49,398 nucleotides of DNA from Guillardia theta CCMP2712 (GCF_000315625.1 NW_005434633.1:561921-611318); one strand, 5' to 3'; shown: positions 1 through 49,398, counted from the first letter of the stretch. Made by a program: numbers and translations. The notes: generated by a model not told the origin, from the sequence alone.

Positions 1-247
1 TCGAATGAAGGAGCAATCCGCCAATCAGAAAGAGACAAGCAAGAGAGGAGACGAGGGGAGAGGGGAGGGGAGTACGAGAAATGGAGCAGGACGTGGACCA
101 AGACCTGCAAACAACGACGGAGGGAGAGGACGAGGAAGTCAAGGAGGAGGAGGAGGAGGAGAAGGAGTAGGAGGAGGTGGTGGTTGTGGAGGGATGAAGA
201 GGGGGAAAGACAAGAGATCCATCTTGGTTTGATTTCCCTTTTTTTCG

Positions 248-848
248 NNNNNNNNNNNNNNNNNNNNNNNNNNNNNNNNNNNNNNNNNNNNNNNNNNNNN
301 NNNNNNNNNNNNNNNNNNNNNNNNNNNNNNNNNNNNNNNNNNNNNNNNNNNNNNNNNNNNNNNNNNNNNNNNNNNNNNNNNNNNNNNNNNNNNNNNNNNN
401 NNNNNNNNNNNNNNNNNNNNNNNNNNNNNNNNNNNNNNNNNNNNNNNNNNNNNNNNNNNNNNNNNNNNNNNNNNNNNNNNNNNNNNNNNNNNNNNNNNNN
501 NNNNNNNNNNNNNNNNNNNNNNNNNNNNNNNNNNNNNNNNNNNNNNNNNNNNNNNNNNNNNNNNNNNNNNNNNNNNNNNNNNNNNNNNNNNNNNNNNNNN
601 NNNNNNNNNNNNNNNNNNNNNNNNNNNNNNNNNNNNNNNNNNNNNNNNNNNNNNNNNNNNNNNNNNNNNNNNNNNNNNNNNNNNNNNNNNNNNNNNNNNN
701 NNNNNNNNNNNNNNNNNNNNNNNNNNNNNNNNNNNNNNNNNNNNNNNNNNNNNNNNNNNNNNNNNNNNNNNNNNNNNNNNNNNNNNNNNNNNNNNNNNNN
801 NNNNNNNNNNNNNNNNNNNNNNNNNNNNNNNNNNNNNNNNNNNNNNNN
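248..848. other. Assembly gap (N run)
   Basis: Run of N flanked by GGA/GAT microsatellites. Confidence 0.99.
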
Positions 849-1030
849 GATGATAATAGTGGTGATGATGGTAAGGATGATGGTGATGATGGTGATGATG
901 ATGATAAGGGAGGAGGAGGAGGAGGGAGGAGGATAAGGGAGGAGGAGGATGGTGGTGGTGGATGGAGATGGGGAAGAAGAACAAGAAGAAGATCGAGAAA
1001 GGAGATGAAAATGAGGATGACGATGAGGAC

Positions 1031-1072
<42 letters not shown>

Positions 1073-1585
1073 AAGGAGGAGGAAGAGGAGGAGGAGGAGG
1101 AGGAGGAGGAGGAGGAAGGGGAGGAGGAGGAGGAGGAGGAGTCTACCTCTACAATAATGTCTCGAGCTGAATGTGTCGAGAGAGAATTACCACTCATGCT
1201 CGATGACCCCGCCGCCCATCCTCTTCGCTATGACTTGCCCATTTTGATGGCAATTTCTCGCCTCCTCTGTGTTCTGCTCGTCCCGGTAAACGTTTGTTCT
1301 CCCACACAGGGATCTTCCCTCAACTCAATGTCTCGGCTTGTCTCGCTATCTTCATGCTTGCTCTTGATACTCTACCATCTTGTCATGCACGTCCTGTCCT
1401 CTGTAGGCTGCAGCCAGCCCTTTCATGATCAACTCCTCAATCTCACGGTTCCAGACTCTCCTGCTGGCCATGATGGGCAGCATCTTCGAATCTGAATTGC
1501 TGAAATCGACTTCCCAGTTGCTCAAGATAATCGTTCAATGCTGCTGCTCTTCCTGTTGATGCTGAGGTTTCCTGGGACCACCTGG

Positions 1586-1788
1586 NNNNNNNNNNNNNNN
1601 NNNNNNNNNNNNNNNNNNNNNNNNNNNNNNNNNNNNNNNNNNNNNNNNNNNNNNNNNNNNNNNNNNNNNNNNNNNNNNNNNNNNNNNNNNNNNNNNNNNN
1701 NNNNNNNNNNNNNNNNNNNNNNNNNNNNNNNNNNNNNNNNNNNNNNNNNNNNNNNNNNNNNNNNNNNNNNNNNNNNNNNNNNNNNNNN
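1586..1788. other. Assembly gap (N run)
   Basis: Run of N. Confidence 0.99.
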
Positions 1789-1852
1789 TAACTCCCTGTC
1801 CTCTCCCGGCACCTGCTCTCCTTCCTCTCTCCCCCTCCCCCTCCTCTTCAAC

Positions 1853-4586
1853 TCACTGCTGTCCCGTCGGTCCTCCATCAGAGTTTCGAAGTTTCTCCAT
1901 GCCGAGGGAAATTCTCCGCAGGGGTTGGAGGAGGAGGTTCTTGGACATGGAGGGCTTGGGGGAGGAAGAGGAGGGGACGGACTGAGTTCGAAAGATTTTG
2001 TGCTCCTCCTCCTTCCTCCCGCTCGGCGTCTCACTGCGCGACTGCTCCGGGTGGTAGAAGATAGGGAGCTCCAGTACCTGGCCAAGCAGCGACGTCAACC
2101 GGAGAGTCATGGAGAAGGAGGAGAGAGGAGGAGGAGAAGGAGGAAAGGAGAGACCGAGGAAGACGATAGAGGAAGAAGTAGATGGACGAGGAGAAGGAGG
2201 AGGAGGAGGAGGAGGAGGAGGAGGGAAGGAGAGACCGAGGAACAAGATAGAGGAGGAGGAGGAGGAGGAGGTTTGCGTGTTTCACCTCACTAGAACTTTT
2301 CCTCTTTTCCGGGTCCACCACCAGCAGCGAGTCTAGCAACTGCATCCATTTCGCCTTCGACTGAGAGGGAATGACTTCATTAGTAGTGGAAGGGGAGGGT
2401 AGCGGGGAGGTAAGGGGGTAACGAGGGAGGAGTAGAAGGAGTAGGAGTAGGAGTAGGAGTAGTAGTAGTAGTAGTAGTAGGAGGAGGAGGAGGAGGAGGA
2501 GGAGGAAGAGGAAGGAGGCGGAGGAGGAGAGAAGGAGGAAGAGGAGGGAGGAGGGGAAGGGCTCAGGAGCAGCACCTCCTTGACATCCTGCTCCAACACG
2601 TTCGGGCTGTCGTCCTTCTCGATCCTCTCCTTGCTGATCAGGCTGCCGACCAGCTCCGGCAGGCTCGCGCGCTGGGAGGGCCAGGAGAGGAAGTGGCAGG
2701 AGCAGTTCATCTTAGCCAACAGCTTCGAATCTGTCGGCGTCCCGACGAGGCTGAACGTCTTGATCAGCTGATCGCGGTTGAAGTTGAAGTGAGTCGCCTG
2801 CGGGCAGTCGCAAACGTCCTCCACCCTCCCCATCAGTGCACAGCGCCCGCTCAGCATCTCCAGCACGATGCAGCCTGCCGACCACTCGTCGATCTTGGGA
2901 GTGTAGGAGGCGCAGCCCATCAGCAGCTCGGGCGCACGGTACCAGAGGGTCGAGACCTCGTTTCTCACCACCATGTTCTCGTCCTGGAACTCGCGGGCCA
3001 GGCCGAAGTCTCCGATCTTGAGGGTCATGCCCTTGAAGACCAGCACGTTAGCCGGCTTGATGTCGCGATGGGCGACTTTGATGCTGTGAAGGTACTCGAT
3101 GCCTCGCAGAATGTCTTCCGTCCCCTTGAGGATCATCGAGAGCTTCAGCGATCGCTTTTGCCGTTTGATCACCACGTGCAGATCTGCCAGCGCCTCTTCG
3201 AAGACGATCACTGTCGAGTCTGCTGTCGCTCCTAGGATCCCGATCACGTTGGGATGGCTCCCTACCCTCTTCATCATCTCTATCTCCCGCTTGAACGCGT
3301 CCCTCCTGTGCTGCCCCGGGCTCGATTTCTTGGCGTCCTCGGGGTCAAGATCGACGTCTGGCCATATCACCTTCACCACGACTCGTTCTCCGCTCTCCAG
3401 GATCGTCGCTTGCCACACTCCCCCGTAAGCTCCCTTCCCAACTTTGTCCGACACCTACTCCTCCGGTGAGCATCATCAAGTATGCAAGAGCAGCCACGAC
3501 GAGAGCAAGGAGGAGAAGGAGGACGGACCAAAAACGAGAAGGGCAAAGAAGGAGAGGAGGAAGGGAAGAGGAGAAAGGCGAGGAGAGCGGAGGAGATAGC
3601 GGTGGAAAGGGAGAGATAGGAAGATCAGGATGTGGAGGAGAGGAGAAGAAAGAAGGAGAAAGAAGGAGGAAGAAGGATCAAGACGTAGAGAGGAGGAGGC
3701 GACCTCCAGGTCGGATCTTCTGAACTTCTTGAGGTTCTGTTTCTTGGCCTGCTCCTTCTTGGGCGCTGCATCCTCGTCAGCTCCTGCTTCCCTCTCCTTG
3801 CACATTCACCTGCTTGACTCGCAGAGGGAGAGCGAGTTATGCCTGACCCTTGATCCCTCATGAAGATGCGCCGGAGGATGTGTCTCGGCATCTCGACTCC
3901 ACTCACAGCTACCGCATACCCCCTCCACCTCGCCTTCCCCTTGTTTGCATACAACCTGAAAATTCTAGTTCACCACATGCCGTCCAGTCGCACTTGACGT
4001 TACCAGCGATCAGTGAGGGTCCGACATGTTCGATGTGCTCATGATGTGTCCCCTCCGACCTCCTATGTCCATCTGTAATGCACAGCACTGAGTCTCGTCA
4101 ATCGCATCAGCACTGGAGCATTTCATGCACATTTCTTTCAACCATGTCCATAATTTCCTGATCTATATCTTATCCAGCATATCTTTGGATGACCGCTTGC
4201 TCTGCTTTTTTCTCAGAATCATTGGGCCTCGATATGAAACGAGCTCAATATGTACTTGACGCACTTTCGTCTCTCCTTAGATCTTTGGGACTATCTTGTC
4301 ATTTTCATCGATTGTATCATACCAGATCTCAGATATAATTGTCATTGCATCTCACCCTCTCCTCTCATCTTCTGCGCTGCCCTTGTCCTGAACTGCCCTC
4401 CCTTTTCTTCCCTGCTCCGTGCTCCCCATCTCGCGTCGCCTCTTCTTTGCCTATTCTCACGTTCTCTCTCCTCTGTCCTTGAATCAGCATAAACTAACTC
4501 TCTCTTCCCTTATTCTCCTCCTCTCCTCCTCTCCTCCTCTCCTCCTCCTTCTCTCTTCTTTGCGCCATCTCTGGCAAAACGCCATG
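1853..4586 (-). CDS. CMGC-group (CDK-like) Ser/Thr protein kinase, multi-exon
   Basis: Main exon 3454-~2577 has GKGAYG, VVK, HRDIKPAN, DFGLAR and VSTLWYRAPELL. Exon ~2357-2287 supplies subdomain XI (LLDSLLVVDPEKR) and the tail exon is 2077-1853. Upstream exons splice in frame (SQA|APKK, SDLE|VSDK). The start near 4586 and a possible extension into 1350-1585 are uncertain. Confidence 0.85.
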
Positions 4587-4809
4587 ATAGCGGTTCGGAT
4601 TTTACAAATGAGTTTAAAACTAAAATAATGATATATTGTTTTTATTATATAACCTTATAAATGGACATATCGTAGCATCGAGTACTCAGTGAACCCCCTT
4701 CACAGGTTTTAAACCCCCTTTCCGAGTATCACAAAACTATATAATTATTTTAAAAAGATAACAGCACTAAACGCAGGTGTATAGTAGATTCAAAAATGTA
4801 GGTGTAGAA

Positions 4810-5071
4810 GATGCTTGAAGATGTAGCAGATGCTTGAAGATGTAGCAGATGCTTGAAGATGTAGCAGATGCTTGAAGATGTAGCAGATGCTTGAAGATGT
4901 AGCAGATGCTTGAAGATGTAGCAGATGCTTGAAGATGTAGCAGATGCTTGAAGATGTAGCAGATGCTTGAAGATGTAGCAGATGCTTGAAGATGTAGCAG
5001 ATGCTTGAAGATGTAGCAGATGCTTGAAGAACCAGCTGCTTGGAGATGTAGCAGATGCTTGAAGATGTAGC
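4810..5071. repeat. 19-bp minisatellite (ATGCTTGAAGATGTAGCAG)n, ~12 near-perfect copies plus a degenerate end
   Basis: Directly visible tandem unit; explains the 19-aa periodic ORFs in three frames. Confidence 0.95.
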
Positions 5072-5722
5072 GAATGTATGAAAGTGTGGTATACAACTTC
5101 GATACTGCTCAAAGTTCCTATCTTCCTCCGGGACAATTTTGTCAGGAGTCTCTATACCCAGCTTGTTGATGTTTCCCGCCTCCCATTTAAGAACAATAAA
5201 GCAGTGTACATGTCGAATGTATGGAGACACAACGATCTATGAAGATGTAACTATATATGATGGTGTCTAATTCCTTCAGCATCTGTATCAATGAGTTGTA
5301 GGCAGGGGCGGCACAAGAAGTAGTTCTAGTTGAGAGAAGTTTCACAGCATCTACGGAAGGAAGCATATTGTTTTGTTGCTGCTCCGATTTTGGCAGGTGT
5401 GGGGAAGGATGGGGATGAAACAAGAAGGTGATTGAAGCGAGGTTGGAGATGGGAGGAGATACACTCGAGATTATCAAGAGTACAGCTCTAGCGTTACTGT
5501 ACTGTTGACCTTACATGAAAGTTACAATCTCTTCTTACCTCGTCGTTGACACCTCAGAAGATTGTCATTCAGCTCAACATGTCATTACCCCATCACTCCT
5601 TGGAGATTGATGGCTTTTCCCGATCTCATCTTCCAGCCCCTCGTTGCTCTCTTCCCTGCCTCTCATTCTGCCCCTGTCCCCTCCTTTTCGTTCTTTCCAT
5701 GTTCAATCGCTCTCCCTCCCCT

Positions 5723-8700
5723 TCAGTCTCCAGCATGGCGCCCAAAGAGCCTCGTCGGCCTCAGCCGCTTGCTCCCACTCGCCTGCTGCTTCCCGCCGTC
5801 AGGTCAACCCACAAGTCCCTCCTCCCTCCTCCCTCCTCCCTCTTCACCTCCTGGCTTTCGAGCGCGCGCTTGTTCGGAGTCCCGTTAACCCTCCGAGTCT
5901 TGAGCGTCTCCTGCTCGACATGCGAGCTGAGGTTCTCCAGCTCCTGCTGGCACTGAAGCATGCTGTCGCAGTTCTTGAGGACAATCTGAGGAAGGGAAGA
6001 TGCGATCAGCAAGGCTTCTGCTCGTCCTCGTCCTCGTCCACGTTCTTCACCTCCTCCTCCTCCTCCTCCTCCTCCTCCTCCTCCTCCTCCGCTAGGGATC
6101 ACTTCACCTTGAGCTCCTCCTCTATCCTTGAGGCGTCGTCCTTCTCCTTTTGCAGATCCTTGTACTCCGAGGATTGCAAGACGTCGACGAGGCCCATCCT
6201 GGTCCTCCTGCTCCCCACCTTCCGCATCCCGTCCCAGCACAGCACCTTGCTGGGCATGTCCAGCCCCACCATCATCTCACCGGCTCCAGCGCTCTGTTCG
6301 CAGTACAACTTGGCCTGTTCAAAGTGCTCGAAGACGAGCAGTCTGCTCAGCATGTGGATTGCCAGCTTCTTCAGCCCCTGAAGCATCCTCGGATCCTCCC
6401 GCTGTTGGACGTTCCGCTGTTGGACGTGAGGCACCACAAAGTCGCTGGCCCTCCCGATGGCCCCCATCGGCAGCCTGCCGGTAGGCGGCGACCCGGAGAG
6501 CTTGTCGAGGGCGATGGCAGCAAGAGGCCTGCTCCTGAAGGAGGAGGAGGAGGAGGAGGAGGAGGAGGAGGAGGAGGAGGAGGCAGCCTGCAGCTCCCTG
6601 TCACAGTCTTGAGCTCGGCGGAAGACGAGGCAGTCCAGGTCTTCCCCGAAGGCTGTCGACAATGCCGTCTGAAGGTCCGACGACTGCGGGTGATCGATCA
6701 AGAACAGGGTGGATAAGCAGCCGAGGGCGGAGGAGTCGGCGGGGAGTTTGACGGTGGAGACGTGGGTCTTGTTTTGTAGCTTGTCAGAAGCAGCTTTCAT
6801 GGCTGCCAGCTTCTCCTCCACCGCTTTCTTGTAGTTGGTCACAGCCGGCAGCTGCTGCTCGCACACCTGCCGTAGAGCCTGGCAGTCCTCGTGCTCGGGA
6901 CGAGAGTAGAAGAATCGGATGTCCTCTGAGACCTCCCGAGTCTTGGGCAGCCTGTCGACAGCGTTGTCGATGCAGCTCTGAGCTAGCGACAATTTCCGGC
7001 GGATTTCTTGCTCCTGCTGCTGCCTCGCTTGTTCCTCAGTATCCCTCTGGTCCTGCTCTACAGAGAGTTCACTGATGCTGAACTCTTCCTCCATGTCTTC
7101 TTCTTCCCTCCGGCTCGCAGACCCATCCTCTTCGCTGACCGATGGGGGCTTCGGCACTGACAAAGTCTCTCGGCCGACCTGCTGTAGCTCTATGTTGCTC
7201 TCGATGTCAAACTCAAGGCTGCAGGTGCTCTCCCAGAGCTCGGAGGAGCCTTCGGGGACGAGTCGGAAGCTGCCGGAGACTTCCGGAGCAGCGGCATTGA
7301 GCGTGACAGGGTCAGCGAGCAGGGTGAAGTGAGTTCTTCCTATCAGGCGCGGCTTCACTGTTGCCTTCCAACCTTCCTCGCTGTGGAATTCCGAAGGTCT
7401 CCCTCCTCCGTCGCAGGCTCGTACCAGGAAGTCCCACTGTAACATGTTGCTCGGGGAGGCAGTCAGGTTCAGCTTCAGCTGCTCCACGGGGCCTGGGGGA
7501 GAAGGTAAGGAAGAGGAACGGCAGAGAGGGAGGAGCTACCTGGTCTCACTTCGACTTCGCACTCGCCTGACGGGATTTCGCTGCTGTTGCTGTAGGTGGG
7601 CCGCGTGTCGGTGAAGACGGCGTGAACTTTGTGTTTCCCAAGGTGGAAGAGAGTCAAGGTAGCGAGCAAAACATTCTTGTCGAAAGAGATGTAATCGGCC
7701 TGTACTCTCTCAGTCCCGCAGTAGAAATTGACGTTGGGCATGGCGCTCATCCCTTCAACATCCTTCTTGTCCTCGGTATGAAACTGAACCTTGGCATCAA
7801 ACCTTGCCTCTGCGATGTCGATGTCGATTTCACTTCTCGTCTTCCTCCTCCGCTCGTTGTCCCTCTTCTTCTTCTGCAGGTAGCCCACCTTGCTTCCCAC
7901 CGTCATCGCGACCCTCATCACTGAGTTCCGCGGGTTCACGACGATCCTCAAGTCGTATTGAAGTCTCTTGCTGGATATCACAGCGTCGTATTCCCCAGCT
8001 GCAAGGGCCGGGATCGTTCTCAGTCTGAAGCAGGGCCCCGTTGACCCATCGATCTCCTTCTCCAGCAAGACGGACTTCTTCTTGACCGTCATCTTGAGGC
8101 CAGAGTTCCACTCCGATGACAAGTTGTTCCCTGCCACGTCCGCCACTATGAACCTGTGATCACACTCTTGCTGCGACATGCTGTCGACTACGATCGAGAG
8201 CGGCTCCGGCCCAGACTCCATGCAGATCTGGTCTGGAACTCCCGCCACAACCTGCACGTCAAGTCTGACAGGCTCGAGGCAGAAGTTCTCAACACCAGCC
8301 TCAGTCTCAGCGCGGATGGTGACGTGGAGGGTCAGGGAGCCTTTGGCTGGTCGCGACAGCAGCCGAGCGCTGTAGACAAGCAGGCTAGCTCCCTCGACCT
8401 TAATGTAACTGGCAGCCGTTTGAGGTGCAACGACGTTGACGGTGCCTGGCTCGCAGATCTGGACTTGGACACTTTCTCCCTCCTCCTTGGGTTCATCGTA
8501 AGTGAATCGGAACGCAGCTATTTCCTTAAGAGTCACTTCTCTGGCTTCGATCTCGTAGCCGTTCTGGTCGACCATTGTCCCGAGGAGTTGAAATGTTTCC
8601 CCTACTGTCAACTGCGACGAGTTGATCAGGCTGAGCTTCAGCCTGCTGGGTACACCCGGTTTGACTTTGACGTTTATCGAGTACTTGCACAGCCTCGTTG

Positions 8701-11700
8701 TCTTCCCGTCTTGTTTCTTCATCACTGAGACGGTGTGGGTGGGAGCTGAAGGCACTTGAAGGGAAGGGAGCGCGATAGGTCGACAACCGGCCACTTGAAC
8801 CCTCCGATCATGCTGACGAGCCCAGCTGACCTCGACCTGCACGTTTGACAAGTCGTTGGACGACTCGTCCGTGCGGTCATGGCAGCTCTGGTTGGCCTCG
8901 TCGGTGAGCTGGAGGGTCAGGTCTGAGATTTCGTCGCCATGCTCTGCGACGATCTCTACCTCTCGCTCCTCGTCGTCGCATCTCTCCAGCGGCAGCTCTC
9001 GGTCAGCTCGCAGCAGCTTCACCCTCCTGGGAGAGCCGCTCGGCACCAGCGTCTTGGTCAGCCTCGCATGGAGCAGAGTCTCCTCAGTCTCGTACAGCAG
9101 GTCGAGAGTAGCTTGCAAGCTCTTCGGAAACTCCTCCGAGTCGCAGAAAAAAACGTTGGGAGCCAGGGCATCCGGGTCAAGGGAGTCTAGGAGAGACTTG
9201 TGGTAGACGAAGCAACGACCCTTTATGGCGTCTGGATGAAGATCCTCCGGGCTATCCTTATCCCGTTCCAGCAGGCGGGAAGTCAGAGAAGATTTGAGCT
9301 TGTAGTACTCCACAGTCATACCAGTGGCCGGAACGTCGAGGCTGGAGTCGTTGAAGATAGATAAGATCCTGCCGTACACGTTGACCTTAGGGTAAGTCTT
9401 GCGATGGTCGCTCTTCTGAAGCTCCCACTCTGTTTCCATTACGATGAAGTCTCCAACTTGGAAGAAGCCATGATCCTTGTGAGGGATTCCTGCAGGAACT
9501 TGTTGTTCCAATATCTTCTTCTTCCACCGGTCACAGTCACCCTTGTTGAACGTCTTGGAGTCATCGCAACATGCTCCTGGGGCGCAAGAGAACAAAGTGC
9601 TGACGCAGTTTGACTGGAGGTGACAGAGTCCCTTCTTCACATCTTTTCCTTCCCACTTGGATTGTTTTGACAAGACGAGATCTGGGCTGGTCAAGAGAAG
9701 CTTGCTCCCGGTAACTGAGCTGCAGACATTCTCACTTTCGTCCTGTATGGTGATATCGATGGGATCGAAGTTCTCGTAGTTTTTCAGTTCGGTCCAAGGA
9801 ACGTCACTCTTGATGCTGCTGGCTGGTCCATGTTCAACTGTGATCAAGATGCTGCACTGAACCTCTTTCTTCTTGTCAACGTCTGCTTCCTCCAGTCCTT
9901 CACTCACGATGACCTTGGCTGAATGCGTCCCGACTTTTGCTCTGGTCACGCAGAGGTCTGAAATCCTAGCGGTCGACCCTTGAAAGTTGTAAGTGAAAGA
10001 AATCTGCATGTTCTCAGCGTCATCTGCAACGACGGAAACCCTGTGAGTAGAGTTGCTCAGCGAGATTGTGTTGTTGTACTTGTCGACGACTTTCAGTGCA
10101 TGCGAGCTCTCCTTGCCCAGCACACAGCAGATGGTGGACTCGTTGGGGTCGAGGGTGACACTATCCATATCTCCGGGTACGATCTCGAACGTCACTGGGT
10201 CACTCTGGAAGGACCTGCCATCGTCCTCTGGCTTCAGGTGCAATACGTACTTGTCAGCTATCGACAAAGTCAAGAGGTCAGCAGACCACTGAGCCTTGTT
10301 TTCGTCGATGTGAAACTCCTTTTCAAAGTTCTTCTGCCCCTTGAGAGTTGCTTTCATGCTTGGTGTGTAGCCTTTAATTTCCTCGCCCATCGAATTCTTG
10401 CAGGATATCCGAGGGAAGAGAATGGCAGGGCCAGCCTTGAAACTCTTGTCTCTGTACGTTGCAATCACTCTACGCACAATCTTGCTCTCATTTAAATTCT
10501 TGATAGCGTCGAATTCCTCCTGCGTGATATGCTTCATAGTTTTGTGCGGTATTTCATGTAGAGAATGTTTCATGCTGTTGTCTGGATACAGCTCATCCAA
10601 CTCGACATTGCCGATACAGTTACTGTTTGAGAAGTGCCCTTTTTGCAAGAATCTCACAACCTTCCCCACAACCCTCATAGCATTCTTCTTGTACTCCCTG
10701 GTGTTAATAAGCTCAATCAACTCACCGACCTCAAACGTCTCGTTGCAGATCACAACTTTGTCATGTTCAGAAACATCTTTAACTGGATCATGTGTGGGGT
10801 TTTCTCCTTGGAACGAGACCTCGGTATCGTACGTGAGATGGCATTTGTTCACCCAATAGTCATATGGTGCAGCTAGATTCTTCTTACTGAAAGCCTTCTT
10901 CAGCTTGTTTACACTCTCTGAACTGCTGCTGAACTCCCGTTTGTTCGACTCTGGTACGACCGCTCGATCTACAAACAGGATCCCAAACGTCCTCTCGTAG
11001 CAACGCTCTGGTGCATTCGCATCTTTGCGGTGATGCATGAAGTCAGGATAGAAGTGCTCTCCAGGTAGCCAGCGGCCCATCCAGAACGTCATGAAACGTC
11101 GTTTGTCGCTGAATGTTCGACCCGGCATCTTATCAACGTATGGTACAGTTTCCACCTGCTCCTTCCGAGGGAAGTAGAACACAGCTCCAATGACAACCGA
11201 GGTGGTTGACTTGTCGACTTCGAACTCAACGTGGATCGGGAAAATATCTGCAGCGCCGTCGAGCACTTGATCGATGCAGCAGGTTGAGCTAGACAGGCGA
11301 TAAACTTGAGGAGTCATGGAGTGGTTGAGAAGGACATGGAACTTGAAGTCGATCTGGCTTATGTGTGCTCTATCATTGTCTATGAACTTGTTCAACATGT
11401 CTTTCAGTTTCTGCATCTCTTCCAGCACGAACTTGATCGTCTTGCCAGGCCGACTGGTAGAAAGCAGGCAGGACTTTCCAGTTTGCTCCAGGAGCCTGTC
11501 TAGAAACCTGCCTGACCCCTCGATCTCTCCCTCAAGGTACAAGTAGTACATCGCCCTGAGGCTTGCAAGGTAATCCTGAAGGGCCTCTGGGGAGAAAGCT
11601 CCGTTACTGCTAAATCTGTTAACATTGAAACCTTCAATCTCAATCCTGCAGAAAGTGGACGTGACGTCTGCTCCATCGTCGAGGGGCATCTCATACACAT

Positions 11701-12283
11701 CGGCAATGAATTCACCTTTGTTCGGCTCAGTCACAACCGTGACATGCTTGCTGTCCCGCGTCTTGCTGCTAACAATGTAGGTCTCGCCCAGGAAGTTGCA
11801 GGCACTCTTCGCTCCCATCCCGTAGCGTGAGAAGGTGCCCGCGAGGTATCTGCCAAAGGAGTCGATCTGCATCGAGGAGGAGTCGTTTTGGGAGGCATTT
11901 TCGCAGCCCATCTTGAACATCACCGTCGGGTCGTCTGTCCCGATCCCGTTGTCGTCGATCACCAAACTTTTGTTCTGCCAGTCCAGGGTGATCAGGATGG
12001 TCTTGGGCTCCCCTGGTGGTTTGCAAAGGATGTACTGGATCGAGTTGTCGACCAGCTCGCCAATGGCTGACAGGAAGCAGCAGTCTGCTGTCACGCTGTC
12101 GATAAACTTCTCCTTGGAAGGCTTTGTGTCTGCAGTTCGTACATGCTTGCGTTTCTCTCGATTTCCTGCCGCACTATCAGATACTTGTCACAAACAAAAA
12201 GTATGCCGATGATCACCTCTTGGTACGAAAGATGTGTGTTCGCCATCTTGTATGCCGCAGTCGGTGTTGGGCCTCTGTGCCAT
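5723..12283 (-). CDS. SMCHD1: SMCHD1/GMI1-like protein: GHKL ATPase, transducer, Ig-like repeats with BAH insert, coiled coil, SMC hinge
   Basis: GHKL motifs AIGELVDNS, DDNGIG and FSRYGMGAKSA. SMCHD1-type blocks FWMGRWLP, ERCYERTFGILFVD..SNKREF and WVNKCHLTYD. A GT-AG intron at 7539-7493 joins the 1539-aa ORF to the hinge exon (GCLSTLFLID..LDCLVF..LLVFEHFEQAKLY..MVGLD). Likely start MAQRPNTD at 12283 and stop at 5723 after two short terminal exons. Confidence 0.85.
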
Positions 12284-12369
12284 TCTTCGAGCGTCGCAAG
12301 CTTGCGATCACAGACGGACGAAAGATGGGGAACAGGGGGAAGAGATATGAAGAGACCAGAAGGAGAGGG

Positions 12370-12497
12370 AAGGAGAGGAGAGGAGAGGAGAGGAGAGGAG
12401 AGGAGAGGAGAGGAGAGGAGAGGAGAGGAGAGGAGAGGAGAGGAGAGGAGAGGAGAGGAGAGGAGAGGAGAGGAGAGGAGAGGAGAGGAGAGGAGAG
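12370..12497. repeat. (GGAGA)n pentanucleotide microsatellite, ~25 copies
   Basis: Direct reading; upstream of the SMCHD1-like start. Confidence 0.95.
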
Positions 12498-13224
12498 GGA
12501 AGGGAGGAAATGGGGAAGGTGGCAGAACTTGGTTTAGCTACATTTGGACCGGTAGGTGGAAAGGCTGTGTAATTCATGAGTGCATTAAAATGAAAAACTT
12601 CGGTTCAGACCATAAGTAATTGAAGCAAGGTGCAGAGGTGTGCCATCTAAATCGGGTCATTACCTCTTGAGGGGGGTGGGGGTAGGATCTTTGCTGGGAA
12701 ACTCGTTTGTCGCAATGATAATTGAGTAATCATGATTACTCAACTCATCCACGAACGAGGCTCATAACCGTTGTGGTAAGAAAATTGGCCGCAGCCCGGC
12801 CAGCCCTTTACTCAAAGTTAAGTTAAAATCAGTACGAGGACAATCAGGAGAGTCGAGGAGGCTTGACCGTGGGCCTGACACTGTCGCACAGGCCAAACGG
12901 CGAGAAGAGAAAAGACAGCGAGAACCAAACCCAATACTGCCGACTACTCCTTTACTGCTGTCGGCCAGCACTCACCGTCGCCTTTGCGGCAGCCTTCGGG
13001 CCGGGCCGCGTCATTCCCGGCCCGGAGGTTTCGGCCGCAGTGAATTCGAAACTGAGCCCTCGCGGCATAGTTTGACTGAGGCGGGCCAGGCGTGTACTCA
13101 GTAGAGGCAACAAGGGGGGTACTTTGTAAAGGATACGGTGGGGTGGAGGGGTGGGGTTGTTTGTAGCGTTTGTCAGGAACTTTTTTAAAAGTGTTCATGT
13201 CCATGAGAAATGAAGATGGGAGGG

Positions 13225-13311
13225 TGAGATGTCTGAAGAAGCTATGATGATGAGATGTCTGAAGAAGCTATGATGATGAGATGTCTGAAGAAGCTATGAT
13301 GATGAGATGTC
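13225..13311. repeat. 26-bp tandem repeat, ~3.3 copies (GAGATGTCTGAAGAAGCTATGATGAT)
   Basis: Unit starts at 13226, 13252, 13278 and 13304. Confidence 0.9.
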
Positions 13312-13634
13312 ATGGAAAAGAGATGAGGACATCGCATTACATCATGGTTGTAAAGAATCGCAATTGTAATCTACAGCTAAGAAGGATGAGATATGAATCT
13401 GCAATGTTTTCAAAAGCATAGCGACAGTTGAGGCAGATAGTTACAATGAAGGCAAGGATTCTACAAACTATCAAAGGTCGAGGTAGTGATGCATTGTAGA
13501 GCCAAATGATGGTGAAGTAATGAGGTACGCAAGTAGATTACGTCGTTAACTCATTGCGCACTGTTTGTGAGCTAATCTTGTTGAACGAAAAGTCTACGAG
13601 CTTGCTGATATTGTTCAGGCTGAGCTCGCCTGTG

Positions 13635-16441
13635 ATGCAAGACGTCAACCACTGCCGTGAAAAAGAAAACTTGGGTAACGTGCAGCCGTCATCGGCGAGG
13701 TAAGAACCGAAGAGATCGGATTCCGTGCTGACCTCCTTTGAAAGGAAAGCTGCACATGTCAGTTTCTCCACTCCCTCGAAAGCTGCTCCCTCCTTTCAAA
13801 TCCAGAGATCCTTCTCCGAGCGCAAGCCAGGGCAGCTAGCAAGAGCAGACGCTCGCACCCCCCTCAAGGGCTTCCAGTCGCAGCTGCCCGAGGCTTCTGT
13901 GACTCAGTCAGCATCCAAAGTCAGCCAGAGAGGAGGAAGGAGTGAAGCCTGCCATGTGCGCTCCATAGGAGGTCTGGGGGGGTGGGGGGTGACGAGGTGG
14001 TGGCAGGAGGAGGAGGAGTTTTCCCGTGATGTCGGGTCGCTTGCTGAGATCCTGGAAGGGGAGGGTATCGCAGAGCACAGGTTGTACCCGATGATTCCTG
14101 AGAAATCAAGCTCTGTCATATCCTGCTGCCAGCGCTTCCGCTGCCGCTGCCGCTTCTTCCTTCCTCTCTTGTTTCCCTTCTCTCTTTTGTTCATCATGCT
14201 CGTCATCTCTTCTACATGTTCTCTCCTTCATGTCCTCTTCCTCCTCCTTTTCCCCTTCCCCCGCCTCTCCTTCCTTCCTTCGTCTTCGTCTCATACATTG
14301 TCGTAGGATCCCGACCGTGGGCAAACAGAGCATGTACTTGTCTGTCCAGGAGCTGCGGGAGCTCCGTGAGAAACGCTCCTCTATCTTCAAGGTAGGGCTG
14401 CGACCATCTGCCAAGTTTCGGCTCAACGGTTGACAGGGACCGTTGAGGGTTGTCAAGACTTCCAAGAGCGCGACCGCAAGCTTCCGACAGAGCATGGCGG
14501 CGAGAGAGAGTTTCCTTGTGCCCAGGTACTGCCAAACTCTTTCTACCTCCTCTTGCTCCTCCTCCTCTTGCTCCCCTCTGGTCCCTCGTTTTCCTCTTTC
14601 TTCTCCTCGTTGTGCCGCTTTCTTATCTTCCACTCCCTCCCCGCTTGTTTATGCCCCAAATTCTCCCTGGTGATGGCACTGCCTGCTCTTGGATTCTTCT
14701 TTGTCCTCCTACCCCATCCACCTCCTCCTCCACCACCACAACCACCACACCACCACCACTCATCCCCTGGAAAGGAACGCAGCAACTCCCAAGCGCCTCT
14801 CCTCCATGACCCCAGGGTCCGCCGACAAGCAAGCTCCTTTGTCAGCTGGAGCTGGAGCTGGAGTCAGATCTGTGGACCGCAGGACTCCGGCTGGGAAGGA
14901 GGAGGGGAGGAGCTTGTGCCATGCTCAGAGGTCCCTGAACTTTGCGCGCGCGGAGATGACTCCATCGAACTCGAGAGCTCGGAGCGTCGCAGGAGTGATC
15001 GGCTCTCTGCTCAAGGTCAGGGAGGAGAGAGGAGGGAGGAGGAGGGTTCTGAGAGGGATGCCAGGACAAAAGTGCGACTCCGTCCAGGAAGGTTGCATTG
15101 GATCTCAGCAAATGTGACTTCTCATTCTTCTACCTTCTCCTCCCTTCTTCTTTTACCTTCCTCCTACCCCCTTCCTCTCCTTCTCATTTTTGGATTGACA
15201 GGCGATGAGGAGACCGAACTTTCTTCTCCTGTCCCTCAGCTGCAGCTGGGAGAGAGCAAGGAGAAGGAGTCCTACCTGCCTGATGGTGGTGGTTTGCTGC
15301 TGCAAGAAGATCGCTCTGCGATGGAGACGGAGGGAGGTGGGAAGGAGGAAAGACAAGTCAAGGAGGAGATGGAGATGAAGCAACCAGACGAAAACGCAAA
15401 AGAGCAGAACGTGGATGTGCTCGGCACAGTACAAGTTGAGGCTCCAGGGACGGAGAGTTTCCATCTCTCAGCTCAGTCAGCTGCTGTGTTAGCTCTTTCC
15501 TCCTCCTCCTCCTCCTCCTCCTCCTTCTCCTCGTGCTCAGTCGCAGGTGACCAGCACAGCCTCTCTTGCAAAGAGCAGGCGGCAAGCAAGCAGCTGGTGT
15601 CGGAGGAGAGGCGAGGATCCAGGCCAAGAAGCAGGAAGAGCATCCTGCTCCAGGTCTTCTCCTCCCTCCTCCCTCCTCCCTCCTCCCTCCTCCCTCCTCC
15701 CTCCTCCCTCCTCCCTCCTCACTTTTCTCACCTCTTGACTTGCTCGCAGGAGTCTCGGCGCCGCTGCGGAGTGAAGTCACCCAAGAAGAGAGCGACGAGC
15801 CTGCAGCAGGTGGAGGATCCGAAGGGCAGCAGCGAGTTGACGCAAGTGGAGGAGGAGGACGAAGACTTCATCGATGGAGAGGTGGTGAGGAAGCAACGAA
15901 CATGCACGCCCCCCCTCTCCTCCTTCCTTCCTTCCATCCCTCCATCCATCCCTCCTCTCCTTCCCTTCCTCCTCCTCCTCCCACCTCTCGCTCTCTCCTA
16001 CTTCCTTCTCCTCCTCTCTCCTCTTCCTTTCCACTCAACAACTTCAGTCTCCTCCCTTCCCCTGTCCTAACAGTCTTCAAGTGCATTCGCCCCATGCACA
16101 GGACCTCCAGGAAGCCATTCCTCTCCTCGACCCCAGCTGAAGATCAGCAGCTGGTCAGAACGGTACCGTCTCCAATGCGGCTGAAGCATCTGCAGGGATC
16201 CCCCGAGATCGAGCTGGGAAAGGTCATCAATCAGGTGGGGCCAGAGCTGGGCAGCCCGGAGGTTCATGAGCGAGCTGAGAATCCGGTCTGCGGCCTCCCC
16301 CCCTCGGTGGCAGCTGGGGTGCGTGTGGAGCCCAGAAGGATCGCGAGCACGATCGTGCGTATGAGCGACCAAGTGCTGGCGCCCTCGTGCAAGCGTGCGA
16401 AGCCTCTGGTGGGGAAGAGGAGGGCGGGGTATGGGAGCTGA
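13635..16441 (+). CDS. Hypothetical low-complexity multi-exon protein with KEN box near the N-terminus
   Basis: Exon-like segments MQDVNHCREKENLGN.., TSFERKAAHVSFSTPSK.., IPTVGKQSMYLSV.. and final ..VGKRRAGYGS*, separated by pyrimidine-rich GT-AG introns; no family recognised and start uncertain. Confidence 0.5.
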
Positions 16442-16559
16442 CCTTGACGTACAAGGAATGAAGAGCCCTGGCATGAGGAGGAGGAGGAGGAGGAGGGGAG
16501 TATCATGAGGAGGAGGAAGAGGAGGAGCAAGCGACTGGTCAGCTTTACATGACATTTAG

Positions 16560-17597
16560 ATTTAACGCAAATTGAAACGGCATTCATGAAATGGTACAAA
16601 GAGGAGCTGAGAAAACTGTCCTCCTTCTGGGAGGGCAGGGGTGCAGACTCCTGCTGGGGGGAGAAGGGTGTGGGCTGGAGGAGGAGGACGAGGAAGAGGA
16701 GGAAGAGGAAGGCTGTTCGCTGCTGGAGGAGGAGTCGACCTTCCTGCTGGAGGCGGAGAGGTTGAGGTGGAAGGGAAGGCGATGCGCCCGGCATCTCTCA
16801 GGTCCTGCTGTCCAGCCCCACGTGGCTCTAGAGCTGCAGAGCTGGCAGCAGCGGTTTCTAACGTCGATGAGACCTGCGTTGCGATGAGAAGGTGAAGAGG
16901 AGCGAGGGAGGCAGAGGAGGCAGGCGACTGGGACATGGAGGGCAAGGGTAGAGACGCTGAGAGACGGGGGGGCAAGGGAGGGAGAGGAAGGGAGGGAAGG
17001 AGGATGAGGAGACAGTTGCAGCTCAACACCTGCTGGGGAGTGTGCTCTGCAGAACTTGGCGACTCTGCTCTTCTCATCGCCATAGGAAGGAGTTTTCGTG
17101 CATCCCACGTGCTGGCACCTCCTGCGCATGACGTTGACATGCTCGAGCTGCTTGTGCAGGCAGCAGAACAGAGCTCGCTTCGTCCCGCTCACCCCAAAGT
17201 TTGCCTGCCTCAAGATCAGGAGTGGCAAAACGCGGTGGATGGGGAAGAAAACATGAAGGAGAAAAACAACTTCGAAAATGAGAGAATTGAAAGGTTTGAG
17301 CAGGAGGAAAGACAAAGCGGAGGAGGCGGAGACAGAGGCGTAGGAGGAGCAATAGGATGAGGAAGAGTAAAGGAGATTAAATTTCTCACCCTCTTGCCAC
17401 ATCCCTGGAATCGACACTTCTGGTAGGACCCGAGCACTTTGGCCTGCTGCTTGTCCTGCCCCGTCCTGTGCTTCCCACACATATACTTGTCGCCAAGAAT
17501 GAAGGCAGCCTGCGAAACACATTAAGCAAGAATACCAAAGGATAGACAACGGGGAGGGAGAAATTGCAGGAGGAGGATGAGAATGATGATGAGGATG

Positions 17598-17629
<32 letters not shown>

Positions 17630-18613
17630 GATGAGGAGGAGGAGAGAACGAGGTTCTCAAAGGAAGGCAGAAGAGAAAAGGGAGGGAGGGAGTCAGAGGG
17701 AGGAAGCCCAACCCTGCGTGAACATCCTTCGATGTGTTGACACCTGTTGCAAGGAAATCAGATGGAGAAGTGCGGAGAGCTGAAAGGATGAGGAGAAAAA
17801 TGATGCTGCTGCTGCTGCTGCTGCTGCTGCTGATAATGATGGTGGTGGTGGTGGTGGTGGTGATGATGATGATGATGAAAAAGATGGTGATGATGGTTAT
17901 GATCATGATGGTGAAAGATCTGTTCGAGAAGGCGATGCTCAGTCATTCTGGTGGTAATGAATGAAACAGATAAAAGAAACAAACCGTCGGTTCTTCATGC
18001 AAAGATGCCCGTCGAGGCGATGGGAGCTACAGAACTTCATCTCCTTGTGCTCAGGGTTCCAGTAGGAGGGTTGCCTATGGCATCCTTCCAGGAAGGAGCA
18101 GCGCAGGTTGGACGATATCTCCGCCTCTGACCGCCGGTGCTTCATGCAATGCCGCTGCATCCTCCCGTTCTTGCCGAAGACCGCGAACCGCGAGCAGTCG
18201 CTGCACCTTCCTCTCAGCGGCAGCATGTCTCGAATGTTGTGCCTCCCTGAGCAACCTCGGCAAACCCGAATCGTCCAGCTGCTGTCCTTGGCTGCCCCTG
18301 GCTTCCCCTGCGACGCCTCTTCACTGGTGCAGATGTCACAGAGGACTTTCTTGTCCTCCACATCATTCTTGGAGGTGCTGACTCTGATCACCGACGGGAA
18401 CTTGAAAGGCCTCGGTAAGTTTTTCAGCTCCAGGTTTCCTCGGAATCTTTGCAGAGTGTTGCTTTCAAAGCTCTTTCCTCCACGCAAGGGCATGAAGAGC
18501 TTGCCGTCCTCGACGAGCAATCTGCTCCGTCTGTCCAGAGCAAGATTGCACAGCACCTCAAACGAAGTCTGATAGCAGATCAGAAGACAGAGCAGGACAA
18601 TGACTTGATCCAT
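16560..18613 (-). CDS. EsV-1-7 cysteine-rich repeat protein
   Basis: About 6 repeats of C-x2/4-C..(F/Y/W)G..C-xx-H, e.g. RCSDCSRFAVFGKNGRMQRHCMKHR, CRFQGCGKR|ANFGVSGTKRALFCCLHK, RCQHVGCTKTPSYGDEKSRVAKFCRAH and CQLCSSRATWGWTAGPERCRAHR; both ends approximate. Confidence 0.8.
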
Positions 18614-20158
18614 CCTGGCTCATGGCTCTTCAAACACTCTTGTTCCGACCATGGCAGCTATACTGAAGCTGCACAACTACGATCCATAGCGTGGTTGCGT
18701 CCTCAATGTAGGTGAAAGCAAGCGAGGTTCGTGGAAGCTCACACCAGCATGAGCATCAGGTGAGGCAAGCTCGTGATTGACTGCTACGATTCCTATCGCT
18801 CCGATGGCGTCAAGCCACCACTGTCATGCTTGTGTTGCATCTAAGCCAAAGATCGCGTCCTTCCGTTGACGTCCATGTCCTCTCCCTGATCCGTTCCCAT
18901 CTGATCATCTCCTCCCTCCTCCCTCACCAGCATCGCGTCCTCTCCTACTCTCCTCTTCCGTTTCCTCCAATCTCTTTCCTTCCGGCCATGGCGGCCGCCT
19001 TGTAAAACATGCTGAAAATAAAAATACATTTTGAGTACACCCACCCCTGCTATACCACCCTACCTCCCCTTCACGCTAATACTACCCCTCACTCCGAGTC
19101 CCTCTATTCGATGAAACCGGCACAATCCAAACACTACACACGGAATCGAATGGAGCCCCTGACTCTCTCACCACCCCCCACAAACGTCTGCCCCACCCCC
19201 ACAAAGTGCTTTTTACTAGAACTTGAGAGTCCTCCAGGCAGGCGGGCTCGCCACCGACCGCCGGGTTGAGCACCACGGGCGCGGCCGCGCGCCGCCGCGG
19301 CCCGCCCGGCCGGGGCCTCCGAGGCTCAGTTACAGTGCATCATGGCATGCCACAGCCTAGGCTAGCTCCATGATCGGACGAGTCATGAAAACTTCCGCCA
19401 GATCTAGAGTCATCTGAATGTGTCACATTTGAAGGCTTGGGCCGATAGAACTTCGTACTGCCGGGGTCGGAATGGCTGGCATGCGATCCATCAGTCACGA
19501 GCCGCATTGAGCAGTGGCAGGCGGCCGCGCCGGGCGCCGCGGCCCGGCCCCGGCCGGGCCACTCACCGCGGCCGCAGCGCCCGCAGTTCGGCTGTTCAAT
19601 TCAATGACCGGCGTGACCAGCAGTATTTTTCGCGGCCCGGGAGCGGTTACTCCGATTGAGAGTCTGCCAACGGCAGCGGAGAGTCTGTTCAGTCTTTACT
19701 CATCCTCTTAGGCCGCCACCGGCTCACCGGCGGCGGGGGCCGCCAGGCCCGAGGCGGCGGGCGGGCCCGGCCGGACGTTGGTTCCGAGGCTGTGTGCTTC
19801 CCGGGTTGACTTGCTGTTCGAACCCTCAATGAGGGACGGAATGTCCAAGAGCGCGAAGGAGGCGACTGGGGGAATGATGGCAGAGACGACCGAAGGATGT
19901 TGTAGAACATGAAACAACACCTCATGCTGGATACGTCCTGTTAGAAGACCTTGTGGAGCCTCCCTCCCTCAGACAAGCTTCTCCAGTTGAAGGAGTAGGT
20001 GCAGTTTGTGGACGTTTGATCGTTGGGAGACAGTCGCAGTCATGAACATTGGTTGGGCGTTGTTTCCCTCTGACAGCGACAGGAGGAAGCATAGATTGCA
20101 CAAGGAAGGGGAAGGGGCAGAGGGCCAAGTCGCGGCCCATCCTCAATCCAACCCTGCG

Positions 20159-22905
20159 ATGGATTCTTCAGTCATGGCCGAAGAGCTGAGGAGCTGGCAG
20201 AGCCTCGTCTCCCTGTGGGACAGGTGTCTCTTGTCTTTCTCTGCTCGATCTCTGCTATTCTATCTTCACCGTGCTCCCTCCCTTCTCCTCTGTTGTTTCC
20301 CGTCCTGCTCCCTCCCTGTCGCCTGTTCACTGCATGGCTTCAATGCTGATCTTGCTCCCTTCTCGAAGCTCCATCTTCCTCTCTGCTCTTGTTTCTTACC
20401 TTGCTTCCACCGTGTCCAGGATGGAGGATCGGCGGTTGTTGATGCACGAGGCTCCGAGCACGTTCGAGATCTCAATGCCGACGAGGGAGGGATGGGTCTT
20501 GCGCAGACGAAAGACTGGGATTTTCAGGTGAAGAGACTTCAAAGATTTCTCTCGATGAGGGGGATGAAATTTGGGGAGCTGGAGAGTTGTACGAAGAGGA
20601 GGGAGAGGAAGAGGAAGAGGAAGAGGAAGAGGAAGAGGAAGAGGAAGAGGAAGAGGACGGGGAGGAGGAGGAGGAGGAGGTGGTGGTGGTGGAGATGATG
20701 ATGAGTTTTCCATCATGGTTGAGTCGGTTGCTCAGGGAGTGGAGGAGGTACTGGGCAATCCTAAAGAGGGCGCATCTGTTCCTCTTTGAACGACCAGACA
20801 GCTCTCGTCCGTCCAACTGGGTAAGCTTTGTTGGAAGCAGCGTCGTGACATGCGCTGACCCTGCTGCTGCCTGCAGTATCTCCTCCGAAAGGCCACGGTC
20901 CGCGTCAAGCTTGCCGTTAGCAACTCACACAACAACGACCTCGGCATCTTCGCGCTCAAGATTACGCTTCCGCACCGGAGAAAGCTTGTCCTCGGGCTCA
21001 AGTCGGCGCAGGTCTTGATCGTTCTTGTCTCCTGTTCACCAACCTCCTTGATAGGACATGGAGGACTGGCGGGTTGACATAGCGGCGGCGATCGGGAGGG
21101 GCACGACGGATGCTCAGGCCTGTCACCCACTACGATGTGCTCCGACACTGGTGAAGCAGCGGGCGATGTACGGCATCCCAGATGTGTTCCGTGGCATCGT
21201 CTGGCAGAAGCTGTCCGGAGCAGACGCGATGAGACAGAGCCATCCGTCTCGGTGCGTAGGGTGAGGGTGGGGGGGGAGAAGGAGGGGTAGGTGGCATTGA
21301 ATAAGGGAAGCCGAGGAGGAGGGGGGAGAGGAGGAAGTGTCGAGTGGGCCGGGAGGGCTGGAAGGGCCTGAAGGAGAGAAATGCTGACGTGGGAGTTGTC
21401 AGGTATGCGCAATACTGCAGGATGAGCGCAAGTGCAGATGGGAGAATAAAGCGCGACTTAGCAAGAACCATGCCTAGGAATGAGTTTTTCAGGTGTTACT
21501 CTGAACTCATTTACCTGTGGCACCTTTCCTTTCCTTCCGTTTCCTTGCATTGCCTTGTCATGCTTAATCTTTCCTTGTATCTTCTTTGCCTTCTCTGAAT
21601 TGTACATCGCTTCCCTGAATCTCAAGATGCTTTTCAGCGAGCGAGGCCGAGGAGGTCAGGTGCTTCTCTTCAACGTCGCACACGCGTATGCAGCATATGA
21701 TGACGAGGTCGGTGGCGTTTTGGAGGAGGAATGCGGTGACGAGGAGAGCAGGTGGGATACAGTCAAGGAATGAACTTCTTGTGTGCCATCCTACTGCTCC
21801 ACATGCGTCAGGAGCATGCATTCTGGGTTCTGGTGCAGATGATGCGGCGGTGAGAAGAGCCTTGGTAGGGCTTCCGATGTGACCTGGTCGTCTCCAGGTA
21901 CAGGCTTCGTGATTTGTACCTCTCTAGGAGCCCCCAGGTAGGTCTGTCAGCTAGTAACGATCATGAATCACCTCGCCTGCCAGCTGGCTGTGGAGCTCTT
22001 CAAGCTCGATCGCCTCATTCTGTCTTGCACGCCTTCGCTGCATCAGCACTTTGCGGTCTGTGTGCGGGCCAGAGACTAGCTGGGGATTGAAAGCTGAGCA
22101 GGAGCAAGGCTTTGACGTTACAACCTTCACGTCGGAGTGGCTCCTCACGCTGTTCGCCTACTCGTTCCCCCTCAACTTCACCTACCGGGTGTGGGATGTC
22201 TTCTTCATCAAGGGTTTCACCTACATCCTTCAGGTGTGCTGCTATCCGCAGTCGTCTTGCCATCTGACGTGAAGTCACTCAGGTCGCCATCGCCATCATC
22301 CGTCAGTTCGAAGGCGACCTGCTGGCCCTTTCGTTCGAAGAGATTGTCTTCCTCTTGCGCGACATCCCCTCAAGGCTTCACCGTGAGCCCAAACTAGCCG
22401 ACGCGGTGAGTCTTCTCTTCCTTCTCCTCCTTCCTTGATGCTTGAGTAGATTCTCTCGAGCTCCCACCGAGTCATCTGGGACTTTGATGCGCTCGAACGC
22501 GCTGCTGCTGCGTACGATGAAAAGTGTCGTGCGAGGGATGAGCGCGAGCGCTCGATACTTGAAGCTGCAAGTCTGCACCATCGCTGGGCGGATGCGACTG
22601 GCGGAGAGCAGGGAGATGAAGATGTGGCCGCGGGGCCGCCAATACAAGAGTGCTCGTCGCGAGAGGATGAGAGGGTGGAGCAAGAGATGGTCTTGGATAT
22701 GACTCAGGAGGTAGAGGTCGCAGCCATGGATTGCGGGAAGGATGGCATGGCAGCTGCAGGCGGGGGAGGGAGGAGGGCGGCAACCAGCGGCAGAGATCAG
22801 AGGGCAGGGCAAGGCGGAGGGCTGGAGGATCTTTCCACACTCAAGATCAACTTACTTGACGAGCGCAATGTATTGTGCGAGGGGCGGGAAGAGTCAGAAC
22901 CTTAA
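20159..22905 (+). CDS. PH-domain + TBC (Rab-GAP) protein
   Basis: PH: REGWVLRRRKTGIFR|EWRRYWAILKRAHLFLF...DMEDWRVDI. TBC: GIPDVFRGIVWQKL, IKRDLARTMP (Arg finger), GYSQGMNFL (Gln finger), EWLLTLFAYSFP..RVWDVFF. Start approximate. Confidence 0.9.
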
Positions 22906-22959
22906 CGAGCATTCTCAAATTTAGTGAGGATAAGTGAGACAGGGTAACGAAGAGGGAGA

Positions 22960-23130
22960 CCGATACAGCAGGTTGCCAACACTTCCATCATACTGAAGAA
23001 ACATACTTAGAAAGCAGTTTGAACTATACCAAACACTTGCTCGCAGCTTCCATGGCGCCCTGGCGGCTTCCCCTACACTGGCGCGCAGCCATGATGCCTG
23101 GAATAACCGGTGCTCTAAACCCTAAACCCT
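22960..23130 (-). mobile_element. 5'-terminal fragment of telomere-repeat-headed element (copy A)
   Basis: Reverse complement aligns with 48001-48156 at roughly 85% identity by eye; carries CTAAACCCTAAACCCT at 23115-23130. Confidence 0.8.
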
Positions 23131-23329
23131 GCAATGTTGGCCCAGGCTCGAGTCAGGCCCGAGTTGTGGACAAGAGGAGGGTGAGAAAAGTCAGTGCGTC
23201 CAGCAAAGGGGTACTTCCAAGTTGCCGTCCAGGTACGTCTGCTAGCGCGGATCCCAACGGCACCGTGTTCTGTCCTGTCGGCCACGACTGCCCTACGGCA
23301 TCACCACTTCCAACACTGAGTTTCACTTA

Positions 23330-23467
23330 CCTCATATACTTGTCTTGAATTGCTCCTATCTTCCATGCTGCCCTTACACTGATCGCACCAACGGACGGAC
23401 CAGCGGCGGTTCCGGCGGCACAGTATGTCGTGCTTCCTTCAGGAATACTGTGTGATCCTGTTTCATC
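23330..23467 (-). pseudogene. Relic of Crypton-type tyrosine recombinase catalytic C-terminus
   Basis: Translates DETGSHSIPEGSTTYCAAGTAAGPSVGAISVRAAWKIGAIQDKYMR*, resembling the recalled GTHSxRKG-AATY..GPS..I..RAGW..G.VQD.Y.RY motif of stramenopile Crypton YRs; the HxxR Arg is replaced by Pro. Confidence 0.65.
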
Positions 23468-23990
23468 ATTTCACACTGAGTCTCCTAGTCGCGGGGTTGC
23501 TTGTAGGTGTTGGGGAGCGGGTCACCCGTGCTAGATGACGCTGCTGCCCAAGGCATACGCCAAGGAGCGCAAGAGGCCTGACTGTGGGCGGCAAAGGATG
23601 CCGCGGAGTTTAGTCTGCTCTGGATGGTGCTGCATCGCGGCCACACCCCCGCCCGCAACGTGGTCGACGATTAAGGGAACGTGTCACACCCCGAGGCTTC
23701 AGAGGATGAACCTGAGCATAGCTCAACAAGAGCTTGCGTCGGAGTCTCTCTACAAAGAGGAAAGCAGAGAGTGACAGGAGGAGATCTATTTCTCTTTATT
23801 CTCATACAACAAACACAACAAGCCAACACACGCCAGCAACGTGGTCGATGTTTATGGCAACTATGTGACATGTCAGATCAGCATGCGATTGCGCACAATG
23901 AGGTAGGGAGGAGAGTGGCTGCTTGCTCGGATGCCAGGCTGACTGCAAGAAGTCAAGGAGGTCGATGAGGTTGGTTTGCGGGCAGGACGG

Positions 23991-25584
23991 TCATTGGATC
24001 TCAAAGACTTCTCCGATTGCTTTGCAGCTCAGCTCCCACTGCCAAGGAAGAGAGTTATCAACGTTAATTGCACGCTCTCAGTTGGAAACGAGATAAAAGA
24101 TCGCATGCGCAAAACACTCGAACATATAAGGAGAATCCTTTCATTCTCGGTAGACAGGAGGCCATGATTGAATCAAGGCAGGGATGAAAGAGGCAGGCGG
24201 GGACTTGAGAGGTTGGCAAGAAAGTTTGAGGGGGAGGGAGGGGAGAGGAGAAGCAAGCATCAACAGCAAGGATACGAGGGGATTACAAGCATATTCTTCG
24301 AGTCCTCGTAGGTGAGAAGCTTCTCTGGTTTGAGCTTCTGAGGTTTTCCTGTCATCGACTTGGGTCCCCAGAGTTCTCCGGAGTTTGCGTCAGGCCCACA
24401 CATGCACTGAGTTGCAGAGCAGAATCAGAGGAAAGGGAAGCAGCGGAAATGACCATCTGATGCTAAACCTGAATTATGCCCATCGATCCGTCTTCAGCAG
24501 ATTGACTAAATGTCATCAGAAGGGACAGTATCGACTCCATCATTCCGCCGCTGTCCTTGGACGTCGTCACCTCGCAGGGGTTCAGAGGCCCTCAAGTTCC
24601 AGCAGGGCTCTGCACCTGTAGGTTGGTAGCTGCGAGCCCTGGATGGGCTACGAGGGCCTTGACCTGGCTCGGCGATCACGTACTGCAGGTTAGAAGAGTC
24701 GAACGGCTGTCACCTTGCTGTTTGCGGCCTGAAGTTTGTCGTGCATAGCGAATGTAAACACGCAGTTTGCCAACTTTGTCTGCAGTGACTGTCAGGAGCA
24801 GCAAGGCTGTGTTGGCATCGTTGGGACTGACCTGATGATACCTTCCCATCTTAGCCAACATTCCATTTCCACCGAGGTCTGTCGTCTTTTTTTCGAGGTA
24901 CTGCAAGTCATTCGAAATGAGTGGTAGTGCCTTCAAACACGATCTGCGACCTCAGCCTTGAGCTTGGTGGGAGGAGCCTTCCGAGCTTCACTGCTATGGT
25001 TGACAACACGTGCTTCGCCTGCCAGGTTGCTTATCCCGCTGCTCAGATTCCACGACTCTAACCTGTGGCTGCTGCTTTCTTGGCGAGGAGCGGAAAAAGT
25101 TCTTTGGTCAAGAGGAAGTGAGAGAGGTGGTTGACAGTCATCTGATGCATCTGATCAGAGACATCTTGCTTCTCTGTCAAAGTACCTCTCGATCAAAACC
25201 GTCTTCTCCCTTCCCACTCTCCATCATCATGATCCCCGCGTTGTTGCAGAGGACGTCGATGCCTTCGGGATACCTCTCACGAATCTCAGCTGCAGCTTTC
25301 CTGACACTCTTAAACGCTTGAAGGTCACACTCCACCATGACGACCTCCGCCGAAGGCACTTCCTCCTTGATGCTCTTCCATGCTTTTTCTGCTCGCTCGC
25401 TCTGCCTGTTGAGCATGAGCACGGTAGCACCTTTCTGTGCACAGGCCTTTGCAGCAATGTATCCTGTTCCTGTGGTACAGCCAGTGATGGCGACAACCTT
25501 GCCGGACATGGAGGGAAGCTCCTTCATCATTTGGGGGAACCATTTCGGTTGTCTATTTGCTGGAGATGAATATGACAACCCCAT
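23991..25584 (-). CDS. Short-chain dehydrogenase/reductase (retinol dehydrogenase/WWOX-like)
   Basis: GKVVAITGCTTGTG, IDVLCNNAGIM, VNHLSHFLLT, RVVNHSS, RYHQ..KLAN, AHPGLAATNL and terminal exon WELSCKAIGEVFEIQ*; start MGLSYS assumed. Confidence 0.9.
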
Positions 25585-26153
25585 CCTGCTACACATCTGT
25601 CAACTTACGTACGAGATATGCCAACTTAATCATCAAAAAGATCAGCTGTGTTTTCATCGTTGCAACAATCATTGATGAGGTCATCATCACAGTAATCGCA
25701 TCATGCTGATATACAACAATCTTGACACATGCTCAGCATCTTTCTCCTTCCAACATCTCAATGTTGGTTGCACGTACCTCTTGAGCCTTCTCTATATTGA
25801 GCCTTGGTAGTCTACATCAGTCAATTTAAAACCACTTGTAGTAACAATCCTATCATCTGAATAGGGCAGCAACGATGAAATAGCAATGGTATAGATTTCA
25901 TTCACCACAAGGTGGGGGCAGTAGATTGGTACAGGCATGGTCAGAATGGGCGATACGGGGAGAGGACTGGAGGAGGAGGAGGAGGAGAGAACAAGGTGAA
26001 CACAGGAAGACATCAAGTCCTTGCTAGATAAGCTGCTTCCCAGCTTGTTTCGTTGACGACTTCTTCCAGCGGGTGAGCCAGTACCGGTTTCAGTGATACA
26101 CGTCGAGCCGCACGTGCAGTTGGTAGTCGGGGGAGAGGTCGGAGAAGGAGAAG

Positions 26154-27326
26154 ATGGAGATGGAGGGAGATGAAGAGGGGGGGGGAGAGATCCTCAGCGA
26201 TGAAGACGTGGACGAGGACGACGAGCTCGATCTCGATTGGAAACTCGGTTTTGTAGAGAAGCCCAAGGTGGAAAAATCTCTCTCCATTGTTCATCTCTAA
26301 CGACTGGATCAGTGTGCCAAGGCGCTAAGAGCTGAATTCTTCCCCTCTAAGGTAGGAGGACGACCAGCATGGCTGGATCCGAAGAATCTTCCTGCTGCTC
26401 ACCAACTTCGCTGCGGCGCTGAAGGATCAGAGGGGAAATGTGACCGACTGCTCTCCTTCCTGCTACAGATCTATGCTCCTGTTCCTGACGGACCGGAACA
26501 TGCTTTTCATCGCTCCATCTTCATCTTCTTCTGCCCCGAGTGCTGCGGTAAGGATGGAAGCATACGCGCTCTGCGTTGCCAGCTCCCTCGGGAGAATCAG
26601 TTCTACTCGTTCGACCCGCCTGAGTACCCAAACGACGACGAGGAGGAGCCGAGAGTGCAGGAGATGAGAGAAGCAGGAGACGTCGACTTGAACCAGGTCA
26701 TCAGCGGGAAGGAAGAGGCGAACAAGACGTTCGCTTCCGGGCTCTACCGAGAAGCAGTCGAGGCGTACAGGTTGACCTTGAAGGCTGTGGAGGAGGAGGT
26801 GGTCGAGTATCTACCGAACTGTGTGAGAAAGGAGGTATCGAAGATTCGATCGAACATTGCAGAGGCAAGTGACAGGATGATCATTTCTCAGCTATGCTCC
26901 TGCTGTTCTCTTGCTGTTCTCCTGCTGTTCTCCTGCTGTTCTCCTGCTCTTCTGCTCGTGTCTTCAGTCTCTTTACATGATAATCATGTTCAGTGCTTCC
27001 TGAAACTCGCGGAATATGACGAGGCGATAGAGGAGAGTACCAAGGCGCTGGAAGCAGGAAAGAGGAGGAGGAGAAGGATAGTCGACAGAAAGTGACATGT
27101 CCTTCAGATCCTCTCAATGTGAAGGCTCTCTTTCGAAGATCCAAGGCTTCTTTGAGCTCGCTTCACGTGATGACGCGGTTGCTTCTCCTTGCACTCCTTG
27201 TCCTGCTCCAAACCTCTCCTCCTTATGTTCCTACTTGTGATTCCTCTCCTCCTCTATCCCTCCTTCATTTCGAACACTACCTCCACCACCACCACCACCA
27301 CCACCACCACCACCACCACCACCACC

Positions 27327-27378
<52 letters not shown>

Positions 27379-29451
27379 GCCGCAGCAGCAGCCGCAGCAG
27401 AGGCAGAGGCAGCAGAGGCAGCAGCAGCAACAACACCAACAACAGCAACAACATCAACAATAGCAGCAGCAGCAACAGTAGCAGAGGCAGCAGCAGCAGC
27501 AGCAGCAACAGCAAAAACATCAACAATAACAGCAGCAGCAACATTAGCAGAGGCGGCGGCGGCGGCGGCAGCAGCAGCAGCAGCAGCAATATTTCCTGCT
27601 CTAACACTTCCTCCTTTGCTTCCTCCTCTTCCTTTTCTACACCTTCGTTTCCTCCTCAGTTCGTACCGCGCTCTGTTTGCCTGATTGCGATGCAGACGGC
27701 GATTGGCGCTCTCCATGAAAGCAAGAAGGTCGAGACGCGGGTTGATAACCCGATTGAAATGACGAATGATGACTCAGGATCTCGACAATGCTCTTGATAT
27801 CGATCAAGATTGTGAACCGGCTCGACATCTCCTGCGACAAGTAGTAGAAGATGCAGATTATGTTGAACGGGGAGCTGATGATGATGATGATGATGATGAC
27901 GATGATGATGACGATGATGATTACGATGATAATAGTTGAAATTGTGGTAGGATTTGTGGTAGTGATGATGATTATTGTAGTTTGGTCCAAGATGTTACAA
28001 CTGAAGTAATGCACCACAGGTGAAAGACAAGTCTGTCATGAGCATTCAGTTTCGAGAGCAAGAGATCGTGATCGAGGACGAGGAGGTCTGTCTGCCCACA
28101 AGTTTGTATGTCTTGACTGTCCGTGCTGCAGCTGTCGGATGATGAAATGGACGTGGAACATCTCAAAGAGCTCGAGCGGAAATACGAGGAGAAGGTGAGG
28201 GAGGAGCCGACATGCGCAATGTGACATGCTGGAAGGTCAAGGCCGGAGAGAACCCTACAGGAGAGGATGGGGAGCTTGATCAGGTGAGCTGCTGCGATGA
28301 GGAGGAGAGGAGCAGGAATGGAGGAAGGGAGGAGAGGTGGAGAGAGGAGGAGATGGGGAGGGGGAGGAAGGGAGGAGAGGGGGGGAAGGGAGGAGAAGGG
28401 GAGGATGGCCGAGGGGAGGAGGCGATGACCAGTGGGCTCTAGGTGGGGAAGGATGGGCAAGGGAAGATCGGTAAGAGACTTTGATGGGAGGGAGACGTCG
28501 GTGAGGATGGATGGTAGATCCTGCATTCTTCCGCTTCAAGCTGCGGGTCGATCACAACAAGGATCAGTGTATCAGGTGAGGAGGGAGGGGACTCGTCGTT
28601 TGCTCATCATCCTCAGGTATTGCTTCTCTCCTGACGTCAACCCCTTCTGGATCTCCAAAGATCGTCAGATCTCTTCCCAAGGTTTCTTGCCCCTTCCCCT
28701 GCTGCTCCTGCGCCTGCTGCTGCTGCACCGGCTCCTGCTTCTGCGTCACTTGACTTGTTCTTCTCTTCTCTCTGTTCCTCTGGCACTCTCATCAGCTGAT
28801 TTCTTGTGGCTGCTTGACTGCAGAAGTTCCATGCTGTCCTAGTTGTGGAGCAAAGAGACATTTTGAGTTTCAGGTCCCCTTCCCCTCCTCTCCTCTCTTC
28901 CTCCATGTCGTTCCGTACCGTCTCCATCAATCCTCTTCCTCCCTCTAGCTCCAGACTTAAACTCTCCCTGCCTTGTGCTGGAGTTTCAGCTCACAGCAGG
29001 AGCAGATTATGCCGCAGCTGCTCTATTACTTGAAGTCGGACGGGAAGAAGAAGAAGAAGAGCGAAGAGTAAGCTCGTGCTGGGTGGGGGAGCCACTGACG
29101 TCATTCTTTCTCTCCTTCAGTTTCAAATTCGATTGGGGAGTCATCGCTATCTACAGCTGCTCAGGTTGGTCCCCATTTCTATCTCTGCCTCCTCCTCTTC
29201 GTCGTCGTCACTGTTCTCCTCTTCCTCGTCCATTTCTTCCATCTCCTGCTTGTCCTCGTCGTCCTCTAGATGCCCTGTGTCTTGATTCTTGTCCTTGTTC
29301 TTGTAAAACCCACAACCTTCTTCCTCGTCGACATCTCACATGGTGTATTGTGACAACTTCAACAGGATCGTGCCAAACGCTAGCAAGCTCCTCCTCCTCC
29401 TCCTCCTCCTACTTGGAGGAATTCGTCTGGTTTCAGCCTCAGCCATCATGA
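26154..29451 (+). CDS. PDCD2: PDCD2-like protein with internal TPR domain instead of zf-MYND
   Basis: N-domain LGFVEKP|..[48 protein letters not shown], followed by TPRs. PDCD2_C: [16 protein letters not shown]|[18 protein letters not shown]|[21 protein letters not shown] and YLEEFVW. Confidence 0.88.
27280..27590. repeat. Compound intronic trinucleotide microsatellite (CAC)n(CAA)n(CAG)n(GGC)n
   Basis: Direct reading; inside a PDCD2 intron. Confidence 0.9.
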
Positions 29452-31750
29452 GGGGACATGAGCGAGTTGCCGCGGCTGTCCGCCTCAGAGCCGAGGGGGG
29501 AGGAGGTAAGCGACTCGTTGGCGTCCAGAGTCCTTTACATTCATCAGCTCCTGACGTCATGAAAATTTTCATCTCACCTGTCAGATGCCGAGAAAGCATC
29601 CCGCCCCTCCTCCTCCTCCACCTCCTCCTCTCTTCCTCCTTCCTGCGAGTGGAAGACATCAGATCGGAAGGAGACAGCAGCGGGGAAGGACCTGCTCCCT
29701 TCCTCCCACTGGGTAGAAACTCCCGCGGCTGCAGCCATCCTGAGCTTAACAACATGCGCGGTCACGCATCACCTCTGCGGCCTGACGACCATCCGATCGC
29801 TCCTGTCGGTTTCGACTTCTTCGCTTCCTTCGCTGCCTGAACGAGCCTGTCCCAACATCATCGTCATTGTCGTTGTAGTCTCCGTGATAATGAGTAGTGA
29901 GTGTGCTGAGGTGCTGGGGAGACGGTGTAGGGGGATGATGATGAGGAGGAGCAGGGGGAGCAAGCAATGTGGTGGTGTAGGAAGCAGGGAGGAGGAGGTG
30001 TACCTGTCGCTGGTAGTGGAGCCGCATCAGCTGCTCTACCTCCTCGTCCTCCAAGTCGATCTCGTCGTACATGTTTTCGTACGAAGTCTCTTCGTATTCA
30101 GATTCTCCTTCACCCCCCTGCCTTCTCGTCACTCTTCAACTTCCATGCGCATGACTCAGACCTCTTGTGCAGCCCACGCCTCGTTCTCTGCATCTTCCTC
30201 CTCCTTCTGCCGCTGCACCAGCGCCCACTGCCCCCAGCGAGTGAGTCTACATGCTCAGAGGCCCCGCCACCTCTCCTCACCTCCTCGTCGGAGATGGCGG
30301 GAACTGAAGGAGGACGAGGACGAGCAACTTCCACAGACCTGCAGGCAGAGAGTTTGCGGGAGGAGGGGAGGGAAAGACGAAAACCTATGGGTGGGATGGT
30401 CGTCGTACCCGCTGGCGGCACTTCGAGCTGTGTTACGAGCAGAGTCCCTGCTGCCTCTTGAGGAGAGAGGGTCCCGAGGAGAGCGATCCGAAGACGCTTG
30501 CAGCTTCATCATGTCCTGTAGAGCCTCTTGCAGCTTCAGCCGCATCTCCCGCTCCCTCTTCAGCTCTGCTTCCACGTCTTCTAGCCTCCTCCCTCGCTTC
30601 GAATCAGAGTTCGAGGCCTCGGTTGTGATCCCCACCTCCACCTCCTCCTCCTCCTCCTCAATACGACTCACTTCATCTCGCTCCTCCACTGCTCTTCGCT
30701 CCCCTTCAGCATCCTTCAATCTCACGTTCTCCTCTTCTAGCAAACGCAGGCGATCTTGAAGCGCGCTCTCCCTTGTCTTCAGCGCCTCATACGCGGCGTA
30801 AGAAACGTTGTCGCTGTCACTAGTGGGAACAAGTTCGATCTTCGCGTCATAGACCGTTTTGATCTGACGCAGCAGCTCTGCGAAGTTCTTGTCGATCGCG
30901 ATGATGTCAGCAAACAGATCCTGTCAAGAAATGAGATGCGAGAGGGAGGTGAGCGATCAACCTTATAGATCTGAAAGCTGCTCGCCTCATCCTCCGCCAT
31001 CCGGAGCTTCTCAGTGATGGCGACCTGCATCTTCAGCGCTTGGCTTCGAAACCCAAACTTGAGCTTGCTGCCAAGGACGTCGTCTGTTTCCACAGCCTGA
31101 AGGTTGATCGAGGAGCCATCGTAGGCCTTGAAAGACTTCCACGTGTCCTTGAACATGCTCCCCAGCCTGCTGGACTTCCTCTCGATCAGACGAGATCGAT
31201 GCTGCTTCACTGGCTGCTCCTCCAAAGCTCCATCCTCCATCGTAGAGAAGTCAAATCGGCTGCGTGGGCCTGATGACTGCTGTGTGGATTCTAGAGGCGA
31301 GGGCGGCATGGCTGAGGGCTTCAGGCGATGCATGTTCGACGCTACTTCTCCTGCTGGGCTCCTGACGTCTTGAGATCCTGACCCCTTCTCCTCCAGATGC
31401 CCAGCGGTTCCGATTCTCGTCGTTTGCTCCTTCTGCTTGCGGATGAAAGCTGAGAGCGGGCGGGGAGGTTTGCCGTCCTTCTTCAAGACCGATGCAGATA
31501 AAGGGCGTCTCTGCATGGTATGTCCCGGGGCTTTGTCTCGCTTCCCACCTCCCTGCTCGAAGTTGGCATCGAACAGCATCAGTTTGGCCGGATAGGTCGC
31601 CCCTCGCTTTCCGTTCTGCATGGGGGAGAGAAAGTGGCTAGGGAGGGTGTTGCCCCTTGTATACATCGAGGAGGGTCGATCTCGCTTGTCTCCCTTGTCG
31701 ACTTCAACCCACGTCACTGCCTTGGGTAGGTCTGTTGTCACGGGCCTCAT
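29439..31750 (-). CDS. Hypothetical coiled-coil protein, multi-exon
   Basis: Long exon 31750-~30975, coiled-coil exons (EEENVRLKDAEG.., ELKREREMRLKLQEALQD) and last exon [14 protein letters not shown]; the 5' end may extend to ~31950. Confidence 0.6.
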
Positions 31751-32665
31751 CCCTTTTTCACTCGCGTGCCTCCGCTTCGCTCAATAGTCCCCTTCTCTCA
31801 TGCGGCGAACTGTTGAACCATGTTCCACCTGCGCCCCCAGCTCCTCCCTCTACAATCTTCCTGTTCTCCTTCACTCAAGCTCTCGTCGCGCTCTTCCTCT
31901 TCCTTCGCTCTCCCTTGTCCCCTTCTTGCCTCGTCCTTCCCGACCATTTTTTAACCGCTACCTAAAAACTCAAAAAGTTGAAAACCGCCGCGCGGGCATC
32001 ACCGAGCCAAAACAGCTAGTACTGGCCGGGCCCGCCCCGGCGGGGTGCGCGGCCAGGGCGGCCTGGGTAGAAAATTTCACCACTGTGAGAACTTGAAGTT
32101 GGCACTAGTGTCGCAGCCGCCGCCGGCCGGGTGAAGCCTCCTACAGGGCGCGGCAGACGGTGATCCGACTCGTGGTGAGGTGTCCACTCTTCAGTGGCCC
32201 TGCGCAGCAACGATTTTCCTAAGAGCGAGTACTACTACCCTCCCACACGCCTTCTCAAAGCCTTGAAATAGGGTACACCCACATGGCATGAAATGAAGGG
32301 ACCCCTCAGGCCCTTCGTAAAAAAAAAATGAAAGTTGCCAATTTTTCCTACCAGCGCCCGGCCGGAAAAGCAACTTGCTTGGCAACGCTATGGCCCGGCC
32401 GGCTAGTATGCACTTGAACGCATCCGGTCCAGGATCTTTCAAGTTTCGTCACCGTGCGGCTTGTCCTTCGCTGCCATCATCGCGCCGTGCCACGGTGTGG
32501 CCCACGACTACTTGAAGTCACTAAATGCCCCGCCGGGCCCTCCGGAGTCCCGACCGTGGCATGACACTGATATCGGACTGGCCCTGAGGCTGAGGGCCCA
32601 CCCGAGCGTTTGACCGCTCAAAAGTTCCACACCACTGCTGACTGCGGCGGCAGGGAGGCCAGCCC

Positions 32666-33934
32666 ATGGCAGGGTCAGGGCAAGAGCAACGCAGGGGGTC
32701 GGGGTATGGAGCACTGAGTGAGCGCAGGGGATCGGGGTATGGAGTCTCGGAGCAAAGGTCGAGCGTTCCTGCTCTGTTCCAGTCGATGGAGACTTCAAAG
32801 GACCATGTTCCCCCTCGCAGAGGCGTCGCTATCGTTCTTCCTTCTGCTGCATTCGCTTCGGCAGAGCAGTCTGAGGAATACCTTCAAAACGGGGCAGTAT
32901 GCTGTAACTTCGGCCCAGGAGTTGCAGCAGTCATGCAGGACAGCAAGGAGTGGACGGATCAGAAGTGGGTGCTGCTGAAGATACAGAGGGAGATACAGCA
33001 GCAGCGGCAGAAGAAACTCTCGAATGCCGGGCAGGAGGATTTTGAAGGTAATAGAGACGAGGGAGGGGTTGGAGAGCATAGGCGAGAAAGAAAGGAAGAA
33101 AGCCAGGAACATGCAGACGATCAGTCAAGGGCACGTTACCTTCGCGACATGGTAAGTGTAGCCTAGACACTCTTGGGTTTGGACATTTTCTACAGGAGCG
33201 GCTTCAACGGCAGTACAACGAGTCATGGAAGAAGTTCAAGGATTGCCCGCAGGTGTCTCTTCACACGTTTACCCCCTCCCCTGATCTCGTGTCAAGTCGG
33301 CGACGATGATTTCTCAGCTCAGAGAGATGAAGGTCGATGACAGCTTGAGGACGGGTAGGCTTGTCAACCGTGGTCCTTCCCTGAAGCTGCCGAGCAGCCA
33401 AGCTGATGCGCATGGCGGATCACAACATGAAGCAGTTGAAGAGAGAGGAGGTCCAGCGCCTTGAGGTCTTTGGGGTGATGGCACATGTCAAGACCAACCA
33501 GGTCCCCCGTCCTCCGCTCTTTCCTCGGTACCTGACCTGGGCTGCAGGTCCACACGGGAGTCCAGGAGCCGCTGGAAAGGTTGTCAGGCAAGGGGCTCAT
33601 GAAGCTCAGACAGAAGGAGCACAAACATCTCACAGGTCGAGTCGGGGGGGGGTGCTGGTTGGAGAAGAGGGAGATGGCCGGGGGAAGGGGAGGGGTTGAC
33701 ATGTGTTGGAGAGTGAGGGTTGGGAGAAGGGGAAGAGGGCCGGGTGGAAGGGGGGGAGGGGAAGTGGGGGAGGGGTTGGAGGGGTTGATGTGTTGTTGAC
33801 TCGGGATGATAAAGTATGAGAGTGAGATGGTTTCAGACATGGGACATATTCGACGCTGCACGGACCCAGACTTATACCTGAGGGCGAAGGAGCAGGAGAC
33901 TGTAGAGTTCGAGCGGAAAAAGCATAAGAATTAG
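32666..33934 (+). CDS. Hypothetical helical protein, multi-exon
   Basis: Exon 1 MAGSGQEQRRGSGYG..RARYLRDM|, then ERLQRQYNESWKKFKDCPQ| and ..RAKEQETVEFERKKHKN*; GT-AG introns keep frame where checked. Confidence 0.6.
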
Positions 33935-34245
33935 TCACGATCATATGAGAGCCTCACACTCTTGCAGCACATGGTCCTTGTGCTAGAAGCTCCTGATTTT
34001 CTCTCCATTGCTTCCAGCCACACCCCTCTCTCCCTGTCATTTCGTTCCGTTTGTCTCCAGCAGCATCTCCATCCTCATATCTGCTTGGATTCTTCCTTCC
34101 CCCTCCTCCTCCTCCTTGTCCGCCGCATGTCTTGCTAGATTTCTTTCCTGTCCCCAACCCGATCTCAATTTTTTTTATTACTGGTGCACCGGATAGTCGC
34201 AACCCCCCGCCCCCCCCTCCTAGGGGTTCGCGATGGCGTGAAGGG

Positions 34246-36106
34246 ATGTCAGCTCCAGCGGAGCCTCCTGGTGAGAGAGGGCGGCGAGACTTGGGCGATC
34301 TCATCTCCCAGCTGGTCATCGAGACGTACAAGACTCTGCCCAAGAGCGGCAAGCCCAACGCTGGCGAGTGGACCATCTTGGCGGGGATCGTGGCTACTCG
34401 AGTGAAGTGTAAAGCATCGCACGAGGATCATGCCCCATCCCCTCATTCCTCACTCGATCCCTCTGAGCTCGAATTTCGCCTCCTCTCCCTCGCCACGGGA
34501 AACAAATGCCTGGGAGCGTCGAAGCTGAGGGGAGACGGGAGAGTCCTGAACGACTCGCATGCAGAGGTTCTAGCTCGCAGAGCCTTCATGAGCTTTCTCT
34601 ACTCTCAAGTAGAGCTCTTCCTCGAGGACGACCGCCATCTCTGTCTGCTCGACAGAAGCTCCAAGCTCGATCAGGGAGCGGCCAGCAGGCTCAGGCTCAA
34701 GCATGCATGCCAGCTTCACTTGTACGTCAGCCAGGCTCCCTGCGGTGACGCCTCAAACTTTGAGATCGGAGAGGCGAACCTGTGCGTGAGCTGCCGGCTA
34801 GACCGTTGAGTCAGCTCGTTGAGCCTGCTGATGCAGGGAGGGAGGAGGCGGAGAGGCCCCGGCAAAGAGGATCAAGATCAGCACAGACGAGCACAGGTTT
34901 CTCTCTGCCCCGCGCCCTTCACCTCTCAACTAGTTGTTCACAGAGCTGTGGAGATCTCCGACAACGTCAACCGGACAGGCGCCAAGACGATCGGCAACGA
35001 GGCAGCAGGGAGAGGGGAGTCGCTTCTCAGCATCAAGCCAGGCAGGGGCGACAGGACGCAGAGCCTGTCATGCTCGGACAAGGCGAGAGAGCGACGAGGT
35101 CACTTGCTCTCGTGCTAATCTGCCAGTTCAGATCGCGCGCTGGAATGTGCTTGGACTCCAAGGAGCGCTTCTTGCGCAGTTGATGGACCCCGTCTACCTC
35201 AGGTGAGCCAGGGGGTTCAGGCTTGAGGGCCTTCCAGCGGAGCTGACTTGCTTCAGAACGGTGATAGTGTCAGAAGCAACCTACAGCAAAGCTGCTCTGT
35301 CAAGAGCCCTCCATGATCGCCTTGTAACCATCCAAGATCAGATATCACCGCCGTAACGCTCGATTGCATGCGTTTCACCTGCGACGTTTGTCCAACATGA
35401 ATGGTGCAGGTTCATCTTGAACGAGCCGTCACTTCTGAGCAGCCGGATATCATTTCCAAGCTCGAGGGAGAGCGTGGAGAAGGCTGTGCTTGTACCCGCT
35501 GCTCTTGGAGCGAACTAGGGTTGAGTGCCGTGCAGGAGGCCGTCGGCACTCAGAAGAGGCTTCAGTGCAACCCTGCGGGGTCGTCAGGTAGGAGAGCAGC
35601 TGAAGGGCGAGGCCTTGTTTGAGGTTTCTCCTCTCAGTGAACTGGACGGCGGGCAAGAAGAGCCGATGGCTCTCATGCGAGGAAGCAGCGCGGGGGGGTG
35701 AGTGTTGCTAGAGCCCTTCTCGTCTGATGGCTCCCAGCGTCTTCACAGGACGGCGAGAGCGAAGCTACCATCGGCGGTACAGGCTTCCGGCTCGGTCAGA
35801 TCGCAACCTCTTCATCATCTCAAGCTCTTCATCTTCTTACTTGAGTCAGGCACCACCAAGAAGTCTCTCGGCACCGACGCCTCCACCTCGCGCATCAGCA
35901 AACTTAACCTCCTTCGACGGCACTGCCAGGTGCTTGAGCTAAACAAGAGTCGCGAAGTTCCCTGCAAGGGGTCAGCTGGGAGGTACATCAGCCTGAAGCG
36001 CTCTTGTGAAGAGTACACCAAGAATCGTGCCGTCTTGTTCGGGGCCGCATCTCCGTTTCATGCCTGGCCCGTGAACGATGAGGCCCTGGAAGATTTTACT
36101 GCTTGA
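34246..36106 (+). CDS. ADAT1: tRNA-specific adenosine deaminase 1 (A37-to-I, ADAT1/Tad1)
   Basis: LPKSGKP..EWTILAGIV, LATGNKC, LNDSHAEVLARR, HLYVSQAPCGDAS, RTGAK and KPGRGD..SCSDK|IARWNVLGLQGALL; no dsRBD seen. Confidence 0.88.
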
Positions 36107-36269
36107 CATGTCCCAAACACAAACAAGCAGGAGAACAATTTCAAAATTTCTTATAACAATTCAAAACCAGAAAATCCCACGACTGATCGCTGTGGCAGTG
36201 GGACTGCTAGGCGACAGAAAGCGAGGGAAGGAGATCCTATTCATGCTCATCTTCTCCAGTATCTACACT

Positions 36270-37343
36270 CTCATGGACACCCTCTCTTACTCCCGTCCAC
36301 CACGATCGGTCGATTCATGGCGTCGACTTGATGGGTAGTGCTGTGTCAACGTCAGGGGAGGGGGAGAGGAGCAGTGCTGTGCTGTACCTTGCTGTCTTGG
36401 AGTCGTCTGTCCTTTTGCCGTCAGTAGCGTCCTCCTTTTCTTCTTGAGCATCTTCCATCTTCTCGTCTTCCTTGCTCTCCTCCTTGTCGTCCTCTTGTTT
36501 CTCTTCGTTCTCTGCCTCCTCCTTCGGTTGGCAAGTTAGACTCTCAGAGCCTTCAGCTATGCAGCAAACCTTGCTGGCTCTTCTTCCTCTGCGGCTCTTG
36601 GAAGCAGAAGAAGCTTTTTCCTCGCTCTTCGGCGTTTCTGTGGGAGAAACTCAGGCAGGCGAGGAGTAAGGGTTGTGAACCACCTTTGGCTTTAGCAGCA
36701 GCGCCTCTCTTCTTCGGACTCTCTTGCTCTTTCTTTTCCTCTATTTCTTCTTTCTCTTGGGCTTTTCCGTTCTGTCGATTTCCTTGTTGTCAATTCCAAA
36801 AGTCTTTCGCGGTTCATCCAATCCTCACCGACTGGGGCTTCGTCTTCTTGGACGGACTTGCTTCCGCATTCTCTTTCTGCCATAGCGCCAGAAGTCTTTG
36901 AGCCAACACCATGGCACTTCCCTTGCCGCTCTTTTCCTTCTTCACAGCATAGGAGGAGAGAACTTCTGTGGGAACGTATCGGGACAAAGCGTTCTCGACC
37001 GTGACGTCTTCTTGACTGCAAGGCATATTGTAAGAAACGATGAGGTAAACGAAAGGATGGAAGAGAATCAAGGTGACGGACTGAGAAAGAAAGAGGATGG
37101 AAATGTATGGAGACATGGAAGAGCTGGCGAGAGAATGAAACCACTAGGTAGGAGCACATACCCCATCACAGTCTTGATCCTATCGACAAGTTGAGCTGCG
37201 TTGTCCTTGTCGGCGCCCTCAAACTTGTCTCTGATTGTCTGCTCGTTTCCAGCGAAGAGATCCTTTAGGCCCGCCTCGATGTGGGGCTGCAGCTCAACCG
37301 TCCTCTCCCTCTTGCGCGTGCTACGACGTGTAGGCGTAGACAT
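36270..37343 (-). CDS. Hypothetical K/E-rich protein
   Basis: Exons MSTPTRRSTRKRERT..IKTVMG| and QEDVTVENALSRY..LAQRLLALWQKE with an acidic/basic tail; end approximate. Confidence 0.6.
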
Positions 37344-38470
37344 GACGAACCTGTAAAGATCTATCACCTCATGGCAAAATTGTTTGACCACTGCACATGC
37401 AACGTCCCGATGATAATTTCAGTTGATTCAAGCCTGTCCGTCAATCATTGTCGACGTCTTGACTATCTTGCTCACCACTGATGCAACCTGATCCTAATCT
37501 ACATCCTCTTCACACTAGCGTATCCGCATGATACTCTCTGGTCCCTGTCCTGTTCGTTGGACTTTTCGTATTGGAATCTTTCAAGATTTCAATTATATTC
37601 CTGAATCCTAACTAAGTTCTCCTTGTCTTGTTTCTTGTGGACCAGCGCCTGTAGTTCTGTTCATCAACCCTGCCTGCTCATAATGCTTCCCTTTCGACTT
37701 GAAATTTTGCCCACGATGACTCCTTCGTCATGTCGCCTTATCATCACCATCTTTGTCTTTCATAATCGCTCTGTTGGTCTTGCTCGCTCTTCTCCTTCTC
37801 TTCCTTCCCTCACTTCTTGTTTCCCTCGTCCTTCTTCTCCGCTGCATGGCCTCGCGAAATTACAACTAAATATATATTCTACAAGGGGTAATAAAGAGGG
37901 TAAACCAGTATACTCTCTCTCTATATATAATACAAATAAGATATAAAACATAGAAGCTTCTATTTTTTGTACCAGACGGTTATCCCCTTTAATAATATTA
38001 TAAACTTCTGGACCTCCCGCGTCCCCAATATGCCACCCCTCCTCTTTACCTCAGGAAACACCCCTCGCATTAGGCGGGAGGACGTGTGCGCCTCAGACCA
38101 AGGGCCGGACGCGGCGGGCCCGGGCAAGAGACCGTTGTATCACTGGGAAAAGCGATAACGGTTTTGAGCACGTGAAGAAGACAGGAATAATGAGAGATGA
38201 ATGAAGATGGAGACGATCAACATGATTTGAGAGAAGGATGTTGATGAGAGTGAATACAATCATGTGACTATTGAGACTGATTAGATAGCAACCTGACTTG
38301 CCATGCTCGTATGAATCTAAGATAAGTTTGGGAAAATGTGATAGAGATTGAATCAGAATTTAGATGGGCAATGAGAATCTTTCGAATGCACAAATGTAAG
38401 ATTCAAACCTAATCCTCTGAATTGACATTGATCCAGTCTTTGGTTATCGATTGAATAATCAAATATCGTC

Positions 38471-39373
38471 ATGTCCAAGGACCTTTGGCCCAGCTTTATC
38501 AATTCGCATCCCGATCTCGAGATGTTGGAAAACGGCAAGTGCAAGTGCAAAATTACTGGGCATGAGATGTTGCCGAAGAAAGACATTGTGGAGGTGAGAA
38601 CTGAACTTCTTTGAGACGTATGTTGTGATGTTGTTCAGGCTCATATCAGCGGCAAGAAATATCGACAAGCAAAGGCAAAACAACAAGCAGACGAGTTTGA
38701 CTGGAAGCAGTACGAGCCAAACATTGTGCAGAGCAAGAAGGATCCGACCAAATTGTTCTGCCATCTCACCAAGACTTCACTAAACAAAACGCCTGAGGAG
38801 ATCAAATTGCATGTGAATGGTCGACGATTTCGAGCGCGTCTGGCTGAGAGAGAAGAGCTGCTTGCTCGCAAAAGAGAACGGGAGGCTAAGAAACAGGCGG
38901 CAGCTTCCAAGAGAGACGATGGTGAGGTGGACCCTGCCCTCGCTCGCCTTAGTCAATTAGTTGATGACTCGAGTGATTCGATTGGGGAGGAGGAGGAGGA
39001 GGAGGAGGAAGAGGAGGAGGGAGAGGATGGCAGCGACGAGGAGCCTCAGGTGAGAAAAAAGGGAAAGACATCGATCCAGGGCAAGCAGCACATGCCGGCA
39101 CAAGAGGTGGCAGAAGATGAAGATTCGGGGTTCGAAGAAGTGGCTCAAGACGACAGCGGAGAGGACAGTGAAGACGAATCTCGCTCTCCCAGCCCTCCGC
39201 CGGGCGGGACATCAGCGCAGCAATCTGATCATGCCAAGGAGAAACACCACGGCCGGTCGAAACAGGCACAGCCGATGGTGAAAACCATCGAGATTGTACA
39301 TAAGAAGCGAGGCAAACCAGGAGAGAGGAAGGGGAAGGCAGGGAGAGAGCAGGCAAAGAAGCAGAAGAAGTGA
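38471..39373 (+). CDS. SURF2: Surfeit locus protein 2 homolog
   Basis: KCKCKITGHEM..|AHISGKKY..YEPNIVQSKKDPTKLFCHLTKTSLNKTPEEIKLHVNGRRF plus acidic tail; intron 38594-38638. Confidence 0.9.
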
Positions 39374-39499
39374 AGTAAGAACAGACAGATCGTTCCGAGT
39401 AATACGCATTTACACTTGATTATTTATACCTGTCAGAACATCTGCTAATTGCTGTCTTCGTCGCTTTCCGAAGAGTTTCCTTGATGCTGAACGTTGACG

Positions 39500-42400
39500 T
39501 TAGTATTCAAGCATCCTCCTCAATTGTTACTGTACGTTTCGTACGATCCGACCAGGAACAAATTTAGCCTGCAGGATAATGAGGTGATGCCCGTTTTCAC
39601 TTTTATCTCCACCTGGGGTCGAGGGCTTTCTTCCTCGTCCTCCTCCTCGGCTTCAGACTCCGAATCTGTCGCTTCCTCTTTGGTTCCTGCAGGCAAACTG
39701 GCTGAGCACATCAGGCCAGCAGAAACGCATTCACTCACCCCATCTCGTGACCGCCTTTGGTGGTTGCTTGGCGGGGTAGAAAGGCCTACCGAGCACCTGG
39801 ACGACAAGGATGAGAGAGGAGCTGAGCTGGTCCAGGCCTCACTTCGCACTGCTGCCGGGTGTACCCGTCCTCTGAGAGTTGCTCCGATGCCCCCCCTCCT
39901 GACCGAAGCATTCAGCGACATCTTTCAAGGTCACAGGTCTTACCTTCTTCGTCTTCGCTCTCATCTTCGCTACTCGAGCTCCTGTAAGTCAATTGAAACT
40001 CGAGCCAGCTAAGGTCAAGCCGACCTCTTGCTTGCCGCCTGCCCATCTGACTTCTTCCTGTGTGACGAATCTTTGCTGGGTAAGAAGTTTCAGATACAAG
40101 TTGAGATACGAGAGACGGACCGAGACGAGTCAACGAAATGCTTGGGGAAGGCTTTGGATATCTCGGGGCTGTCGAATGAATTGTCGCTCTGAGCATACGC
40201 ATCATCAAAGGCGGCATAAGGCAACATCTAGAAGGAGATTACACTCTTGGGACTCGTCGTGTCCAACCTGATGCAAGAGCTCATCATTATTGCAGGTGTT
40301 GGCAGACAAAGTACCTGACATTTCCCCAGGACTGGTCCTTACTGAGGCGAGTGCCAAGGTCGCCACTGCTAAGGGTTGAAAAGGATGCAAGCAGGGACAT
40401 GTTCGATGACCTCAAGTCTCTTTCCTCTTCTTCTTTGATCGACCCGATCTTCCGGGGAGCGGATTCCACAAACTAAGCAGCAAGTCACCACAAGCCATCT
40501 CCAACTGCAAATGGTCTCACGTTGTCTCGGGAGACAAGCGGACTCGCATCTACACGGGCATATCAGTGATACGATGTGCAATATGGGCATGATTGTGCAT
40601 GACCGTGAACATGGTTTCCTGTCTTCCTTTCCACATTTGCTGCGCATCAAATGAGTCCCGAAGTGACCTTTAGCCTTCACCTATGAACGGATGCTCAAGA
40701 AGCTGCTTCGTCGACGCTCTACGCGGCGCCTCGATGATCATGCACTTCCGAACAAAATCCTGTGCGATCTGCTTACTCCTCGAAACACGTTTCCTTTTGT
40801 CACACGAGCCTTGGCAACTTCAGAAAGAGTCTCCGGAGGATTTGGAGGAGCTTTTGCATGTGCAATATTGTACATAGCGACCATTCTATCAGTGTACTGC
40901 ACACGATTTCAGATACAAAACCTCTCCTCCTGGCGCAGATCAACACACCTGTGTGAAGGGATGCTTGGTGGTCGCCATCTCCCATATGACACAAGCGAGG
41001 GACCAGATGTCAGCGGGGGGGCCATGTCCGGTCTGGCGGATAACCTGAAGAAAGCAAAGGGAAAGCAAGAAGGAAACGATCAGGTGCTTGAGATATGGAA
41101 CAGAAACAAGACAGATAACCTCAGGCGCCATCATGTATGGAGTTCCGACAAGTGACTTGAGTCCAGTTGACATATTCATGACTGCCATCATCTTCAACGC
41201 ATATCAAATCATAATTCCGACTCACCGTCCGCAATCTTTTTGGCTGTCCCGAAGTCTGCGAGTTTAACAACGCCATCGTTGCTATATAAAATATTCGCCG
41301 CTTTGATGTCGCGATGGCAAATCGATTGAGAGTGCAGATAGTGCAGTCCGTCTACAATTTGGGCGGTAAAGTTGCTGACCATCTGTTCACTGAATGCTCC
41401 AAACTTTCGCAGCATGGTTGCAATGGACCCCCCTGACACGTACTCAAGGAAAATGAAAAACTGTCTCACGTTTCAAAATGCGAGTCTATGCCACAAAGTC
41501 ACAGAAACCGGACCTGAGTTGAAGTTTTTTCCATTCCATAGTATCTGACGAGGTTAGGGTGAGAAATCATACTGAAGATATGGATCTCTTGATCCATGGC
41601 TTTGAGCTCTTCAGCTGCTTGCGGCCCAAAATGCTCGCCGAGATCAACCTGATGCCATCATTGCAAGATAAAATGAGCTGATTCACGGTCTGTAGAATAT
41701 GCAAATCACCTGCTTAACAGCCATCATCTCTCCGGTCTCGAAGTTTAAGCCCATGTAGACCTATCTCATATGTCAAAGTCCTGAAGCTCAAACCAGAAAG
41801 TGCAAGGAACCTTCCCGATTGCACCATGCCCAATAAGCTCTCCTTTCTTCCAGCGAAATTTACTACCCTCAATGAGGTCTCCAGTATTTTCCTGTACTTC
41901 AGGTGAGCACATATCTCAGATAAGTCAACAACGACAAGTAAAACCGTGGAGGTATTTGTCTTATGGTAGATATCAACAACAAGAAACACGAAGAATCATA
42001 CCTTTGAACTTGCATCCGAATTAGAGAAGCCTGATGTGTCACTAGAGCTATCAGAGTTTGAGTTTCTGCGAAATCAGTATGAAAAATGGCAGTCTAAGGA
42101 AGGAATCGATGTATTCACCTCCTAGATTTTGGTTGAGAACTCTTCGGGGCGGGAGGTGGAGTTGAGGCAACCGAAGGAGCTGGAACAGACAATTCGTTGA
42201 CAATCTGGCCCACCATCAGTGTAGACCTATATGCTCTATTCTTGAGTCTACCTTGGGACTTTGACTCTCTTTAGGTGCTCCAAGTGTGAGAAGAAAGAGG
42301 TTCATCGGTTCCGCAAGCTCTGAGAATCTGAAACCATCGTGGGCAATATGAGACATAGATGCCAAGGTTTGAACATGCCAACCTCTGATGTATCTGAGTA

Positions 42401-43747
42401 GCTAGCCTCGATTCATTCATGCTGTCTGACAAATCTTTCCATACCTGCATGACTCATTAATTTTAAACGATCACGCGAAATAAAAAGAGAGGGAGGGGTG
42501 GGGAGGGGAATAATCAACCTTTTTGACATCGAATCTATAGAGGGCGACTACGGAGCTTTGATCTGATCCTATGCCCTGTCAAACCAAAAAATTACACATG
42601 AGCAGTTGGAAATGGGTGCTCCTGCCTGCACAAAGAAGGATGGAAAAGTAAACCCTGACAAATCAAACGTTCCTTCGGGCACTTCGATGATGGTAACGTT
42701 TCCTCTAAAGCAAGCTTTAGAGTTCTAGACTTGAACTGCTTCAAAATATGACCTATCATCAATATCGACAAATCTTGCAACTAGAACGGGACGTTCCTCC
42801 TGCAGATCTAGTCAAATGAAGCAAACAAGACGCGATCAAAACCTGTGACGATAGAGTTTTCATGACAGCTTGAAAAGATGATTTCGATGCTGTCGGTGAC
42901 CCTACATTCTAGAACCACTCCTGCTCACACAGTACATTCATAATCAAGTAGAAATCTACCTTTCCCTCTTTGAAGAAAAAATCTCGTTCATTACGCAGGT
43001 CGAGATCAAGCAGACTCTGTTGATCTCTTCTCAGACTTTTCGCCAAAAATGTCATGTTTCAAACCCGAGAGACGTCTTCAGGAGGTACTGGGCACTTGAA
43101 CTCGCATCGGACACACCTGCAAGAATCTCAGCAAAAGAAGAAATGCTGCTCCCTAGAGCCAACGTCATATTGAAAGGGAGCTTTCCGCTGTTGTTCACAA
43201 AGACTGAGAATAAATTCAGACTGTGTGCTGCTGCAATTGAGCTGTCTGGCATCACCACTCACGGATTCCCCAGAGACTAGTTTCCTCCAACCGTCGGTTG
43301 GTGAAGCCTGTTTGCGACATGACAAACCAATCGTTTGAAATCTCAATTCTTCTCTACCTTGAAGGCTAATCGGAAATTTTCGACCAATTGTGCCTCTTCA
43401 TCCACCTTCATTCGACTTGAGACAAGAAAAAACAGGTAGAGAACTGACAGCTTTTATGATTGGAGCTGGACTTGGCGTAGCCTTATTGATAGGTGCCGGG
43501 GTTGACGATGGTCTTGCTGTCACGAGATTGCTCTTTACGGGTGTCTGGTTTGCATGAGGATTAGGTTCTAGCGGATGCAGGCAACCCTTAACTCACCCTG
43601 TTATATTCTGCCGAAGAACGTTTTCCTGCAGACAAATACAAGGTAAAACAAGCTTCAGCTGTACGACTCACAGCCAATACTGCAACACTGACCATTGTTC
43701 GAAGATTTATCCACGCTGTTTGAAGGCTTTGATTTTCCTGAACCCAT
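39500..43747 (-). CDS. MAP kinase kinase kinase (STE11/MEKK-type) with N-myristoylation motif and START-like domain
   Basis: [12 protein letters not shown]|[16 protein letters not shown]|[42 protein letters not shown]|[10 protein letters not shown] and LLEHPF; start MGSGKSKP assumed and 3' end approximate. Confidence 0.85.
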
Positions 43748-44451
43748 CGGGATAACGTGACAAGATTCTGGATACAATTAGTCAACTTGAAGGGGACGAC
43801 AAAGAACGTGTCTGAGATTTGCCAAAGCAAGAACTACACCACTACACCAAGAAAGCAACAACCAGAACATCGACCATATGAGTGCATTAACTCTGTATGT
43901 CTGACACACCAAAACACAGCCTACAGACACCGCTTCTACCAAAAGCTCTCTCAGCAGCTTTTCTTTGCCAATCTAAAAGTTTAAATCGCTTCACAAAGTT
44001 GATTCGGGAGATAAAGCGAACCACAAAAGAAAAGGTGCTACCCTCCCGTCCCTCTTCATCTCTCTCTGCCCACTCCCTTTCTGTGAGCCATTAGCACGGA
44101 TCATGGCGCAAGAGACCGATGAGCTCAGCATCGACAGCTTCGCTTCCTCTTGCTGCGACTTGTCTCACCTTGCCTGCCTCAGGACGCCATAACCTGGGGT
44201 CTCAACAGCGGTTGTCGCTCTAAAAACAGTTATGTTCGAATAACGTACGAATGGTTCAGATCACTTTTCGATTGTAGAATTGTAGAGCATTGTATGGAAA
44301 TATAGATGTTTAATTTCAAAATGTCAGAAGCAAATTTGTATGGAAGAAACTTTTTCATTAGTACAATTTTCGCTGTGCCCACGTAGCTGGGGGACCGGAA
44401 AGAACGAGCCCAACTTCTGCACCCCGGCCCGCCCCATCCTAAAGTCACACC

Positions 44452-45264
44452 ATGCGCCCTCATCCCCCTCATCCCCGTCTGGCTTTCGGTCACAGAGCTA
44501 TATCGGGAGAAGCAGCATGTTCGCCTTGTTGGCTGGCATCCCGGACTACTGCTCATCGACAGGTACTCGAGCGCGGAGAGAGGACAGTCTCATGTCGTTG
44601 TTGTTGGGTATGAGGAGGGAGGAGGGAGGAGGGAGGAGACAGATCGAGGGAGGAGACAGAGGGAGGGAGGGAGGAGGGTGCAGGTTGGGGAGACAGATGG
44701 AGGTTGGATGCGAGTACTGTTAGGAAGCGATAATCCAACACGAATACTAGGTTATTCGACCAGCGCATCGAAACGAATGTTAGGGGGATGTAGATCAGTC
44801 CCATAGCACTTTGCGAGGCTGCTCCGTTATGTTCTATCATAGCATGACCATGCTTCTTTTTCGATTTGAAAGGTTGCCTTGTTGGACAAGTTCCACTGGG
44901 TGGGTCAGAAAAGAGAGGGCAAAAGCAGCAGGTATATGGCATGATCTTGTTTCTCACCAAAGGAGCCTGAAATGTTTCGAATCCAGCTTGTCTCAAATCC
45001 TATCCCTCCGGTCCCAAAGCAGGTTGTGTAGAGGCTGAATGCGGGCAGTCATGCAAAATTCTGATTGATTTGGTTCAGATCTTGGCTAGCGACAGGACCA
45101 GGGCTGGAGCCAATGGCATGCCTGGGTAAATGTTTGTTTTCATCGTGCTCTCGGATAACATGGGGGTTGCAGGGGATGCCCAGTTTTCGAGTTATCGGCA
45201 TATTGCATTCCTAGCGATACAGGAGCACTCCATTGACGGAGCTTTGTCGCTCAAAGTTGTGTAG
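44452..45264 (+). CDS. Small hypothetical protein (~150 aa, ~7 exons)
   Basis: By-eye splicing of short GT/GC-AG introns gives a continuous frame MRPHPLIPVWLSVTELY..EPEMFRIQLVSNP..GALSLKVV*; no homology recognised. Confidence 0.4.
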
Positions 45265-45376
45265 TATATTCTTGGGGATAGAAGGGCATATTGAAGATCG
45301 GATTTTTCGGTTTGAAATATTTGTCATACCGACGTTTGCATCCTCGTATTCAAATTCAAATTTCTGCTCGAGTCCA

Positions 45377-47752
45377 CTACACAGATTGTTTGAACAGCTC
45401 ATTTGCAGCATCTGCAACAGCTTCCGCCGCTCGATTAATTTCATCTTCTGTCGTGTACCTGCGATAGAATCGACATCTCACGGTAGTTTCCTTCAGACAT
45501 GGTCATACCTTCCAACAGTAAATCGGATGGTTCCTAATGCTGCATCCTCGGGAACTTGCATGGCTGCCAGCACAGAACTGATTTTTGGGATGTTGGAACT
45601 ATGACATGCTGCCCCAGCTGATGCACTTACAACATCCTAGTGCAGTAGAAGAGAAGAAATGAAGTGAGGAAGACATCGAAAAGCGGCAACCCTACCTGGA
45701 CCTTCCCAAGAATCTCTTGTGCCTTCAGTCCTCTGTCATGAAAGCTCATGATCTTTGTTTCTGGGTTATGATCTGCATGACACGCTGTACCTGAAGCCTA
45801 TTGACAGTGTATTGGGCAACCTCGGCCAAGCGCCGTTGATTGGCGAGGCCGGGAGCTCCGGACCATTGAGATGGATCTGGAGGAGGGTGAGAAGAAGAGA
45901 CCAAACATCACACGACACGACTTACTTGTCCGATAAACTTTGCCTGCAGCTGCACATGCAAACTTCTGATAAGACTAGCTTGTCGCATCTGGGAGTCAAG
46001 TTCATCTTGGATGAAAGTACGCGTTGAGCACCTGTTCCGTCATCGATTCCTGCTGGTCTTGGCACAACATCCTGCATGCTGTTCCCTGCAGGCACCCCTT
46101 TGAACCTCTTTGTGCCTCAAGGTTTTGATTGCTTACCAGACCAACGGCAAGCCCGACGTTTTCTGTCCCAGCTCGCAACCCCTGCAAGTTGGATGAGAAA
46201 TCGTTTCGAGGTTTAGCAAAACAAGTTTACCAGCTCTTGCCCACCACCATGCATGATCCTCTGCAAACGAAAGTCGCCATCACCGTCGAGCCCTTTGGCT
46301 CCACCTCGGACATACAAAGCGCCAATGCCCTAAGGAGCTTTCGTCAGCTTCCTGTAGCATTCTAAAGTTTGACCTTGGGGGCGTAGAGCTTGTGCCCAGC
46401 CATCGAAAGCAAGTCAACACCGAGGTCATTCACCTTGAGTCAAACATCTTCAGGTTCGCAAGATGATAGCGCTGCTTACATCGACATGGATCTTTCCTAC
46501 TGACTGACAGGCATCCGTGTGAATGAGAATCCCATCGGTCAACCCTTCACATTCGCTTATCTTTTGCCGGTTTCTTAAGCATATCAACGACCTTGTTTCC
46601 CACGCTCGCCAAACTCATCGGCCCAGGCTCTCACAGCCTTTGATTGTTTCAAATTGACAGATCAGATCACAGCAAATATTCTCACGTCAGAAATTTCTCT
46701 GATCGGCTGAACTGCACCGACTTCGTTGTTGGCATGCTTTCGCATGATTCAATATCTGTCAGTGGTAAAGAAGGATCACCATGATTGAGACCAAGATAGT
46801 CTGCGTCCTGAGGGCATCGACGACATCTTGTACATTCACAACACCTGGCTCTCTTTCACGCGGAGAAGTACCAGCAATGTCATAATCTTTCGAACCATCT
46901 TTTCCCGGTTGAATTATCGTGACGTCGCACTGCTGTTTGCAGAGGTCATACGCGACATTCAAGAAAGCAACTCAAATTCACTGCCAAATCGTCTCTACCT
47001 GCTCAGTCTCCAGCCATTTCAAAGGTTCCAGGATTGCCGGGTGCTGAGTCAGGCAAGAGACTCACACCGAGCAAGTCAAAGGTAGCAATGCACCTCAATA
47101 GCTGTTGTAACAATGTGCGGTCTGAGCTGGTCGACGTACATAGACGACCAAGCCAAGGCGCTTCCACCCATGTTGCTGGTGAAATGATCTTGAAGGCGCT
47201 TCCGGGCCAGGCTTACAGCTCCCTGGTTCATATCAGGTGAGTCCTGTGAAATCGTCGTCTGCCACACCTTGAGCACCCAGTTGTTGCTCTCTGTTCCCCC
47301 TGAAGTGAAGAATCTTCAAGAAGCATATCAACATTCAAGCCTTCAAGGTTGGTGTCTCACATTTCATGAGGAGAGCATCCAATGCTATCAGCCACGTTTT
47401 TTCTCGCTTCTTCGAAACTTCCTTTAGCCCTCTGCCCGTCGTCAACTTATGCACCCGAAGGAGATCGACGTGTCACCTGACCGTAAACGTGCGAGCTACT
47501 GGGATTTCCCCAGTTGCTCACGAAGAATTCTTTCATGGAATCGAATACGGATGGATCTACAGGCGATGTTCCGCCATAGTCGAGATAGATTGGATCGCCT
47601 TTCCCAAACATGCTGCTTTTTGCTTTCGCGCTGCACATATGGACAGTATGTCTGCAATGTCTGTTTGTACTGGGGATCCAGAGTCTTGTCCGAATATTGA
47701 ACCCATCGGTGAGGACGGCGAGGAGAAGAAGAAAAAACACTCGTTGTCTCAT
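45377..47752 (-). CDS. Group I PLP cysteine desulfurase / selenocysteine-lyase-like, with bipartite plastid presequence
   Basis: IYLDYGGTSP, WGNPSSSH, FFTSGGTESNN, TTAIE|HPAI, M|HANNEVG, IHTDACQSVGK, SMAGHKLYAPK (PLP Lys), RAGTENV, SASAGAACHS (catalytic Cys) and IRFTVGR; N-terminus MRQRVFFLLLLAVLTDG-F. Confidence 0.9.
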
Positions 47753-47926
47753 GCCTGAAACACAGTTCATCATCACTGGTTTAGCTGTTGGCCCCATGGG
47801 GGGAAGGAGGAAGAAATAAATGAGGTGGACATGGGGCAAGCAACGAAGGTAAGGGCAGGTAAGCCGGTGGGAGAGGGGGGAGGGGGGCCGGGAGGAGGAG
47901 GCCGGGCGGAGGCCGGCCGGGCTCTC

Positions 47927-47985
47927 GGGTTTAGGGTTTAGGGTTTAGGGTTTAGGGTTTAGGGTTTAGGGTTTAGGGTTTAGGG
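47927..47985 (+). repeat. Interstitial telomeric tract GGG(TTTAGGG)8
   Basis: Eight perfect Arabidopsis-type telomere repeats. Confidence 0.97.
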
Positions 47986-48111
47986 CCGGTTATTTCAGGC
48001 AGCGCCGGTTATTTCAGGCACCATGGCTGCACGCGTGGTGTAGGGGAAGCTGCCAGGGCGCCAAGGAAGCTGCAAGCGAGAGGTTTGTATACTTCAAATA
48101 GCTTTCTAAGT

Positions 48112-49398
48112 ATGGTTCTTCAGTATGATGAAAATGTTCGCAAACTGCTGTATCGGAGATCATGCCAATACACGCAGAGCGGACTTGTGGATGCCTCTGT
48201 CCTCGAAGCTGATCTCGTCGAGAGGGTGAAGAGCTTCGCGAAGCGTTATCCGAACAGCAGGACAGCCCAGGCTTGCAAGGCTGTGGAGGGATGCACCCCC
48301 GACGCTATCGCAGAAGCCATCCGCTCGACATGTCAGCAGGCACGACGTGAGCTTCTGCAAGAAGCGATGACTGGAGGGAGTGACGCATCCAGAGAGTGGT
48401 TTATGCAGCAGATTGAGGAAGCCAAGAAGGAGAAGGTCGAGACATACACCGCCTCAGCAGGCAACGAGGTAACTTCCTTCATCTCCATGACTCTCCTGGG
48501 CATCTCCTCGGTGTATGTCAACCATGAAGAAAAGCTGAAGAAGAAATTTGAAGAGATCGGACTGATCGTAGACTCAGTGCAAGAGAGTAAAGCAATCATG
48601 TGGAAGGCTCCGTATAGACCCGAGATAGCGAGTGCTGAGGAGATCCCGGTGACTGTTTCCTTCCTCCGCAATGCACAAGCGGAGAAGCTCTGGCAGGGAA
48701 GAGAGGACTTCGCGATCGATGGTCGCAAGTTCACAGCTGTACATGTGAGCATCGTGCACGATCGATCTTTCAAGATTCGAGCCAAGAGAGGACCCTGGGG
48801 CAAAGGGGGCAGCTTGGCAGAGCTGACTCACCTGCTAACCTTGGGCGGCATGACAACGGCTGAGATAGCTGCCGTCTATCGCTATCAGCTGCTGCGCCAG
48901 TCCCTTGCAGCGGTCCAACTCCAGCCGCTGGCAGGCATGCTGGTCGCTGGGGCGCCAGGACAGCAAGTCCACAAAGGCTTAGGTCAGAAAGGCTTCATCG
49001 CTGTAGGGAGCTGCCCAGAGGCGAATGATACAGCATTTCGAGCTTTCCGAGAGAGCGAAGCGATGGAGGGAGTACACCTGACTCTGTTCAGCGAGGACCC
49101 GAAGATCAGAGAGGCGCTCGCAGTCGAGTTGACAGCTGATCGCTTTGTGTCCAGAAATAAGTTGAAGAAGGCATCAAGGATGCAGAAGAAGGCAGGCGGC
49201 AAGGACGGCAAGGAGATCAAGATCATCATCAAGTCGACGGCGGCATCTGGTCGCTTCACGAGGAAGGAGATGGAGGGGCTGTGCAACGGCGGCAACACGT
49301 CTATCGCAAGAGTCAAGAGAGTCTTGTTGGAGATCGCTAACAGGCTCGAGATCAACGTTGAAGGCATCGACATGGAGGAGGATTTGAACACCAAGTCC
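48112..49398 (+). CDS. Intronless ORF (at least 429 aa, open at window end), RRM-like, ORF1/gag-like
   Basis: Stop-free frame MVLQYDENVRKLLYRRSCQ..EEDLNTKS, missing from the ORF track because it has no stop. The segment ISMTLLGIS..EEKLKKKFEEIGLIVDSV..VTVSFLRNAQAEKLWQGREDFAIDGRKFTAV has an RRM-like pattern. Confidence 0.7.
   Translation, partial: MVLQYDENVRKLLYRRSCQYTQSGLVDASVLEADLVERVKSFAKRYPNSRTAQACKAVEGCTPDAIAEAIRSTCQQARRELLQEAMTGGSDASREWFMQQIEEAKKEKVETYTASAGNEVTSFISMTLLGISSVYVNHEEKLKKKFEEIGLIVDSVQESKAIMWKAPYRPEIASAEEIPVTVSFLRNAQAEKLWQGREDFAIDGRKFTAVHVSIVHDRSFKIRAKRGPWGKGGSLAELTHLLTLGGMTTAEIAAVYRYQLLRQSLAAVQLQPLAGMLVAGAPGQQVHKGLGQKGFIAVGSCPEANDTAFRAFRESEAMEGVHLTLFSEDPKIREALAVELTADRFVSRNKLKKASRMQKKAGGKDGKEIKIIIKSTAASGRFTRKEMEGLCNGGNTSIARVKRVLLEIANRLEINVEGIDMEEDLNTKS

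Follow-up and report, generated by a model that had tools for sequence, protein, structure and literature searches.

Retrotransposons specific to telomeres have been described in insects, fungi, Giardia, and Chlorella. In Drosophila, the abundant member HeT-A encodes only an ORF1/Gag-type protein and must use the reverse transcriptase (RT) of an autonomous relative (PMC2173066, PMC4700185). SART1 and TRAS1 of Bombyx mori, which are APE-type elements of the R1 clade, insert into telomerase repeats at a fixed position and in a specific orientation, in a host that keeps its telomerase (PMC7265360). The fungal MoTeR1, MoTeR2, and FoTeR, which are CRE-like elements with a restriction-like endonuclease (RLE), stand in chromosome-end telomere repeats, with asymmetric junctions indicating target-primed reverse transcription and with variable 5' tandem repeats (PMC7367193, PMC12857005). 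In Chlamydomonas, the Dualen/RandI elements carry APE and RLE together, a combination said to be unique to Dualen; these Chlamydomonas elements are not described as telomere-specific or as accompanied by ORF1-only dependents (PMC4640811, PMC9977147). A search of the literature, with Repbase outside its scope, found no description of telomeric retrotransposons in Guillardia theta or in other cryptophytes.

The locus described here was found in G. theta CCMP2712, at the end of a stretch of 49,398 nucleotides that was analysed as a whole and is called the window (C41:561921-611318). Contig C41 and the window end at the same base. Positions 47927-49398 probably form the inner border of an array at the chromosome end, in which a telomere tract is followed by the cut copy of a non-LTR retroposon of ~2.7 kb that is non-autonomous and encodes ORF1 only. 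That these telomere repeats go together with a family of mobile elements had been proposed in the preliminary description of this DNA, and such a family exists, with more than 40 copies flanked by telomere repeats. The telomere-specific non-LTR elements named on that occasion are its closest analogues.

Layout of the chromosome-end locus

The unique DNA ends with the last host exon before the array, a 130-aa ORF on the minus strand (47447-47839). The name "desulfurase" first given to this exon, a putative label drawn from motifs, received no support from Pfam, as the ORF has no match there at E<=0.01. On the plus strand, the exon is followed by a telomere tract (47927-47985), with a TRF score of 118, in which the plant-type telomere heptamer is repeated perfectly 8.4 times and the G-strand points to the contig end. 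A pattern search found seven overlapping exact telomere 14-mers, against none in 100 shuffles. This is the innermost telomere tract and constitutes target DNA lying outside the element.

The element itself starts with two copies, the second partial, of a 19-nt tandem repeat with the unit CCGGTTATTTCAGGCAGCG (47986-48023, plus strand). An untranslated 5' leader that is 97-100% conserved in other copies comes next (48024-48111, plus strand), and then an ORF1-like gene, of which the contig end leaves the first 429 codons (48112-49398, plus strand), the product being 715 aa long in complete copies. From the ATG at 48112, the frame is intronless and open through to the end of the window. The tract, the leader, and the intronless frame of at least 429 codons are thus confirmed as first described. 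The window copy is devoid of 48 nt that are present in all other copies, an in-frame segment of 16 conserved residues with a junction near 49007/49008. The reading of this gap as a spliced intron, which if true would be proof of an RNA intermediate, was rejected because the segment has no GT..AG ends and because the residues that it encodes are also conserved in distant homologues.

The same order, from unique DNA to a short tract and then to the element, is displayed by other contig ends of the genome searched (87.1 Mb in 669 contigs) and by an independent metagenome contig (L072). Since every copy reads outward on the strand of the G-rich repeats, the tract beginning at 47927 is the innermost one of a chromosome-end array and lies beside unique DNA. 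The site had been thought internal; as the window ends where the contig ends, it belongs instead to a chromosome end, and the tract is not interstitial in a meaningful sense.

A second trace of the element stands 25 kb inside the contig, in the orientation opposite to that of the copy at 47986-49398. Located on the minus strand (22960-23126) and preceded by ~2.5 telomere repeats, it includes one 19-mer, the leader, and ~15 codons, with 87% identity to the window copy over 156-172 nt (12-13% diverged). Beyond these codons, the similarity is lost and a stop is reached. The recurrence of the leader and first codons next to telomere repeats, already reported in the preliminary description, is therefore real, and it is an old, diverged remnant of the 5' end of the element. 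No further remnant was found in the window.

Copies, anatomy, and age of the unit

At least 40 near-identical copies of the 1.4-kb stretch are present genome-wide (40 scored, with 94-100% identity, from 330 first-look candidates). All minus-strand copies but one lie less than 25 kb from a contig start, and whenever the end of the contig is known, the plus-strand copies are located there. The copies are often in tandem with a spacing of 2.7-4.7 kb, and they share a single outward orientation in which the sense strand is the G-strand.

A full unit of ~2.7 kb consists of a 19-mer array, a leader of ~90 nt, a 715-aa ORF, and a 3'UTR of ~420 nt. The number of 5' 19-mers ranges from 0 to 38 across copies, and the 3'UTR contains a 76-nt repeat, also variable in number. 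The unit terminates with ...TCTAATAAACTCA-CA(TAA)n-TA, directly followed by the next telomere tract. The preliminary description advised looking to the right of the window for an endonuclease and an RT, among other enzymes, but the unit ends after its ORF and UTR, and these enzymes are found in separate LINE families. Between the telomere tracts of a complete unit, no RT was detected and nothing beyond the single ORF, so the unit is a non-autonomous member.

The ORF is intact (713-716 aa) in 22 of the 26 full copies. Its DNA displays a median pairwise divergence of 0.7%, and the window copy differs from its nearest relative by 0.16%. Third codon positions hold more than their share of the differences from the family consensus (211 synonymous versus 341 non-synonymous), and a dN/dS of 0.38 was obtained against the family with an (ACT)n tail, at a dS of ~1. 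Together, both observations indicate that the ORF is under purifying selection. Words of the ORF are contained to 78-85% in sequencing runs that are only guessed to be RNA.

Insertion junctions

The 3' junction of the family is fixed. Thirty-six independent ends carry CA(TAA)0-11TA tails of 4-37 nt whose lengths vary in steps of 3 nt, and the phase of the junction with the telomere repeats is identical in all 34 readable ends (...TA|GGG). The 5' junctions fall into at least 15 types among 40, as both the telomere phase and the first base of the element vary; extra bases are present in some of them, and AG microhomology in many. In addition, three 5'-truncated stubs (152, 173, and 274 nt) were found, each with a complete tail and with telomere tracts on both sides. 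Sister families have the terminal 13-mer of the window family, to which (TAA)n or (ACT)n is appended; genome-wide, this 13-mer has 173 occurrences versus 0-1 for a reversed control.

The family inserts only in telomere repeats and in one orientation. A fixed 3' junction combined with heterogeneous 5' junctions, 5' truncation, and the (TAA)n or (ACT)n tails of the sister families points to insertion by target-primed reverse transcription at a nick in the C-strand. Indeed, as the sense strand is the G-strand and the tail faces outward, priming must start from a 3'-OH of the C-rich strand, which implies an endonuclease nick inside double-stranded telomere DNA, placed at CCC/TA/AA to within two bases. 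Priming by the G-overhang is expected to give the opposite orientation. Furthermore, stubs flanked by tracts on both sides and an invariant 3' junction identify the telomere tract as the target rather than the 5' end of the element. Of the two possibilities raised in the preliminary description, the targeting of telomere repeats is thus upheld, insertion being found only there, whereas the proposal that the tract is the 5' end of the element itself, spread interstitially, is not.

Some copies are cut at their 3' end and capped directly by fresh repeats (L030/L010, L036). This shows that copies are terminal at times, and it fits an erosion of the terminal copy followed by healing by telomerase.

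The 715-residue protein

No domain was recognized by Pfam in the 715-aa protein, and a search against PDB sequences returned noise only; neither of them revealed a similarity to L1 ORF1p. A feature search of the ESM Atlas gave no usable match, and no zinc knuckle was found in the ORF1-like protein. By contrast with L1 ORF1p, with which it shares RRM-like folds and the rank of first ORF of a LINE, the G. theta protein is about twice as long and would include several RRM-like modules instead of one.

Homology is found elsewhere, over the full length of the protein, with ORF1 of two co-resident LINE families of ~10.5 kb. Among 1.84 billion cluster representatives searched with a profile, only 56 related proteins were retrieved. 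The sourced relatives among them are G. theta proteins and MMETSP transcripts, transcripts of Hanusia phi and Rhodomonas salina, and a few metagenome contigs; the MMETSP transcripts cover LINE-A ORF1 as well as homologues in Hanusia and Rhodomonas. Judging from these profile matches, the ORF1-like family appears to be found only in cryptophytes within the cluster representatives searched. Its genes are referred to as "hypothetical protein" in public annotation.

The fold was approached by structure prediction. AlphaFold (AF2) reached a pLDDT of 71.6 with 15 diverse sequences, versus 44.9 with 8 close sequences. The top Foldseek matches of the AF2 model were tandem-RRM proteins, among them Prp24 with its four RRMs (E 8e-5), and VIA-align matched residues 381-485 to RRM/ferredoxin-like domains with Z of 7-9.7. 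The nearest Atlas clusters were all multi-RRM proteins (10 of 10), but at low TM (0.17-0.34). Because Foldseek, VIA-align, and the Atlas agree, the RRM-like assignment holds at the level of the fold, and the model supports with moderate strength a protein built of tandem RRM-like domains. The early view of an ORF1-like protein with RRM-like folds is supported both by these matches and by the homology to LINE ORF1.

Partner LINE families

The RT domain is present at 132 places in the genome. In the partner LINEs, it is of the non-LTR type, its best solved relative being R2 (E 5e-23, versus 1e-15 for L1 ORF2p). The same open frame holds an APE domain (PF03372), located just upstream of the RT in LINE-A and scoring 37-38 bits in the LINE-A family and 27-29 bits in the LINE-B family, for a cut-off of 24.5.

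LINE-A is represented by ~13 copies with 98-99% identity and frames of up to 2504 aa, located at contig ends and reading outward. Its 5' region, which starts with a 20-mer array, is found at a constant distance of 4.10-4.20 kb upstream of the RT on ten contigs. Its ORF1 (P0049, 701 aa) can be aligned with the window protein over the whole length of both (29% identity). The exact terminal 13-mer was not found near LINE-A copies.

LINE-B has the layout of LINE-A, including the APE and an ORF1-like region located ~5.7 kb upstream of the RT. Its C-terminal 342 residues are encoded at a constant 2.28 kb after the RT on nine contigs, and they display a CX2CX9HX4C motif followed by IPDG..(15)..E..(19)..K. 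For this C-terminus, Pfam detected only a weak zf-RVT and PDB sequences gave no match; by motif only, it may be a restriction-like endonuclease. With the APE N-terminal of the RT and, in LINE-B, with CCHC plus PD..E..K on the C-terminal side, the partner LINEs look like Dualen elements equipped with a putative RLE, the likeness being one of domain layout.

Several features connect LINE-B with the window family. Its 411-nt UTR ends with GAGTCTAATAAACTCA-AA(TAA)n, then telomere repeats, and its terminal 3' motif is the same as that of the window element over ~20 nt. Moreover, in one chimera (L014), the 5' part of the window family runs into the C-terminal coding region of LINE-B through 2-3 nt of microhomology, which would be the expected product of a template switch of the RT while copying LINE-B RNA. 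RNAalifold found no 3' structure conserved across the families, though a stem-loop is plausible in single folds; for this reason, the choice of LINE-B as helper is one that we infer. The ORF1 homology, the terminal motif, and the chimera make LINE-B a candidate, with a slightly better than even chance, for the trans helper of the window family.

The association of both kinds of elements was also observed in metagenome assemblies made independently. On contig L071 (JGI), a window-family copy is represented by its tail, which three telomere repeats separate from a complete LINE-B-like element of 10.4 kb; at least 15 telomere repeats come after the latter. This element encodes an ORF1 of 713 aa and an ORF2 of 2575 aa joined by a TAATG stop-start overlap, and it has the LINE-B 3' end. 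Its ORF2 includes Peptidase_C48, a weak APE (16.8 bits, below the 24.5 cut-off), the RT, and zf-RVT/CCHC. Contig L072 (ENA) mirrors the layout of the window: unique DNA and eight telomere repeats precede a window-family copy with 92% protein identity, which is followed by its tail, eight repeats, and a LINE-B-like element.

Proposed mechanism and alternative explanations

The retroposon model can be laid out as a series of steps. The short tract at 47927-47985 would have been made by telomerase. The endonuclease of a LINE, through its APE and/or its RLE-like domain, would nick the C-rich strand at CCC/TA/AA, and the 3'-OH so freed would prime the reverse transcription of the element RNA, starting from the terminal ...AAACTCA-CA(TAA)n. 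Joining of the 5' end of the element would then be imprecise, often via AG microhomology. The multi-RRM protein of the element probably coats its own RNA in cis, and the RT and endonuclease would be supplied in trans, most likely by LINE-B, which possesses the same terminal motif.

Head-to-tail tandem arrays at contig ends, short tracts between the units, and a very low divergence would also be displayed by a Y'-like subtelomeric cassette spread by recombination or break-induced replication only, without reverse transcription. Recombination among chromosome ends surely moves arrays as well, and it could explain part of the low divergence. As a full account, it is nevertheless improbable, as it leaves aside the tails that differ by 3-nt steps behind an invariant junction, the heterogeneous 5' junctions, and the 5'-truncated stubs that keep their tail. 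The ORF is moreover homologous to ORF1 of RT-bearing LINEs residing in the same arrays, a LINE/element chimera exists, and no helicase or other Y'-type domain was detected by Pfam.

The state of the ORF raises a different question, namely whether the copies are domesticated genes for a telomere protein, retained because their multi-RRM product serves the host at chromosome ends. The high proportion of intact ORFs (22/26), the dN/dS of 0.38, and the synonymous excess within the family are in line with such a role, as is the expression of homologues in the transcriptomes of Hanusia phi and Rhodomonas salina. However, an active retroposon lineage should just as well have intact ORFs under purifying selection. 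Since all structural hallmarks of recent transposition are present and no copy stands outside the arrays like a normal gene, domestication is judged quite improbable.

Confinement to chromosome ends, together with the eroded copies capped by fresh repeats that must have been terminal at times (L030/L010, L036), recalls the endonuclease-free attachment of HeT-A or Athena style. In that case, the RNA would be copied onto the 3' overhang of the G-strand, and telomerase repeats would be added later on the outside. Such a route predicts elements that are antisense on the G-strand with the tail directed toward the centromere, whereas every copy is sense with its tail outward, and the partner LINEs do encode endonucleases; it is accordingly very improbable.

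Finally, although the contig stops within a repeat, the chimeric assembly of a real telomere with an unrelated repeat is hardly credible, given that the same join is found at dozens of contig ends with differing tract lengths, and in two independent metagenome assemblies. The preliminary description had itself named a single-copy host gene, leader copies without telomeric repeats, and a chimeric join as grounds for doubt. The ORF is multi-copy, the other leader copies carry telomere repeats, and the join is present in more than 40 copies besides both metagenome assemblies.

Comparison with described systems

Under the retroposon model, the G. theta element resembles HeT-A and its relatives TART and TAHRE in forming co-oriented head-to-tail arrays at chromosome ends and in being the ORF1-only dependent of an RT-bearing relative. 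In Drosophila, telomerase repeats are absent, and the elements are added to the free end such that their tail points to the centromere. In G. theta, by contrast, telomerase repeats stand between all units, the orientation is reversed, an endonuclease nick is required, and the proteins are unrelated in sequence.

With SART1 and TRAS1, the G. theta element shares the entry into telomerase repeats at one position and in one orientation. The partner LINEs overlap their ORF1 and ORF2 by a TAATG stop-start sequence, as does SART1. However, SART and TRAS are autonomous elements with a poly(A) tail, APE as the sole endonuclease, and a zinc-knuckle ORF1, while the window element has no ORF2 and ends in a (TAA)n tail. 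An assignment of the partners to the R1 clade of SART/TRAS is not upheld either, as their ORF2 carries a long C-terminal CCHC/RLE-like region and their ORF1 is devoid of a zinc knuckle.

MoTeR2 is the short non-autonomous partner of MoTeR1, with which it has its ends in common. The 5' tandem repeats, the asymmetric junctions, and the location in telomere repeats are found both in MoTeR/FoTeR and in the G. theta element. The fungal elements differ in having a single ORF with neither an ORF1 nor an APE and in 5' repeats that are variants of the telomere motif. The host lineage, the telomere motif, and the protein families are all different.

Significance for G. theta telomeres

The G. theta system stands out in combining a HeT-A-like, ORF1-only dependent with SART/TRAS-like targeting of telomerase repeats. 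The layout of its partners is Dualen-like and includes two endonucleases, the second being RLE-like by motif, and several diverged families agree in their target, their orientation, and their terminal motif. A recently active natural system is thereby available in a culturable alga. It opens the questions of how a nick is placed at one position of the telomere repeat, how the RT of a LINE chooses its template, and whether the arrays are of benefit or harm to the ends. For genome annotation, these units account for where many G. theta contigs stop, and they should be repeat-masked rather than annotated as genes.

A broader reading, which is speculative and for now unlikely, is that most G. theta ends are hybrid telomeres. 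Telomerase tracts would alternate there with at least four orientation-locked retroelement families, namely two Dualen-like LINEs with an Ulp1-type protease and two ORF1-only dependents, and the most abundant family, an ORF1-only one that is very young, would aid the maintenance or capping of the ends via its multi-RRM protein. If true, such telomeres would be a living intermediate between telomerase and the retrotransposon telomeres of the Drosophila type, in an organism only distantly related to animals and fungi.

Copies with LINE-B or LINE-B-like sequence, and the LINE frames

A chimeric copy at L014:3325-3910 (G000:C128:189251-189836, in the Guillardia theta genome) fuses the 5' part of the telomere-associated ORF1-only family with the stretch of LINE-B that codes for the C-terminus, LINE-B being one of the two co-resident LINE families of the chromosome ends. 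The portion belonging to the ORF1-only family extends to about ORF residue 567, the junction lies at a 2-3-nt microhomology and the reading frame is apparently kept across it. This chimera looks like the product of a template switch by the RT. On contig C63 (L016, minus-strand view, 4125-4180), LINE-B 3'UTR-like sequence replaces the final ~45 nt of one copy of the ORF1-only family, and the usual tail is absent at the join to the telomere tract.

In LINE-B-like elements of two metagenome contigs, ORF1 and ORF2 overlap in a TAATG motif (L071:2440-2446 and L072:5730-5736), one base being common to stop and start, and this overlap suggests that both frames are translationally coupled. The ORF2 of L071 (L071:2443-10167) also includes a Peptidase_C48 domain, a cysteine protease domain of the Ulp1/SENP type, at residues 156-270 (E 2.8e-9, with a score above the cut-off). 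This domain is N-terminal and is followed by the APE and then by the RT.

Short tandem repeats

Each family carries at its 5' end a distinct tandem repeat with a unit of 19-24 nt (L069:1763-2342; L017, L065, L023, L067, L004, and L015). Copy number is highly variable, as in a LINE-A example with a 20-mer repeated 29 times, and these repeats are possibly promoter units or products of template jumping by the RT. The window also includes a perfect-looking array of 14 copies of a 19-nt unit, TGTAGCAGATGCTTGAAGA, at 4803-5071, unrelated in sequence to the element's own 19-mer.

Arrangement and truncation of copies

Contig C72 carries two copies in divergent orientation (C72:439708-441147, minus strand, and C72:456710-458139, plus strand) separated by ~15 kb, an arrangement differing from that of every other copy. 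Possible origins are an assembly mis-join, the scaffolding of a small piece of a chromosome, or an end-to-end event long ago. On contig C21 (L063:1755-2530, minus-strand view) a telomere tract reaches 776 nt, more than any other observed, and beyond it lie degenerate repeat variants and further element stubs.

Some copies are cut on their 3' side, with perfect telomere repeats directly at the cut: L030:1502-3893 and L010:1-1205 (C157), L036:1-1102 (C65), and L019:1-1231. Such capped copies are as expected if a copy at the chromosome terminus was eroded and telomerase then healed the end.
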